Assembly (NCBI GenBank): GCA_022565335.1
Contig: JAIUMY010000001.1
Span: forward strand, 87,856 to 151,855
Reading direction: 5' to 3'
Length of the DNA: 64,000 nucleotides
Source: Opitutales bacterium
GTDB taxonomy: Bacteria; Verrucomicrobiota; Verrucomicrobiia; Opitutales; T3Sed10-336
The notes under the pieces were generated by a model. It had not been told where the DNA came from. It was given only the letters and a program-made list of their open reading frames with translations, and searched no databases. The position numbers and the translations under genes are program-made. Shown here one piece after another: positions 1 to 64,000 of the stretch. Numbering within the stretch: position 1 is the stretch's first letter; the number at the start of each line of letters is the position of its first letter.

Positions 1-2
1 TT

Positions 3-473
3 TTCAAAAAACAAATTGCCGAGGGGGGACCGGTCAGGGTGACACATCCCGAAATCACCCGCTTTTTTATGACCATTCCGGAGGCCGTTGGTTTGATTCT
101 TCAGTGTGGAACCATTGGTCAGGAAGGCGGCGAGGTGTTTATCCTGGATATGGGAAAATCGGTTAAAATTATCGATTTGGCCAAAAAGATGATTGAGCTC
201 AGCGGATTGGAACCGGAGGTCGACATCGAAATTGAATTTACCGGTTTACGCCCCGGGGAAAAACTTTACGAGGAGCTCAGCCATGAAGGAGAGGATAAGG
301 CGAAAACCAGCCATCCCAAGATCTACTGCTTGCGGGACAATGGGGCCTCCTCTTTTGACGGTGAAGAGGTCTACAAGAAGCTTAATAAAAGAATCGGGAA
401 GGCCTCCGTCCAGGAACTCAAAAAACTCATTAAATCGTACATTCCGGAATACCATCCCCACTTGGAAGAGTAA
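3..473 (+). CDS. C-terminal part of CapD-like polysaccharide biosynthesis nucleoside-diphosphate sugar epimerase/dehydratase (5'-truncated by window edge)
   Basis: Frame is open from position 3 ([29 protein letters not shown]). It contains the GEVFILDMG and [12 protein letters not shown] motifs typical of the CapD/PglF family. Confidence 0.85.
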
Positions 474-542
474 TTGGAAACCGGTGGCAATGAAGAAGAA
501 TATTCGACCTCCTCTCGCCAGCATCAAGAACCGGTAGGTGGT

Positions 543-896
543 TCAAAAAAGAGTTTTCCATTCCGGTTCCCGAAAACCGACGGCACCGCCCTTGTTGGTT
601 AAAAGGAAGGGACGCTTGACCAGATTTCCGTTGCTTTCCAGGAGGGCAAAAGCTTCGTCTGTGGACATTTCTGAGAGCTTATCCTTCAACCCAAGAGCCC
701 GGTAATCCATCCCGGAGGTATTGAAAAGCTTACGGATTTCGCCGTTTTTATGCCTGAGCATTTGCGCTAATTCAGATTGCGTCGGCGGGGTTTCCCGAAT
801 GGGCTTTTCCTCAAAAGGAAGGCCCTGGCGCCTCAACCAGTCGGTAGCTTTCCGACAAGTGGAGCATTTTTGATAGGTATAGACCGTGGTTCCCAT
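543..896 (-). CDS. ArsC/Spx/MgsR-family thioredoxin-fold protein (YffB-like)
   Basis: From ATG 896: MGTTVYTYQKCSTCRKA (CxxC) ... LFNTSGMDYR ... LVKRPFL. The longer N-terminus in the ORF track overlaps the upstream SDR and is not used. Confidence 0.85.
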   Translation of the reverse strand: MGTTVYTYQKCSTCRKATDWLRRQGLPFEEKPIRETPPTQSELAQMLRHKNGEIRKLFNTSGMDYRALGLKDKLSEMSTDEAFALLESNGNLVKRPFLLTNKGGAVGFREPEWKTLF

Positions 897-913
897 AAAT
901 CCGGAAAAAGTTG

Positions 914-1627
914 TTAGAGTGGTCCAAGCTGGGGATTGAGAATGACCTCTTCCATAACAGTGCGGCCATGGAGAATCGAGGCTTGATAAACCACCCGCGC
1001 GATATCCTCGGCCGGCATCATGCGCTCCTCGGGCACTCCGGAACCTTCCCACGAGGGGGAAAAGGTGGGCCCGGGCGCAATGAGAGTGACTTTAATCCCG
1101 TGCTCCTTCATTTCCTCGCGCAACACTCTGGTGAGACCGGTAACCCCAAATTTGGCGGCGCAATAACCGCTCCCCCCCGGATACCCCTGAAGGCCGGCAA
1201 TTGATCCCATGTTAAAGATCTGCCCGGTTTTTCTTTGGACCATCCGTGACAGGAAGGCTTTGGTCACCAAAAAGACTGACCGCAGATTGGCCCCATAGAG
1301 TTTTTCGAAATCCTCCAAGCTGAAGTCCAAAAAACTATGAGGCACAAAACAGCCTGCATTGTTCACCAATATATCGGGAGTTCCCAGGGAGGAATTTACC
1401 TCGCGGGCAAGTTTTTCCACCTCCTCCGGACGGGTCACATCACAGGGGAAAACCTCCGCCCTTACCCCTTTAGCCGCAATCTCGCTCTGAACCTTTTTCA
1501 GGTTCTCGCAGTTACGAGCCACCAAGGCAAGATGAACGGAAGGATGTTGGCTAAATTCCCTGGCTATCGCCGCGCCTATTCCCTGGCTCGCCCCGGTGAT
1601 GAGGATGGTCTTCACTTGATTGGACAT
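914..1627 (-). CDS. SDR-family oxidoreductase, putative sepiapterin reductase (Chlorobium-type)
   Basis: Classical SDR motifs TGASQGIG, NNAG and YCAAK. The C-terminus MMPAEDIA...RTVMEEVILNPQLGPL resembles the Chlorobium tepidum sepiapterin reductase as I recall it. It lies 4 nt downstream of folE2. Family is secure; the specific function is inferred. Confidence 0.8.
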   Translation of the reverse strand: MSNQVKTILITGASQGIGAAIAREFSQHPSVHLALVARNCENLKKVQSEIAAKGVRAEVFPCDVTRPEEVEKLAREVNSSLGTPDILVNNAGCFVPHSFLDFSLEDFEKLYGANLRSVFLVTKAFLSRMVQRKTGQIFNMGSIAGLQGYPGGSGYCAAKFGVTGLTRVLREEMKEHGIKVTLIAPGPTFSPSWEGSGVPEERMMPAEDIARVVYQASILHGRTVMEEVILNPQLGPL

Positions 1628-1631
1628 AAAA

Positions 1632-2627
1632 TCAGCAAATCAAGTCCCGAAAATCCTCCATGTTTCCGGTAAATCCGCCGGGTATCCCCTTGGCAATCAT
1701 GGAGACAGCGTCATGGCTATGGAGGGATTCCAAATGCGCACAGGCGATTTCAAAATCGAGAATCCGGGGATCAGCGTCCAATTGCTCGTAGACCAAGCGC
1801 GCCGCATCCTCGACAAACTTGATACTGGCTCCGTTCATCTCGGCAAAGGCTTGCTCATCCTCCCGCTTAACCATGACCTGGGTTTCGGTCTGCAAGGCGG
1901 TGAGACAATGGCGTTGCAAGTCCTCAATGGGCATTTCCGCCTGCTCGGACAGAGCGACCCGAACACGGGCTTTGCTACGCTGCGAATGCGGAATTGCATA
2001 GATATTGCGGACCTCCCGGGCATGCTCCGCTAATTCCGCTGAACAGGGGCAGGCGGAGGAATACACATAGTCGAAATGAATGATTTTTCGAAAGTCCCCA
2101 TCGCGGTTCAAAATCCCCTCAAAGGCCACATCGTAATACTGATAGCCCTCCAAGTTGCTGCGCAGACTGGTTTGTAGGATGGGATAGGAAAAAGAGAGTT
2201 TGATACGGGCATCCAACGAATCGATGGTTTCCCGATAGTGCTCAACAATTTCCTGCAGGATATCCAGAGAGAAAGTGGCGTCCTTGTAGTCATAGAAGGA
2301 ACGCATAATTCGCGACATATTGATCCCCTTACGGGAGGCTTCCAAGGATACCGTTCCGGTCACACTGACCTCCAATACCAAAGGATCCTGCCCCGGGCGG
2401 GCAAACTTGAGAGGCAGACGGAAGTTGGAAATTCCCACCTGTTGGATCCCTACCCGCGCCCCCTGAATATGGGAAGCGGCCGCGTTTTGCATGTCAGGCA
2501 TACTTTCCCGGTACTCCGGGGAAATCTTAAAATTTTTATCGTAATTTCTAGTCATAAGTACATCCGACAAGGTCTCCGGATGATCGGTTTGGTGCAAATA
2601 CATTTTAGGTTTGAGTAGTGTAGACAT
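1632..2627 (-). CDS. folE2: GTP cyclohydrolase IB (FolE2/MptA family)
   Basis: Motifs [54 protein letters not shown] and ESLHSHDA. Start uncertain (TTG 2645 or ATG 2627). Confidence 0.92.
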
Positions 2628-2654
2628 GATGATGGTCCTTACCAAGTTGATTTT

Positions 2655-3128
2655 TCATTCACCGTAAAATTCAGCAAAGTTTCGCTCTGTTTCATACAAA
2701 CGTATCCGAAACAATTTTCCTTTCCCCAATCTTTTCTCCAACTGGCGCCAGAAGGCGATCACCAGATTCTCCGCCGAAGGGATAATACCTTTGAGAAAAT
2801 CGACTTCCAAATTTAAATTCCGATGATCACATTTCTCGACGATCTCCTCGTTGATGACCGTCTTAAGGCGGCCCAAATCAATGACGTAGCCGGTTTGCGG
2901 GTCAGGTTCACCCTTTAACGAAACCTCTAGGGTGTAATTGTGTCCATGCCACAGGGCATTGTTACACGACCCGTACTGCTCAGCGTTCCAACTGGATGGG
3001 AAATCCGTATTCTCCAAACGATGAGCGGCATTGAAATGCACCTTCCGCGTCACCACAACTTGTCCGGACAGGGATTTGTTGGTCTGGACAGGAGTGGGGA
3101 TTTCAGAGGGATGTGGCATTATGGACAT
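2655..3128 (-). CDS. 6-pyruvoyl-tetrahydropterin synthase family (T-fold), PTPS-II-type C-x5-HGH signature
   Basis: FNAAHRL, CNNALWHGHNY (2940-2966), TGYVIDL, DHRNLN, PSAENL and LYETERN. The C-x5-HGH spacing matches animal-type PTPS rather than QueD (C-x3-HGH). Confidence 0.9.
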   Translation of the reverse strand: MSIMPHPSEIPTPVQTNKSLSGQVVVTRKVHFNAAHRLENTDFPSSWNAEQYGSCNNALWHGHNYTLEVSLKGEPDPQTGYVIDLGRLKTVINEEIVEKCDHRNLNLEVDFLKGIIPSAENLVIAFWRQLEKRLGKGKLFRIRLYETERNFAEFYGE

Positions 3129-3465
3129 GGGGAACAGTGAAGGGAAAGACCTTCCGGGGTCAAACGGTCAAGAATATTTTTTAGATTTTTTTTGCGAAAA
3201 AGCAATAATAGAAACCCCTGCGCTTACCAAGCTCCCAGGGCAGACCTAAGCCCAGGGAAAGCGGTTTCCCTCGAAACGGTTCGGGATTCAAGGCAAAGCA
3301 ATACCCTTTCGGGGAGGAAAATACCTCTTTGAAAAAGTCCTGGAACCAAGAATTTTTCATCTTTTGAAAGATTGCGCTTGAAAATAAGCCCTGAAAAGAG
3401 GAGAACCATCTCTTTTGATCGTCTGCCGAAGTGCCGGTAACACCTAGAAATTCAACTAATCGTTC

Positions 3466-5229
3466 ATGCAGAGTTTTTCAGAGCAGTGTCTCGACATGGC
3501 CCGTTCCATTTTGGGTCATAACCTTAACGCCATCAATCCTGATGGAACCATAAGCCCTATCGAAGGTGAGCCCTCCCGACTAGACGAGTCTGGTCACGCC
3601 GCTCTGGCAATTGGTGAGTTCTTTCGGGCCACCGGGGAAACAAACCTGGAGGAATTTGATCTCATCGACCTCTCGGCACGCTGCATCACGCAGCAGGCTT
3701 TCCGCGAACCGCCACAGGAAAACGGTCTCGCTTTCGCCGCCCTCGGACTCCTGTCCTTTGGTCCGGCCAAGGAACGCAATCCTGTCTGGGAGCGTCTGGT
3801 CGAACAGACCCGGGAACAATTGGACCGCCTTCTTTTGGCGCGCAGCGATTACACCAACCACTGGCAGGCCTTCAACATCGCCAAGGCGGTGACCCGTTTT
3901 AGCATGGGGCTTTCCAAGAAGGACGAAACCGGCAAGCTCATCGACCGTTTCCTGGAGCGCATTGGGCAAAAAAGCTCGAACAATTTCTTTGACGACGGCT
4001 CCGAAACGATCGGCGGGACTTTCAATATTTACGGGGTTCTCAGTTTTGTCTTCATCCGCCAGGCCTTGCAATTGCATGCCAACCTGAATTTACGTGATCG
4101 CAAGCTTCCGAGTTTGCGCACTTTCGGGGAAAAATACCTCAAACTTCTTCCCGACCTGGTTCGTGAGGATGGCTTGGGGTGGAGTTATGGCCGGGGTCTT
4201 GGACTCTATGGCCAAATGCACCTGATCAGTTTGATTCTGCAGGGCATGCGTGACGGATGGATCGGAGCCGACAAATGGGAACAATACTCCGATCTCCTGC
4301 GTCGTCTTTTCCAATTCTTTTTCGTCAACTTCCTCGATCAGGAAAACGGCTATGTAGTCATCCGTGACGGCGAACGTGACACCATCGAGGAACATACCAC
4401 CCGCATGGGCAATTTCGATGCGGCCCGTTACCTCTGTCAGTGGTCCCGTCTCAGCCGCACCTTAAAAAGCCCTGCGGGAGCCACCAAACCCAAAAGCCCC
4501 ACCCGGGCCACCGGAAAATTCGTGGTTTTTGACAAATCCGCCCGCAAGGAGCAAGGGGTTTTCCTGTATCGTAATCCGGATTCCGGTTTACATCTGCAAT
4601 TGCCTCTATCCAGTCAGAACGGCAGTGGACTGGCCTCCACTCTGGCCTTCCCCCATGCCCAGGGCATCTTTGATTGGCCGGTAAATGCCTACCTGCCTGT
4701 TCTTGTACCGGAACTCAGTGTGGACGGCAAAAAATTTGTCCCCAGCTTTTACGGCAAACGTTGCGTCACCGGACTCGGCCTTCGCAACTCTTTTTATTTC
4801 CGCTACGAACAACCAGAGTGGATCACCAAGGATGAGGAAGTTGTCAACGGCCTCGGTTCGGTCAAAGTAAACTGGACTTTCAGTGGAGACAAAATCACCA
4901 GTGAATTCGCCTACACCGTAAAACAGAAGGTACAAATTGACTCCATGCGCTACTGCATGGCTCTCGCCTACCCCCATTCGACCTACACCTCCCCCAACAG
5001 CCTTGCCCTCGGTGCCGAAGGTCATCGTTGCAATGTTGAGAAAGACGATTTTCTGGCTACGTGGAAAGATACCGAAGTGGTCAGTGATGATCCTCAATTT
5101 AAAACCAACTGGGGCAATATTCATTATCTCCAGGTGCTGTCCCGGGACCATCCGCTAATTATGCGTCCGGGCAATGTTTACCGACTAACCGTTTCCTTCG
5201 AGCCCGATATTACTCTCGCCGAGGCCTGA
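3466..5229 (+). CDS. Conserved-looking hypothetical protein, 587 aa, no signal peptide
   Basis: Long clean ORF with coding-like composition. Its helical N-terminal two thirds and beta-rich C-terminal third are judged from the residue pattern. It ends 10 nt before hisF. Confidence 0.8.
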
Positions 5230-5239
5230 GTTTGCGAAA

Positions 5240-6028
5240 ATGCTTTGTCGCCGCATCATTCCCTGCCTGGATGTCAACGCCGGCCGGGTCGTCAAGGGGG
5301 TGAAGTTTAAAGAACTTCGCGATGCCGGAGATCCCGTGGAAGCGGCCAAAGCCTACGAGGCCCAAGGGGCGGATGAGCTGGTTTTTCTGGACATTACCGC
5401 CTCCAGCGACGAACGCGAGATCATACATAAGGTGGTAGAGGAAACGGCCTCCCATTGCTTTATGCCCCTCACGGTCGGCGGCGGATTGCGAAGTTTGGAG
5501 AACATTCGTTCCATGCTAAACGCCGGCGCGGATAAGGTCAGTCTCAACACGGCCGCTATTTTAAACCCCAACCTGATCCTCGAGTCGGCCCGGCATTTTG
5601 GAAACCAATGTATTGTCGTGGCGATTGACGCCAAGAAAAGTGAAACCTCCGACGAATGGGAAGTGTATACCCATGGAGGGCGAAAGCCCACTGGATTGGA
5701 AGTTCGCGATTGGGCCCGTAAAGCCACGAGTTTGGGGGCGGGGGAAATCCTCCTTACCAGCATGGACGGTGACGGCACGCAAGCCGGGTACGATGTGGGA
5801 TTAACCCGCGCGGTTAGCGAAGCGGTGGAGATTCCCGTCATCGCCTCCGGCGGGGCGGGCAAGATGGAGCATTTCCGCGAGGTTTTGGAAGAAGGAAAAG
5901 CCTCGGCGGTTCTGGCCGCTTCGCTCTTTCATTTTGGGACCTTCACCATTAGCGAAGTCAAAGCCTACCTACAAGCCAATGGACTCCCTGTCCGCGAGCT
6001 CCCGACCCGTCGCAAGAAGCCAATTTGA
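5240..6028 (+). CDS. hisF: Imidazole glycerol phosphate synthase cyclase subunit
   Basis: [54 protein letters not shown] and [10 protein letters not shown]. Confidence 0.97.
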
Positions 6029-6041
6029 ACCATCCTCCCCT

Positions 6042-7292
6042 CTACTGAGCTAGGGTGAGAAGAGTGTTCCGCAAAGTCCAGGCGGTGGTTTGCCCGGCGG
6101 CTTTACGCAGGATCTTTTTACGCAGTTCCTCCGCCCCGGAAACTTGCAAGCGCTCCGCCGCATCAGCAAAATGCAAGGCCACCCTCAGACGGTCAGAGGT
6201 ATAGGCTTTTTCCGCATAAGCCAACAGATTCGCCTTGTCTCCCGACAACTCTGCCAGACATTGGGCTTCTTCAGCCGGATGTAAGGGTACCAAATCACGG
6301 GTCTCGCCGGACCAAAAGCCGGTTTCCCCATAAGCAAAAGCCAAAACGGCGTGCTCCACTTCCCCATAGAGACAGCGCATTTCAGGATCATGGGTCAAGT
6401 GTTCGGGAAGTTTGACCCTAACCCGGCAATCATGAGCCGATGCGCCTTTGGCCAGGAGGCGGAGGGTTTCCTCGTAAAGAAAACGAACGGCCTCGGCATT
6501 TTTGCGGAGTTTTTGCCCGATTCTTGCCCGGCCCGACAAAGGTTCACCGTGGCAGGGAAGCAGATGTTCCGGCGGATTCTCCGCCAAAGCCTCTACCGCC
6601 TCCAACCAAGGCAAAGGATCACGGTACCGACCTCCCCCCAAACTTCCGAAATTGGGAAATTGGTCGGTGACCAAATTATGAGCGACCAGATTCAGGGAAG
6701 GAAAACGAAAAGCCAAGCCATCGTCGGTATCAAAAAAGCCTTTTTCGACCCGAATGGGGAGGCCGGCAAATTCCCCTTCTGCCCCGGGCAAAAGAGCATG
6801 AGTCAACTCAGCAAAAGCGCGGCCATCACGCCAAGCGCGGGCCGGGGCATGAACTGCCCCCTCTCCCTCCCGGGGAAGTCGCGAACCATTTTCCAAACTC
6901 ACCCGGTAGTGCCAGACCTCTTTGGCCAAGTCCCGGCTTTTCTGCAAATTCACCGGGATACGGGGATGCCCAATGATGGCGACCTCCTGTTTTTCCTCCA
7001 GCTCCTTTTCCAAAAGACCGCCGAGCCCTCCGGAGTAATGTGAATGCGTCAATAAAACCGCTCGAATCGGCTCTTCACTCACCTTCCGAACCATCCGGCG
7101 CAGGGCCCTGCCCTCTTCCCAACTGCTGCCAGCATCCACCACCACCAAACCGCCGTGTCCACGGACAAAGTGGCAATTGGCTAAACTCATCCCACGAACC
7201 GTGTAGATCCCCGGACAGGTTTCAATAATTTTGGGCTCGAGCGCTTTTCGGTACTGCTCAAGATCAGGATGCAAGGTGGGATCGTTAGGCAT
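6042..7292 (-). CDS. Metallo-beta-lactamase-fold alkyl/aryl sulfatase-like protein (SdsA1/BDS1 family) with dimerisation domain, no SCP2 domain
   Basis: GIYTVRG..LAN, LVVVDAG, IRAVLLTHSH, FPNFGSLGGGRYRDP, LLPCHGEP and YGEVEH..W.G pattern. The metal motif is altered (see findings). Confidence 0.75.
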   Translation of the reverse strand: MPNDPTLHPDLEQYRKALEPKIIETCPGIYTVRGMSLANCHFVRGHGGLVVVDAGSSWEEGRALRRMVRKVSEEPIRAVLLTHSHYSGGLGGLLEKELEEKQEVAIIGHPRIPVNLQKSRDLAKEVWHYRVSLENGSRLPREGEGAVHAPARAWRDGRAFAELTHALLPGAEGEFAGLPIRVEKGFFDTDDGLAFRFPSLNLVAHNLVTDQFPNFGSLGGGRYRDPLPWLEAVEALAENPPEHLLPCHGEPLSGRARIGQKLRKNAEAVRFLYEETLRLLAKGASAHDCRVRVKLPEHLTHDPEMRCLYGEVEHAVLAFAYGETGFWSGETRDLVPLHPAEEAQCLAELSGDKANLLAYAEKAYTSDRLRVALHFADAAERLQVSGAEELRKKILRKAAGQTTAWTLRNTLLTLAQ

Positions 7293-7331
7293 GAGGAATA
7301 AAAAGAAGGATCACAATCAGTATGAAAAAAC

Positions 7332-10300
7332 CTATTCGACGGACAAGCGAACCGCCTCCGAGTGGCTATTGAATTCCGGAGCATAAAAGGACTGCAGAGT
7401 GGCTATTCCACTGGAAAACTCACCCCGATGGCGGACCAAGTTGGAGTATTCAAACACATGCGTGCCCCGCGGCAGACGCTCGAAATAAAAATGACTGGCG
7501 GTATCGCGGGTGCTCTCGTAATACCACAGCCCATCCTGCGAGCGGTGACCACTCAATACATTGACCGGCTCCAGCCCACTGCCACGTCGATCCTTGAGAT
7601 GGACAAAATCCATATCCCGGTCGACGCGGATCACCAACCGGGAGACCACTTCCTGGCCAACCTCCAAGGGCCCATCGATTTCCACCAGCGTCGAGCCCTC
7701 CGGGCCGATTTGCCGCCGCAACAACTGCTTTTCCACCTGTAAAGGGGTTTCGGTGTGCGCTTTGATCTCGTCCAGGTCCTCCCAGTATTGCCAGTGCACG
7801 CTGCCCCAGGAAACGCCTTCATCGGGCTTGGAAGTCAGAATCTCTCCCATTTCCGGCCGCACTTCCGCCGCCGGATAGTTTTTTTCGTAGAAACCGGTTC
7901 CGGCCTCCACCCCTTCCGGCTCAATCCATTTATCCCCCAGCCGAACTCTCACCACCTCATCGGAGGCCAACCAATCACTGCCGCGCCGCAACAGAGCATA
8001 CACCGCATCAGCGGTTTCCCGGGTAGTTCGCCAAGCTTGCACCTGCCGTTGCTTCAAGAGCCAGGTGCGGGCTCCATCGACATATTTCTGATCGTCGGCG
8101 ATCTCCTCAAAAGCCTCGATCATCACCACCTGCGCGTCCACCGGTTGGCCAAACCATCGTGGCAAATCCCTTGCCCGACTCCAATAGATTCCCAGTTCCT
8201 TATCCTCAAAGGCTTGTTCGCGCAAACTGCGCAAAATCCGCTCCGGCAACTCCCGATCCAGCGTCCGCCAATCACGATGACGCACCATTCGGTGATACAC
8301 CAAGGCTAACTGTGCCATCTCCTGGGGATTCAGGCGCGTCCAATCCTCCAAGGCTTTCTCCAACCAAAAGGCATAGGCTTCACGGTGTTCCGCCCCGACG
8401 GGATGCTTCTCCTGAAAAAAGCTGCGGGCATACAAATGCTGCACTTCGTGCTGACCGAGGTAGGCGCGTTCCAAATTGCCCCGATCCTTCAATCGTTCAT
8501 ACCGTTCCGTCAAATTTCGGTCCAAGGGAGCCCAGGCCTTTAACGCCAACGATAAATCAGGATCCACCCCAAGATGTTGCAGCTTACCGAAACCGGTAAC
8601 GATCGAAAGAGTGATCTGCGGACTCCCCCGCCCCCCGGGAAACCACGGCCAAAGCCCGTCTTCTCTTTGCCATTCGGCAAGATTTTCCATAGCCCGGGAA
8701 CCTTCCCGCGCCAAACGCTCTTTTTGAAAAAAATTGCCCAGCAGTTGCCGCCGCTCGGACTCATCCTGTCCGCGTCGCAACCAAGGGGTTTCTTCCAGGG
8801 CAATTTGCCGCAAATCTTCATTGCGCTCCAGCGGACTTTTCAACACCTCCGCATCCTCAGCCCGCCATAGGCGGAAGACCCTTTCCACTTTAGGATCGGT
8901 TTGCGCAATATGGGCCGCCAGTTGATTGGCATAAAAACGCCGGAATTCCACATCCGCCGAGCGGTGTTCGCTCTCCATCAAATACGGCAACGACAAAACC
9001 GCCAACCAAGCGGGCTGGGAGGTCATCTGCACGGTGAGCCCCTGGTGTCGCAAAGTATCCGATTCGCCACTACCAAGAAGACTCGCGAAAGAAAAGCGTT
9101 TCTCGCCCTTTCCCCGCAAGGGAAGAGGCAAGGACTCGGTCAGGAGGATTCGCCGCGGCAAGACGGGCAGGTACCCTTCTTCCCCGTCCGATACCCGGCG
9201 GGAAGCGGCAACCGTCCGGTAAACCAGGAACTCCTCCCCTTCGGGCAATTCGATTTCCCAGAAGAAGGTTCGCGATTCCTCCGCCGGAATGGAAAAAGAC
9301 TGCACCGTTTCCTCATTCCCCAAAGCCTCATCCCGCGAGGCCATATCCCGGGCCCGGAAAAACTCCAGACGCACTTGCCCTTTTACCCGCTGCTTGGACT
9401 GGTTATTCACCTGCACCGGAAAACGAATGGTATCTCCCTCCCGCACAAATCGCGGCGCGAGCGGACGGGCCATCAACTCGCGGGACGTAATTACCGTATC
9501 CTCCAGATACCCCGAGCGCAGATCCTGATCATGGGCATAAGCCATAAACCGCCATTCGGTCAACGCCTCGGGCATGGTGAATTCCCATTCCACCATCCCT
9601 TCTTCATCGGTTTGCAATTGCGGAACGAAAAAGGCCGTTTCCTCCAAATTCCGCCGCAACGACACCACTTCCAAATCCACCTCCGGCATACCTTCTTCTT
9701 CCGTTGCGCCAAAGGTTTCACCCTCTGCCCTTTGCGGTACCGGGGCACTTTCCATCGCCACTTCCGAAGCGGCTGCATCGGCCACCATATCCACTTCGCC
9801 CCCTCGACTCATCATACGGTAGTGATGAGGTCTCGCCACCAACCAAGGAGCCAGGGCGGGGTACTCCCAAGCAATAATATCGCCCCACCGGAGCCGCAAA
9901 CCGTCCGGACGGATTTGGGCAAAGGTCATTTGCCGGGCCGCCGCGGTCCGACTCGAAAAAACCCGATACTGATTGAAAACCCCAAAGTTTTGGGGCCAGG
10001 AATGGGAACGAAACTGATCGAGCGAAGCATCATACAAAGCCGCGACCAACTCCCGTGGCGTCTCGGTGCCGTCCGGACCTTCGATACGAATGCGCCAACG
10101 TTGTTTCTCTCCCGGTTCGAGTTCCGAACGAAAGGTTTCCCACGATACCTGTAACTCCTTGTTGTCCCAGGGAACAGTAATTTGCTGCTGATGCTGATAC
10201 CATCGGTTTTCCCGGAAAAACGTAACCTGCACCAAAAAGCCGCCCCGCAGGTCCTCGGTAATTTCCTTGGTGAGCAAGTACTGAGTCGAACCGGGATCAG

Positions 10301-13300
10301 TCCAATACGCCTTCCGCATCCCACGGTGATCCAGGATTTCAATCAACGCCCGTCCCTCGGAATAGCCCGTTCCCCAGAAAACACGTAACTCCTCCCCTAC
10401 CCGGACCCGCCCGCGTTCGGTTTCGAAATAACTCGGCAAGGGCACCGCAAACGTTTCCGCCTGACGATCCGGAACCACAAAATCAATTTGATGCTCCACC
10501 GCCTCCCCGTAACGATCAACCGCTTCCAGGATCGCCCGATAGGCCCCGGCCGCTAAAGTCATCTCTTCCTCAAAAAGACCTGTTCCCGCCGTTTCGAAGG
10601 AAAACCTTTGCACCACCTCCCCCGCTTCCCAGTCCGCCAACAGGCGACCAATCGCTGAATCGTCTCCCTGCTGGGCGAAAAGATCCTTCCGCTCGACAAC
10701 CTCCGGCCCCTGCAAGGCAAACACCTTGACCACCCCTTCCGCCGAAACGGGACTCGACGCGTGATCGGTCGTTTGGATCTGCAAGGGGAAGGGCTCCCCT
10801 GCCTCTACCCAGCCCTCGATGGGCAGAAAAACACGAGCCTCGATGGCATGATAGGCCAACCGGACGGTTTTTGTTTGCGAGCGGGTTTCGCCGCGGCCGT
10901 CGGTCACTGAAACTTCGATACGATAGGAGAAAATCGGGTTATCCTCAGGCGAAATAGCCGGATCGGGCCGGGCCTCAAAGGAGAGGTCAAAGCTCCCATC
11001 CGCGCGGGTTTCTCCGGTTCCGTTGGCGATCACCTGGGAACGGCTCTGCGGCATCGAACGACCCCGAAAAGACCACCGCCAGGGCGAAAAATGCATCTCC
11101 CGCACCACCTGCCACTCCACCGCACCCCGGCCCACCGCCGCACCGGTATAGGCCCGTGCCTCGCCGGTTATTTCAACGATTTCGCCCAGACGCGGTTGTC
11201 CTTCCGGCGGATCCATCGTCACGCGAAACTGCGGGCGCTTATACTCCTCCACCGAAACCGCTGCCGAGCCCTGAAACCGCCCTTCCAAAGAAAGCGAGAC
11301 ATTCCCCGTCAATCCCTCCCGAGGCGCCACAAAGGCTCCGGCAAAGGAGCCAAAGTCATTCGTTCGCACCGTCTTTCGGGACACCTCCTGCCGATTCGCA
11401 TCGCGCAGTACCACAGTGTACTCCTCATTATCCAGCAGTCGGTAACGCTCACCCCGCCGATCCTGCCAATGCACGATTCCCTTAAAATAAATAGTTTGCC
11501 CTGGGCGATACAAAGAGCGGTCGGTAAAGAAACGTACTACCCGCCGCGGTCCGATACCGTCATGAAATCTCCATACGCTCCAACTTTCCGGCAGAAACAA
11601 AAAGTCCTCGTTGAACTCCGTACTCCAGAAATACCGTCCTCTGGGCAAAGGACTGAAGGAAAACAAACCATCCTCATCACTCCTCCCCTCCTTCACCGTT
11701 TGGCCCCCACCTTCAAGGTTCGTGGCTTGCCAATGAGCCCCCGCAACCGGTTCTCCGGAGTAGGCATCAACCACCAATCCGCCATGAGTTTCCCCTCCAA
11801 ACGCATTCCGGATTATCATTCCCAATTCCGAAACCTGCACGGGCGTTACATAGAGGGGGTTGAAAACGTCCCTCGACGCTAAGGAAAAGTCTTCCTGGGC
11901 CGCCGCCAATAGTAGATAAAACCCCTTATCCAAATCCTTGCCAGCGGTGCTCTGGTAGGTTTTTTCCTGAAAATCCTCCGTCATCGGCAAATCCCAGGCC
12001 CAGGTTTTGATCGGGTTCATCGCCAAAAGGCGTTCACGTCCCAGCGAGCCTTCCCGTAAATGATCCCCGTACCGGACGCCGGGTATGGCCCGGAAAAACG
12101 AACCCTGCCAGGTGAGGTAATCTTCCCACGAAAAGGGAATCAAACGGAAATGAACCTTCTCCAGATTCCGATACGTGACCCGCAATTCATTCTCCAAACG
12201 AGGATTCCACGGAAACTCGGTCTGCACCCGTAAAGACGGTCTTTCGATTTGGATAATTATGCGCTCTCCCCTGCTCTTCACGGCGGTGTCCGCGAACTGG
12301 TCCAAAATCTTTTGCCCCAGTTCACGGGCCCGCACCAAATCTTCTTCCTCCGCCCGATACCATTCCGCCAAATCATACCAGGCCCAGGCGGTTATCTCCC
12401 GATCCTCCCCCGCCTCCGCCAGGCGCTCCAAAGCCGCCGCATACCGCTCCCCCTTGCGCTCCCCGGAGGCCTGATTCCAGCCAAAACGAATCCGCAGCAA
12501 GTCCATATCGGCCAAGGCGGCCATATGACCACGTTCCTGGTGAAACCGCATTCCCTCCTGCAACAAAACCACCGCCCGCACCAAGGGATCCCCGGGCCTC
12601 CCGTCTTCCATCTCCCACGCCAAAAAATCCTCCCGGGTTCCGAAGATCGGATCTTCGGCATCGATACGAAACGTCTCCGCATGCAAGAGCCCGCCCTGTT
12701 CCCCCATCTGATAAAACTCCAGCGCAGTCCGCACGACGAGATCATACCAAGTGGGGGTATAATCGGCCGCCACCGTACCCTTGTGCATAAAATCAAGCTC
12801 CCAAAGCGATTCGGTCTCATGCTCCGCCAGGATCTCCCGATCCCCCAGCACCTCTTGCCAGCGCTGATCGATCTCCCGCAACATCCGGGGCAAGCTCCAG
12901 GTCTCCGGCCCCTCCCCCTCGGCTTCCCCGGCATCGGTTCGCTGCTGAAAACGCCATCGGTTTTGCTGAAAATAATTCTGCCACTGGGTCACCGCCACCA
13001 CTTTGCCAATGGCCTGCCACTCGGGCGGATATGCCTCCACCGCCTCCCGAATCTCCTGTTCCATAACCAGCGGATTACCCTCACGCTGATGCTGCAAATG
13101 GACCCTCCGCAAAAGGGCCTCCATGGCCCGTCCATACTCTCCCTCGGCCACCGCCGCCTCCTCAGCCTTGCGAAATTCCGCCATCGCCGTTTGCGGCAAA
13201 GCCTCGGACAACGCCTCCTGCGCCGCCTCCCAGGGCGAGACCGGGTTATCGGCACAAGCCGTTACCAACATCAAGAGGAGACAGAAAAAACTTCCGAAAA

Positions 13301-13319
13301 ACAAACGAAGCGGGGTCAT
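7332..13319 (-). CDS. Alpha-2-macroglobulin family lipoprotein (MG2 domain), 1995 aa
   Basis: Lipobox LVTAC. Motifs FFTDRSLYRPGQT, VEEYKRPQF, LRRNLEETAFF, FTMPEALTEWRF, WPWFPGG, W.TTRETADA and FNSHS. The thioester CxEQ position reads SADV. Confidence 0.92.
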   Translation of the reverse strand: MTPLRLFFGSFFCLLLMLVTACADNPVSPWEAAQEALSEALPQTAMAEFRKAEEAAVAEGEYGRAMEALLRRVHLQHQREGNPLVMEQEIREAVEAYPPEWQAIGKVVAVTQWQNYFQQNRWRFQQRTDAGEAEGEGPETWSLPRMLREIDQRWQEVLGDREILAEHETESLWELDFMHKGTVAADYTPTWYDLVVRTALEFYQMGEQGGLLHAETFRIDAEDPIFGTREDFLAWEMEDGRPGDPLVRAVVLLQEGMRFHQERGHMAALADMDLLRIRFGWNQASGERKGERYAAALERLAEAGEDREITAWAWYDLAEWYRAEEEDLVRARELGQKILDQFADTAVKSRGERIIIQIERPSLRVQTEFPWNPRLENELRVTYRNLEKVHFRLIPFSWEDYLTWQGSFFRAIPGVRYGDHLREGSLGRERLLAMNPIKTWAWDLPMTEDFQEKTYQSTAGKDLDKGFYLLLAAAQEDFSLASRDVFNPLYVTPVQVSELGMIIRNAFGGETHGGLVVDAYSGEPVAGAHWQATNLEGGGQTVKEGRSDEDGLFSFSPLPRGRYFWSTEFNEDFLFLPESWSVWRFHDGIGPRRVVRFFTDRSLYRPGQTIYFKGIVHWQDRRGERYRLLDNEEYTVVLRDANRQEVSRKTVRTNDFGSFAGAFVAPREGLTGNVSLSLEGRFQGSAAVSVEEYKRPQFRVTMDPPEGQPRLGEIVEITGEARAYTGAAVGRGAVEWQVVREMHFSPWRWSFRGRSMPQSRSQVIANGTGETRADGSFDLSFEARPDPAISPEDNPIFSYRIEVSVTDGRGETRSQTKTVRLAYHAIEARVFLPIEGWVEAGEPFPLQIQTTDHASSPVSAEGVVKVFALQGPEVVERKDLFAQQGDDSAIGRLLADWEAGEVVQRFSFETAGTGLFEEEMTLAAGAYRAILEAVDRYGEAVEHQIDFVVPDRQAETFAVPLPSYFETERGRVRVGEELRVFWGTGYSEGRALIEILDHRGMRKAYWTDPGSTQYLLTKEITEDLRGGFLVQVTFFRENRWYQHQQQITVPWDNKELQVSWETFRSELEPGEKQRWRIRIEGPDGTETPRELVAALYDASLDQFRSHSWPQNFGVFNQYRVFSSRTAAARQMTFAQIRPDGLRLRWGDIIAWEYPALAPWLVARPHHYRMMSRGGEVDMVADAAASEVAMESAPVPQRAEGETFGATEEEGMPEVDLEVVSLRRNLEETAFFVPQLQTDEEGMVEWEFTMPEALTEWRFMAYAHDQDLRSGYLEDTVITSRELMARPLAPRFVREGDTIRFPVQVNNQSKQRVKGQVRLEFFRARDMASRDEALGNEETVQSFSIPAEESRTFFWEIELPEGEEFLVYRTVAASRRVSDGEEGYLPVLPRRILLTESLPLPLRGKGEKRFSFASLLGSGESDTLRHQGLTVQMTSQPAWLAVLSLPYLMESEHRSADVEFRRFYANQLAAHIAQTDPKVERVFRLWRAEDAEVLKSPLERNEDLRQIALEETPWLRRGQDESERRQLLGNFFQKERLAREGSRAMENLAEWQREDGLWPWFPGGRGSPQITLSIVTGFGKLQHLGVDPDLSLALKAWAPLDRNLTERYERLKDRGNLERAYLGQHEVQHLYARSFFQEKHPVGAEHREAYAFWLEKALEDWTRLNPQEMAQLALVYHRMVRHRDWRTLDRELPERILRSLREQAFEDKELGIYWSRARDLPRWFGQPVDAQVVMIEAFEEIADDQKYVDGARTWLLKQRQVQAWRTTRETADAVYALLRRGSDWLASDEVVRVRLGDKWIEPEGVEAGTGFYEKNYPAAEVRPEMGEILTSKPDEGVSWGSVHWQYWEDLDEIKAHTETPLQVEKQLLRRQIGPEGSTLVEIDGPLEVGQEVVSRLVIRVDRDMDFVHLKDRRGSGLEPVNVLSGHRSQDGLWYYESTRDTASHFYFERLPRGTHVFEYSNLVRHRGEFSSGIATLQSFYAPEFNSHSEAVRLSVE

Positions 13320-13449
13320 ATAAAAATGGGTTGAGGATTACCTGCAAAGCTACCTCGATCTTATCCCGCCCAAATCGAAAGACAATAACCGAATCCTCGC
13401 CTGCCTCTTGGTCTTGCGCCTGGATCTATCGTAGCCTATTCTCGTACTC

Positions 13450-14706
13450 GTGCACAACCCTCACTATTCCTCCCTTGGAAACCGTCTAACCGCCCCGGTT
13501 ATCACCCGTTTGATGAAACAGGCCCTCGAGAATCCAGACTTGGTTTCGCTGGCTGCGGGATTCACCGATACCCCTTCTCTACCCGTCGAAGCGGTTCAAA
13601 AAACCGCCCAAAAGCTCTTGGACGACCCCTCGAAAACCGAAGTGCTCCAATACGGGACCAATGCCGGCCGCCCCGGCCTGCGGAAAGCTTTGGCGGACCG
13701 GTTAACCCGGTCGGATCACCGAGAAGCACCATACGACGCCGAGGAGGTGCTCATCACCAACGGCTCCCAACAAGCCCTCTTTCTGGCCCTTTCCACCCTT
13801 TGCGATCCCGGGGATATCGTTCTGGTCGAATCGCCCACCTATTTCGTCTTTCTGGAGAATGCCCGGGCCCTTGGGCTGGAAGTCCGCTCTCTTCCGGACA
13901 CCGATGATCCGGAGCAACTTTTCCAGCAGACCGTAACCCTCCTTGAAGACCTTCAGGCCAAGGGAACCATGGCCCGGGTGAAAGCGGTCTATCTGGTGAG
14001 CTATTTTTCCAACCCCTCCTCCGCTTCCCGTTCGGAAGCGGAAAAGGAAGCCCTGGCCAAGGCCCTGGCCAACTGCCACTGCCATCCGCCCATTATCGAA
14101 GACGCGGCCTACCGTGACCTCTATTACCAAAAGCCCTGGCCCGCCCGCAGTATTTTGAGTTTGGAGGCCTTTGCCTCCTTTCCCTGCCTGTACCTGGGCA
14201 CCACCACCAAGCCCTTCGCCACCGGTTTGAAAATCGGCTCATTGCATTGCCCTCACCAAGAGTGGAGAGAGAAGATTCTGCATCTGAAGGGAAACGAGGA
14301 TTTTGGAACGGCGAACTTCACGCAGGCCATAGTCGAGGAAGTTTTGAGCACCGGAGCGTACGACGGGCAGGTCGAAAAACTACGCTCTCTTTATCGCAAG
14401 AAAGCCGAAATTTTGCACCAGGCCCTGATCGATGAGGGTTTGCGCCATGAAGGGTGGCGTTGGGAAGGACCCAAGGGTGGGTTATACCTTTGGCTGGAGG
14501 CCCCGTCCGGCTTTGACGCTTCTCCTGAAAGCCCCTTTTTCCAAAAAGCGGTGGACGAAGGCGTCTTATTTGTCCCCGGGTCCCTTTGTATGGCTTCCGA
14601 CCACCGGAAGCACAATACCGTACGCCTGAGCTTCGGCAGCACCTCGCCGGAAAATCTGGAAGTTGGGGCCCGTAGATTTGCCAAGGCTTGGCGCCAAATG
14701 GCATAA
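13450..14706 (+). CDS. PLP-dependent class I/II aminotransferase (LysN/ARO8/MocR-like)
   Basis: [46 protein letters not shown] (PLP Lys), GGLYLW and VRLSFG. GTG start. Confidence 0.9.
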
Positions 14707-14815
14707 TTTTACTTTTTGCTTACTTGGCATTGCCTATTTTTCCTTGCTTTGGTCAAACCCAGTTCCCAAAGTTACTATTTCCCCCAGCCTCATCCCCCCT
14801 TGTATTTCCAGTGTT

Positions 14816-16528
14816 TTGACTTCACACCTCAAAAACCTCAAAAAACGTTACCGCGACCTTCAGCGACGCACACCATCACTGGAGAGCCCGGGTAGTGACG
14901 ACTATGCTTTCCTCTGTCAGGATTTGCTTTTGGAACTGGACCGCCTGCAAGAGCAGGCCCGACGCGAAAGGGATGCCAATCAAGCCAAGGGAGAGTTTCT
15001 GGCCGGCATGAGCCACGAGATCCTCACCCCCATGAATGGGATTCTGGGGATGGTGGGATTGCTCCTTGATACTCCTTTGAATACCCAACAAAAACAATTT
15101 GCCGAAACGGTAAAAAGTAGCGGGGAATCACTTTTGAAGATTCTCAACGACATTTTGGACTTTTCCAAAATCGAGGCGGACAAGCTGGAACTGGAACACA
15201 TCCCCTTTAACCCAACCCAGTTGATCGATGAACTGGCCTATACCGCTTCCTACCGTGCCCAGGAAAAAGGACTGAAGCTCTACTGTCAGGTTTCTCCCAA
15301 AACCCCCTCTCTAACCTTGGGGGATCCGGGAAGGATTTCCCAGATCATGAACAATTTTCTCAGTAATGCCCTGAAATTTACCGAGGAAGGAGAGATCGGG
15401 ATCACCCTCAAAGTGCAAAAGCAACAGGAGGAATTTGTCCGTTTGCGTTTTGAAGTGTCTGACACGGGAATAGGCATTTCGAAGGAATATCAACAATACC
15501 TGTTCGAGGATTACCACCAACTCAAGCCGGCCATTACCCGAAAATTCGGGGGGACTGGTTTAGGCTTGGCCATCTGCCGGCGTTTGGTCGAAATGATGGG
15601 GGGAGATATTGGCTTTAGCAGCAAGGAAAACAAGGGATCGACTTTCTGGTTTTCTCTTACCATGGAGACCCGCTCCTCGCTTGATCTTCCCATTGTCCCG
15701 GAGGTCTCCGAAGAGGAGGAGCTTCCTTCGCTCGATACGCAACGCCATAACGCCATCCTGGTGGCCGAAGACAATGAAATCAACCAGAAGGTCGCGTTGG
15801 GCCTTCTGGATAAAATGGGGCTCACCGGAGATATTGTGGCAAATGGTCGGGAGGTTCTTGAAGCGATGGAGAAAAACCAATACGGCTTGATATTGATGGA
15901 CATTCAGATGCCGGAGATGGACGGTCTAACCGCCACCCGAAGGATTCGCCAAAAATTCGGATCAAACAAAGACTCCCGTATTCCGATCATTGCCATGACC
16001 GCCTACGCTATGGAACGTGATCGCGAAGCTTGTCTGCAAGCCGGCATGGACGACGTATTGGTCAAACCTCTAAACCCCGAGGTGATGACGCATATTTTGC
16101 ATAAATGGCTTCCCGCTGAAAAAAACAAAGCGGAATCCAAAGACTCAAAGAAAAAACACGAAGCCCCAAAGAAAAAGGTACGAGCCGTGAAGGCGCCTGT
16201 GGAACATCCCGTTCTCGATCCGGAGCAAAGTCTTGAGAAAATGCTGGGGAATCCGGAAAAGGCAAAGGAATTAACCGGTAATATCCTCGCCCAAAGCGAA
16301 GAGAAACTCAGCCTTCTGTTGGATGCGATCAAACAGAAAAAAGTCTCTGAAGCAGGTAAAATCGCCCATAGCATCAGTGGTTTATGTGCCAATCTCGGGG
16401 CCGTTGCGCTATGCCAATTATTGTATCAATTGGAACATGACGCGAAAAAGGAAACAGCGGAACACTTCCCTTCCTATGCCAAGGAGATTCCCAAACAATG
16501 GAAGCGGCTACGGAAAGCCTTGCGCTAA
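14816..16528 (+). CDS. Cytoplasmic hybrid histidine kinase (HisKA-HATPase-REC-Hpt) without sensor or TM domain
   Basis: H-box MSHEILTP, N-box [10 protein letters not shown]1 DTGIG, G2 GGTGLGL, receiver [11 protein letters not shown] and Hpt-like [13 protein letters not shown]. Start uncertain: TTG 14816 is chosen because the ORF-track start at 14663 overlaps the upstream gene. Confidence 0.9.
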
Positions 16529-16551
16529 TCATTTTCCCGGCTTACCTGAAA

Positions 16552-17874
16552 CTACCCCCGGGAAACATCGCTTAAAACCGTTCGCAAACGACCGGGGTCG
16601 ATCGGCTTGGTCAAAAACCCGGAGAAGCCCATTGCCAAATACTTCTCTTGGTCATTGGCCACCGCAAAAGCAGTCAGGGTAACGACAGGAAGATTCTTAT
16701 TATCTTCACCGGCCTCCCCCGCCCGAATTCGCTTGGTGGCTTCAATCCCATCCATAACGGGCATATCAATATCCATCAATACGACATCAAAGGTGGTCGC
16801 ACGAACCATTTCCAAAGCACGCTTTCCGTCTTCGGCCAGAAATACCTCATGACCCATCTTCTTTAAAATCATATTCGCCACCGCCCGGTTGGTGGGATCA
16901 TCTTCAACCACTAACAAGGTCAAGGACCGGGAACCGCTGGCCAAAGGGTCACGCAACAAAGACCGCAAACGCTTGGCACCTCCTTGATCCTTCATCTTAC
17001 TGGCCTCAAGATTGGTTTCGAGAACCAATTCAATTTTGTCGCCACTCTGGTTCCAGACCATACGACCACCCCAAAGGTTTATAATTTTGTGAGCCATCGA
17101 AAGATTCAAACTCCCCAGATCAATTCTCTTTCGATCCTCCCTTTGGACGGCCTCGAAAGGGTCACGCTTCATCTCTTCCCTCCAGCGGGCATTGGCTTCG
17201 GAATCGCGGGAATAAAAGATCAAGGTAGCGGCAAACTTGTTATTATCGCCATTTTTAAAACCACCTTCCAAATAAATCAAATCAGCGGATTGGCCGGCGC
17301 GAATCGCCAACCCCACCAGATTGGCAAAAAACAGGCGCAGTAATGAAGTATCCGCCCGGACCAAATAACGGCTATTTCCACGATAATAGGTTTCCAGCGA
17401 AATTTCCTTACGTCGCAGCAGTGCCACGAAAGACTGCTGCAAGTCATCCCATACCTTGGAAAGCTCGTTCTCCCGGTTTTCGGTGGTTTCGATGCCACTC
17501 TCCAGACGGGCCTGGTTTAACAAATTATCAAGCAAAAGCAGTAAACCCTCCCCACTTTCCTGAATCTGTTCTACACATCTTTTTTGCTCCTCTGACATTT
17601 CAGTAGAAAGCAAAAACGTGGCCGTACTCAGGATTCCGTTCATAGGGGTACGAACCTCATGGCTTACGGTTCCAAAGAACAGATCCATCGCATTCTTTTG
17701 CTTCTGCAAATCGCCAATTCTTTTATCCATCAAATAAGCCTGCTTTTTCAGACGCAGGATCTCCGCGGATTGCCTTTTTCCTAAAACCTTTGCCCGAAGC
17801 CATAGAAAGAGAAACAACAGAAAAAGTACGACTCCGGTTCCCGCAAGCGCCATCCAAATTGTTTCGTCCAACAT
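16552..17874 (-). CDS. Membrane-anchored hybrid histidine-kinase-like protein with degenerate ATPase domain and C-terminal receiver
   Basis: N-terminal hydrophobic helix, intact H-box VSHEVRTPMNG, N-box altered to ANLVGLAIR with no DxGxG or GxGxG boxes, and receiver LMDIDMPVMDG. Confidence 0.8.
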   Translation of the reverse strand: MLDETIWMALAGTGVVLFLLFLFLWLRAKVLGKRQSAEILRLKKQAYLMDKRIGDLQKQKNAMDLFFGTVSHEVRTPMNGILSTATFLLSTEMSEEQKRCVEQIQESGEGLLLLLDNLLNQARLESGIETTENRENELSKVWDDLQQSFVALLRRKEISLETYYRGNSRYLVRADTSLLRLFFANLVGLAIRAGQSADLIYLEGGFKNGDNNKFAATLIFYSRDSEANARWREEMKRDPFEAVQREDRKRIDLGSLNLSMAHKIINLWGGRMVWNQSGDKIELVLETNLEASKMKDQGGAKRLRSLLRDPLASGSRSLTLLVVEDDPTNRAVANMILKKMGHEVFLAEDGKRALEMVRATTFDVVLMDIDMPVMDGIEATKRIRAGEAGEDNKNLPVVTLTAFAVANDQEKYLAMGFSGFLTKPIDPGRLRTVLSDVSRG

Positions 17875-17945
17875 ATTCTCAGCTTGATGAGTTATTCTTC
17901 TTCTGGCAAAAGAATTATCACTTGCTCCGTTCTTTTTACACCAGG

Positions 17946-19193
17946 CTACACCTGAATCTTAATTCCCCGGCGAATAAAGGTGGGAGTATCCAAATTCTCG
18001 CCCTCGAACTCATTCGAGTCCGTTTTCTCAAAATGCCCACTTTTCTCAGAAGTGAAGGGAAACTCCCGCTGGATTCCGCTCTCAGGAGAATCCGTTGACA
18101 AGATCACCTGATCATCCGCTTCCGCTAAACCAGCCGAAGACACTATCCGCCCCCCCATCGCCTGGGGGCGGGGGTTTTCTTTTTCAGGCAAGGGTCCCGG
18201 TCGACGCCCATCGACATCGGTGGCCCCCAAGACGCAAACCTCCACCATTTCCTGAAAATCCGGGCTTTGCACCGCCCCGATGGTGATCTCCGCGGACCGT
18301 CCGAATTTATGCCGAATTTCATCCGCCAAAAATTTCACATGACGGGTTTGTAAATCCGGGCCACCGACAATATGAATCAATAGACGATCCGCTTGCGCGG
18401 CAAACTCTGAGGAACGCAACAACGGACAGGCAACAAGTTTACGAAAGGCTTCCACAGCCGCATCCTCTCCTTCACCGAGGCCAAAACCAAACAAACTTTT
18501 TCCCCCCACCCGGCGAAATGTTTTTTGCAGGGTCCCCAAATCAATATTGAAGAGTCCGCGCCAATAGAGCGATCGCCAAAATGCCATCACCGTCGCCCCC
18601 ATCCAGTCGTCGGCAATCTGCAAAGTCCGCACCAGAGTTTCCTCGGGGCGGGCCTCCTGGAGGAGCAAGTCATTGGCCATGGGAAGCAGTAAGTGCGAAT
18701 ATTTGCGCAAAGCCCCGGACCCTTTTTCAGCCACTTCCCGGCGATGTTTGCCCTCACAGGTAAAAGGAAGGCTAACCAGACTGATTACCATCACGTTCAT
18801 TTGCGCCGCGAGCCGTGCGATAACCGGAGCCGCTCCACTTCCCGTACCGCCGCCCATTCCGGCAAAAAGGAATAGAATATCGACAGTCTCCAAGAGCCTT
18901 TTTAATTCGGCCAAATCGCTTTCCGCAACCTGCGCTCCCAATTGGATATCGCCACCGGTGCTAAGACCTCTGGTCGTTTCCCGTCCCAACAGGATCTGGC
19001 CTTCAACCGAACAGCCTCGCAAAGCCTGCTCATCGGTATCGGCCACCCGAAACAAAACTCCCTCCGGTTTTCTCCTCTGCAAATTGGCCACCATATTGGA
19101 GCCTCCGCCCCCCATTCCCAGAGCCAACATGGTGACTCTTTCCTGAAACGTATTTTCCAACCCCTGCAAAGGCATCTGTCCCGCATCGTTCAT
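17946..19193 (-). CDS. ftsZ: Cell division GTPase FtsZ (divergent)
   Basis: GMGGGG, GGDIQLG, tubulin signature GGGTGSG, PFTCEG..R and C-terminal LDTPTFIRRG. ATG 19193 overlaps the ftsA stop (TAATG). Confidence 0.93.
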   Translation of the reverse strand: MNDAGQMPLQGLENTFQERVTMLALGMGGGGSNMVANLQRRKPEGVLFRVADTDEQALRGCSVEGQILLGRETTRGLSTGGDIQLGAQVAESDLAELKRLLETVDILFLFAGMGGGTGSGAAPVIARLAAQMNVMVISLVSLPFTCEGKHRREVAEKGSGALRKYSHLLLPMANDLLLQEARPEETLVRTLQIADDWMGATVMAFWRSLYWRGLFNIDLGTLQKTFRRVGGKSLFGFGLGEGEDAAVEAFRKLVACPLLRSSEFAAQADRLLIHIVGGPDLQTRHVKFLADEIRHKFGRSAEITIGAVQSPDFQEMVEVCVLGATDVDGRRPGPLPEKENPRPQAMGGRIVSSAGLAEADDQVILSTDSPESGIQREFPFTSEKSGHFEKTDSNEFEGENLDTPTFIRRGIKIQV

Positions 19194-20422
19194 TACAAAT
19201 CCCTCCATCCAAAAAAATTGCCAATTTTGCTGAGAAGCCCTCCACCAGGCAGGGTTTCGCGGCCTGCACTCTCCTTCTCCCGGTCAAAACCGCGACAAAG
19301 AAGCCCCAGCATGGTGCTGAACTCCGGGCCCTTGAGTTCATCAGCGACCCAACCGGGATTCTGCCCACGACGCACTGGTACTCCCAGAACCTGATTTCCC
19401 AGCTCGGAAAGCCCGGGGAGCTTGCTGGTACCCCCGGTCACCACCACGCCGCTCGGGATGTACGTTTTGTTCAAAAACTCCGTGGTGATCGTAGTCTGCA
19501 CAATCTCAAAAATCTCCCGTACCCGGGCCTCAAGAATTTGCGCGATCGCCAATTGACGCAAAGAACGCTCTCCGATGGCCGCTCCGCCTCCTTCTAAATA
19601 AACTGTGGTTTGCTTGTCATCGGCCGTCGGAAGCGCTTTCCCGTGTTCGATTTTGACCCGCTCTGCTTCTCTTCGTGAGAGGCTTAGCCCATGACTCAAA
19701 TCATTGGTTAAATGGTCGCCGCCAACGGGAATCGCCCCCGCTCTCACCACATAGTTGTCCTTGTAAAGAGCATAGTCGGTGGTTCCACTGCCAATGTCCA
19801 AAACCAAGACCCCACGTTGCTGCTCTTCTTTCTTGGTAACCATTTGCCCCGAAGCGATGGAGGATAAAATCAGTTCCTCAACCCCGAGGTTCATACCATT
19901 GAGTAAACGAATGCTATCGGAAACACGGCGGCCGTCCCCGTGCACTTTCCACACCCCGACCTCCAATTCATTCCCCGTCATATCAATTGGTTGAGTCACT
20001 TGCCTTCCGTCCAGCCGGTAAGGGCCGCGAAGAGACTGAACTACGATTCTATGTTTGCCGACTTCCTTGGCTTTGGCATTCTCCTCAACCCGTTCCAAAT
20101 CTTTTTTGGAAACCACCCCATCAGGGGAACTAACGGAAATTTTGGCCTCGTTATAAGAGCCGTCCAAATGATCCCCGGTGTAGGCCAGATAGACTCCTTC
20201 GATGCTCGTCTCCGCCATCTTCTCGGCCGCGCAAACCGCTTCCTGAAGGGCATCATTCACCGAACGATACTCGTAAACGGTTCCTTTCAGTACCCCGCGG
20301 GAAGCCACTTGCCCGAACCCGATCAAATTCAAATTCTTCCCACTCGCCGTTTCTCCGATAAGGACCGACACCTTGGCCGTGCCGATCTCGATTCCTCCGA
20401 TTACCCGTGATTTGGACATCAT
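19193..20422 (-). CDS. ftsA: Cell division protein FtsA
   Basis: IEIGTAKV, VLDIGSGTTD, GGDHLTNDL, AERVK and VVTGGTSKLPG; lies between ftsQ and ftsZ. Confidence 0.95.
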   Translation of the reverse strand: MMSKSRVIGGIEIGTAKVSVLIGETASGKNLNLIGFGQVASRGVLKGTVYEYRSVNDALQEAVCAAEKMAETSIEGVYLAYTGDHLDGSYNEAKISVSSPDGVVSKKDLERVEENAKAKEVGKHRIVVQSLRGPYRLDGRQVTQPIDMTGNELEVGVWKVHGDGRRVSDSIRLLNGMNLGVEELILSSIASGQMVTKKEEQQRGVLVLDIGSGTTDYALYKDNYVVRAGAIPVGGDHLTNDLSHGLSLSRREAERVKIEHGKALPTADDKQTTVYLEGGGAAIGERSLRQLAIAQILEARVREIFEIVQTTITTEFLNKTYIPSGVVVTGGTSKLPGLSELGNQVLGVPVRRGQNPGWVADELKGPEFSTMLGLLCRGFDREKESAGRETLPGGGLLSKIGNFFGWRDL

Positions 20423-20434
20423 GACAATAAAATT

Positions 20435-21322
20435 TCAGCGGGAACTGGGCCGCATGGGAACGTGCTCCAAGGATAAATCCACCATTTCCAACCGGTCATA
20501 TCCTTCCCGGCGGGTACCGCGGACCAGATCGCGCAAACGCAAAACATTTTCCTCAAAATCCCGGTCCGGAAAAATAGCCTGCCCTACATTATCACTTTGC
20601 ACCACGATTTTGGGCAATTGCCGAAGCGATACAACCCGCCAGGTCCGATACATCTCCGGGGTTTCCTCTTCCGCAATACGCAACAATTCGGCCACTTGGG
20701 GAAAACCCGGCAATTGCCCAAACCCATGGTCACTATGACTGACGCGATCGATATCAACGTGCGGCAGGGAACGCAGCAGAGGTAAAGGGTAGCCATAGCC
20801 TTCATAGACCAACCCGTCCTGGCCAACCAGCAAACGCATCCGCTCACCGTCCGAATTGCGGGCCACCATACGCAAAACAGGCTTTCTCTCCTGCAAGCGC
20901 ACCGCCAAGCGGTCTGGTGGCAAAACTGCTAAAATCGCTTTGTCCACCTGACCATTGCTTTCCAGCCTTTCCCGCAGCTCGGTCAAGGAAAGCGAAAAAA
21001 TTGGCTGATGAGCCCCGGTTAGCGCCAACTCCTCCAAAAGCCATTCCACGGTCAAATAGCCATCGGTTTGAAAGAGTACTTTTTCGTCTTCTAAAACTGG
21101 TGATTGAAGTCCCTGACTCAGTGACCGGGTGGCCTCCCGCAGGAGCAACCACCCCCCGGCAGCCAAGACAAAAACAGCGGCTATACCGAGAAGCGCCAAC
21201 GATGATAAATATAACGTCCGAAGACTGCGTTTCCGGGCCAGCGGGGAAGATTTGCGCCGAGTCCGGCTCTGAGGAATTTTCCTCCAGGAATTCTCCGTGT
21301 CCTCTGTTTTCTTTTTCGGCAT
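20435..21322 (-). CDS. ftsQ: Cell division protein FtsQ/DivIB
   Basis: Basic N-terminus, single TM, POTRA-like segment (LRERLESNGQV...PDRLAVRLQERKP) and position between ddl and ftsA. Confidence 0.8.
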   Translation of the reverse strand: MPKKKTEDTENSWRKIPQSRTRRKSSPLARKRSLRTLYLSSLALLGIAAVFVLAAGGWLLLREATRSLSQGLQSPVLEDEKVLFQTDGYLTVEWLLEELALTGAHQPIFSLSLTELRERLESNGQVDKAILAVLPPDRLAVRLQERKPVLRMVARNSDGERMRLLVGQDGLVYEGYGYPLPLLRSLPHVDIDRVSHSDHGFGQLPGFPQVAELLRIAEEETPEMYRTWRVVSLRQLPKIVVQSDNVGQAIFPDRDFEENVLRLRDLVRGTRREGYDRLEMVDLSLEHVPMRPSSR

Positions 21323-21339
21323 AATACGTAAGCAAAAGT

Positions 21340-22254
21340 TTATGAAGTCCTCTCCCAACATGCTTCCACCAGGCGTTCCAGCAAATCAGTGAACGTCCAA
21401 CCACAAACCTGCGCGGAACGGGGAAACAAACTGAGCTCGGTGAAACCGGGAAGAGTATTGATCTCTAGAAAAACCGTTTCCTCCTGCGGTGACAATCTAA
21501 AATCCACGCGGGCGTAGTCACGGCAGCCCAATTCCCGAAAAGATTGCTCCGCCCATTTTCGAACCGAGGCCGCGACCTCTTCGGTCAATGGTGCGGGAGC
21601 CCGATATTCGGTCTTTCCGAGGGTATATTTGCTTTCGTAGTCGTACTGCCCGGAAGCAGGGACAATCTCCACCACCCCGAGGGCCTTCCCCTCCAAAACC
21701 CCAACCGATAATTCTCTCCCCGGGATAAAGCGCTCAACCAAGGCCTCGCCGGCCGGAAGCCCCGCCAAGCCCTCATGCCAGGTTTCCGGATCAGTGGGAA
21801 AAGACAGCCCAAGACTGCTCCCCTCGGTATTGGGTTTTAAAACAACTTTGGGGCCTAACTTGCCCACAACCTCTTCCCAGGAAGGAGACTGGTCAGAGGG
21901 GAAGCACCATCCGGGAGCCACCGGAACACCGACTCCCGCGACTCGCTCCTTGGTAGAGGTTTTGTTCATGCACATACGGCTGGCTTCAGCCTCACTACCG
22001 ACAAAAGGAATTTTTGCCTGCTGCAAAAGTTCCTGCATCCCGCCGTCCTCCCCGAACGTCCCGTGCAAAACGGAAAAAACAATTCCGCGAAACCCCTTCA
22101 ATTCCGTTGGCAGGGCAGCTTTATTGACGGTAACCATTTGCAACAGAAAGCGGTCGGCCAAAGCATTTCGCACCGCCTCCGCAGAACGCAGCGAAATCTC
22201 CCGCTCCCCGGAAACCCCTCCCTGGAGTATGGCGACAGGGGGACCTTCCCTCAT
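21340..22254 (-). CDS. ddl: D-alanine--D-alanine ligase
   Basis: GGVSGEREIS, LHGTFGEDG, KPNTEGSS, omega loop YDYESKY (Tyr, D-Ala-D-Ala type), ARVDF and EINTLPG. ATGA overlap with the murC-murB stop. Confidence 0.95.
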   Translation of the reverse strand: MREGPPVAILQGGVSGEREISLRSAEAVRNALADRFLLQMVTVNKAALPTELKGFRGIVFSVLHGTFGEDGGMQELLQQAKIPFVGSEAEASRMCMNKTSTKERVAGVGVPVAPGWCFPSDQSPSWEEVVGKLGPKVVLKPNTEGSSLGLSFPTDPETWHEGLAGLPAGEALVERFIPGRELSVGVLEGKALGVVEIVPASGQYDYESKYTLGKTEYRAPAPLTEEVAASVRKWAEQSFRELGCRDYARVDFRLSPQEETVFLEINTLPGFTELSLFPRSAQVCGWTFTDLLERLVEACWERTS

Positions 22255-24608
22255 GACTTCAACACCTCCTCCCAGGTGGTGCCGGGTAAATGAACTTCCG
22301 GTTCCAACCAAACCCCTTGTTGTTGAAAAACTACCTGCCGCACTTCCCGCACCAAGGCAATCACCTCCTCGGAAGTAGCCCCTCCACGGTTGACAATAAA
22401 ATTCGCATGCACCGGGGAAACCACCGCCGCCCCTACGGAGCGGCCCTTCAAGCCGGACTGGTCGATGAGTTTTCCGGCGGAAGTTCCCTCGGGATTTTTA
22501 AAGATACACCCCGCACTGGGCTCCTTGGGCTGACTTTGGGTTCTTTTCTGCATCAACTCCTGGAGCTTCGTCCGAATTTTATCCGAAACCTCCTGCGCTG
22601 GCGGCCTCAACCAGGCCTCCAGGGCCACCGCCCCGGCCAGTTCCCGGCAGTGCCGGTATCCATAGGTCAAATCGGCGCGCGGCAAAGCCTTTTCCTCACC
22701 GGCCAAGGTGAGAAAAGCGACCTTTTCGACAACATCAAAAACCCAACCGCCCATGGCTCCCGCATTCATTCGCAAGGCCCCACCCAGAGTTGCCGGGATT
22801 CCCTCTAAAAACTCAAACCCTCCCCACCCTTTTCGACAAGCCTCCCCACAGACTTTGCGCAACCGTGCCCCCGCACCAACGCGAATCAATCCAGTCTCCT
22901 CCTCGAACTCAATCTTTCGCCAATTCTCGTGGTTCAGCCGAAAAACCAATCCGGCAAAACCTTCGGGAGGAATAACCAGATTCGAGCCCCGCCCGAGGGG
23001 AAAAACCGGGCAGCCCTGTCGATACGCCCACTTCAACAATCGAGCCAAATCTTCTTTTCCCGCAGGTTCCGCATAAAAGCGGGCCGGACCGCCTACTCGC
23101 AGCGTCGTCTTGGGGGCCAACGGCTCGTTTTCCCGCCAAAGGCTTTCCGCACTCATCCCGGGTGAAGGCATAACCTCCCGGGGCGACCGACGGGAGCAAC
23201 CCCAACGCGCGGCCATACCTTCGGCGAGTTTTTCGATATCACCTGCCCCCACAAAAGCCCAGAGCGATTCAGCGGAAGGCTTTTCCGGCAGTTTTTCCAA
23301 AGCCGCATCAACCGATCCCAAAACCACGGCCTGAGTCCCCAGGGTCTCTAACTCGCGCGCCAGATCCCCGGCACCTCCACCCGGGGAAAAAGGCTCCGAA
23401 GCCGCATAGGTCTCGAGCAAATAGACCTTGTCCGCACCCGCCAACAAACGGGCAAATTCTTTACCAAACTGCCGGGTACGGGTGTAACGGTGGGATTGAA
23501 AAACAACGGTAAGCTCGGCCAAACCGGCCTGCCTCTGTAAACTGCGCAACCAAGGCCAAAGCGCGGCCAATTCTCCGGGATGGTGGGCATAATCACTGAC
23601 CACCCAGATTTCCGGAGACTGCAACAATAGTTCCTGCCGACGACGGATCCCGGGAAAATCAGTCCACGCATCGACCGTCAACGGCAACCCCAACTCTTCC
23701 GCCACCGCCAAAACCGCCAGACTGTTGCGCGCATTGAAGCGCCCTCCTCCGGGAACTGGAAATTTGAATGGTCGGTCCTCCCACTGTCCTCTAAGTTCCC
23801 AATCCCCTTTCTCATCTTCCTTCGCCCAAGCACCTGAATCTCCCTGCCTGCCGAAGAATTTGATTTTTTCCGCCGGAACCGATCCGGCCAGATCCCGGCA
23901 ATGAGAACAGTCTCCCGGAAGAATGACCAAGGAACGGGTTCGGTCCCATAGCCGCCGAAAGGTTTCCCCCAGATCCTCCGGTGCCGGATATTGGTCACAA
24001 TGGTCCCAGTCCATATTCAACACCAGAGTAATTTCCGGATAAAAGTCCTCGATCGTCCCGTCACTTTCATCAACCTCCGCAACCAACCACTCACTTTCCG
24101 GAACGAAACGTGCGGGAGGCTTGGCTCTTCCCTGAAACAAGGCCCCCATGAGATAACTGAAGGAAAAACCAACTTTTTCCAGATAATGCACCAATAAGCC
24201 GGTGGTCGTGGTTTTGCCATGAGACCCCACCACGGCAATTAATTTGCGAGTTCGCGAAAGAGCCGCCAAAATTTCTCCCCGCCGAAAAACCGGAAGCGCC
24301 TTTTCCTCCGCCGCTTGCAGGAGGGGGTGTTCCCGACGAAGCGCTGAGGAGTGTATCACCACCCCGGCCTCAGCGGGCAGTACGGGTTCTTCCGAAAGAA
24401 TCACTCCAGACTCTTCCAACCACTTGCGCGACCCTTCAGCAAATTCTTTGTCATAACCGAAGACCTCATAGCCAGCTTGCTTCATGATGATCGCCAATGG
24501 CCCCATCCCCATACCACTTACCCCCGCAAAGAACAGCCGTCTGGTGTTTTGGGGAAATAAACCTTCGATCTCCCTGGCTTCCATATTTCTATTCCCGACC
24601 TCCCTCAT
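22251..24608 (-). CDS. murC-murB: Fused UDP-N-acetylmuramate--L-alanine ligase (MurC) / UDP-N-acetylenolpyruvoylglucosamine reductase (MurB)
   Basis: N-terminal MurC part: GVSGMGMG, GSHGKTTTT, EVDESDG, DYAHHP. C-terminal MurB part: TTLRVGGPA, GRGSNL, GIPATLGGALRMNAGA, SAGCIFKNP, HANFIVN. One continuous frame. Confidence 0.93.
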   Translation of the reverse strand: MREVGNRNMEAREIEGLFPQNTRRLFFAGVSGMGMGPLAIIMKQAGYEVFGYDKEFAEGSRKWLEESGVILSEEPVLPAEAGVVIHSSALRREHPLLQAAEEKALPVFRRGEILAALSRTRKLIAVVGSHGKTTTTGLLVHYLEKVGFSFSYLMGALFQGRAKPPARFVPESEWLVAEVDESDGTIEDFYPEITLVLNMDWDHCDQYPAPEDLGETFRRLWDRTRSLVILPGDCSHCRDLAGSVPAEKIKFFGRQGDSGAWAKEDEKGDWELRGQWEDRPFKFPVPGGGRFNARNSLAVLAVAEELGLPLTVDAWTDFPGIRRRQELLLQSPEIWVVSDYAHHPGELAALWPWLRSLQRQAGLAELTVVFQSHRYTRTRQFGKEFARLLAGADKVYLLETYAASEPFSPGGGAGDLARELETLGTQAVVLGSVDAALEKLPEKPSAESLWAFVGAGDIEKLAEGMAARWGCSRRSPREVMPSPGMSAESLWRENEPLAPKTTLRVGGPARFYAEPAGKEDLARLLKWAYRQGCPVFPLGRGSNLVIPPEGFAGLVFRLNHENWRKIEFEEETGLIRVGAGARLRKVCGEACRKGWGGFEFLEGIPATLGGALRMNAGAMGGWVFDVVEKVAFLTLAGEEKALPRADLTYGYRHCRELAGAVALEAWLRPPAQEVSDKIRTKLQELMQKRTQSQPKEPSAGCIFKNPEGTSAGKLIDQSGLKGRSVGAAVVSPVHANFIVNRGGATSEEVIALVREVRQVVFQQQGVWLEPEVHLPGTTWEEVLKS

Positions 24609-25735
24609 AGGTTCTGCTCCAATCTTTGCATCCGTCGATTCCTGAGCTCTTCGGCGGCCAATCTTTCAAGATCACGGACAATTAACTCAGTGGTATTTCC
24701 ACGGTGCATCCGATCCAGATTGTTTTTCAATTTCCGCACCAGCCCGTCATTGAAAATCGTATCCAAAACTTCCTTATGCAAGTCCTGTAGAAAATCTTGC
24801 TCGACCAGTATCGCCCCTCCTTGTTGCTCCACATACCGTGCATTGGCTAACTGGTGATTGTCGGCAGCGTAGGGGTAAGGCACCAAAATCGAAGGGGTCT
24901 GACAGTGCACTAACTCGGCAATGGTCCCCGCTCCCGCGCGGGATACCACCAAGTCCGCAGCATTGAGAATTTCCGGCATCTGATCAGAGAAAGGCACAAA
25001 TTTCGCCACGATCTCCTGACCGTCGCGGGTCGCCATCAAACCGGGGTCAAAGCCCGCTTTAGCCATCCCGCTCAGGCAGAAAACCTGAATACCCTCCAAC
25101 CCGAAAACGTCCAATTTATCAATAATCCATTCATTTAACGCTTGCGCACCCTGACTCCCTCCCAGGATCACCAGTGTCTTTCGGTTCGGGTCCAGGCCAA
25201 GTTTCTTTCGGGCCTTGGCTTGGGACATTCGCTGAAATTCCTTGCGCACCGGAAAGCCATAAGAGCGCACCCTTTCCAAGTCGACTCTTTTAAGGCGAAC
25301 GCCCGTAGGAAGATAAACTCGCTTGGGCAAGTGGTGGAAAAAACGTATCATTCTACCCGGCACCCGGTTAGCCTCGTGAAGGACCAGCGGCACCCGCTCG
25401 GTCAAACTGGCCAAGGCGATACCCACACAACCAAATCCCCCAAACCCGACGACGATCTCCGCTTTGGTTTTTTTGATCAACCGACGACTAAAAAGCCACC
25501 CCCTGGCCTGCTTCCAGAGAAAACGGCTCCCTTTGACTGGCCCCAAAGAAAAAGGCGCTCCCGGGGAGGAATGAAAGGTTAATTGGGGGTATTTTTGGAT
25601 CAACCGCTGATCAACTGGTTTTTCGCTTATGACCAGTTCGCAATGATGACCTGCCGCCACCAAGGCTTCCCCCAAGGCAATCCCGGGAGCCAGATGCCCC
25701 CCGGTTCCTCCGCAAGCGATTAAAAATCGATTCAC
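24605..25735 (-). CDS. murG: Lipid II GlcNAc transferase MurG
   Basis: GGTGGHLAPG, HEAN, GGSQGA, SRAGAGTIAE and HQLANA. Confidence 0.96.
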   Translation of the reverse strand: MNRFLIACGGTGGHLAPGIALGEALVAAGHHCELVISEKPVDQRLIQKYPQLTFHSSPGAPFSLGPVKGSRFLWKQARGWLFSRRLIKKTKAEIVVGFGGFGCVGIALASLTERVPLVLHEANRVPGRMIRFFHHLPKRVYLPTGVRLKRVDLERVRSYGFPVRKEFQRMSQAKARKKLGLDPNRKTLVILGGSQGAQALNEWIIDKLDVFGLEGIQVFCLSGMAKAGFDPGLMATRDGQEIVAKFVPFSDQMPEILNAADLVVSRAGAGTIAELVHCQTPSILVPYPYAADNHQLANARYVEQQGGAILVEQDFLQDLHKEVLDTIFNDGLVRKLKNNLDRMHRGNTTELIVRDLERLAAEELRNRRMQRLEQNL

Positions 25736-26904
25736 CCCCGGACCTCCTTATTATCCCGCCGGTTGGCCGGAGTTTCAATCTGCCGGGACCACGCAATGGA
25801 GGTATTGATCAGAAGCCCAACGATAATAAAGACCACCACCAAATTTGACCCGCCATAACTGATGAAAGGCAAGGAGATTCCCTTGGTGGGCAGCGTTCCG
25901 GTGACCACCCCCATATTGATGATAGCCTGCACGCTGAGTACCAGCAACGCTCCGGTGATAAGTAGAAACTGGTAAAGATTCGGGGCTTTGCGCAAATGGA
26001 ATACCCCCGCTAAAAAAAGCAGGACGAAAAGCGCCAGAACCGCTCCCGTGAAGAAGAAACCCAATTCCTCCGCCAACACCGCCAGGATAAAATCGGTATG
26101 GGCCTCCGGCAAAAAGGCCAACTGCTGACGGCCATTTCCCAAACCGACACCACTGACCCCGCCGGTACCAAATGCCAAAATCGCCTGCCAGAGTTGATAA
26201 GCGCCATCCATGCGGTGAGCCTCGACATCCATAAAAGACAAGATCCGGCCGAACCGTACCGGATTGAAATAAACGGCCACCGCAAAAAGCCCCAAACCGC
26301 TAATGGCCACCGGCACCAGATAGCGGAGCCGGGCTCCGGCCAAAAACAACAACGTTCCCCCTACCGCCGCAGTCAACGCCGCCGTCCCGTAATCGGGCTG
26401 TAAAAAAATCAACCCAACGGGGATCGCAATGAATACCGAGGGCCAGAAAAACCCTATCCAAAAGGTATCCATCTTCCTTTGGTTGCTCCCTAAATAGGCC
26501 GCCAGGCAAAAGACCAAGCCAAGCTTGGTGAACTCGGATATTTGCAAACGTCCGATCCCCATCGGCAACCAACGGCGGGCGCCGTTGACCTCTACCCCAA
26601 CTCCGGGAATTAAGGTTAGAATCAACCCGATCAGACAAAGCCCCATGACCGGCCAAGCCAAGGCTCTGACCTTCTCGAGATTGATCACCGAGACGACTCC
26701 CCCGGCAAGGACCGCCACCCCCAACCACATCAATTGCCGCGAGATGAAGAAATGCGGAGAACTGTTGGGAAAATGGGCGGTCGCGCTGAAAAGAATGCTG
26801 ATTCCCAAAGCCGTCAAGGCAACGGTACAAGAGAGAATGATCACCGCCGGGTGAAACATTCTCGTTAAAGTCGCATCGAATGAACTGGGAATGGAGTCAC
26901 GCAA
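25732..26904 (-). CDS. ftsW: SEDS peptidoglycan polymerase FtsW
   Basis: Multi-TM protein with GARRW, LQISEFTK, QPDYGT, LPEAHTDF and LPFISYGGS. Start may be ATG 26859. Confidence 0.95.
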   Translation of the reverse strand: MRDSIPSSFDATLTRMFHPAVIILSCTVALTALGISILFSATAHFPNSSPHFFISRQLMWLGVAVLAGGVVSVINLEKVRALAWPVMGLCLIGLILTLIPGVGVEVNGARRWLPMGIGRLQISEFTKLGLVFCLAAYLGSNQRKMDTFWIGFFWPSVFIAIPVGLIFLQPDYGTAALTAAVGGTLLFLAGARLRYLVPVAISGLGLFAVAVYFNPVRFGRILSFMDVEAHRMDGAYQLWQAILAFGTGGVSGVGLGNGRQQLAFLPEAHTDFILAVLAEELGFFFTGAVLALFVLLFLAGVFHLRKAPNLYQFLLITGALLVLSVQAIINMGVVTGTLPTKGISLPFISYGGSNLVVVFIIVGLLINTSIAWSRQIETPANRRDNKEVRG

Positions 26905-26934
26905 AAGTGCTTACTGTGGGGTGAGGGAAATTTC

Positions 26935-28014
26935 TTATTCCGGAACAAGTTCCACTTCGGGAAAATCCTCGTCGTCAAGGTCGTCAAAATCAGGGTCCTC
27001 GTCAAAGGGGATCACCCGGATTGGGGCATCAACCTCTTCCTCCGACTCCTCCTCGGGCTCTGGCCGGGCGGTCCGTTCACGGGGAGCAGATTCTTCTCTC
27101 TGGGATCGTTCTCCGCGGCTGGACTCCCGCCCGGGAATAGTCAATTCCTGCCCCACGCGCATCCTTCGGGGATCGCTGATATCGTTGGCCCGCATCAGTT
27201 CCTGAGCACTTACGCCAAAACGATTGGCAATTGCCCCGGGGGTATCCCCGGCTTGCACCGTATAGGTTGCACCGCTGTCCCGGCGGGGACTCGGCCGTGA
27301 CTCTTCCCTGCTTTCCTCGCGGGCCTCCCCGCGGCGCGGCACCCGCAGTTCCTGCCCTTCGCGAATCAAATCTCCCTCCAGATTGTTCAGCTCCCGCAGA
27401 TCCCGCACACTGATGCCATGCTGACTGGCGATCCGGGATAAGTTATCGCCGCGGCGAACGGTATAGGTCGCGGTCTCAGCCGTCCGCGAAGTACGTTCGC
27501 GGTCAGTGGTCGCGGCAACGGTTCCCTCCGGAATCTCCAGCCGGTCTCCGGGATGAATTACCGAGTCCATTTGCAAGTTATTCGCTGCCAATAAGTTGTT
27601 TAAGGTCACCCCATGGTTGCGAGCAATAATGGAAAGGGTGTCTCCCCGCTCGACAATATATTCGCCCTCAGCGGCCGCAACCTCGGTCGGTCCAGGAGTG
27701 GTCGTACGAGTACGGTCTGCCCTTGGCTGGGGATCGGCAGGAGTCAGAAAGTCATCGTCCCAATCATCAACTTGAGTCTGCGCATCAGCAGAGGCTTGGG
27801 GACGTCTCGGTTCACTCCGCCCGGAACGGGCATCAGTAGCGCTTCGATGGGTATCCACGCTGGAGGACCAGTAATCACCCTCCACTTCCTGAAGACCGGT
27901 ATCGACTTCCGTCGATTCCCGGGGGGTCGTTTGGCAACCTGGTTGAAAAAGGATAATGGCAAAAGCCACGAGATGGCCCAAAAGGACAATTCCGAATATT
28001 TTAGTAGCATTCAT
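26935..28014 (-). CDS. Lipoprotein with three LysM domains and an acidic disordered tail
   Basis: Signal with lipobox-like QPGC. LysM repeats YIVERGDTL, YTVRRGDNL and YTVQAGDTP. No catalytic domain is recognisable. Confidence 0.88.
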   Translation of the reverse strand: MNATKIFGIVLLGHLVAFAIILFQPGCQTTPRESTEVDTGLQEVEGDYWSSSVDTHRSATDARSGRSEPRRPQASADAQTQVDDWDDDFLTPADPQPRADRTRTTTPGPTEVAAAEGEYIVERGDTLSIIARNHGVTLNNLLAANNLQMDSVIHPGDRLEIPEGTVAATTDRERTSRTAETATYTVRRGDNLSRIASQHGISVRDLRELNNLEGDLIREGQELRVPRRGEAREESREESRPSPRRDSGATYTVQAGDTPGAIANRFGVSAQELMRANDISDPRRMRVGQELTIPGRESSRGERSQREESAPRERTARPEPEEESEEEVDAPIRVIPFDEDPDFDDLDDEDFPEVELVPE

Positions 28015-28015
28015 A

Positions 28016-29335
28016 TCAAGAGTGGTTTGGCGTTGGGGGGTTCATTCGTTTATAATTTTCGTTGGAAAGTTGGTTAGCCAGAGCGCCTCGGAAGGCTTTT
28101 CCCCGGGCCGCAAATCCTTGGTATTGATCCTGACTGGCAAAGCCGGGACTTAAGATCAAATGATCTCCGGAATCCGCTAGGGAAAGGCAAAATCGTACCG
28201 CATCATCCATGCCTGCGCATTCTTGCACAGAAACCCCCGTTTCGGCAAATGATTTCGCAAGCCGGGACGAGGTTTCTCCAAGCAGCGCGGCAACCTTTAC
28301 CTTTTTATAAATCCTCTTCACCAACTCCGCCACACAATCTCCTTTATCCTGGCCGCCGCCGATCCATAAAACGGGGTCCGCAAAACCCTCTAGAGCAGCC
28401 TCCACAGCGGCAAAATTGGTGGCCTTGGAATCATCCCAAAACCGAATGCCTCCGCACTCTCCCAGAAACTCCAAACGATGGGGCAAAGGAAGAAAATTTT
28501 GCGCGGTTTTCTGCAAAACCTCTTCCTCCTCCCCCTCTTCTTTCCACCAGGCCGCCGCCAGGGCATAATTCTCATTTTGCGGCGGCCGGGCGAAAAGACT
28601 TTCCGTTGGCGCACTGGCGGATTCCGCCTCGACCAACTTCAGCGCACAGGGCAAACGGTCCCGCCCATTCATTTTTTCCAAAGCGGCCAATACAGAAGTC
28701 CCCGCATACCCGCGACCACCGCCCGCCAGGGTATTCTGTACCAACCTCCATTTGGCGGCAAAATAGGCTTCCTCGGAGCCGTGCCAAGCCAAGTGATCTG
28801 GGGCAAAATTGGTCCAAAATACTACCTCCGGGTGAAATCCTTGCAGGGAAGCCGCTTGAAAGGAGCTGACCTCGCATACCGCCCAATGGTTCACCGAGAC
28901 AGTCTCCCGGGCCGCCACTTCAGCAAACGGCAGCCCAATATTTCCAACCGCCGTAGCCTGCTTTCCCGCCGCTTGCAACAAAGCGGTGAGAAATTCCGTC
29001 AAGGTGCTCTTCCCATTGGTTCCGGTCACCGCCAGCAGACGTCCTGGCCAACATTGCGCGGCCAGGGAAATTTCACCCAGCAAGAGCTTTCCCGCCTGCT
29101 CGATACGCCGTACCCAGGGATGGTCCGGGCGGAAGCCCGGGCTGCTCACAAATAATTCATGTCCGGTAACCGAAAATTCCGCCCTCCCGGCCCCGGTGTC
29201 CTCATCGTAGAGTATCGTCTCCAGCCCTTTTTTTCGCAGCAGCAAACCGGCCGCCTGACCACTGCGCCCTCCTCCAAGGACCGCTACCGGTTTACCTCCG
29301 GCACGAGAAAGAATTTTTTGCCAGCCCTCGCTCAT
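28016..29335 (-). CDS. murD: UDP-MurNAc-L-Ala--D-Glu ligase MurD
   Basis: TGTNGKST, GNIG, EVSSFQ, DHLAWH, HRLE, DDSKATN and LSPGFASQDQY. Confidence 0.94.
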   Translation of the reverse strand: MSEGWQKILSRAGGKPVAVLGGGRSGQAAGLLLRKKGLETILYDEDTGAGRAEFSVTGHELFVSSPGFRPDHPWVRRIEQAGKLLLGEISLAAQCWPGRLLAVTGTNGKSTLTEFLTALLQAAGKQATAVGNIGLPFAEVAARETVSVNHWAVCEVSSFQAASLQGFHPEVVFWTNFAPDHLAWHGSEEAYFAAKWRLVQNTLAGGGRGYAGTSVLAALEKMNGRDRLPCALKLVEAESASAPTESLFARPPQNENYALAAAWWKEEGEEEEVLQKTAQNFLPLPHRLEFLGECGGIRFWDDSKATNFAAVEAALEGFADPVLWIGGGQDKGDCVAELVKRIYKKVKVAALLGETSSRLAKSFAETGVSVQECAGMDDAVRFCLSLADSGDHLILSPGFASQDQYQGFAARGKAFRGALANQLSNENYKRMNPPTPNHS

Positions 29336-29338
29336 CGT

Positions 29339-30439
29339 TCACCGAAGTTTTAATGTTGCCAATCCCGCGATGGCGAAGATCAGGGAAAGAATCCAAAAAC
29401 GGGTGACCACCTTGGTTTCAAACCACCCTTTCAATTCGAAATGGTGATGAATGGGAGCCATCAGAAAGATTCGTTTGCGGCGGGTTTTGAAGGAAAAAAC
29501 CTGCAACATTACCGAACCGGCCTCCATGACAAAAATCCCTCCCACAATGATCAGGGTCAGCGGTTGGTGGACCATGAAAGCCATTCCACCGATTACCCCT
29601 CCCAGAGCCAACGACCCGGTATCCCCCATAAAAACCTCTGCCGGATGGGCGTTGTACCAAAGGAACGCCATCCCTCCCCCAATCAAGGCGGCACAAAGCA
29701 CCGCCAGTTCACCCGTTCCGGGAATGTAGCTGATCAACAAATACTCGGAAATAATCACATTCCCCACCGCATACGCCATAATGCCATACACGAAAGCCAC
29801 GGTGATAGTACATCCAATGGCCAAACCATCAACCCCATCGGTAAGGTTCAAGGCGTTACTGGACCCCGCAAGAATCAAAAAGAAAAAAGGCAATAAAAAC
29901 CACAAAGGGGCAGAGACCATGACCGGATCCTTCAAGAAAGGCACCCAAATCTCCCTCATCTTTTCACTGCTTTCCGGAACCATCAGGAGTGCGCCCAGGG
30001 CGATTACCGCAACGATCGCCTGAACCAGGAGTTTCTTTCGCCCCGATACGCCCTTGGAGTTCTTTTCCCGCACCTTGAGAAAATCATCGGCAAACCCCAA
30101 TGCCGCCAAACTGACAAAGATGAACAAGGCCGTCAGCACATACACATTTGGCCGGGCACAAAGCAAGGTGGCTAAGGTGACCGTTCCAACAATCAAGAGC
30201 CCCCCCATGGTCGGGGTGTCCCGTTTCTTCTCATGCAAACTGGCCAATTCGCCCACTTCCGCCTGGTTTCGCAGGCTTTGTCGGATTTTGAAATTTTGCA
30301 ACCATCGTATAAACACCGGTCCCAAAAACAACCCGCTAAAGAGGGCTATCCCGGCCGCCAAAAGGGCGCGAAAGGTCAAAAACTGGAAAAGCCGTAAAGG
30401 CCCCCAAACGTGCTCATACTCTGCCAGCCAAGTTAACAT
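29339..30439 (-). CDS. mraY: Phospho-MurNAc-pentapeptide transferase
   Basis: KRDTPTMGG, GFADDFLK, SNALNLTDGVDGL, VFMGDTGS and APIHHHFE. Confidence 0.97.
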   Translation of the reverse strand: MLTWLAEYEHVWGPLRLFQFLTFRALLAAGIALFSGLFLGPVFIRWLQNFKIRQSLRNQAEVGELASLHEKKRDTPTMGGLLIVGTVTLATLLCARPNVYVLTALFIFVSLAALGFADDFLKVREKNSKGVSGRKKLLVQAIVAVIALGALLMVPESSEKMREIWVPFLKDPVMVSAPLWFLLPFFFLILAGSSNALNLTDGVDGLAIGCTITVAFVYGIMAYAVGNVIISEYLLISYIPGTGELAVLCAALIGGGMAFLWYNAHPAEVFMGDTGSLALGGVIGGMAFMVHQPLTLIIVGGIFVMEAGSVMLQVFSFKTRRKRIFLMAPIHHHFELKGWFETKVVTRFWILSLIFAIAGLATLKLR

Positions 30440-31830
30440 GGTTTCTCCTTTGTTCTCTCTTCGGATGGAAAAGCTTTTTCCAACATGTAGCGGCGACTGC
30501 CTTTGGCGAATACTGATCCGGAAAATTTATCGACCCGCTCACGCGCCTGCTCCAAAGAGGGGTTGAGACTGATCTTGCCTCCCTCAACCCCAGCTTTAAT
30601 CAACGCTTCCTGCATGGTTGCGGCCTGCTCCCCGAACAATAAAAAGGTGTCCGTGGGCCGCCACTTGCGTTCCTCCAAAACCTCCCGATGCAAAGTCTCC
30701 CGCTCTTCGCCCAGTTCCTCCATGGTTCCGAGCAAAAATAGTCTGGCACTCGGATCGTCATCCGCCAGCACCTCGGTGAAAAAGGCCAGAGAATCCCGTA
30801 GAGAAGCCGGATTCGCATTGTAACAATCAATATACCAGCACCCCCCGGACCGACGCACGACACGACCGCGGTTGCCACGGGGACGCCATTCTTGCAAAAC
30901 CTTGGCCGCCTCAGTGGAAGACAATCCCTCCCGGCGTGCCACCCAAAGGGCCAAGACCAAATTTTCCGTCATTCCCTCGCTCAAGGATGACAAGGCATAG
31001 CACTCTTCTTTCGTTTCTCCCTCCTTCTCTAAAGGATAACGAAGAACAAGTTCCCCTTCTCCATACCACCACTCCGCCTCTGCCTGCACTGTTTCGGGTT
31101 GCCGCCGAAGCGCCCGGACCCGACCAGGATAGTTTTTCACGGCTTCATAGGGAAGACAAGAACTGGTCAGGGTGAGATCGGAAATCCCTCCCCGCTTGCG
31201 CCCCAACGAGGTTTTCTCCCGGGCAATGTTTTCCAAAGAACCCAGCTTCTCCAAATGCACCGGGGCAATGCTCGTTAACAAAACTTCGTCAGGATCGATG
31301 AGCCGGGATAAGAGGACCATTTCTCCCGGACGATTAATCCCCGCTTCAATAACCGCAAACTGATGCTCCGGCTGTAAACCCAGCAGAGTCAACGGCACGC
31401 CCAAAGTGTTGTTGAAGTTTCCTTCGGTCACCTGGGTTGGGGCGATCCGCCGCAATAGAGTGCCCAGAATTTCTTTGGTCGTGGTCTTGCCACAACTGCC
31501 GGTAATCCCAAAAACCTTACCGGTAAAGCAGCGACGGGTTTCGGCCGCCATGGTTTGCAAGGTGCGAATGCTGTTTTCCACTACCAATTGAGGTAAATCC
31601 ACCGGCTGTTCTTTTTCCACTACCGCGGCGACCGCACCTTGCTCTTTGGCCTGCGCCAGAAAATCGTGTCCGTCGACCTGTTCCCCGCGAACCGCAATAA
31701 AGAGCTCTCCCTTCCGCAAAGTGCGGGTATCCAAACTTCCCCCACTCCAGCGCTGTTCGGGGAGACGGGTCCAGCGCCCGTAAACCAAATCAGCCCATTC
31801 TTGATAATCAGGTAGTTTCCCCGGAGTCAT
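30433..31830 (-). CDS. murF: UDP-MurNAc-tripeptide--D-Ala-D-Ala ligase MurF
   Basis: DTRTL, DGHDF, ITGSCGKTTTKE, NFNNTLGVP, DCYNANP and LGTMEELG. Start re-set to ATG 31830. Confidence 0.93.
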   Translation of the reverse strand: MTPGKLPDYQEWADLVYGRWTRLPEQRWSGGSLDTRTLRKGELFIAVRGEQVDGHDFLAQAKEQGAVAAVVEKEQPVDLPQLVVENSIRTLQTMAAETRRCFTGKVFGITGSCGKTTTKEILGTLLRRIAPTQVTEGNFNNTLGVPLTLLGLQPEHQFAVIEAGINRPGEMVLLSRLIDPDEVLLTSIAPVHLEKLGSLENIAREKTSLGRKRGGISDLTLTSSCLPYEAVKNYPGRVRALRRQPETVQAEAEWWYGEGELVLRYPLEKEGETKEECYALSSLSEGMTENLVLALWVARREGLSSTEAAKVLQEWRPRGNRGRVVRRSGGCWYIDCYNANPASLRDSLAFFTEVLADDDPSARLFLLGTMEELGEERETLHREVLEERKWRPTDTFLLFGEQAATMQEALIKAGVEGGKISLNPSLEQARERVDKFSGSVFAKGSRRYMLEKAFPSEERTKEKPC

Positions 31831-33418
31831 GACGTACTCTTTTAATTTGCAAAAGTTCAGCCGCCACCAGGCGGTCATCAAAAGGAAGTACGGTATCCCC
31901 GTACTCCTGGAAGGATTCATGCCCTTTTCCGGCAATCAAAACACAATCTCCTTCCCCGGCCTTATCCAGAGCCAGACTGATCGCCCGGCGGCGATCCTCC
32001 ACGAAGCTGATCGGATCTTCCCCGGATACCGCTTGCGCCATATCTGAAAAAATCTGCCCTAAATCTTCTTTGCGGGGATTGTCGGCCGTTGCCCAGACAT
32101 GATCCGCATAATCCAACGCGGCACGAGTCATTGCCGGACGCTTGCTCCGGTCTCGGTCTCCCCCGCATCCAAAGACCACATACAGATTTCCCTTGGTAAC
32201 TCCCCGTAGCATTTGCAGCGCATTACGGAGGGCGTCATCGGTATGAGCATAATCCACCAGGACCGGAAAATCCTGTCCTGCCACAATCTTTTCCATCCTG
32301 CCCGGGACCCCGGGAAACCTTGCCACCTGGGGCAAAACATGCAACATCTCGCGCCCCCGGGCATACGCAATGGATATGGCCGCCAGTACATTACTGACGT
32401 TATAGCGTCCTACCAGTGGGCTTCGCACCTTGGCACTGCCCTCGGGCCAAATGATTTTCATGGTAGAACCTTCGGGAGACATTTCCACTTCTTCGGCCCG
32501 AATCATGGCTTCCGGATCTTCCCCGAAGGTAATCAAGCGGCTTTTGCCCTCTACTATGTCCTGCAGGACCTTTCCCTTGGGATCATCCAGATTGAGGATA
32601 ACCGTTTCCGGAACCTGCCCGTTATCGCCATTGAATAGACGGCACTTAACCTGAAAGTATTCTTCCAGCGAACCATGGTAATCGAGATGGTCCTGAGTAA
32701 GATTCAAAAAGGTGGCGGTCCGGCTATGTAACCCAAACATCCGTTTTTGGTCTATCCCGTGGGAACTACTTTCCACCACCACGTCGGTACAGCCACTGGC
32801 CTTCATCTGAGCCATCATTCCATACAATTCGATCGCCTCCGGAGTGGTGCGGAAAGAGGGAACGGTGCGTTCCCCCAAATCGTATTCAATCGTCCCCACC
32901 ATCCCCGTTCTTATCCCGGTCTCCTGCAGAAGAAAACGGGCCAAATAGGATACCGTGGTTTTTCCGTTGGTTCCGGTAATCGAATGCACCGCCACATCCT
33001 CGTCCGGACGTTGGAAAAACTTTCGCGCCACTTGGGCCATCGCCAATCGCGCATCCTCAACTTGGAAAAAGGCCACCTTCGGGTTCGGCCTTTGGGGCGT
33101 TTCCGCAACGATCGCAACAGCTCCACGATCAATGGCCTCCTCAATATAAAAACATCCGTCGGTCCGAATTCCCGGAAGGGCAAAAAAGATCGCTCCCGGA
33201 GTCACCCGACGGCTGTCCAGACATAGATCAGTGACTGTTCCATCGGACAACCCATGACGTTTCAAGACCGGCAAGTCACCAAGGACGGAACTGATTTTAG
33301 GCTTCTTTTTTACCACTGGAGAACCCCCGCCGCCTTCCCGGGGACAGGAGAAAGAACGACGTGGTTCGAAGCCATAACTTAGAAAACCTGCTACGTTGGC
33401 ATACCCGAGACCGATCAT
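31808..33418 (-). CDS. murE: UDP-MurNAc-dipeptide--meso-DAP ligase MurE
   Basis: TGTNGKTT, TTPE, ESSSHG, DHLDYH, VDYAHT, FGCGGDRD, DNPR (meso-DAP-type motif) and AGKGHE. ATGA overlap with the ftsI stop. Confidence 0.96.
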   Translation of the reverse strand: MIGLGYANVAGFLSYGFEPRRSFSCPREGGGGSPVVKKKPKISSVLGDLPVLKRHGLSDGTVTDLCLDSRRVTPGAIFFALPGIRTDGCFYIEEAIDRGAVAIVAETPQRPNPKVAFFQVEDARLAMAQVARKFFQRPDEDVAVHSITGTNGKTTVSYLARFLLQETGIRTGMVGTIEYDLGERTVPSFRTTPEAIELYGMMAQMKASGCTDVVVESSSHGIDQKRMFGLHSRTATFLNLTQDHLDYHGSLEEYFQVKCRLFNGDNGQVPETVILNLDDPKGKVLQDIVEGKSRLITFGEDPEAMIRAEEVEMSPEGSTMKIIWPEGSAKVRSPLVGRYNVSNVLAAISIAYARGREMLHVLPQVARFPGVPGRMEKIVAGQDFPVLVDYAHTDDALRNALQMLRGVTKGNLYVVFGCGGDRDRSKRPAMTRAALDYADHVWATADNPRKEDLGQIFSDMAQAVSGEDPISFVEDRRRAISLALDKAGEGDCVLIAGKGHESFQEYGDTVLPFDDRLVAAELLQIKRVRHDSGETT

Positions 33419-35202
33419 CGTGCCCCTCCTTCCCAGCGTGCAAAAAGATTTTCTTCACTTTGTTGAGTATGAATGCCCATATAGGAAATTAATTGTTCTG
33501 CTAGATTTCTGAAACTTGGGGCGGCCACCACACCGCCGTAAGAGGATCCGTTGTAGCGGGGATTATCGACGATTATCGTGATGACCACTCTTGGCTGAGT
33601 AGCCGGAAAAAACCCCGAAAAAGAAGCCATGTGATGGCGGTTTGAATACCGCCCATCGATAATTTTCCGGGTGGTCCCGGTCTTGCCCGCAACCTCGTAG
33701 CCGGGAATGTCAGCCCGCCGGGCGGTGCCTTCATCGCTGGCGGCCCGCTCCAACATAATGGCCATGGTGCGCGCGGTTTCCGGGGAAATAACCTGCCCCA
33801 TTGAAACCGGATCGTAGGAAAAAACCGTCTCCCCCTCCCGATCCAACACCCGTCGGGCGATCAGCGGTTTCATCCGCACCCCATCGTTGGCAATGGTTGC
33901 GGTGGCTTGGTGAATTTGCAAAGGTGTGGCATTGAGCGCGTGGCCAATCGGCAAACGGGTTATGGTCAAACCGTCCCAGCGGTTGACCGGATGAAGAGTT
34001 CCCCGAACCTCACCAACAAAAGGAAAGTCTGTTCTCTCCCCAAAGCCGAAACGCTCCGCATACTCATGCAAACGATGAGCCCCCAGCTCCGCCGCTAAAT
34101 GAACCGCTCCCACATTACTGGAACGGGCCACAATTCCCGCTACCGTCAATTCTCCGTTGCGGCTGACATCGCGCGGCAGCCGCGCCCGGTAATCTCCGAA
34201 ATTCATATGGGTTATCGAGCAATCGAAGACCGTATCCGGTTGCACCAGGTTCTCCTCCAGGGCCGCCGCCGCCGGAACAATTTTAAAAGTGGATCCGGGT
34301 TCCAGAACATCGGTAATGGCACGGTTTCTCAGGTGATCGGAGGGTACCCGGTTGAACTCATTGAGATTGAAGGTGGGGTAGTTGCCCAAACCCAGTATTT
34401 CCCCCGTCCGGGGATCACTGACAATGATGGAAATTCCCTCCGGATTAAAAGCCTCAGCAACCGCCTCAAGCTCCTTTTCCACCATGTGTTGCACCACCGC
34501 ATCAATCGACAATTCCACGTGAAACCCGTCCTTGGACGGCACTTCACGGGAACGGAATTGCACCAATTCACGCCGCCGTCCATCCCGTTCGCTAACCCGC
34601 CAACCACTTTGCCCCCGCAAATAGAAATCAAAATAATGCTCCGCCCCCATCACCGCCGTGCCCTCACGGTTTACGAAACCGATTAAATGGGAGGCTAGTT
34701 GATCTGACGGGTAGTGCCGACGGTAATAGCGATTGCCATAGACTCCCTTGATCCCGAGAGACCGGATTTCCTCATACTTTTCCTCATCGACCCCATCATG
34801 CAGCTTGATCCACCGAACCAAGCGGATTTCCTCCGGGAAGGATCCTGACACCACCCGGTGACGCTGCTCCAGCCGGCGCACCAATTCCGGATAGGGAATC
34901 CCCAGGAGTGTGGCCAATGCCGGCCATTGCTCCCGGTCCTCCTCCCGCAGGATTTGCGGATCGGCCCCCACTTGCCGGTACGAACGGTTGACCGCCAGGA
35001 AATTTCCCCGGCGATCAAGAATGTTGCCCCGACGGGCCTCCAGAACCTCCACTTGACGGCGGTTTTCCAAGGCGATTTGGGCCAATTCAGCAGCCTGCAC
35101 CACATGAAGATAATACAAGCGGCCCCCGATGACCGAGAAACAAAGCAAAATGGTCAATACCAGGAGCGCATACCTATAACCTGATACAAAAGTGGGGTTC
35201 AT
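33415..35202 (-). CDS. ftsI: Division transpeptidase PBP3/FtsI
   Basis: N-terminal TM, RRGNILDR, SxxK in EPGSTFK, SxN in SSN and KTG in AGKTGT. Confidence 0.94.
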   Translation of the reverse strand: MNPTFVSGYRYALLVLTILLCFSVIGGRLYYLHVVQAAELAQIALENRRQVEVLEARRGNILDRRGNFLAVNRSYRQVGADPQILREEDREQWPALATLLGIPYPELVRRLEQRHRVVSGSFPEEIRLVRWIKLHDGVDEEKYEEIRSLGIKGVYGNRYYRRHYPSDQLASHLIGFVNREGTAVMGAEHYFDFYLRGQSGWRVSERDGRRRELVQFRSREVPSKDGFHVELSIDAVVQHMVEKELEAVAEAFNPEGISIIVSDPRTGEILGLGNYPTFNLNEFNRVPSDHLRNRAITDVLEPGSTFKIVPAAAALEENLVQPDTVFDCSITHMNFGDYRARLPRDVSRNGELTVAGIVARSSNVGAVHLAAELGAHRLHEYAERFGFGERTDFPFVGEVRGTLHPVNRWDGLTITRLPIGHALNATPLQIHQATATIANDGVRMKPLIARRVLDREGETVFSYDPVSMGQVISPETARTMAIMLERAASDEGTARRADIPGYEVAGKTGTTRKIIDGRYSNRHHMASFSGFFPATQPRVVITIIVDNPRYNGSSYGGVVAAPSFRNLAEQLISYMGIHTQQSEENLFARWEGGAR

Positions 35203-35612
35203 GGTCGAGTCTCCAACCCTCCTTCAGCCAATGCGAGGTCTTCCGGCCCGGTCATTTCCCGGGCAAACAGCCGCTGTCCATTAGCTACCGCCAAACGACG
35301 TTCGGTGTTCAGACGAACAATTTGATTGTCGGCAGGAGGTTGGAGATCCAATCCCGCCAACTCCATTTTATGCAACAACGCCCCGGGCGTCTTGGCATTG
35401 GCCAATTCCGAATCCACTCTGCCGATGGCCCGGTCCAATTGGGCCAACTGATTCTCCAAAGCCCGGATATTGCCCGCACTCTCGGCAATGTTCTGTCGGA
35501 TATTCACGGTCCATAAACCCATCGCCCCGAGACTCACCAGGAGTATTAAAATACCGAAAATCAGGGTGTTCAAAAAGCGAAGGGAGATTTGGTTTTGGCG
35601 ATGCTTTTTCAT
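35199..35612 (-). CDS. ftsL: FtsL-like bitopic coiled-coil division protein
   Basis: Single TM followed by a leucine-periodic coiled coil; canonical position between rsmH and ftsI with ATGA overlaps on both sides. Confidence 0.7.
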   Translation of the reverse strand: MKKHRQNQISLRFLNTLIFGILILLVSLGAMGLWTVNIRQNIAESAGNIRALENQLAQLDRAIGRVDSELANAKTPGALLHKMELAGLDLQPPADNQIVRLNTERRLAVANGQRLFAREMTGPEDLALAEGGLETRP

Positions 35613-36538
35613 GGTGTTGTTTTTCGGATGGCCCGTAAAATTGCCGAACGGCTGCGGGGATTGGTTTTGGTTTCCTCCACCGAGGGGCGGACAGGTTTTC
35701 GGGTGAGAGTCTCCGCCAGAACGTCACGGTCCTGTTGCGGACGGCTGTCCCCGCGATGCTCCGGCTGACCGCAGAATCGTTTGAATTGACGTTTGACAAT
35801 GCGGTCCTCCAAAGAGTGAAAGCTGATCACGACCAAACGCCCGCCCTCCTTTAGCTTCGCAAAAGCCTTCGGCAGAGCTTCGGTGATCTCCTCCAATTCA
35901 CGGTTTACCGCGATCCGAAGACCCTGGAAAATTTTGGTCGCCGGATGAATACGGCGCGGGCCGTGGGGACGAGGAAGAACTTCTTCCGCCAATGCCGCCA
36001 AGGCAAGGGTGGTCTTCGGGCGGTCCTCCGGACGCATCGCCAGAATGGTCTGCGCCAAACGGCGCCAGTGGCGTTCTTCTCCATATTCCCGAAAGGCCTT
36101 TTGCAAATCTGCCTGGTCAGCACGCGCCAACCACTCGGCCGCCGAATATCCTTCTTCGGGGTTCATCCGCATATCCAAAGGCGCCTCTTTGCGAAAGGAA
36201 AATCCCCGGGCCTCCTCGTCCAATTGAAAAGAACTTACCCCGAGGTCAAACAGGATCCCGTCGAATTTTCCGGACAACTCATCGAGCTGCGAAAAAGGCA
36301 TCGCATGAAAACGTAACCGGTCGCCCGGGAAATCTTGCTCCAAGACCTTCACCCGTTTCCCCGCCGCAGGATCCCGGTCCAAAGCTTCAACACTGACCTC
36401 CGGGCAGGCCTCCAAAAGCAAACGGGTATGCCCACCGCCACCAAACGTCGCATCAAGATACCGCCCTCCCTGATGAACCTCCAATAGGGACCGACACTCC
36501 TCCGCCAAAACGGGAATATGTCCGTCCCGACCAATCAT
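35609..36538 (-). CDS. rsmH: 16S rRNA m4C1402 methyltransferase RsmH (MraW)
   Basis: HIPVL, DATFGGGGH, DLGVSSFQLD, RGFSF, LDMRM, HPATKIFQGLRIAVN, ISFHSLEDR and NPRSRSA. Start re-set to ATG 36538. Confidence 0.96.
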   Translation of the reverse strand: MIGRDGHIPVLAEECRSLLEVHQGGRYLDATFGGGGHTRLLLEACPEVSVEALDRDPAAGKRVKVLEQDFPGDRLRFHAMPFSQLDELSGKFDGILFDLGVSSFQLDEEARGFSFRKEAPLDMRMNPEEGYSAAEWLARADQADLQKAFREYGEERHWRRLAQTILAMRPEDRPKTTLALAALAEEVLPRPHGPRRIHPATKIFQGLRIAVNRELEEITEALPKAFAKLKEGGRLVVISFHSLEDRIVKRQFKRFCGQPEHRGDSRPQQDRDVLAETLTRKPVRPSVEETKTNPRSRSAILRAIRKTTP

Positions 36539-36665
36539 GGCAGAGCCCTTCGCCGTAGGCCGCTTTCGGGGCAATCCCGCAAGGAATCCCTGTGAACCAG
36601 CCAAAAATAAACTGCTGAACCCGACCACCATAGCTGTTTTCGCTGAAGCATTTCCATGAAACAAA

Positions 36666-36866
36666 CTATTGGCCGAAAATGGTGCGCCAGGACAATCGAC
36701 GCTTCCGGTCATAATGGGAGAAGCGGTCCCGCCCCAGCGGCCAAAGGGCCGAACGGTAGGCCAGAATACGGCCCTTTTTAACTTCGCCGAAGTCCCAGGT
36801 GGTGCAGTGACGAACACGACCTGTTTTGAGAACACCGGATTGCGCAAGAGATTGGATTTTTTTCAT
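36666..36866 (-). CDS. Candidate 66-aa basic small protein between mraZ and rsmH
   Basis: ATG 44 nt after the mraZ stop, preceded by an AT-rich tract. It fills an otherwise empty gap of about 370 nt in the operon. The sequence is Trp/Arg-rich (TWDFGE...LWPL...YDRKRRLSWRT). Confidence 0.55.
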   Translation of the reverse strand: MKKIQSLAQSGVLKTGRVRHCTTWDFGEVKKGRILAYRSALWPLGRDRFSHYDRKRRLSWRTIFGQ

Positions 36867-36909
36867 GATTTAAAATAAGGTAAGGTTGTGGTTTGAGGAT
36901 TGGTGAAAG

Positions 36910-37362
36910 TTAAAATCCGATTTTCCGCATCAGCTCACTGAGGTTGGTTTTTTCGCCGGCCTGATTTTGTTTTTCCCATTTCTCCGGCAGCCAAATGCCG
37001 AACTTCGTCATGGTGCCCACCAACATCGCTTCTTTCTTGATTTCGGCGTGCTGCACCAACTGGTCGGTCAAACTGATACGGCCCTGTTTGTCGCAGCCCA
37101 TGGCGCTGGAAACGGCAAAAATTTGATTCAACAACGCTTGCCCCTCGTCATCGCCCATCTGCACCCCCATGACCTGCTGCTGCAATCGCTCCACCTCCGC
37201 CGGAGGCAAAACCATGATGTAGCCGTTGGGATGCGGTATAGCGAGATAGACATCCTCCTGGTCGCCCGCAAAACGCCATTTGGACGGGACCGTAAGACGG
37301 TTCTTCGCGTCCAAATTGTGCCGGAAGGATCCGACATACATGGTTTTGGCTGGGCTAGTCAT
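36910..37362 (-). CDS. mraZ: dcw transcriptional regulator MraZ
   Basis: LDAKNRLTVP and DKQGRISL (two DxxxR AbrB-like repeats); first gene of the dcw cluster. Confidence 0.95.
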   Translation of the reverse strand: MTSPAKTMYVGSFRHNLDAKNRLTVPSKWRFAGDQEDVYLAIPHPNGYIMVLPPAEVERLQQQVMGVQMGDDEGQALLNQIFAVSSAMGCDKQGRISLTDQLVQHAEIKKEAMLVGTMTKFGIWLPEKWEKQNQAGEKTNLSELMRKIGF

Positions 37363-37382
37363 GACATTTTGGGGGATTTTCT

Positions 37383-37425
37383 CCCATTACGCCCCACTTT
37401 GACCCACTTTGCCCCAAATCGTCAA
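37383..37425 (-). promoter_or_regulatory. MraZ-binding direct repeats (four TGGG boxes at exact 10-bp period) with adjacent TTGACG -35-like hexamer
   Basis: The plus strand has CCCA at 37383, 37393, 37403 and 37413, reading on the minus strand TTTGGGGC-AAAGTGGGTC-AAAGTGGGGC-GTAATGGGAG. CGTCAA lies at 37420-37425. This matches the known TGGG repeat operators of MraZ. Confidence 0.85.
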
Positions 37426-37660
37426 CAAAAATCTTTTTTACTCGTTCTCCCGGGTCCGAATCACCGCACCAAGGCTCAGAGGGGACACCGTCGAGCAAGA
37501 CACGCCTTCGCCCTCCCGACGAGGATGTGTTTTGGCGAGGGTGAGGGTTTCTCCGAGCTCGATTGGTCGAATCAAGGTTCGGCTTCTTAGCGAACATTCA
37601 TCGACCAGGCCGGTACGTCTGGGAATACCGAATAGGTCACCGCGCGAAAGCTCAGCAGGC

Positions 37661-38515
37661 TTACCGAGCCAAATCAGCCAAGGCCTCGGTCAGGCGATCC
37701 TGCAAAATTTCAACCAGACGGGGGTTCTCCCCCAGAAGCGGGGTCATTTCAACGACCCGGTTGGGATGCCGTTGCTGGCTATTTTCGATAATCTCCGCCA
37801 CATCGCCCCCTTCTCCAGCATGCCGACCCGGCAAAAGAAAAAGCATACTCACAAGTATCCGTCCACCCGTCCAGTCGGGTTGGTCCAAAAGGTCTTCCAG
37901 CAAAGGGTCACTGAAGGCGTATTCGTCGCCCTCCCGGCGCTCCATGGAGGCCGGAGAAACCTTCTCGACCCTCTCCCCCAACCTTGCCGCCAGTTCCAGC
38001 GCCAAACGATTGCGTACGTCCGTAACCTTTGGTTCGGGACTTCCATGATCAACCAAAGCCACTTTGGGGCGGCGCCCCGTTCCCTGGAGAAAGGGGGGAA
38101 CCAACTCCGCCAACATTTCCGCCAAGCGGGAATCCCCTTCACGATATAAAGGAGAAGCAATCGATAAATCCAAACCGGGGAAGCGTTCCCTCCATTCAGC
38201 TCGCTTGGTTGGCAAATACTCGGTAAGAGCCCGACTGGGTCCAATAAACAACGGTAAAACAAGAAACCGCCGCCGCCCTTCTTCATGGTAAAGCCGTTTA
38301 ATCCGCTGATAAACAATTTCTGCTTTTTCCCCTCCCAAATCCTCCGCCGGCACGCGACTACTGTGAAGGAGGGATGCGGGTTCCAGCGAAACGCCAAAGT
38401 TCTTTTGCGCCCAGGGAGCCAGTTTCCCGGCAATTTTGCGCAGGGCCAAGGTTGAAGTTGGCCGGAGAGAGCCATTATCCATTAAAAAAACGGTGGTTTG
38501 GGAGAAATCTGCCAT
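37661..38515 (-). CDS. CbiX/SirB-like chelatase-family protein (two-domain)
   Basis: DNGSLRP, SLLHSS, PLFIGPS, VDHGSP, SMERREG and FLLPGRHAG patterns; the metal substrate cannot be assigned. Confidence 0.75.
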   Translation of the reverse strand: MADFSQTTVFLMDNGSLRPTSTLALRKIAGKLAPWAQKNFGVSLEPASLLHSSRVPAEDLGGEKAEIVYQRIKRLYHEEGRRRFLVLPLFIGPSRALTEYLPTKRAEWRERFPGLDLSIASPLYREGDSRLAEMLAELVPPFLQGTGRRPKVALVDHGSPEPKVTDVRNRLALELAARLGERVEKVSPASMERREGDEYAFSDPLLEDLLDQPDWTGGRILVSMLFLLPGRHAGEGGDVAEIIENSQQRHPNRVVEMTPLLGENPRLVEILQDRLTEALADLAR

Positions 38516-38591
38516 AGGAAGCTAAAATAAAAGCCCAAAGTGGAAAAACTCTTGCTCCCCGTCAAATTCTGCGAATAAATAAAAGTCTATT

Positions 38592-39167
38592 ATGAATTAT
38601 CGTCGCCTGCTTCAACTCCCCCTTTTACTCATTCTTTCCTTGGCGCTGTTTACCGGTTGCGCCCGCCAACAAGGCCAGGACGATACCCGCCTTACGGTAG
38701 GTCCCGGCACTGGCGGTCTGGCGTTTGAGGAAGAGCACATGGGTGATTTTGGCGATGGCATGTTTGGCGATCCGGACTCTGGTTTGCAAGCCCGGGACCG
38801 CAGCGCCCTGTTTGCCGAAGGTGACCAAGTCCGTGGACTCCTCGAACCGGTTCTCTTTGAATTCGACCGTTCCGCGATCACTCCCGAACAACGGGAGAAC
38901 GCCATGGCTGCGATAGAGTACATGGAAGCCAATCCCGAAATAGGGATAATTATTGAAGGCCATTGCGACTGGCGCGGTACCACTGAATACAATATGGGCC
39001 TCGGGGACCGACGCGCTACCAGTGTTTACAATTTTATGGTCGACCAGGGCATCTCCCCCGATCGTCTGGAGGTTCTCTCCCGCGGCGACCTCGAAGCCAC
39101 CATCGGTGGTACCGAACAACAAATGGCCTTTGACCGCCGTGCCGAATTCGTCGTCGTCCGCCGCTAA
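38592..39167 (+). CDS. pal: Peptidoglycan-associated OmpA-family lipoprotein (Pal-like)
   Basis: Lipobox LFTGC; FEFDRS, IEGHCDWRGTTEYNMGLGDRRA and DRRAEF. Confidence 0.9.
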   Translation: MNYRRLLQLPLLLILSLALFTGCARQQGQDDTRLTVGPGTGGLAFEEEHMGDFGDGMFGDPDSGLQARDRSALFAEGDQVRGLLEPVLFEFDRSAITPEQRENAMAAIEYMEANPEIGIIIEGHCDWRGTTEYNMGLGDRRATSVYNFMVDQGISPDRLEVLSRGDLEATIGGTEQQMAFDRRAEFVVVRR

Positions 39168-39428
39168 ATCAAATGGCTCAAGGTGCCAGGCTCATCGGCC
39201 GTCGGCAAAAAATCTTTGTTCATGAGGCAACAGGATTATCTTCACGCCATACCTCCGCATTACTGTCCTTCTTTTCTTTCGCCCAAGAAAAGAGAAATTA
39301 AAACCTTGCCCCCGAAGACTCCAAGAATCTATAAATTTCTCTTCCACCGGGAGTTTTCCCCAGAGGAGGATCTCACCGAAAATCTCTTTTCACACCGAAT
39401 GATCCTACTCTGAAAAAAAACCTCGCGA

Positions 39429-39504
39429 GGGCCTGTAGCTCAATGGTTAGAGCAGAGGACTCATAATCCTTTGGTTGGGGGTTCGAATCCCCCCGGGCCC
39501 ACCA
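39429..39504 (+). tRNA. tRNA with CAT anticodon, most likely tRNA-Ile2 (lysidine-modified)
   Basis: 76 nt from GGGCCTG to CGGGCCC-ACCA, with D arm AGCTCAATGGTTAGAGC, anticodon loop CTCATAA and T loop GTTCGAAT. The C4-G69 and C5-G68 pairs are TilS determinants. CCA is encoded. Confidence 0.92.
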
Positions 39505-39506
39505 TT

Positions 39507-41051
39507 TCACAGATCGTATTGATCGATCCGCTTGCGCAGAGTGGCGCGGGTGATCCCGAGCAGTTTGGAAGCTTTCACCTGATTTCCTCCGGTCTCCCGG
39601 AGCACTCGGCGAATCAATTCTTTTTCCACCACGGAAAGAAGATTGCCGGAGGCCTCAGCTCTGGTTTTTTCATAGAGCTGATCCCATAAATCCCCCACCG
39701 AAAGACTTTCCAACAACGAGGGGGCCTCTTCCCGGGAAGCCCGGGAAATCGCATGAGGAGAAAAATCCTCGTCCCCCAAGCTTTCTAAGGGGGTCTCCGA
39801 TCGACCCTCATCTGCATCTTCCGGGCCAAGGCCCTTCGAGCTCTCCGACAGTTGTCCGTGGCGGATCTCTTCCGGCAGGTCTTTTATCAAAATAGCTTCC
39901 CCTTGCGCCAGCACCGCACTGCGGTAGATCACATTCTCCAACTCCCGCACATTCCCCGGCCAGTTGTAGTGTTTGAGCAGGGTCATCGCCTCAGGGGAAA
40001 CTTTGTTTACATGGGTCTGCTGTTTTTTGACCAGCTTCTGCAAAGCAAAGTCGATCAGATCGGGAATATCCTCTTTCCGCTCCCGCAAGGCGGGCAGGCG
40101 CAAGCGAACGACATTCAACCGGTAATACAAATCCTCCCGAAAGGTCTTTTCGGCGACCATCTCCTCCAGATTCCGATTGGTCGCGGCAATGATCCGCACA
40201 TTGGTTTTCAGGGTTTTCATCCCCCCCACCCGCTGGTATTCGCCATCTTGAATGACCCGGAGAATTTTGGTCTGGGTGGGGAGCGCCATGTCCCCGATTT
40301 CATCCAGGAAAATTGTTCCGCCATCACAAACCTCGAATTTTCCGATTCGCTGTCCGGTCGCTCCGGTAAAGGAGCCCTTCTCGTGCCCAAAAAGCTCGCT
40401 CTCAATCAAATTCTCCGGAATCGCCGCACAATTGACCGCCACAAAGGGTTTTTGCGTCCGCCGACTGTGCTGATAAATGCCTCGCGCAACCAGTTCCTTA
40501 CCCGTACCGCTTTCCCCCGTAATCAAAACCGTCACGTCCGAAAAGGCGACTTGGCCGATCACTTTGAAAACTTCCTGCATGGCCTCCGATTTTCCCACCA
40601 TCCCCTCTTTGTAGTCATCGGTATTTAAAATAGGACGGTCCTCTTTATCGCGCAAACTGACCAAATCCCGATACGCATTGAGCGCCCCCTCGGTAAGAGC
40701 AATAACCTTTTTAATATCGAAGGGCTTCATGATGTAATCGAAGGCCCCGAATTTCATCGCCTCAATCGCCGTCTGCGTGGTCCCGAAGGCCGTCATTAGG
40801 ATGACCATTGGCTTAGGTTCGATGCTGCGCAAATGTTGCAGCGTCTCAAGCCCGCTCATTCCCCCCATGCGAATATCCATAAACACCACTTGCGGCTTGG
40901 CCTCCTTCACCACTTCCAGCCCTTCCTCCCCGCTGCCTGCGGTTAGGACCTGATACTTTCTGGAGGAAAGAACCCGTTCAAGGGAATAACGAATCTCCTT
41001 ATCGTCGTCGATGACGAGAATTTTTGGTTCTGCTGTTGCCGCGCTGGTCAT
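39507..41051 (-). CDS. Sigma-54-dependent response regulator (REC-AAA+-HTH_8, NtrC/AtoC family)
   Basis: [22 protein letters not shown] (GAFTGA variant), [23 protein letters not shown] and [19 protein letters not shown]. Confidence 0.95.
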
Positions 41052-41119
41052 TAAAAAATAGTTTGTTTCGTGTATGCTTCTCCGATTTTTTCAATCGCCT
41101 GACTTTAAAGAAAATTAAG

Positions 41120-42268
41120 ATGCGCTCTTGGTCAATTCACTTGTTTTCTCCTTTTGGCATCCGTTTGGATGTTCATCTTACCTTTTTCCTGCTACTGGCC
41201 TTTATCGCCTTTGTCGGTTGGAGCAATGCTGGACCCCTTGGTATGACTTGGCAAGTCGGGGTTTTGCTTTTGATTTTCGTCTGCGTCGTTTTGCACGAGC
41301 TGGGACACAGTCTGGCCGCCCGGCGATATGGAATCCCCGTTGACCGTATTCTGCTGCTCCCCATCGGAGGAATGGCGCAATTCCGGCAAATACCCCGCGA
41401 TCCGTGGAAGGAACTGATGATTACCATAGCCGGACCAGCGGTAAATTTTTTCCTCGCGGCGGTGCTCTTTCTCGGTTTGCCCGACCCATGGGGATTCCTC
41501 CAACCGGATTTCAACCTCTATTCCCTTGAGGGGCTTCTGCAAGTGGTCTTCGCCGTCAATGTGATCATGGGGGTCTTCAACCTTTTGCCCATTTTCCCCA
41601 TGGACGGGGGGAGAATCTTTCGCGCTCTGTTGGCCTACCGGCTCACTTATTTGAACGCCACCTTTGTCGCTGCCACGGTGGCCAAGGTTCTGGCCGCTGC
41701 GGGGATCCTGATGGCGCTTTTTGTTCTACAAAATCTGCTTCTGGCGATCCTTTTTACTTTCATTTTTATCGGGGGCGAAATGGAATACCAATCCCTCCGC
41801 CGAAGTTCCCCCAACAAAAAAACCGCCAATTGGTTTGTCGGGGATCTGACTCGCCGCTCCTTCCTGACCATCCCGGCCCACTACAGTTTGCGGGAAGCCC
41901 TTACAACCCTTGCCCTGCACCGCCCCCAGGACCTGGTGGTAATGGACGAGTACGGGTGCGCGGGAGTCCTGACCAAGGAAAAACTGAAGGAGGCCCTACA
42001 CGATGGCAAAGCCCATCAGCCGGTTACCGAACATCTGCCCGAAAAGTTTCCCCAACTCCAAGCCAATTGGCCGGTATACACCGTCTTTGAATTACTCGAC
42101 CGGGAAGAACAAACGATTTTCCCGGTCTTTGAAAACGGGGTTCTTATCGGTGTGATTGATGCCTCCCATGTGGATGAGTCCCTGGAGTGGTTGAACCTGC
42201 GGGCCAAATACCAACCTCCGCCAACAACTCCAAACCAGCCTCTAACGACGCCGCCCAAACTGCCTTAG
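41120..42268 (+). CDS. Site-2 protease (M50) with C-terminal CBS domains
   Basis: HELGH, LLPIGG, AGPAVN and FNLLPIFPMDGG, followed by a degenerate CBS pair. Start re-set to ATG 41120. Confidence 0.9.
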   Translation: MRSWSIHLFSPFGIRLDVHLTFFLLLAFIAFVGWSNAGPLGMTWQVGVLLLIFVCVVLHELGHSLAARRYGIPVDRILLLPIGGMAQFRQIPRDPWKELMITIAGPAVNFFLAAVLFLGLPDPWGFLQPDFNLYSLEGLLQVVFAVNVIMGVFNLLPIFPMDGGRIFRALLAYRLTYLNATFVAATVAKVLAAAGILMALFVLQNLLLAILFTFIFIGGEMEYQSLRRSSPNKKTANWFVGDLTRRSFLTIPAHYSLREALTTLALHRPQDLVVMDEYGCAGVLTKEKLKEALHDGKAHQPVTEHLPEKFPQLQANWPVYTVFELLDREEQTIFPVFENGVLIGVIDASHVDESLEWLNLRAKYQPPPTTPNQPLTTPPKLP

Positions 42269-42353
42269 ACCGCTAAAATGTGAACTCGGCTCTCTTTCCT
42301 TGCCGCGGGAGGGGTCTTGCCTTTTAACACCTATTGGCGATAGTTTTCACGAC

Positions 42354-42716
42354 ATGGATAGCATTCGCTTGGAAAAATTGAGCTTTTACGGTTACCACGG
42401 GGTTTTACCGGAAGAACAGCAACTGGGACAAAGATTTTTAGTGTCGCTGGAGATCTTTGTCGACTTGCGCAAGGCCGGCCAAAGCGACGACCTTTCCCTA
42501 ACTCTCGATTACGGAAAAATTGCCCAAACCACCCAATCGCTGGTTGAGGGAAAACCAGTCCAACTGTTGGAACACCTGGCGACGAATCTCATCGAAACAC
42601 TATTTCATGAATATCCCGCAATGGAGGAGATTCGGGTCTCCATCGACAAACCTTCACCACCCCTCCCCCAAACTTTGGCATCGGTAGGAATTACGCTACG
42701 GCGCAAGAGAATCTGA
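42354..42716 (+). CDS. folB: Dihydroneopterin aldolase
   Basis: YGYHGVLPEE..LGQRF, DDLSLTLDYG, LLEHLA and IDKP. Confidence 0.94.
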   Translation: MDSIRLEKLSFYGYHGVLPEEQQLGQRFLVSLEIFVDLRKAGQSDDLSLTLDYGKIAQTTQSLVEGKPVQLLEHLATNLIETLFHEYPAMEEIRVSIDKPSPPLPQTLASVGITLRRKRI

Positions 42717-42717
42717 T

Positions 42718-43209
42718 ATGGGAGCACCGAGGTCGCCAGAACCAGTCTTGATCGCATTCGGGTCCAATCTAGGCAACCGGAGGAAAAATCTCGAATGGGC
42801 TTTGCAACAACTCTCCAAATGCGAGGGAGTTTCTTGCCTGCATGCCAGCTCTTTTCAAGAAACCGAACCGGTCGGTTATGCCGAGCAACCTCGTTTTCTC
42901 AATGGCGCCGTTTTCTTGAATTTCCACGGTTCGGTGCAAGAATTACTGGCCCTCCTGCAAGCCATTGAAAAGGTCGCGGGAAAGGCAACCCCCTTTCCCA
43001 ACGGCCCCCGCACACTGGACCTCGACATCATTTTCTTCGGATCCCTCGTACACTCCGCTCCCGACCTAACCGTCCCCCATCCCCGTTGGGCCGAACGAAA
43101 TTTCGTGGTCGAACCTCTTCAGGAGATCGCCCACGCTCTCTCCTCCGAAACCTTTCCCCCGGCATGGCAAGCGAAAATCAACGCGGCCGCCGAAAAGCTC
43201 CAAGCTTGA
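42718..43209 (+). CDS. folK: 2-amino-4-hydroxy-6-hydroxymethyldihydropteridine diphosphokinase
   Basis: AFGSNLG, ETEPVG, QPRFLN, GPRTLDLDII, VPHPR and RNFV. Confidence 0.94.
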   Translation: MGAPRSPEPVLIAFGSNLGNRRKNLEWALQQLSKCEGVSCLHASSFQETEPVGYAEQPRFLNGAVFLNFHGSVQELLALLQAIEKVAGKATPFPNGPRTLDLDIIFFGSLVHSAPDLTVPHPRWAERNFVVEPLQEIAHALSSETFPPAWQAKINAAAEKLQA

Positions 43210-43261
43210 CCCACCTCTTTCGGAATCCCCGAACCGAAAATGACCTAAGTATAGGAGAGGT

Positions 43262-43387
43262 ACTATGGAGAAAATTTTATGAGCATTTATTGTCGGAGGG
43301 ACTTTACGTCCCGATTGGGAGCGGGTTGAGTCGTCAAACTCTTTCCCTAATCGTTTGAGCCAGGCGATCCCTCCCTCTTTCCATAGT
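43262..43387 (+). ncRNA. Candidate rod-shaped structured RNA (6S RNA-like)
   Basis: Nested stems read by hand: 43262-71/43378-87, 43295-301/43368-74, 43307-10/43363-66, and a long terminal hairpin 43312-43353 with a GTCG loop. G-U pairs favour the plus strand. Confidence 0.45.
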
Positions 43388-43445
43388 TTCAACTGCCGGA
43401 TTAACGGTTAAAACGAGCGACGCCCCTCCGGCGCAGCGAGGCAAT

Positions 43446-44429
43446 CTATTTTTCCACCCAATCGCTGAGACCTTTGCGACGCAAATTCTCCTCATCGGCT
43501 GGCTCCACGTGCACTAAAACATCCACCACCTCAGGATGATTGTTCATGAGCGTTTCCTTGGCTTTTTTGGCAATCTCGTGGCCTTTCCGGACAGAAATCG
43601 AGGGGTCAACCTGCAAATGGAAATCCACCAATAACCGGTCGCCGCTCCGGCGGGCCCGAAACTGGTGGTACCCGAGCACCCCGGGAATGGGCAAAAGATG
43701 CTCACGGAGATCATCAACCAAAACCTGCTCCGGCAAAGTATCCAGCAAATCCTTCACCGAACGCACCGCCATTCGTCCCCCCTCCAACAAAAGATAGCCC
43801 GCCAGGAGCAATCCTACCAGACTGTCCAGAAAGATCAGCGCCGCCCCGCCATAGATGGCCAACCCCAACCCGAAAAGAACGATCAAGGAGCTGATACTAT
43901 CGGTGCGCTGGTGAACTGCGTTATCGCGAATCAGCTGGGAATCAAGTTTATTTCCGGCCCTCCGGGTACCCCAAAAAAGTGCTTCCTTACTCCCCAGCGC
44001 AAAAAGAACAATAAACAAAGCCCACCCCTCGGGACGGACCGGATCATCGCCGCGCAAAACATGAAGACTGCTGGCGACCAACCCCACCGCGAAGGCAATA
44101 ATCAACACTGCGATTAAGAAAGAAACCAGGGTGGTTACGCGCCGGTGGCCGTAAGGGTGATTGGCATCACTGGGGCAACGGGCGTAATACAGGGCAAAAA
44201 CCACCGCCAGATCCCCCGCAAGGTCACTCAGACTGTGTACCGCATCAGCCAGTAAGGCACGGGAATTGCCGAGCCATCCCCCCAGCGCCTTGAGCAAGGT
44301 CAGCAACAGGTTCGCGCCAAGAGCCAATAGGGTCACCCCCAAACCGGGCGTCCGCCAAAATCCACCGACCGGTTCCGGGGGAAGGTCTTGCGCCCCGAGC
44401 CTCTTTTCCACATTATACATCGTTTGCAT
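43446..44429 (-). CDS. Cation diffusion facilitator transporter (FieF-like)
   Basis: ALLADAVHSLSD, HPYGH, HQRTD, multi-TM body and C-terminal ZT_dimer domain (GHEIA...VLVHVEP). Confidence 0.92.
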   Translation of the reverse strand: MQTMYNVEKRLGAQDLPPEPVGGFWRTPGLGVTLLALGANLLLTLLKALGGWLGNSRALLADAVHSLSDLAGDLAVVFALYYARCPSDANHPYGHRRVTTLVSFLIAVLIIAFAVGLVASSLHVLRGDDPVRPEGWALFIVLFALGSKEALFWGTRRAGNKLDSQLIRDNAVHQRTDSISSLIVLFGLGLAIYGGAALIFLDSLVGLLLAGYLLLEGGRMAVRSVKDLLDTLPEQVLVDDLREHLLPIPGVLGYHQFRARRSGDRLLVDFHLQVDPSISVRKGHEIAKKAKETLMNNHPEVVDVLVHVEPADEENLRRKGLSDWVEK

Positions 44430-44476
44430 TCTATAAACCTTTCCTCCGGAAAACGAGAATTTTCGACCTCCGAACC

Positions 44477-45634
44477 ATGTCTGAACAGAATCTTACCGAC
44501 GCCGAAATCACCCGCTACAGCCGCCAAACCATTCTCCCCGGAGTGGGTTTGGAGGGCCAAAGAAAGCTAAAGAACCGCCGGGTCCTGGTCGTCGGTGCCG
44601 GCGGCCTGGGCAGTCCAGTCCTTCTCTATCTGGCCGCCGGAGGCCTTGGCACCCTGGGCATTGCCGATCCCGACACCGTGACCACCCACAACCTGCAACG
44701 GCAGATCATCCACGACACCCCTAGCGAAGGCGAACGGAAGGTCACCGTCGCCCGGCAAAAAATCGAAGCGCTCAATCCCCACACCAAAACCATCGAACAC
44801 TCCACCGGCATAACTCCGGAAAACGCCTTGGGGATTTTCTCGGAGTATGATCTGATCATCGACGCCACCGATAATTTCCCTACCCGTTTTCTCAACAACG
44901 ATGCCGCCTACCTCGCCGGAAAACCGCTGGTCTCCGGCAGCATCCTCCGGTTCGAAGGACAATTCGCCCTCTTCGACCCAAACCGTAGCGGGCCCTGTTA
45001 CCGCTGCCTTTTCCCCCGTATGCCCGAACCGGGGAGCGTTCCCAACTGTGCCGAAGCGGGAGTTCTGGGAGCCCTGGCCGGGATCATTGGAAGTGCCCAG
45101 GCCTTTCTCGCCATTCGCTATCTTCTCGGAATTGGCGATGCCGCTCTCGGGAAGCTCACCGTTTACCGCGGCACCGAAAATCAATTTCGCACTTTACAGG
45201 TGAAAAAAGATCCGGATTGTCCTCTTTGTTCAGCAAAGCCCGAAATCATGGAAATCGATCCACAAAACTACCAATGGCAGTGTTCCTCCGAAGCCCCTGC
45301 CGAGGATGAACTCCCTCTTGAAATTCCCGTACGGGAAGCCGCCGAACGTCTCCGCGCCGCCCCCGAAAGTCACTTCCTCCTCGACGTTCGGGAACCCGGC
45401 GAGTGGGATCTGGTGCGGATTCCCGAGGCCCAACTCATCCCCATGGGAAACATTGCTGACCAAGCCGAAGCCTTGCCCCGGGACAAAACCATTCTGGTCC
45501 ATTGCCACCACGGGATGCGCAGTTTGCGGGTGACCCAGTTTTTGCGCCAAAAAGGATTCTCCACAGTGACCAACATCGCGGGCGGCATCGATGCCTGGGC
45601 CCGCGAGATCGACCCTTCCCTGCCCAGGTATTAA
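44477..45634 (+). CDS. moeB: MoeB/ThiF adenylyltransferase with C-terminal rhodanese (MoeZ-like)
   Basis: RYSRQ, GAGGLG, NLQRQ, DATDNF, CYRC, NCAEAGVLG, CPLC and rhodanese LLDVRE...CHHGMRS. Confidence 0.92.
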   Translation: MSEQNLTDAEITRYSRQTILPGVGLEGQRKLKNRRVLVVGAGGLGSPVLLYLAAGGLGTLGIADPDTVTTHNLQRQIIHDTPSEGERKVTVARQKIEALNPHTKTIEHSTGITPENALGIFSEYDLIIDATDNFPTRFLNNDAAYLAGKPLVSGSILRFEGQFALFDPNRSGPCYRCLFPRMPEPGSVPNCAEAGVLGALAGIIGSAQAFLAIRYLLGIGDAALGKLTVYRGTENQFRTLQVKKDPDCPLCSAKPEIMEIDPQNYQWQCSSEAPAEDELPLEIPVREAAERLRAAPESHFLLDVREPGEWDLVRIPEAQLIPMGNIADQAEALPRDKTILVHCHHGMRSLRVTQFLRQKGFSTVTNIAGGIDAWAREIDPSLPRY

Positions 45635-45684
45635 AGGGAAATTTTTGTTTCATATTTCGCCCTTTTCGGTTATGCTTTTTTCCT

Positions 45685-48120
45685 ATGCTGAAAAGCCAAT
45701 TGCCCCTTATTGCCGCGCTCGCACTCACCCTCCCCACGTTTCTCATGGCCTCTTGGGCCGAGGATTTCGATTACGCGGAAGGTGATCTCTTTCCCCAAAG
45801 CGACTGGTCCTTCACCCGCAGCGAAACCCCGCCAAGTGACCCTGAAGAACCGGCTGATGACGAGCTTTTTGTCGTCATCCCGGTCAGCGAAATTTCCTCT
45901 TCATCCGACGAATTTCGCTATCGCAACGCCTTCCTGGATAAGGACGGAGGGGATTTTTCTCTTCTCGTGCGCTCCGGCAGTGGTCAGCCACGCGCCGTCT
46001 ATGAACTTCCAAAATCCTTGCAAATCGGTCCTGGGGAGACCCTCTACTTCAGCGTCCTCACCCAGGACCTGGGAGGAAATGGATTCGGCTGGTTTGCCTT
46101 TGGCGATAACGATGCCGACGATCCTTCCCTGGGCTTTCGCCAATCCCGTAGCCCCTTGGTCTATGCGGCAAGGGCCCGAGACGAGGGCGGATTTTCCGAA
46201 CAGGCCGAAGGCGACGAAATTGCCTATCGGGAAGATCAACCCAATTTGATTATCGGCAAAATAGAACGGGCCTCCGCCGCCGGTGAGCTCGACCGGGTGG
46301 CCATTTCCGTCAATCCTCCGGACCATCGCCGGCCAGCAAAGTGGGACAGTGTGGCGGAGCTGGCGACGGGCTTGGAATCCTTATCGAAGTTATGGATTCG
46401 CAAAGGAAATGTCGGGGGCCAAACGGTCTATGATCGCATCCGCCTGGGCCATTCCTACGAGGAGGTCATTCGCGCCAACCCCATTGCCTACCGACCCCTC
46501 TTCGGAGCGCGCAATCTGGCGCGCGGACAACAAGCGCCGGATGGCTTACGCATAGCCAAAACCTCCTCCGGGCAAAAACAACCGGAATTCTGGCTGCACA
46601 CCCTCCCCCCTGCCCCCATGCTACAATGGCGCGTGGAGTTCAGTGAGGACCTCCAGGAATGGGCTTCCCTTGGAAATGAGGAGCTTATCGCCGAAAAGGA
46701 GATCCCTCACCAGGAAGGACTGGGCTCCTGGCAGTTGGTCCGACACGACCAGAGCGCCAATGGCGACCAGCCTTCACAACGTGGTTTCTATCGGGTACGG
46801 GCCGAAGTGGAGGAAGGTGCCGAACCGTTTCCCAATGCCGTTACCGCAACGCTGCAAAAGGAAATCGTCTACCAAGAGATCGATGGCTTTGGAGCCAGCC
46901 TCGCCTATACCGCCCAAAATATCACCGAGGAATTGGCCGACCTCCTCTTTGACGAGACCCAGGGTCTCGGCTTTTCCCTCGCCCGCATTCGGATCAATTT
47001 CCGCAATACCGATGAGGACGGCACGGTCACACCCAATTCCTGGGAATGGCGGGCCGCCCTCAAAGCCCAGGAGCGGGGAGCCCGGGTCTGGGCCTCTCCC
47101 TGGAGCGCCAATAAGAACTTGAAGGAGGACCCCAAAGGCGAGCACGGACATCGAGAGGGCTCTTTGAAGAAGGAAGAATACCCCACCTATGCGGAGAATT
47201 TGCGGGATTTTATCACTTGGGCGAACGGGCAAGGCATCGATCTCTACGCGATTTCACCGCAGAACGAGCCGGATTATCGGTTCGGCAGTAATGAGTCGAT
47301 GGATTGGGAACCGCAGGAACTCTACGACTTTATTGCGCAGAACCTCCGGCCCACCCTGGACGCCGCGGGCTACGAAGATTTCCCCATCGTGGCCCCGGAA
47401 CTCATGGATTGGCACCGCCAGAATGGCTGGGAAGCCTTTTACGACCATCCTGATGTCGATATCCTTGCCTTTCATAATTACGACTGGTCGTATGATTTTT
47501 TTAACAGCGGCAAGGATACCCGCTACCCCGACGAGGTCGATACCGATAAAACGATTTGGCAGACCGAAATCTCGGATGTGTTTTCCGGCGAGACCAATAC
47601 CGATACCATTGAGGATGCTCTGGTTTGGGCGAAACACATTCATCGCTTTCTCACCAAGGCCAACGGCAGCGCCTGGCATTGGTGGTGGTTTGTCCCCACC
47701 AGCAACGACGGCAGCAATAATGAAACGATTATGGCGGATCGCAGCGGCGCCTATTCCGGGAGCGAACCGGAAGAGGGTGAGCTCAAGGTTTTAAAACGCG
47801 GCTATGGCATAGGTCAGTTTGCCCGCTTTGTCCGTCCCGGAGACCAGCGGATTCACCTCGACTACGAAGATCCCTCGGGCGAGGTGCGGCTTTCCGCATT
47901 CCAGGGCCGGGGAAAAGTAACTATCGTGGCCATCAACGAGGGGGAATTCCCCCGGGGGTTGCGATTGGATAATATCCCCACCGAGCTTTCCCTCGTTACG
48001 GCGTGGTTGACCACGGCCGATGACGATCTCGCAAGCCAAGGGCATATGCGCCGGTCGAACCAAGAACCTTTCGAAGTCATCCTCCCCGCCCAATCCATCG
48101 GAACTTTGGTTTTTCAATGA
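45685..48120 (+). CDS. Secreted modular glycoside hydrolase, family GH30 catalytic domain at C-terminus
   Basis: Signal peptide MLKSQLPLIAALALTLPTFLMASWA. GH30 motifs IDGFGAS, WASPWS, ISPQNEPD (acid/base), WQTE (nucleophile) and GQFARFVRPG. Confidence 0.85.
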   Translation: MLKSQLPLIAALALTLPTFLMASWAEDFDYAEGDLFPQSDWSFTRSETPPSDPEEPADDELFVVIPVSEISSSSDEFRYRNAFLDKDGGDFSLLVRSGSGQPRAVYELPKSLQIGPGETLYFSVLTQDLGGNGFGWFAFGDNDADDPSLGFRQSRSPLVYAARARDEGGFSEQAEGDEIAYREDQPNLIIGKIERASAAGELDRVAISVNPPDHRRPAKWDSVAELATGLESLSKLWIRKGNVGGQTVYDRIRLGHSYEEVIRANPIAYRPLFGARNLARGQQAPDGLRIAKTSSGQKQPEFWLHTLPPAPMLQWRVEFSEDLQEWASLGNEELIAEKEIPHQEGLGSWQLVRHDQSANGDQPSQRGFYRVRAEVEEGAEPFPNAVTATLQKEIVYQEIDGFGASLAYTAQNITEELADLLFDETQGLGFSLARIRINFRNTDEDGTVTPNSWEWRAALKAQERGARVWASPWSANKNLKEDPKGEHGHREGSLKKEEYPTYAENLRDFITWANGQGIDLYAISPQNEPDYRFGSNESMDWEPQELYDFIAQNLRPTLDAAGYEDFPIVAPELMDWHRQNGWEAFYDHPDVDILAFHNYDWSYDFFNSGKDTRYPDEVDTDKTIWQTEISDVFSGETNTDTIEDALVWAKHIHRFLTKANGSAWHWWWFVPTSNDGSNNETIMADRSGAYSGSEPEEGELKVLKRGYGIGQFARFVRPGDQRIHLDYEDPSGEVRLSAFQGRGKVTIVAINEGEFPRGLRLDNIPTELSLVTAWLTTADDDLASQGHMRRSNQEPFEVILPAQSIGTLVFQ

Positions 48121-48179
48121 GGCATTGTTTCCGCCGCAAGAATATAGCTGTTTCGTCCCCGGTGCCCTCCGCGGCTAAC

Positions 48180-48359
48180 CAAGTCCCGATCTTCCGCCCG
48201 GATCAGGATCATTTGCGGTGGTCGCGCTTCAAGGGAAAGGCTCCGGAGGATATATATGCGGCTGTGCGCGATGAGGCGGTGGAACACGAAGCCCCGTCGG
48301 ACATCCTTGCCCGGCTGGCTAAACTGGAATCCGAGATCGCCGAGTCTGGCGGATCGTGA
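48180..48359 (+). pseudogene. hsdM: Internally deleted remnant of a type I restriction-modification M subunit (hsdM)
   Basis: PIFRPDQDHLRWSRFK...VRDE resembles an N-terminal HsdM segment. It is joined in frame to EAVEHEAPSDILARLAKLESEI, which resembles the HsdM C-terminal helix. No methyltransferase motifs lie between them. Confidence 0.65.
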
Positions 48360-49058
48360 TGTTCTGATCATCGACACGGATGAGCAGAAGGGGATTTGAC
48401 CCGTACTCCTCCTTCGGATGCGGGCAAATCGGACTACCGTTTCGATGTGGAATTGTCGGCGGAGGGCGAGTTATCGGGTTGGATGGACCTTTCGTCCGAC
48501 GCTTTTTATGCAAGCATGATGAAGTCCCGTTTCGTGAGCGAAGACCGCGAGAATTTACACCGTGAAGTGGAACGATAGGTCCGCTTTTTCATCGAGCAGG
48601 CGGAACTCGTCGATTTTGTTTTTGCGGAAACAAACGGGCGGAGTTTCGGCCTTCGCCCGTTTTTCTTTAGTCCGGACACTATTCCTTCGTTGGGGGAGAT
48701 TTCGAATCTGGGTTGGCCAAAGGTGGATTGGCTTCTTCCATCGGCAGGGGATCAAAAAGACCTCGAATTTCCGGCTTTTCTTTGGCACGACCGGGTACGG
48801 GTGGCGTTCGAACTGAGCTTGGCGAATGGTTGGGAAGTGGTACAGGTTCCCCGTAAGTTCGAGGTGGAAACGAAAACCTTTAACGGGGAAATCGTTTGGG
48901 AGGTAAACGAGGAAAACAAAAAGGTGACCCGGCATTTCGACTCCCTGCTTCATCAATTATTGATTCAACCCGATGAGTTCAAAATTCTCCATCAATCCTG
49001 TACCGAAGACGTAAGTCTTTGGAGTGTTGGTCGGCGGCTACGGCGTTCCATACTCTGA
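48346..49058 (+). pseudogene. Decayed 3' fragment of a transglutaminase/DUF3857-type protein C-terminal domain
   Basis: LADRDVLIIDTDEQKGI, then a 1-nt frameshift near 48395, then LTRTPP...VELSAEGELSG...EVER, an in-frame TAG at 48576-48578, and VRFFIEQ... continuing into the 48690-49058 ORF. Family call is tentative. Confidence 0.55.
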
Positions 49059-49517
49059 GGAGTAATCATTCATGTCGAGGGTCTCGAAAACACCAAAAAT
49101 CGAATAATCTCGACTATTGGAGGTGAGAAGGCGGGTAATGCCGTGGGTGATATAAATGGAGGCGATCCGCGTGTCATTGATACGTTTGCGTCCCAGCCGG
49201 TGTTCGATCATCCAGTCGAAATGTTGTCGCAGGCTCGCCTCAGTGGCAGCATACAAAACGGTTTCCTGACTGTTTGTCCAAATCCGGGCAAGCTGAATCG
49301 CCCGGGACATCGTTAGCGGGATTTCAAAACGCTTAGGGTCCGTCACAACATGCAAAAATTCATCGATGACAGTGGAGCAGAGCGCAAATGTATGATTGTG
49401 GTGCAAAAGATTTTCGCAGCAGTTCACGGCTAGCCTATGCTCGGGATGCTCCTGCACGGTGTGGGCAATGAGAAAGGGCGTATCGATGCCAATCAGGGAA
49501 AGCTTTTTGGATTGCAT
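49038..49517 (-). CDS. vapC: PIN-domain toxin (VapC-like)
   Basis: GIDTPFL, VIDEFLHVVT, NDTRIA and LLTSNSRDY supply the PIN acidic residues; lies 5 nt downstream of a small RHH gene. Confidence 0.88.
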   Translation of the reverse strand: MQSKKLSLIGIDTPFLIAHTVQEHPEHRLAVNCCENLLHHNHTFALCSTVIDEFLHVVTDPKRFEIPLTMSRAIQLARIWTNSQETVLYAATEASLRQHFDWMIEHRLGRKRINDTRIASIYITHGITRLLTSNSRDYSIFGVFETLDMNDYSSEYGTP

Positions 49518-49522
49518 CCGAA

Positions 49523-49762
49523 TTAAAGGTGGATCATTTCCCCGAGAATGTCGTTATCGCTCTCCAGCGGAGTGAGGATTCGCCCCACGGATTCGGACTG
49601 GAGTTCCCGTAAACTCCGGGATTCCATCTCCCGAATTTTCTTTTCGCGGTAAAATTCCATCGCTTCCCGTATCAGTTCAGCCGTTTTACGGTCCTGCCGA
49701 CGGGCTTGTTCCTTAAATTCCCGGTAGGTGGATTCTGACACATTGACGGTAATGGGTTTCAT
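49523..49762 (-). CDS. Ribbon-helix-helix (CopG-like) antitoxin
   Basis: MKPITVNVSESTYREFKEQARRQDRKTAELIREAM has the RHH pattern; 79 aa, directly upstream of the PIN gene. Confidence 0.85.
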   Translation of the reverse strand: MKPITVNVSESTYREFKEQARRQDRKTAELIREAMEFYREKKIREMESRSLRELQSESVGRILTPLESDNDILGEMIHL

Positions 49763-49768
49763 ACATTA

Positions 49769-49797
49769 AAACAACCATATGTTTGCGCCAGGGTCAA
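49769..49797 (-). promoter_or_regulatory. Putative TA autoregulatory operator and -35 element
   Basis: Inverted repeat AAACA-N6-TGTTT at 49769-49784 just upstream of the antitoxin ATG; TTGACC on the minus strand at 49792-49797. Confidence 0.45.
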
Positions 49798-50120
49798 GTC
49801 TTGATATCGACGAATGGTGGGAGCCATACTGGCCCCTTCTTCGTAAAGAACATCGTTTAATGAGAGATTTGCGTTCAGGAACATAAAGGCCTCATTTCCT
49901 TATTTTTGCCCCAAAGCGGGTGCTTCGATGTTCGGTTGAGTTTGCGAAATCCCATCGCGACGGGACGCGAAGTACTTCAGCGCCAGGCTTATGTAACGCC
50001 CTCCCTCTTCTCTCCGCGCAACCGCTTCAGCGGCCGTGCGAAAGGCAAAATCTTGCCTAATCTCCACAAGGCGTCATATTTTCCCTACCGACTCTTTCTT
50101 GCCCAAACCTCTTTCTTTTT

Positions 50121-51023
50121 ATGAATTCCCTCATTGCGACCATCCAACCGACCGAAGACCCTTGGTGGTATTCCCTCTGGAGCACCACCTTTGACATGGG
50201 GAGTTTCGCCATAACCATCCCCTCCCTCCTCAGCGGTTTGGTTCTCTTTATTTTGGTTTGGCTTGCCAGCAGGTTTTTGAAACGTCTCCTCGCCCGCCGG
50301 GTTTTTCCCCGCATCGGTCTGAGCCACGGTGCAAGCCTGGCCACCGCAGCCCTCATTGGGTATGCGATTCTCTTTATCGGACTCCTGACCATTCTGCCCA
50401 TCGCTTTGCCAGGCTTTAATCTGGCGACCCTGTCGGTCATCGCTGGTGCCCTGTCTTTCGGTATTGGTTTTGGTCTCCGCAATATAGCCGATAATTTCGT
50501 CTCGGGACTCATCCTTCTAACCGAGCGGCCCATCAAAATCGGGGACCGCATTGAGATCGACAATCTACAGGGAACGGTTGTAGGAATCCGCGCCCGCAGC
50601 ACTACGGTCAGAACCAATGACAATATCGATATTATTGTTCCAAACTCCCAATTTGTTGATAACCGGATTACCAATCTCAGTCACAACGACAATCGTATTC
50701 GCTTTCGAATTCCCGTGGGAGTTCACTATAAAAGCGATATTGAAAAAGTCGAAAAAGCCCTGTTCGAAGCCGCCGCCAACTGCCCCAATGCCCTACCCTC
50801 TCCCCCTCCGGCGGTCCGCTTTCTGGAATTCGGGGATTCCTCTTTGAACTTCGAACTCCGCGTATGGAGCGAAGCCCTCCAACCCCGCCCCAACGCCTTT
50901 GTCTCCGAGGTAAACAAAGCCATCTGGCACAGTTTTAAAAAGAACGGAATCGAAATTCCCTACCCCCAACGCGATCTCTACGTAAAACAGTGGCCCTCCC
51001 CGCCCGAAATGAGCACGAATTAA
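50121..51023 (+). CDS. mscS: Small-conductance mechanosensitive channel MscS family
   Basis: GIGFGLRNIADNFVSG, ERPIKIGD, IIVPNSQF, VGVHY, EFGDSSLNFEL and IEIPYPQRD. Confidence 0.93.
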   Translation: MNSLIATIQPTEDPWWYSLWSTTFDMGSFAITIPSLLSGLVLFILVWLASRFLKRLLARRVFPRIGLSHGASLATAALIGYAILFIGLLTILPIALPGFNLATLSVIAGALSFGIGFGLRNIADNFVSGLILLTERPIKIGDRIEIDNLQGTVVGIRARSTTVRTNDNIDIIVPNSQFVDNRITNLSHNDNRIRFRIPVGVHYKSDIEKVEKALFEAAANCPNALPSPPPAVRFLEFGDSSLNFELRVWSEALQPRPNAFVSEVNKAIWHSFKKNGIEIPYPQRDLYVKQWPSPPEMSTN

Positions 51024-51103
51024 GTCCGTCGCCAATCTTACCCCCTCTCTCCTTCGACAATATTTTGGTAATCTTAACTTTTCCTCGCTTCCCTTGAACC
51101 CCT

Positions 51104-51559
51104 TTATCTTGGCTCGAGATGCTCAAGAATGAGTTCCTGCAACGCAGCGAGGAAAACAAACGCGGAATATCCTTTTTGTTCATTTTCACTCATTCCTTTC
51201 AAGGAAAGGTCTCCCTGCTCGAGAATTTCTTCCGGCACTTCGCCTAAGTCTTTTTCACGGATTTGCAAGCGAAACCACGCCGTAGCCCGTAACACCGCCG
51301 AAGCCTGCTGCTCGTCCAGGTGAATGGTGCCGCTTTCAATAAAGCGGCCGTCGAACAACTGGAAAAACTGCTTGCGATCATCTCCGCCGAGGTTCCGCAA
51401 TTCCTGTTCCCACATCTCCACCATCTCGGGATCGAGGTTCTGGTTTTCCTTCACCTGCGGAGGGAAACCGCCCCCCTTGGAATTCGCCGCCAACTCGCGC
51501 AAATAATCCAACAAGGGAGCAACAAGGGAACGGTGCAGCTTAACCTCAATTTTCTTCAT
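51104..51559 (-). CDS. Hypothetical protein coupled to clpS (DUF2017-like)
   Basis: Overlaps the clpS stop; C-terminal Y..F.FLAALQELILEHL helix resembles DUF2017 proteins. Tentative. Confidence 0.6.
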   Translation of the reverse strand: MKKIEVKLHRSLVAPLLDYLRELAANSKGGGFPPQVKENQNLDPEMVEMWEQELRNLGGDDRKQFFQLFDGRFIESGTIHLDEQQASAVLRATAWFRLQIREKDLGEVPEEILEQGDLSLKGMSENEQKGYSAFVFLAALQELILEHLEPR

Positions 51560-51833
51560 CTTTTTCCAGGTAGGCATTCAATTGCCATTGGTGCAGTTGA
51601 TACACATAGTTTTCCGCAACTTCCCGCGGCCCGGCCCAAAGAACCGAACGGCCTTGCTCATGAACCTCCAACATGTGTTTACGCGCTTTGGGTTCATCAA
51701 AACCAAAAACCTTTCGAAACACCAAAACCACATAGCTCATCAGATTGACCGGATCGTTCATGACGATTACTTTCCAAGGTGGCTGAAGGGAGGTCTTGGC
51801 CTCGGTTTTGGTTTCCGGCTCAGTTACGGGCAT
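51546..51833 (-). CDS. clpS: ATP-dependent Clp protease adaptor ClpS
   Basis: WKVIVMNDPVNLMSYV, MLEVHEQGRS and AENYVYQL. Start re-set to ATG 51833. Confidence 0.93.
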   Translation of the reverse strand: MPVTEPETKTEAKTSLQPPWKVIVMNDPVNLMSYVVLVFRKVFGFDEPKARKHMLEVHEQGRSVLWAGPREVAENYVYQLHQWQLNAYLEKDEEN

Positions 51834-51910
51834 AGGATTGATGCTAAAGAATAGACGGTGGAGACGGCAAGGATGGAAACACCAACAACCCCCTGTGCGG
51901 TTAGGGCCGC

Positions 51911-53104
51911 TCAATCAATATATTGAGCTTCGACAAGATCGGCTTTGTCTTGTTGGCTCAACTGGCCCACTCCGGCTTTCAAGGGATAACGGTATTCCTT
52001 TCCGGCAAAGTTCCGCACCACCAACTCCTCGTCGGTAATTTTTTTCACGTACTCAGGGTTGAGCGGGACTTTTCCGCCACCGCCGGGGGCATCAACGACA
52101 AACTGGGGAATGGCATACCCGGTAGTATGACCACGAAGCGACTCAATAATTTCCAACCCCTTGCGAGGATCGACCCGCAAATGCGAACTTCCGGTGATCA
52201 GATCGCATTGATACAAATAATAGGGCCGAACCCGCATCCGCAGGAGGCGGTGCACCAGGGATTTCATAATCCCGGCATCGTCGTTAACTCCTTTCAGAAG
52301 AACCGATTGGTTGCCCAGGGGCACCCCTGCCTTGGCCAGCCGGTCACAGGCCTCTTTGAGTTCGAGGGTGCACTCCTTGGGGTGATTCACATGAATGCTC
52401 ATCCAAATCGGTCCATGACGGTCAAAAATATCCCCTAGTTCAGGTGTAATGCGCTGCGGCAAAAACACCGGAATCCGCGATCCGATACGGATAAACTCCA
52501 AATGCGGAATGGCCCGTAAGCGTCCCAACAGATAATCCAGTTTGCGGTCCGCCAAGAGCAAGGGGTCGCCTCCACTGAGAAGGACATCCCGGATCTCCGG
52601 ATGACTCTCAATATATCGTAAACCTTGCTCAAATTCGGGATGAAAATCATACCCCTGGCTGTTACTCACCAGACGACTGCGAGTACAGTAGCGGCAGTAG
52701 GCTGCACAACGGTCGGTGACTAAAAACAGAACCCGGTCCGGATACCGGTGTACCAACCCCGGGACCGGCATATTGCCGTCTTCCCCGCAAGGATCGAGCA
52801 TTTCCTCGGGCGAGGTGGTCATTTCCTCGACCCGGGGAATCACCTGCCGCCGGATCGGACAATGCGGGTCTTCAGTATCGACCAAATTGAAAAAGTATGG
52901 CGTGATCGCCAAAGCCAATTTTTTATTAGCAAAGTAGCATCCCTGTTTCTCTTCAGGAGTAAGCTCCATCAAATCTTCAAGCTGCTCCACCCGGGTAATC
53001 CGGTTTTTCAACTGCCACGTCCAATTACGCCAGTCTTCCGCAGGGATGTGCTCCCAAAGCCCCTGCCCCGCGAACCAGCTAGATCGGTCTTCCTGATAAC
53101 TCAT
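51911..53104 (-). CDS. kamA: KamA-family radical SAM protein (lysine 2,3-aminomutase type)
   Basis: HRYPDRVL, CAAYCRYC, LSGGDPL, HVNHPKE, PYYLYQCD and VVDAPGGGGKVP (PLP Lys). Confidence 0.9.
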   Translation of the reverse strand: MSYQEDRSSWFAGQGLWEHIPAEDWRNWTWQLKNRITRVEQLEDLMELTPEEKQGCYFANKKLALAITPYFFNLVDTEDPHCPIRRQVIPRVEEMTTSPEEMLDPCGEDGNMPVPGLVHRYPDRVLFLVTDRCAAYCRYCTRSRLVSNSQGYDFHPEFEQGLRYIESHPEIRDVLLSGGDPLLLADRKLDYLLGRLRAIPHLEFIRIGSRIPVFLPQRITPELGDIFDRHGPIWMSIHVNHPKECTLELKEACDRLAKAGVPLGNQSVLLKGVNDDAGIMKSLVHRLLRMRVRPYYLYQCDLITGSSHLRVDPRKGLEIIESLRGHTTGYAIPQFVVDAPGGGGKVPLNPEYVKKITDEELVVRNFAGKEYRYPLKAGVGQLSQQDKADLVEAQYID

Positions 53105-53194
53105 GATCCTTTCAGTTTGAGGAAAGACCCTTATCTGTCAAATGACGAGAGCACCTGAACGTCAACAGGGTTGTCCCTTCTGGTTTTATTCTAC

Positions 53195-53980
53195 TCATTT
53201 TTCCAGAAAGCCGCGGACTGCCTGCACGAAAGCCCCTTTGTTGTCCACGTGCACATTGTGACCCGCGGCAGGAATGGTTATCGCCTTGAGAGCAGGGAAA
53301 TATTTTTCGGCTAATTGGACCTCAGCCTCACTGACAAACGTACTTTCCGCCCCGCGAACCAGCAGGGTGGGCCCTTTGAATCGATCTTCCGAAGCCAAAG
53401 GGGATTTTGCCAGCGAAACCAAATTCTCCCGCAATACCGGAAGATTGACCTGCCATTCCCATGCCTTCCCGCGACGCCGCAAATTGGTCAGCAGAAACTG
53501 ACGCATCGCCCAATCGGAAATATCCTTGGCCAGGATTTCATCCGCCTCCCGACGATTTTGCAGGAGAGGCAAAGGTAAACCGGCCAACGCCTCGACCTCC
53601 CTCGCATGGTAGGGGTCATGATCGCCGGGGCCAATATCCACGATCACCAGCGTGGAAACCCTTTCCGGGTGATCCACGGCATAGCGCATCGAAGCCTTCC
53701 CCCCCATGCTATGTCCGAGAAGCACCATTTGCGACCATCCCTGCTCAACGCGAAAGGCCTCCAAATCCGCACTCATTGCCTCGTAGGAATGAACCGGATC
53801 ATGCGGAGAACTCCCATGATTGCGTAAGTCCAAAACCCAAACTTGGTATCGCCCCGCCAGTTCAGCGCCAGCGGTTGCCCAATTCCGGGACGATCCCAGC
53901 ATCCCATGCAGAATGACCAGCGGGGGGCCCTGGCCTGGCCCACCCAAACAACGCGCTGCCAGTGAAAGAGGTTTCATCAA
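53195..53980 (-). CDS. Alpha/beta hydrolase (YbfF-like esterase)
   Basis: LHGMLGS, DLRNHG, GHSMGGK nucleophile elbow, VDIGP and AGHNVH. Confidence 0.92.
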   Translation of the reverse strand: MMKPLSLAARCLGGPGQGPPLVILHGMLGSSRNWATAGAELAGRYQVWVLDLRNHGSSPHDPVHSYEAMSADLEAFRVEQGWSQMVLLGHSMGGKASMRYAVDHPERVSTLVIVDIGPGDHDPYHAREVEALAGLPLPLLQNRREADEILAKDISDWAMRQFLLTNLRRRGKAWEWQVNLPVLRENLVSLAKSPLASEDRFKGPTLLVRGAESTFVSEAEVQLAEKYFPALKAITIPAAGHNVHVDNKGAFVQAVRGFLEK

Positions 53981-53989
53981 AGGACCGCT

Positions 53990-56530
53990 TTACGATACCA
54001 CCGAGGAAGAAGCGGGTGTCCCCCCGGTCGGAGGCGTTTTATCTGACCCGATAAACGGGCTGGTCCACACATAGCGACGCAAGAGCGCCAAGGTAACAAA
54101 GGCCGCTTCGAAAAGTACAAACCCCACCATAAAGCCAATGCCTCCAGAGCCAAAACCGTAACTGTGCAGGCCGGCCCCCCAAATGAAATTCACCCCATAC
54201 CAGCAAAGGATGATTCCCTGAAAACCGACAACCGCACCAACCGTGAACCCGAAACCTTTCCACCATCCGGCAAAACGTCCGTGCAGCACTGCGATATACC
54301 CCAACAAAGCGACCAGCGACGCCGTTTCCTTCGGATCCCAGTCCCAGAACCGCCCCCAGGAATAATTTGCCCAAACAGCTCCCAAAAGAACACCGGTAAG
54401 CAATAAAACCACCCCGATTTGTAAAGTCCGGTAGATATAAGTGTAAAGCTCCTCATTGATGGAAAGTTTTCCGCCCCTGAGGATCTGTTTGCCTAAGATA
54501 AAATGCCCCAGCGCAAAGGACAACGCAAAGGCCGCATAACTGATGGTCACCGTCAAAACATGAGTGGTCAACCAGAAGTTGTCCCGTAAAACCGGTACCA
54601 ATGGAGCGATTGTCGGATCCAGAATGACCGGTGCACTTTCCGACAATATAAGCATAAATCCGGCTAGCGGGGCCGCGCTGACCAGAAAATACCGGGCCCG
54701 GTACCGCCACTCAAAAATAAGCGCAAACAACAAGGCCCCCAAGGCCACCCAAAGCACCGTTTCATACATATTGGTCACCGGTGCCCGGCCCGAAATGATC
54801 ACCCGGGCAGCCATCCCGAGAATCATCAGAAGAAGCGCCGAGACGGCCAGAGCATGTCCCCCGATGATGCCGAAACGCCGGCCTTTATACCACGACAAGC
54901 CAATCAACAAGGCCGACAGGAAAGAAAATGCCGCCGCCCATCGGTAGGGCATCCAGGTTTCATACAGAATCTCCGTACGAACCGCCATTGGGGTCAACAT
55001 CCGGTCCGGAGCCATTGCCGCCTGCGCCTCCTTGAACTGGGCCACCGCTTCGACAAAGGTGGTCGAACGCCCTTCTTCGCCATCTTCATAAATCCCCTGC
55101 AATTGCAGAAAAGCGCGTCGCAACGGCTGAAATTCGGAGCTACTGTACAAACGATGTCCGGTTTGCATCGACTCCCAGGTTCCCCGCTCCTCGGTGGGAT
55201 GAGGAACAACCCGAAAAAGACTTCCGGTCGCCATCGAACGGAAGATCTGCAAACGCTGAAAAAGATTGCCCAAATTCTCATAGAAATCATCGACAAGTTC
55301 CCCTCGATTTTCCCGCAGATGATCATTGTAATCCGCCAACAATCCAGAGAAATGAGGATTGTCAAAAATCTCCCGATAGGAAAAACGGGACGTCGTACTG
55401 ACCACTTCCAGCCCCAGGGCCTCCTTGACCTCGACCTCATTGATCAAAATCACCGGTGCATCGCTCCAATCCATATCCCCCAGCCAAAAGCCCGTGATCA
55501 GAGTCATCGCATCAAGACGTCGCCCCTCAAGGGTCAAAGCCCGGCGACCACTCAACGAGAGCATAGTCTCATTCGCCAGGGTGAGCATGGGTTTACGTCG
55601 ACCACCGTGCTGCACGATAACCGTTTCAACCTCGGATAAATCCAGCTCCGGCCAATCCGGAATCCCGCTTTCTTCCTCCTCGTAATCCACTGCCAAAGCA
55701 CCGGTATGCAAAGTGCTCATCGGCCGCTCCTGGCCATCGGTCGCCACCACGCCGTCGGACATCATCTCCGGGGCCCGGGAAGTGGACTCAGGAATCAACT
55801 TTTCCTGCTCCGCCCGCAGGATCTGCGCCGCTTCGCCGAAAGACATTTCCTCTTGTAAGGCAGGCGATTGATAAAACAGCCCGAGTCCCAGATAAACCAT
55901 CTGCAAAGGCTCCAATTGATCCTCACTGTAAAAACGGGCACCCTCTTCGATGGTCACCCATTCCCGGGAAGGGTCGCGGGGATGAGGGACGATTTTCATC
56001 AGTCGCCCACTGGCCACCCCATGATACATCTCCAAAGCCTGATGAAGTTGGTAAAGGTCCCCCAAAAGATCATCGTGCAAATGCCCCTGATTCTCCTCCA
56101 TGTACTCTTGCAGTTCAGTCAAAAGCTCAAGAAACCGTTCATTTTCCACCACCTCGCGGAAAGCGAGGCGCTCTTGATCTGCGGGAACTCCCAAAGCCTC
56201 ACGCAGCTCTGACGAAGGAAGCCGAAAAAGCGGGGCAATTCCCCAATCCTGGTCACTCAGCCACAGCGACGTAAGTAAAATTTCCGGAGTCAACGCCCGA
56301 CCATCGGCCAAGCTCAACGAAGACTCTCCCACCACCTTTGCAAATAATTCGTCGGAAAGGGTCCCCAAAGGAACCACTTCGCCGCCCCGGTGCACTTGGA
56401 TATCTCGTACCGGTCCGTAGTCCAGTTCCGGCCAAGCCGGCGTTGAGGCGGCAGAGAGAGAGGCGAATGACGCCATAATAGCAAAACCAAAGGCAAGTAA
56501 TCCAATCAACGGGATCCGATGTTTTTTCAT
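53990..56530 (-). CDS. ccsA: System II cytochrome c synthase CcsA with tandemly duplicated extracytoplasmic domain
   Basis: Signal/TM at the N-terminus, RAPVTNMYET, PVLRDNFWL..HV, WWD domain WANYSWGRFWDWDPKET and GLHSYG. The two N-terminal repeats both start WPELD. Confidence 0.92.
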   Translation of the reverse strand: MKKHRIPLIGLLAFGFAIMASFASLSAASTPAWPELDYGPVRDIQVHRGGEVVPLGTLSDELFAKVVGESSLSLADGRALTPEILLTSLWLSDQDWGIAPLFRLPSSELREALGVPADQERLAFREVVENERFLELLTELQEYMEENQGHLHDDLLGDLYQLHQALEMYHGVASGRLMKIVPHPRDPSREWVTIEEGARFYSEDQLEPLQMVYLGLGLFYQSPALQEEMSFGEAAQILRAEQEKLIPESTSRAPEMMSDGVVATDGQERPMSTLHTGALAVDYEEEESGIPDWPELDLSEVETVIVQHGGRRKPMLTLANETMLSLSGRRALTLEGRRLDAMTLITGFWLGDMDWSDAPVILINEVEVKEALGLEVVSTTSRFSYREIFDNPHFSGLLADYNDHLRENRGELVDDFYENLGNLFQRLQIFRSMATGSLFRVVPHPTEERGTWESMQTGHRLYSSSEFQPLRRAFLQLQGIYEDGEEGRSTTFVEAVAQFKEAQAAMAPDRMLTPMAVRTEILYETWMPYRWAAAFSFLSALLIGLSWYKGRRFGIIGGHALAVSALLLMILGMAARVIISGRAPVTNMYETVLWVALGALLFALIFEWRYRARYFLVSAAPLAGFMLILSESAPVILDPTIAPLVPVLRDNFWLTTHVLTVTISYAAFALSFALGHFILGKQILRGGKLSINEELYTYIYRTLQIGVVLLLTGVLLGAVWANYSWGRFWDWDPKETASLVALLGYIAVLHGRFAGWWKGFGFTVGAVVGFQGIILCWYGVNFIWGAGLHSYGFGSGGIGFMVGFVLFEAAFVTLALLRRYVWTSPFIGSDKTPPTGGTPASSSVVS

Positions 56531-56554
56531 TTGATGAGAGAGAAGGTAAATGGG

Positions 56555-58387
56555 TTAGCGATTCAGTACAGATTCGGAGATTTTCTTTTCTTTTTCCTCA
56601 GACTTCGCCTTCTTCGGCACTGCGGATTCAGCTGATTTTTCCGGATTTTCCGGAGAACCACCTTCGGCCTTTGGAGAAGCCAGAACGGCGTTTTGCGAAC
56701 GGCGCTTTTCGCGGAGTTTCTCCGCCACCCGATCTTCCGGACGCCGATTCCGGTAAGGACGGATGTAGAATATAATGACCACGCCCGCGACCATGACCAG
56801 GGAACCAATCCACTTGAGCAACCAGCCCGGGTCATAGAGCACCTGCACCCTACTTTCGGTCAAATCATCCGGGTTCCATCCGGCTTGGGAGAATTTATAG
56901 GTATTGCCGACAAATTGACGCCAAAACTCCGGAGGGAAAGAAGCCGGCCGGTTCATACTGCAAGAAGCCGTAAGAGTCTCCCCGGTAGCCGGGTCACGGA
57001 AGGTGAGAATACTCTCATAGGAAGCCGGGTTGGTGGTTCCCTCATCCCAAGTAACGGTAAATTTGTCCAGTTCTACGGTAAAAGGGAGTTCTTTAATTCT
57101 ACGCCCATAGATGAAGCGGGTCTCCACGTTGTCGATGGTGATGCGATGATGGCTCCCCGGCAAAAACCATTCCGGTTCACTCCGCCGGCCATCCGGCAAG
57201 GCCAGATACCCCCGAACCCCGGTCATCAGTGTTTCCTCATTGATATCCGGATGCCATTCCCCGTCGTCCTCGTAATTCACCAATTCATCGCGGAAATAGG
57301 CTTCCGGATAAGCCGCGTTCAGGGTGAAAACAAAATCTTCCCAGCCCGTTTCCAGAGATTCCCCAACTTCCAAACGCCCCGTCCTCGTCTCCCCGCGACG
57401 GGTCGAGACCTGATAGCGCACCGCCCCTTCTCCCGCCGGCGCAATTTGCAGGATATTGCCAATGCCCGTTCTCACCGTGCTGTCATCGTGAATCTCCTCA
57501 ACCAAAACAATTGAGGCTTGGCCCGCCAAATCCAAAAAGGAATGTTCCGCCGGTTCGGTAATCATGAATTGATCTTCCCGCATATCCGCCCCCATGCCCG
57601 AAAGCATAAAGCTGTCGAGGCGGAAAGCGATCCCCGGATTACCACTTCCCGGTTCAGGCCTCAACTCGCGGATCTGTTCCAAACTCGCCGAATACCGGTC
57701 AAAGACCAGGGTTGGCTCACTGGGCTCTCGTTGGAACAGCTGGTCAAGTATCCTTGTTCCGGTTCCCGCAGGCTCTGCTCCCTCACCACGATAGAACGTT
57801 CCTTGCACCGGAACATACATCTTGCGGCTTTCCCGGGGCATTCGCAAATCAATGGGAAAATCCAGGGTCCACGCTCCACCTCCCTGCAAATCCCAGATTT
57901 GAATGCCAAAATCGGCTTTCGTCAATTGCGTGGTGGGTTCCCCATCTTCCAACAGGCGAATGGATCCCTCATAGCCAAACTGCCGTCCGATCATTCCCCC
58001 GGTCAGCAAAATGATGATCCCCGCATGGGTCACGACAAAGCCCGTATGCTGTTTCTTCCAGGGCCAGCGGGTAAAGGCCGCACAAAAGAGGTTTATGCAT
58101 AGAAGAATGATCCACACATTAAACCACGGCGCCTCGTAAACGTAGGCCCGGGCAATGCGCAGACCAATGAAGGGATCATCGTAAGAGCTTTCCACGGTGA
58201 TCCCGATAAGACTCGCCACAATGATGACCAGGAAGAGAAACATCGCCAACTTCAGGTTCCCGAAGAAGTGAATCACATCCCACAACGGCCCCCTATGGGC
58301 CGAAGGACGGGCTTTCCCCATACGCCACTTCTTGCCGTCTTTGGCTTGGGGCGCAGGCGCCTCATCTGCTGGTGTCATTTTTGCCAT
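56555..58387 (-). CDS. resB: System II cytochrome c biogenesis protein ResB/CcsB
   Basis: Three N-terminal TM helices with the conserved His (FVVTHAGIIIL), LPFTVELDKF, ASYES, MNRP, YKFSQAG and C-terminal TM DPG..LKWIG; directly upstream of ccsA. Confidence 0.88.
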   Translation of the reverse strand: MAKMTPADEAPAPQAKDGKKWRMGKARPSAHRGPLWDVIHFFGNLKLAMFLFLVIIVASLIGITVESSYDDPFIGLRIARAYVYEAPWFNVWIILLCINLFCAAFTRWPWKKQHTGFVVTHAGIIILLTGGMIGRQFGYEGSIRLLEDGEPTTQLTKADFGIQIWDLQGGGAWTLDFPIDLRMPRESRKMYVPVQGTFYRGEGAEPAGTGTRILDQLFQREPSEPTLVFDRYSASLEQIRELRPEPGSGNPGIAFRLDSFMLSGMGADMREDQFMITEPAEHSFLDLAGQASIVLVEEIHDDSTVRTGIGNILQIAPAGEGAVRYQVSTRRGETRTGRLEVGESLETGWEDFVFTLNAAYPEAYFRDELVNYEDDGEWHPDINEETLMTGVRGYLALPDGRRSEPEWFLPGSHHRITIDNVETRFIYGRRIKELPFTVELDKFTVTWDEGTTNPASYESILTFRDPATGETLTASCSMNRPASFPPEFWRQFVGNTYKFSQAGWNPDDLTESRVQVLYDPGWLLKWIGSLVMVAGVVIIFYIRPYRNRRPEDRVAEKLREKRRSQNAVLASPKAEGGSPENPEKSAESAVPKKAKSEEKEKKISESVLNR

Positions 58388-58580
58388 AGAGTAAAAATTG
58401 GGAAAGTTAACTCATATCTTGTCCTATCGACAACAAGAATCGGGGGTTGGTGGCGACTATTTAAAAATCTTTTCCCCTCTATTCCCAAATCTTACACTCC
58501 CTTTAGAAGACCCCGGCAAACCTCCATCGCCCAAAGTGCCTCCAGCACCACCGAGGCTGATTCCCCAAAAAACCCAACCC

Positions 58581-58841
58581 TTATCGAGCCATCTCCACCT
58601 CTGATTCCAACCACCGCCGAAGATCGTTTCTCGGGGGAAGATAACCACAGGACTTCACATCTTCATTGATCACCAGTCCCGGAGTCATCATCACGCCAAA
58701 AGATACGATACTGTTGACATCATTGACCCAAGTCACCTCAAACGCCTCCTCCAAATCGAGATTCTCGATTTCTTTTACCAAAAGATCATGCAACGGTTGG
58801 CATTCTTTTTTGCTTTCCCCTAGGATCTTGATGTAATTCAT
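58581..58841 (-). CDS. Small thioredoxin-like protein (redox-active disulfide protein 2 / MTH895 family) with the first CxxC cysteine missing
   Basis: IKILG....C, then FGVMMTPGLVIN..VKSCG.LP. The expected G.GC..C reads GESKKEC. Start re-set to ATG 58841. Confidence 0.75.
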   Translation of the reverse strand: MNYIKILGESKKECQPLHDLLVKEIENLDLEEAFEVTWVNDVNSIVSFGVMMTPGLVINEDVKSCGYLPPRNDLRRWLESEVEMAR

Positions 58842-59009
58842 AGGAGAAGAAAAACAAGTAAATTTGCCTATGACAATGTCTTTTTTTCGGGGAAGTAACG
58901 AATAAAACAACTTTGCCGAAAAGCTGAAGACCCCGAAGGAGCGCCACGCCGCTTGGCCCGACATCCTTCTTGTTTGCCAGTTTCCTGCGATAATGCCTTT
59001 ATCAGACTC

Positions 59010-59963
59010 ATGGGAAGTCTACTTATCACTGGAGCAAATGGCTTTGTCGGGCGACTGGTTGTCAAATATCTGGCGCAAAATGAAAACCAAACGGTAATCG
59101 CCGCCAGTCGCCAGCCCTTTGCTGAATCCCCTGAAATCCAGTCTTGGCCTGCCCCGGATTTAAGTAAGTCCAATAATTGGGAAAATTTTCCCGATGGCGT
59201 CGAAACCATCATTCACCTGGCCTCCCGGGCCCACGTTATGGGGGAAAAAGCCAACGAAGCCCTGCCGGCCTACCGCAAAGTCAATGTCGAGGGAACCCGC
59301 GGACTCTTGGAGGCCGCGGAACAAAAAAAGGTAAAACGTCTCATCTACCTCAGCTCCATCAAAGCGGTCGGGGAATCCAGTCAACCCGGAAACCCTTTAC
59401 ACGAGCACAGCCCTATCCATCCCGAGGATCCTTACGGGATCTCCAAAAGGGAGACCGAAGAACTGATCCAATCCGAAGCCCCCAAGCGGGGCTTATCCTG
59501 GACCATCATCCGCCCTCCCCTGCTTTACGGGCCGGGAATGAAAGGGAACCTGCCGGCCCTGGCCAACCTTGTCAAAAAACCATACCCCCTCCCTTTTGGC
59601 GGAATCCGCAATAACCGCCGCAGCCTTCTGGCCACGGAAAACCTGGTAAACTTCCTTAGCTGCTGCCTGCATGAAAGCCAAGCGACCAAAAACCAGGTCT
59701 TTCATTTGGCCGACCCCTCGCCTGTTTCCACCAGGGAACTTTTGGAGCTCCTCGCCAAAGCGCAAAATCTCTCTCCCAGTCTTCTCCCGGTTCCTCCGTT
59801 CCTCCTGAAAACCATGCTGGCCCTGGTGGGCAAAAAAGGCGTGGCCGACCGCTTGCTGGGCTCTCTGGAAATCTCCTGCCAAAAGGCCGGCCACGATCTT
59901 GGGTGGGAACCACCCCACGAAACCTCCTCCGCGCTGCAACGGACCTTTTCGTCCTCCCCGTAA
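59010..59963 (+). CDS. NAD-dependent epimerase/dehydratase (extended SDR, UDP-sugar epimerase-like)
   Basis: TGANGFVG, IHLASRAH, YLSSIKAVG, YGISK and IRPPLLYG. Start re-set to ATG 59010. Confidence 0.9.
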   Translation: MGSLLITGANGFVGRLVVKYLAQNENQTVIAASRQPFAESPEIQSWPAPDLSKSNNWENFPDGVETIIHLASRAHVMGEKANEALPAYRKVNVEGTRGLLEAAEQKKVKRLIYLSSIKAVGESSQPGNPLHEHSPIHPEDPYGISKRETEELIQSEAPKRGLSWTIIRPPLLYGPGMKGNLPALANLVKKPYPLPFGGIRNNRRSLLATENLVNFLSCCLHESQATKNQVFHLADPSPVSTRELLELLAKAQNLSPSLLPVPPFLLKTMLALVGKKGVADRLLGSLEISCQKAGHDLGWEPPHETSSALQRTFSSSP

Positions 59964-60011
59964 GATTAAGATTGTTTTGATTCCCGGGCAAAATTAATAA
60001 ACACTCATTCT

Positions 60012-60722
60012 ATGTCGGAAAAAGAATGGTATTTTGCCCCTAACAATCAGCAGCAAGGGCCCGTTTCGGAAAGCGAACTGCGGGGAATGCTTCAGTCGAA
60101 CCACCTTTCTGGGGAAACTTTGGTTTGGACCGCGGGCCTGCCCGACTGGCAACCAGCCCGACAGGTTTCGGAATTCGCAAGTCTTTTTCAGGAAGCGACC
60201 CTGCGGCCAACCGCCGAAGATCCTCCGGTGATTACCCATGCCCCGGGCATGGCCCAACCCTCTTCCGAAGATTTTGAAACAAACCCTTCCTTTGCCGGTT
60301 ACGCCGGTTTTTGGAAACGCGTGGTCGCCGCCATTATCGACGGATTTGTCTTAGCGCCTATCGGCCTGATTGCCGGAGCTTTCCTGGGATTCGCCGCCGC
60401 CGGAAGCGGAGCTTCCCACGAAGGAGTGGAATTACTCAGTAATATGGTGGGCGTTCTCATCGGTTGGCTCTACCATGGCCTGCTGGAAAGTTCCCATCGC
60501 CAAGCCACCCTGGGCAAAATGGCCATGGGCATTGTCGTCACCGACCTAAAAGGGCAGCAGATCAGTTTCGCCCGTGCCTCCGGACGCTTTTTCGGTATGT
60601 ACCTGTCCGCCTTTATTTTCCTCATCGGCTTCATCATGGTCGCTTTTACCGCCAAAAAACAAGGGCTCCACGACATGCTCGCCGGCTGCCTCGTGGTCAA
60701 CAAACCAATCGACCATAGATAA
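60012..60722 (+). CDS. RDD-family membrane protein with N-terminal GYF_2 (DUF4339) domain
   Basis: WYFA..NQQQGPV and LVWTAGLPDWQP (GYF_2); YAGFWKRVVAAIID, TLGKMAMGI and QGLHDMLAGC (RDD). Confidence 0.92.
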   Translation: MSEKEWYFAPNNQQQGPVSESELRGMLQSNHLSGETLVWTAGLPDWQPARQVSEFASLFQEATLRPTAEDPPVITHAPGMAQPSSEDFETNPSFAGYAGFWKRVVAAIIDGFVLAPIGLIAGAFLGFAAAGSGASHEGVELLSNMVGVLIGWLYHGLLESSHRQATLGKMAMGIVVTDLKGQQISFARASGRFFGMYLSAFIFLIGFIMVAFTAKKQGLHDMLAGCLVVNKPIDHR

Positions 60723-60938
60723 AATCTTCCCCGCAAAGATTCACCCTCCATCGATCGCGTTTATGGCCAGTTCTCCATAGCCAAAAGGCCGACAGATGGA
60801 AGCTTGCGCAATTTTTTGTCCCAACGGGACACCAAGCGCTTCAGACAATGGGCCTCCCGCCCGCGTTGGGGGGGCAGCCTGCGAAAGCTCGGAGGAGCCC
60901 CCTCCCGGTGCGTGTTGTTCCCTCACCACTCCGACCTC

Positions 60939-62945
60939 TCAGGCGCCAAAGCGTTCGGCCAATTCGGCCACTGAACGGGCCGGTGGTAAACAGGTTTGCC
61001 CGATGCACAATTGCAATCCATCCGGCTGGTCCTCCGCTGACCCCGCCACCACCAGAATCTTTTGCCAGGTATGCTCGCGCAAAAAAGCCGCCAACTCGTC
61101 ATGCTGGTCAAAATTCTTTATCTTGAGCACACCAATGCCCGCCCTCTCCGCGGCAAAGGCCGCAAAGGCATGGGGAATCGCGGGGGCGGCATTGACCAAA
61201 TATCCGGGATAAGCGCGCCGGAGGCTGCGGGCCCTTTCCTCATACCGCGACTCTCCGGTTAACGCATAGAGTTGGGTAAACACATGATAGAGGCAGGCAT
61301 TGCCACTGGGCGTCGCATTATCCCACCATTCCTTTTTGCGGGCGGCCAGTTTTTCATGGTGCTCTCCCGTGAAATAATACCCTACCCCATCGGGATCCCC
61401 GAAGTCTTTTTCGACCTGCTCCACCAAGTCCTTTGCCGCTTCCCAATACCGTGTGGATTCCTCCCCACGCGCGGTCGAAAGGGAGGCAAAAGTAAGCAAA
61501 GACTCCGCCAGAAAAGCATAGTCATCCAAAAACGCCTCCTGCCGCGGGCGGTCCTCGCAAAGCGCGTACAAACGGTTGTTGGGCTGACGCATATGCTCGA
61601 GGATAAAGTCGAACCCTTTCCTGGCCCGCTCCCACCATGTATTCCGTCCAAAGAAAAAGCCCGCCTCGGCCAAGGCCCCGAGAGCCAGACAGTTCCACGA
61701 CAAAATGCCCTTTTCATCCTTCCCGGGCCGAACTCTTTGCTCACGTGCCGCAAGCAATTTCCCCCGCGCTTCCGACCATTTCTCCCGCGAGGCAAAATCG
61801 GGCTCCACCAAGGCCGGATTGCTCCGCCCTTCCTCAAAGTTTCCTTCCTCGGTTATATTGTAGGCCCGGCAAAATGCCCGCCCCTCCTCTTCTCCCAAAA
61901 CCGCCTGCACCTCAGCAGGCGTCCAAGTGTAGAAAACGCCTTCCTTGCCTTCGCTATCGGCATCCAGGGACGCATGAAAAAGGCCGCTGGGGGCATCCAT
62001 CTCCCGCAGCATCCACCCCACCGTCTCTTCAGCCACCGCCCGATACAGCGGGCGCCGGTATCGCTGGTAGCCACGCACATACAGCGAGAGCAACAGCCCG
62101 TTATCGTAGAGCATTTTTTCAAAATGGGGAATGAGCCAAAACCGATCAACACTGTAACGGGTAAAGCCACCGCCGACCTGGTCGTAGAGCCCCCCATGGG
62201 CCATTCCCTTGAGGGTGGTTTCGACTATTTGATCGATCCTTTCAGAAAAACCCGACTCCTCAATCTTCCCGCTCTGCAAAAGACGCTGGTATTCCAACAA
62301 CCCCCGCAAGGCCATCGCGGGTGGGAATTTCGGCGCCTCACCGAACCCTCCGAAGTCGTCATCATGTTTTTCGCTGAAAGACTTCGCGGCCTTGGTCAGC
62401 GCGGCCTCGTCGATCACTGCGGCCCCGCTGATCTTCGGCATATTCATGGCCCCCAGATTGTGGACAATGTTCTCCGCATTTTCCTCCAGCTTATCCTTTT
62501 CCCGGTCCCAGTAATCCTTGATCCGCATCAGCAACTGGGGCCAGGGAATCATGCCATTGCCCTTGTCCTCCGGAGGAAAATACGTGCCTCCAAAAAAGGG
62601 TCGCCCGTCGGGCAAACAAAAGGCATTGAGCGGCCACCCCCCGTGATTGGCCACCATCTGCACGGCCTCCATATAGATCTGATCGAGGTCCGGACGCTCC
62701 TCCCGATCCACCTTCACACAAACGAAGTTCCGGTTCATCAGGTCGGCGATGAACTCGTTCTCAAACGATTCGTGGGCCATCACATGGCACCAGTGACAGC
62801 TTGAATAGCCAACACTCACTAGAAGAGGTTTATTCTCCTCCCGGGCCCGTTTCAGGGCCTCTTCCCCCCACGGATACCAATTCACCGGATTGTCCGCGTG
62901 TTGCCGCAGATAAAGACTTTTTTCATTCGCCAGTTGATTCGCCAT
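60939..62945 (-). CDS. Thioredoxin-domain protein YyaL/SSP411 (DUF255 plus alpha/alpha barrel)
   Basis: [67 protein letters not shown] and DNATPSGN. Confidence 0.93.
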
Positions 62946-63212
62946 ACCCCCACTAGAAGAACATCCTACCTTCCTGGCAACGATGGAGAGGAAAAAATCC
63001 TGCCCTTTTCAATCTTAACTCACATTGTCCTTCCCGCTTGAAAAAAATAGTCGGAACACCAGTAATTCAGCAAGAGCCCACGGACTGCGGAATGGCACCT
63101 GTAGGCCATGGTTTTGGATTTCAGCAAGTTATTTGAAGTCCCCGATCCGAAAGGATTTCCCGGCCATGCACCCAAAGTGGTTTATCCCCGTCGAGAAACT
63201 TACCCCCCGGGG

Positions 63213-63998
63213 TCATTCCAGGGAAAGAGGATAGACCTTTTTCAATACGGCCGGTGAAAGGCTATACCAGGAAAACTTCCAAGGCAGGTCTTCGGATGCT
63301 CCGAAGGTCCAGGAAACGGGGGTTCGGGAGGAATTCTCACTGTTCTTCCACGGCCATTCCTCACTTTCCGGAGGCAATTGCAAAACCTTCCCCAAAGCGG
63401 CCAGAAACTGGTCCTTTTGCTGTAGCCCCACCGAATGACTTAGCTGCGAGCGCAAAACCTCCGCCGAGGCAATTCCGCCCAAGCCCAGAACCGAAAGCAA
63501 CTGCCCCGCCGTCAACGAAACCACCCCTCCATCCAAGGGGACCAAAAACAAAGCCCCCAGTCCCAAAGAAACGGCGGCGCCCATCCCCACAGCCTTCCAA
63601 CGGGGCACTTTCTTCCAAATCTCGCGGGTAATCTCATCCCACTCGGACGGAGTCATGGGAGACTCTTCCTGTAGGTAAAACTCTTTGATCACTGCAACCG
63701 CAAGCTCTTTGGCCTTTTCGTGATCCAGCAAAACGCCTCGCTTTTCCGCCCAGTCTTCCAAACTCCGGGCCACTTTCTCGGAAGGCACCGTCTGCGCCCG
63801 CAGATTTTCCGAACGCTGGTTCACCGCCTCGGCGGATTTACGGGAATTGGGAAACAAATCTCGCACCCCGGCCGTCAGCCAGTCCCGGATTTTTTTCTCC
63901 GTCAAAACCCGCAATTTCCAAAAGGGTCGTACTAGCCAGGGCGCGGTACGCATGAAGCTCTCATTCATTTCCGCCACCAACCGCCGGGTGGCGATAAT
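63213..63998 (-). CDS. C-terminal part of a hypothetical protein with a hydrophobic hairpin (5'-truncated by window edge)
   Basis: The frame stays open upstream of the track start to the window end (IIATRRLVAEMNESF...). Gly/Ala-rich hydrophobic segment AVGMGAAVSLGLGALFLVPLDGG...GLGGIAS. Confidence 0.6.
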   Translation of the reverse strand: MIATRRLVAEMNESFMRTAPWLVRPFWKLRVLTEKKIRDWLTAGVRDLFPNSRKSAEAVNQRSENLRAQTVPSEKVARSLEDWAEKRGVLLDHEKAKELAVAVIKEFYLQEESPMTPSEWDEITREIWKKVPRWKAVGMGAAVSLGLGALFLVPLDGGVVSLTAGQLLSVLGLGGIASAEVLRSQLSHSVGLQQKDQFLAALGKVLQLPPESEEWPWKNSENSSRTPVSWTFGASEDLPWKFSWYSLSPAVLKKVYPLSLE

Positions 63999-64000
63999 GC

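Follow-up and report, generated by a model that had tools for sequence, protein, structure and literature searches.

The window analysed here, a 64,000-nucleotide stretch of contig JAIUMY010000001.1 from a marine Opitutales bacterium, contains a conserved operon of three genes encoding GTP cyclohydrolase IB (FolE2), an animal-like 6-pyruvoyl-tetrahydropterin synthase (PTPS) and a sepiapterin reductase-like SDR of the Chlorobium type. Judging from the families, residues and gene order described below, the operon probably makes a tetrahydrobiopterin-type pterin. The ORF map of the region bears out the four co-oriented, tightly packed genes of the first-pass annotation, with all four (PTPS, FolE2, SDR and ArsC-family) on the minus strand and 4–27 nt apart. 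The features referred to in the text are as follows:

543 to 896, minus strand: thioredoxin-fold protein of the ArsC/Spx family, CSTC motif near the N-terminus (117 aa from ATG)
914 to 1627, minus strand: classical SDR, NADPH-type, Chlorobium-type sepiapterin-reductase-like (237 aa; adh_short, E 5e-54)
1632 to 2627, minus strand: GTP cyclohydrolase IB, FolE2 (331 aa from the ATG at 2627; PF02649, E 2.5e-70)
2655 to 3128, minus strand: PTPS-II-type 6-pyruvoyl-tetrahydropterin synthase homologue (157 aa; PF01242, E 4e-35)
3129 to 3465, unstranded: divergent intergenic region of 337 bp, the presumed promoter region, with the PTPS operon on one side and a gene of 587 aa on the other
42300 to 42716, plus strand: folB (PF02152, E 7e-37; tblastn with E. 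coli FolB)
42718 to 43209, plus strand: folK (PF01288, E 3e-34; tblastn with E. coli FolK)

The gap from PTPS to FolE2 is 27 or 9 nt depending on whether FolE2 starts at the ATG at 2627, which is the start called in genus relatives, or at the alternative TTG at 2645. FolE2 and the SDR are separated by 4 nt, and the SDR and the ArsC-family gene by 17 nt.

The arrangement of PTPS, FolE2 and SDR is not due to chance. PTPS and FolE2 are adjacent in all seven further Opitutales genomes, with the SDR next in four of those, and the 52 named Verrucomicrobiota loci include 36 with FolE2 and the SDR, 6 with FolE2 only and 6 on contigs too short to tell. Roughly a fifth of the informative loci have PTPS and GTP cyclohydrolase I (GCH-I) without an adjacent SDR, and no alternative reductase was found downstream in the FolE2-only loci. 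An SDR resembling the Chlorobium tepidum sepiapterin reductase (cSR) also lies two genes downstream of PTPS in 10 Rhodothermota/Bacteroidota loci, and in Rhodothermota and in genomes labelled Bacteroidota the slot of FolE2 is taken by FolE type IA, which is not homologous to it. The window PTPS has some of its closest relatives, at 55–65% identity, in Rhodothermales loci. That the operon is kept across the swap between FolE2 and FolE argues for selection on the triad of GCH-I, PTPS and reductase. The first-pass annotation had staked its reading on the gene order being conserved in relatives, and with this order recurring in dozens of Verrucomicrobiota the reading is not refuted on that ground.

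The fourth gene does not share this history, and the set of four co-oriented genes originally described has to be cut back to a core of three. The ArsC-family gene follows the SDR in the genus loci L131–L133 and is missing from 87 wider loci, making it a genus-level passenger or accessory that is probably co-transcribed with the operon. Its product scores 96 bits against TIGR01617 (cut-off 75), and its top PDB matches are the uncharacterised ArsC-related structures 3fz4 and 3gkx. The divergent 587-aa gene is of unknown family; neither it nor the ArsC gene is conserved beyond the genus, and both were rejected as parts of the pathway. The intergenic region between the operon and the divergent gene contains conserved blocks common to genus relatives. 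It gave no Rfam match to a riboswitch or other RNA element at E ≤ 1, promoter-like matches in it were not above shuffled expectation, and a terminator scan was uninformative.

The best PDB match of the SDR is cSR itself (2bd0), with 35% identity over the full length. When 2bd0 was searched against the genome, the SDR gene scored 140 bits and the next paralogue 71 bits, and the two proteins are therefore reciprocal best matches. A profile built from 23 SDR orthologues scored 221.7 bits on 2bd0 and 185 on the next solved SDR, a margin of 36 bits. The likeness to cSR that had been proposed for the C-terminus thus extends over the whole protein, C-terminus included. The catalytic triad S142-Y155-K159, the NADPH arginine R38 and the TGxxxGxG residues T11-G12, G16 and G18 show no variation across sets of 23 to 51 orthologues, and W193, the equivalent of the substrate-stacking Trp196 of cSR, is invariant in 51 of 51. 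According to references listed in PMC7520308, Phe99 and Trp196 both position the substrate in cSR. The position aligned with Phe99 is Pro, Gly or Ala in the orthologues, and the same loop has a conserved Phe/Tyr two residues further upstream.

For the PTPS, the top PDB matches are human and rat PTPS (3I2B and 1B66; E 5e-30 to 7e-30, 37% identity), whereas E. coli QueD (4NTM) was matched at only ~1e-6. The protein has the Zn ligands H36, H61 and H63, C55 within a C-x5-HGH motif, D101-H102 and E146, all of them invariant in an alignment of 8 orthologues. C55, D101-H102 and E146 align with residues of rat and human PTPS that we take, after the rat structure, to be the catalytic Cys and Asp-His and the pterin-anchoring Glu. 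The stretch from C55 to H63 maps exactly to the CNNALWHGH that the first-pass annotation had placed at 2940–2966, and C-x5-HGH is present in 77 of 78 related loci. In a COG0720 tree of animal PTPS, Opitutales sequences and E. coli QueD, the class containing the window PTPS (class A) and its sister group, animal PTPS, are split from two Opitutales QueD classes and E. coli QueD with an SH-aLRT of 96. Motif, catalytic residues and tree position with animal PTPS support the PTPS-II-like assignment. Some caution is needed with likeness to the rat enzyme, since in Synechococcus the more rat-like PTPS paralogue is not the BH4 enzyme (PMC5041015). The animal proteins share the CNNxxxHGH pattern but differ from the bacterial ones, in which HGH is preceded by a Trp (CNNxxWHGH) and the N-terminus is longer by ~20 residues; a further difference is that the window genome has no separate QueD. 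QueD (PTPS-I) and QueD2 have the T-fold family and the substrate in common with the window PTPS, but their motifs are C-x3-HGH and C-x4-HGH, respectively, and the queC-linked QueD classes of Opitutales (B and C) lie across a long, supported branch from it. Asp versus Asn at the position of E. coli D54 was considered as a discriminator between QueD and PTPS and dropped, as C. elegans PTPS also has Asp.

The motif itself proved a weaker guide than had been claimed at first pass, where C-x5 was taken to mark PTPS-II and C-x3 to mark QueD. A single nested Opitutaceae clade of orthologues, into which the G022 orthologue falls, has C-x3-HGH and retains the operon, and the motif alone therefore does not decide function. 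COG0720 is a promiscuous family that tolerates shifts of the Cys (PMC9894224). A C-x3 orthologue from Lacunisphaera is annotated 'queD 1', hinting at a second copy in that genome. The PTPS-III signature E-x2-HGH is absent from the window PTPS, which has Ala at the Glu position (A-L-W-HGH). The intact folB and folK reported elsewhere in the window were both found, so there is no need for a PTPS-III bypass, and a folate bypass was ruled out on motif and gene content alike.

FolE2 scored 281.8 bits against NF010200 (cut-off 215), with the MptA and GCH-IV models far under their cut-offs. The genome contains no PF01227 match for FolE type IA and no second copy of FolE2, and FolE2 is its sole GTP cyclohydrolase I. 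It must consequently serve folate and queuosine as well and is not dedicated to the pterin operon. Nor is its use in place of FolE unusual, as had been thought, FolE2 being the norm in this lineage.

Chlorobium (Chlorobaculum) tepidum makes L-threo-BH4 from GTP cyclohydrolase I, PTPS-II and cSR. The three enzymatic steps have their counterparts here, with the cSR triad and Trp196 equivalent kept in the SDR; the differences are FolE2 instead of FolE and the lack of a residue aligned with cSR Phe99. In the proposed pathway, FolE2 would convert GTP to 7,8-dihydroneopterin triphosphate, a product that would be common to the folate branch (folB/folK) and queuosine synthesis, and the PTPS-II-type enzyme would convert this to 6-pyruvoyl-tetrahydropterin. 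The NADPH-dependent SDR would then reduce the side-chain carbonyls to give tetrahydrobiopterin, the stereochemistry of which could be L-threo as in Chlorobium. As to how the pterin might be used, the genome has a pterin-4a-carbinolamine dehydratase, no aromatic amino acid hydroxylase (PF00351) and no NOS haem-loop motif. The first-pass annotation saw no pterin-using hydroxylase in the window, and for aromatic amino acid hydroxylases (PF00351) this extends to the whole genome.

Queuosine synthesis complicates this reading. The window PTPS is the only COG0720 gene of its genome, and queC, queE, queF, queA and tgt look intact, with queC–queE located on contig C38 and not clustered with PTPS. The search for queCEF/tgt suggested at first pass therefore found its genes, and a QueD role for the PTPS is not one that can be dismissed. 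With QueD proteins of class B, of class C and of E. coli as tblastn queries, the window gene was the only match in the genome, and synteny around the QueD genes of relatives is too poorly conserved to reveal whether a gene has been lost or falls in a gap. Either QueD is missing from what is a 92% complete MAG in 196 contigs, or QueD activity comes from the PTPS as well. In the latter case class A PTPS would make 6-carboxy-tetrahydropterin for QueE/QueC alongside 6-pyruvoyl-tetrahydropterin and a separate QueD would be dispensable, which is compatible with biopterin synthesis and extends it. Of the eight class-A genomes surveyed, three combine queC with a class A gene as their sole COG0720 member (this one; G057, 97% complete in 3 contigs; and G022, 99% complete), compared to ~0.2 such genomes expected among eight from the completeness values if each carried a separate QueD. 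That the clade of the G022 orthologue moved to C-x3-HGH with the operon retained also fits, as do the promiscuity and Cys tolerance of the family, and if there are two activities, the switch from C-x5 to C-x3-HGH in this large clade may be a natural retuning between them. On the other side, canonical QueD is carried by five of the eight class-A genomes too, the Lacunisphaera label hints at a second copy, and G032 and G060, two closed Opitutales genomes, have queC with no COG0720 gene at all, so queC is in any case found in the order without a recognisable QueD; the gap in our genome is also that of a fragmented MAG with 8% missing. Dual PTPS-I/III enzymes are known, and we know of no dual PTPS-I/II enzyme. 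Overall we consider a second activity of the PTPS possible, but unlikely.

It seems very improbable that the PTPS is instead simply the QueD of this lineage, with FolE2 and QueD as the first two queuosine steps and the SDR a neighbour acting on an unrelated substrate. Such an arrangement would suit a sole COG0720 gene accompanied by the rest of the queuosine pathway, clustering of QueD with FolE is common (PMC5041015), and these proteins are named 6-carboxytetrahydropterin synthase by NCBI. That name is a generic family label, however, and is probably wrong or incomplete for the class A clade. The SDR is specifically cSR-like and is kept beside PTPS and GCH-I in two or more phyla despite the exchange of cyclohydrolase, and in most class-A genomes QueD is encoded by a gene of its own that is linked to queC, while class A itself never adjoins queC (0/8 within 1.5 kb, compared to ~22/~31 for class B/C genes of the order). 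A zinc-sparing module, in which FolE2 and a PTPS paralogue would act as low-zinc replacements as in Zur-regulated FolE2/QueD2, has still less to recommend it. FolE2 is the zinc-independent type of GCH-I and QueD2/FolE2 Zur regulons exist (PMC9894224), but this genome has neither a FolE type IA nor a second COG0720 gene to replace, QueD2 has a C-terminal extension in addition to its different motif whereas the window PTPS ends at 157 aa, and the Rhodothermota operon uses the zinc-dependent FolE in the same slot. With nothing to replace, we rejected this explanation and retain biopterin synthesis as the likely function of the operon.

Gene contexts of PTPS-II, FolE and SR from the SEED 'PTPS paralogs' subsystem, reportedly treated in Phillips 2012 too, have been published with Rhodothermus marinus as an example (Zallot 2016, PMC5041015, Fig. 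3B), and the PTPS-II motif together with co-occurrence of SR has been used to predict bacterial BH4 synthesis (PMC5041015). Those contexts resemble ours in having a C-x5-HGH PTPS clustered with GTP cyclohydrolase I and an SR-type SDR, and differ from it in lineage, here Opitutales (Verrucomicrobiota), and in the presence of FolE2. No description of a biopterin pathway in Verrucomicrobiota was found in the literature searched. The novelty was nonetheless rated too high at first pass, as bacterial pathways of this type have been published before, the closely related Rhodothermales context among them (PMC5041015); an operon of this kind is known, and the find is solid but ordinary. Of the complete biopterin pathway first proposed, the PTPS-II-like and cSR-like assignments and the gene order have held up, while membership of the ArsC gene, FolE2 as an unusual substitution, the motif rule and the novelty have been given up or scaled down.

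For annotation, the rule that separates C-x3 from C-x5 motifs fails within one orthologous operon, and reconstructing the queuosine pathway in these genomes leaves a QueD gap still to be explained. Should our reading of the operon be right, biopterin-type pterins would be products of many free-living Verrucomicrobiota and Rhodothermota lacking an aromatic amino acid hydroxylase, and this would add to the long-standing question of what role such pterins play in bacteria.

The first 3.2 kb of the window holds four minus-strand ORFs, all in the same orientation, and Pfam and NCBIfam concur on the family of each. The first-pass annotation had described four co-oriented genes with a C-x5-HGH motif in the T-fold protein, and its account is correct for the ORFs, the families, the motif (CNNALWHGH, PTPS residues 55–63, window 2940–2966) and the presence of folB and folK in the window.

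Pterin genes and neighbouring features of the window
543–896, minus strand: ArsC/Spx-family protein, 117 aa counted from ATG
914–1627, minus strand: short-chain dehydrogenase (SDR), 237 aa
1632–2627 from ATG or 1632–2645 from TTG, minus strand: FolE2, above its equivalog cut-off
2655–3128, minus strand: PTPS-family protein, 157 aa
3466–5229, plus strand: 587-aa protein, no Pfam or NCBIfam match, divergent from the PTPS operon
42300–43209: folB and folK, both within the window

PTPS and FolE2 are separated by 9 or 27 nt, FolE2 and SDR by 4 nt and SDR and ArsC by 17 nt, and no riboswitch was found in the region upstream of the operon. Beyond the 587-aa gene, an alkyl-sulfatase-like MBL-fold gene (6042–7292) adjoins a gene for a 1995-aa alpha-2-macroglobulin-like protein (7332–13319, minus strand), whose orthologue in a genus-level relative (L131) has MG2, A2M and bMG10 domains.

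C-x5-HGH is a marker of PTPS-II (PMC5041015), and the PTPS-II-like character proposed for the window protein is supported beyond its motif. Among proteins of solved structure it is closest to PTPS of human and rat (E 5e-30 and 7e-30, 37% identity), whereas E. coli QueD reaches only about 1e-6; a warning comes from Synechococcus, where BH4 synthesis does not fall to the paralogue that more resembles the rat protein (PMC5041015). A COG0720 survey of 81 Opitutales genomes gave three classes: class A, to which the window PTPS belongs, has C-x5-HGH, adjoins FolE2 and was found in 8 genomes, and C-x3-HGH characterises classes B and C. By gene coordinates, queC lies within 1.5 kb of about 22 of about 31 class B or C genes and of no class A gene. 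In a tree of the Opitutales classes, animal PTPS and E. coli QueD, class A groups with the animal enzymes, and a long branch with SH-aLRT 96 separates them from classes B and C and E. coli QueD. The eight PTPS orthologues compared all retain the zinc ligands as well as the Cys, Asp-His and Glu residues. The PTPS-III signature is absent from the window PTPS, and folB and folK, which had been invoked against a PTPS-III bypass, are present.

The likeness of the SDR to Chlorobium tepidum sepiapterin reductase (cSR, PDB 2BD0), previously noted at its C-terminus, extends over the whole protein, as 2BD0 is its best PDB match with an end-to-end alignment. Searched against the window's own genome, 2BD0 finds the operon SDR at 140 bits and the next paralogue at 71 bits, and a profile of 23 SDR orthologues scores 2BD0 at 221.7 bits, with the two next-ranked structures at 185 and 182. 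All 51 orthologues compared keep the Ser-Tyr-Lys triad, the NADPH arginine and a Trp at the position of cSR Trp196; cSR Phe99 has no aligned counterpart, and a conserved aromatic residue stands two positions upstream. The roles of Phe99 and Trp196 are taken here from the references listed in PMC7520308.

Conservation of gene order was examined after a scan of named genomes had found at least 574 relatives; the best 80 come mainly from Opitutales and the rest of the Verrucomicrobiota, with Rhodothermales, Salinibacter, Balneolaceae and one Phycisphaeraceae. PTPS-FolE2-SDR occurs in 36 of 52 Verrucomicrobiota loci, so the order is kept in relatives; six have PTPS-FolE2 only, three have the SDR without a cyclohydrolase and six are on contigs too short for judging. 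In genus-level relatives (L131–L133) the arrangement is identical to that of the window, down to the ArsC gene and the divergent 587-aa gene, neither of which was found in the wider loci beyond the genus. In Rhodothermota and Bacteroidota-labelled genomes, the cyclohydrolase gene between PTPS and SDR is FolE type IA (PF01227, E 4e-76), with the SDR present in 10 loci and missing from 5. This exchange of one cyclohydrolase for a non-homologous one inside the same triad gives good grounds to think that selection acts on the three steps jointly.

The motif is a less certain guide than the first-pass annotation had assumed. The class A protein of G022, another Opitutales genome, has C-x3-HGH, as do 59 of its 119 nearest relatives in a search from it, including members from Didemnitutus, Oleiharenicola lentus, Opitutus sp. 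GAS368 and Lacunisphaera.

PTPS genes of the nested class A clade with C-x3-HGH, by locus fetched from relatives
L035:6049–6531
L134:6001–6504
L135:6001–6507
L136:6001–6489

Because the 59 sequences cluster in a single clade inside class A, with SH-aLRT 96, we infer that C-x5 changed to C-x3 once. The operon is kept in all three C-x3 contexts retrieved, those of Oleiharenicola lentus and Opitutus sp. GAS368 and one on a 117-kb ENA contig, as is the upstream synteny of MBL-fold and pyruvate kinase genes. The motif is present in the window PTPS as claimed, but with C-x3 orthologues in the same operon it is not decisive alone for function in class A. The operon of Opitutus sp. GAS368 is interrupted between FolE2 and SDR by a PDDEXK_3 (PF13366) gene (L135:7597–7971).

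The window's own genome is a MAG of 3.29 Mb in 196 contigs (91.7% complete). Its single GTP cyclohydrolase is FolE2, with no FolE type IA found; FolE2 had been called unusual, but it is no oddity, since it is the lineage's standard and only cyclohydrolase. The earlier failure to see a pterin-using hydroxylase extends genome-wide, with no aromatic amino acid hydroxylase or NOS haem-loop motif found, and a pterin-4a-carbinolamine dehydratase is encoded (C109:6286–6576, PF01329 E 4e-30). Close to the dehydratase gene lie a putative thiE and a gene apparently for a RibD_C-domain protein.

Queuosine genes are present and apparently intact (queC-queE at C38:2220–3601, queF at C20:20974–21327, queA on C68, tgt on C3), yet the window's PTPS is the only COG0720 gene found in the assembly. 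It is possible, though not likely, as an extension of the biopterin reading, that this PTPS also provides QueD activity. Three of the eight class A genomes (this one; G057, 97% complete in 3 contigs; G022, 99% complete) carry queC without another COG0720 gene, where the stated completeness values predict about 0.2 such absences if each had a separate QueD. However, the other five carry in addition a QueD of class B or C, and G032 and G060, closed or nearly closed genomes of one genus, have queC with no detectable PF01242/COG0720 gene at all. Therefore queC without a recognisable QueD occurs in the order in any case, and the two genomes suggest an unrecognised 6-carboxy-tetrahydropterin source or a salvage route.

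The biopterin reading is partly supported, for the PTPS, the SDR and the gene order, though not for FolE2 as an oddity or the motif as sole criterion. About 50 bacteria have been predicted as BH4 makers from the motif and SR co-occurrence, and conserved PTPS-II gene contexts are known, with Rhodothermus marinus in the legend and FolE, FolE2 and SR among the abbreviations of the context figure (PMC5041015); FolE is also reported as neighbouring the C-x5 cluster (PMC5445326). Our literature search found no paper on this pathway in Verrucomicrobiota, which is therefore a lineage new to an already known type of operon. We think it probable that the FolE2, PTPS-II and cSR-type reductase operon makes a tetrahydrobiopterin-type pterin, and the FolE2 product would then be common to this synthesis and to those of folate and queuosine.
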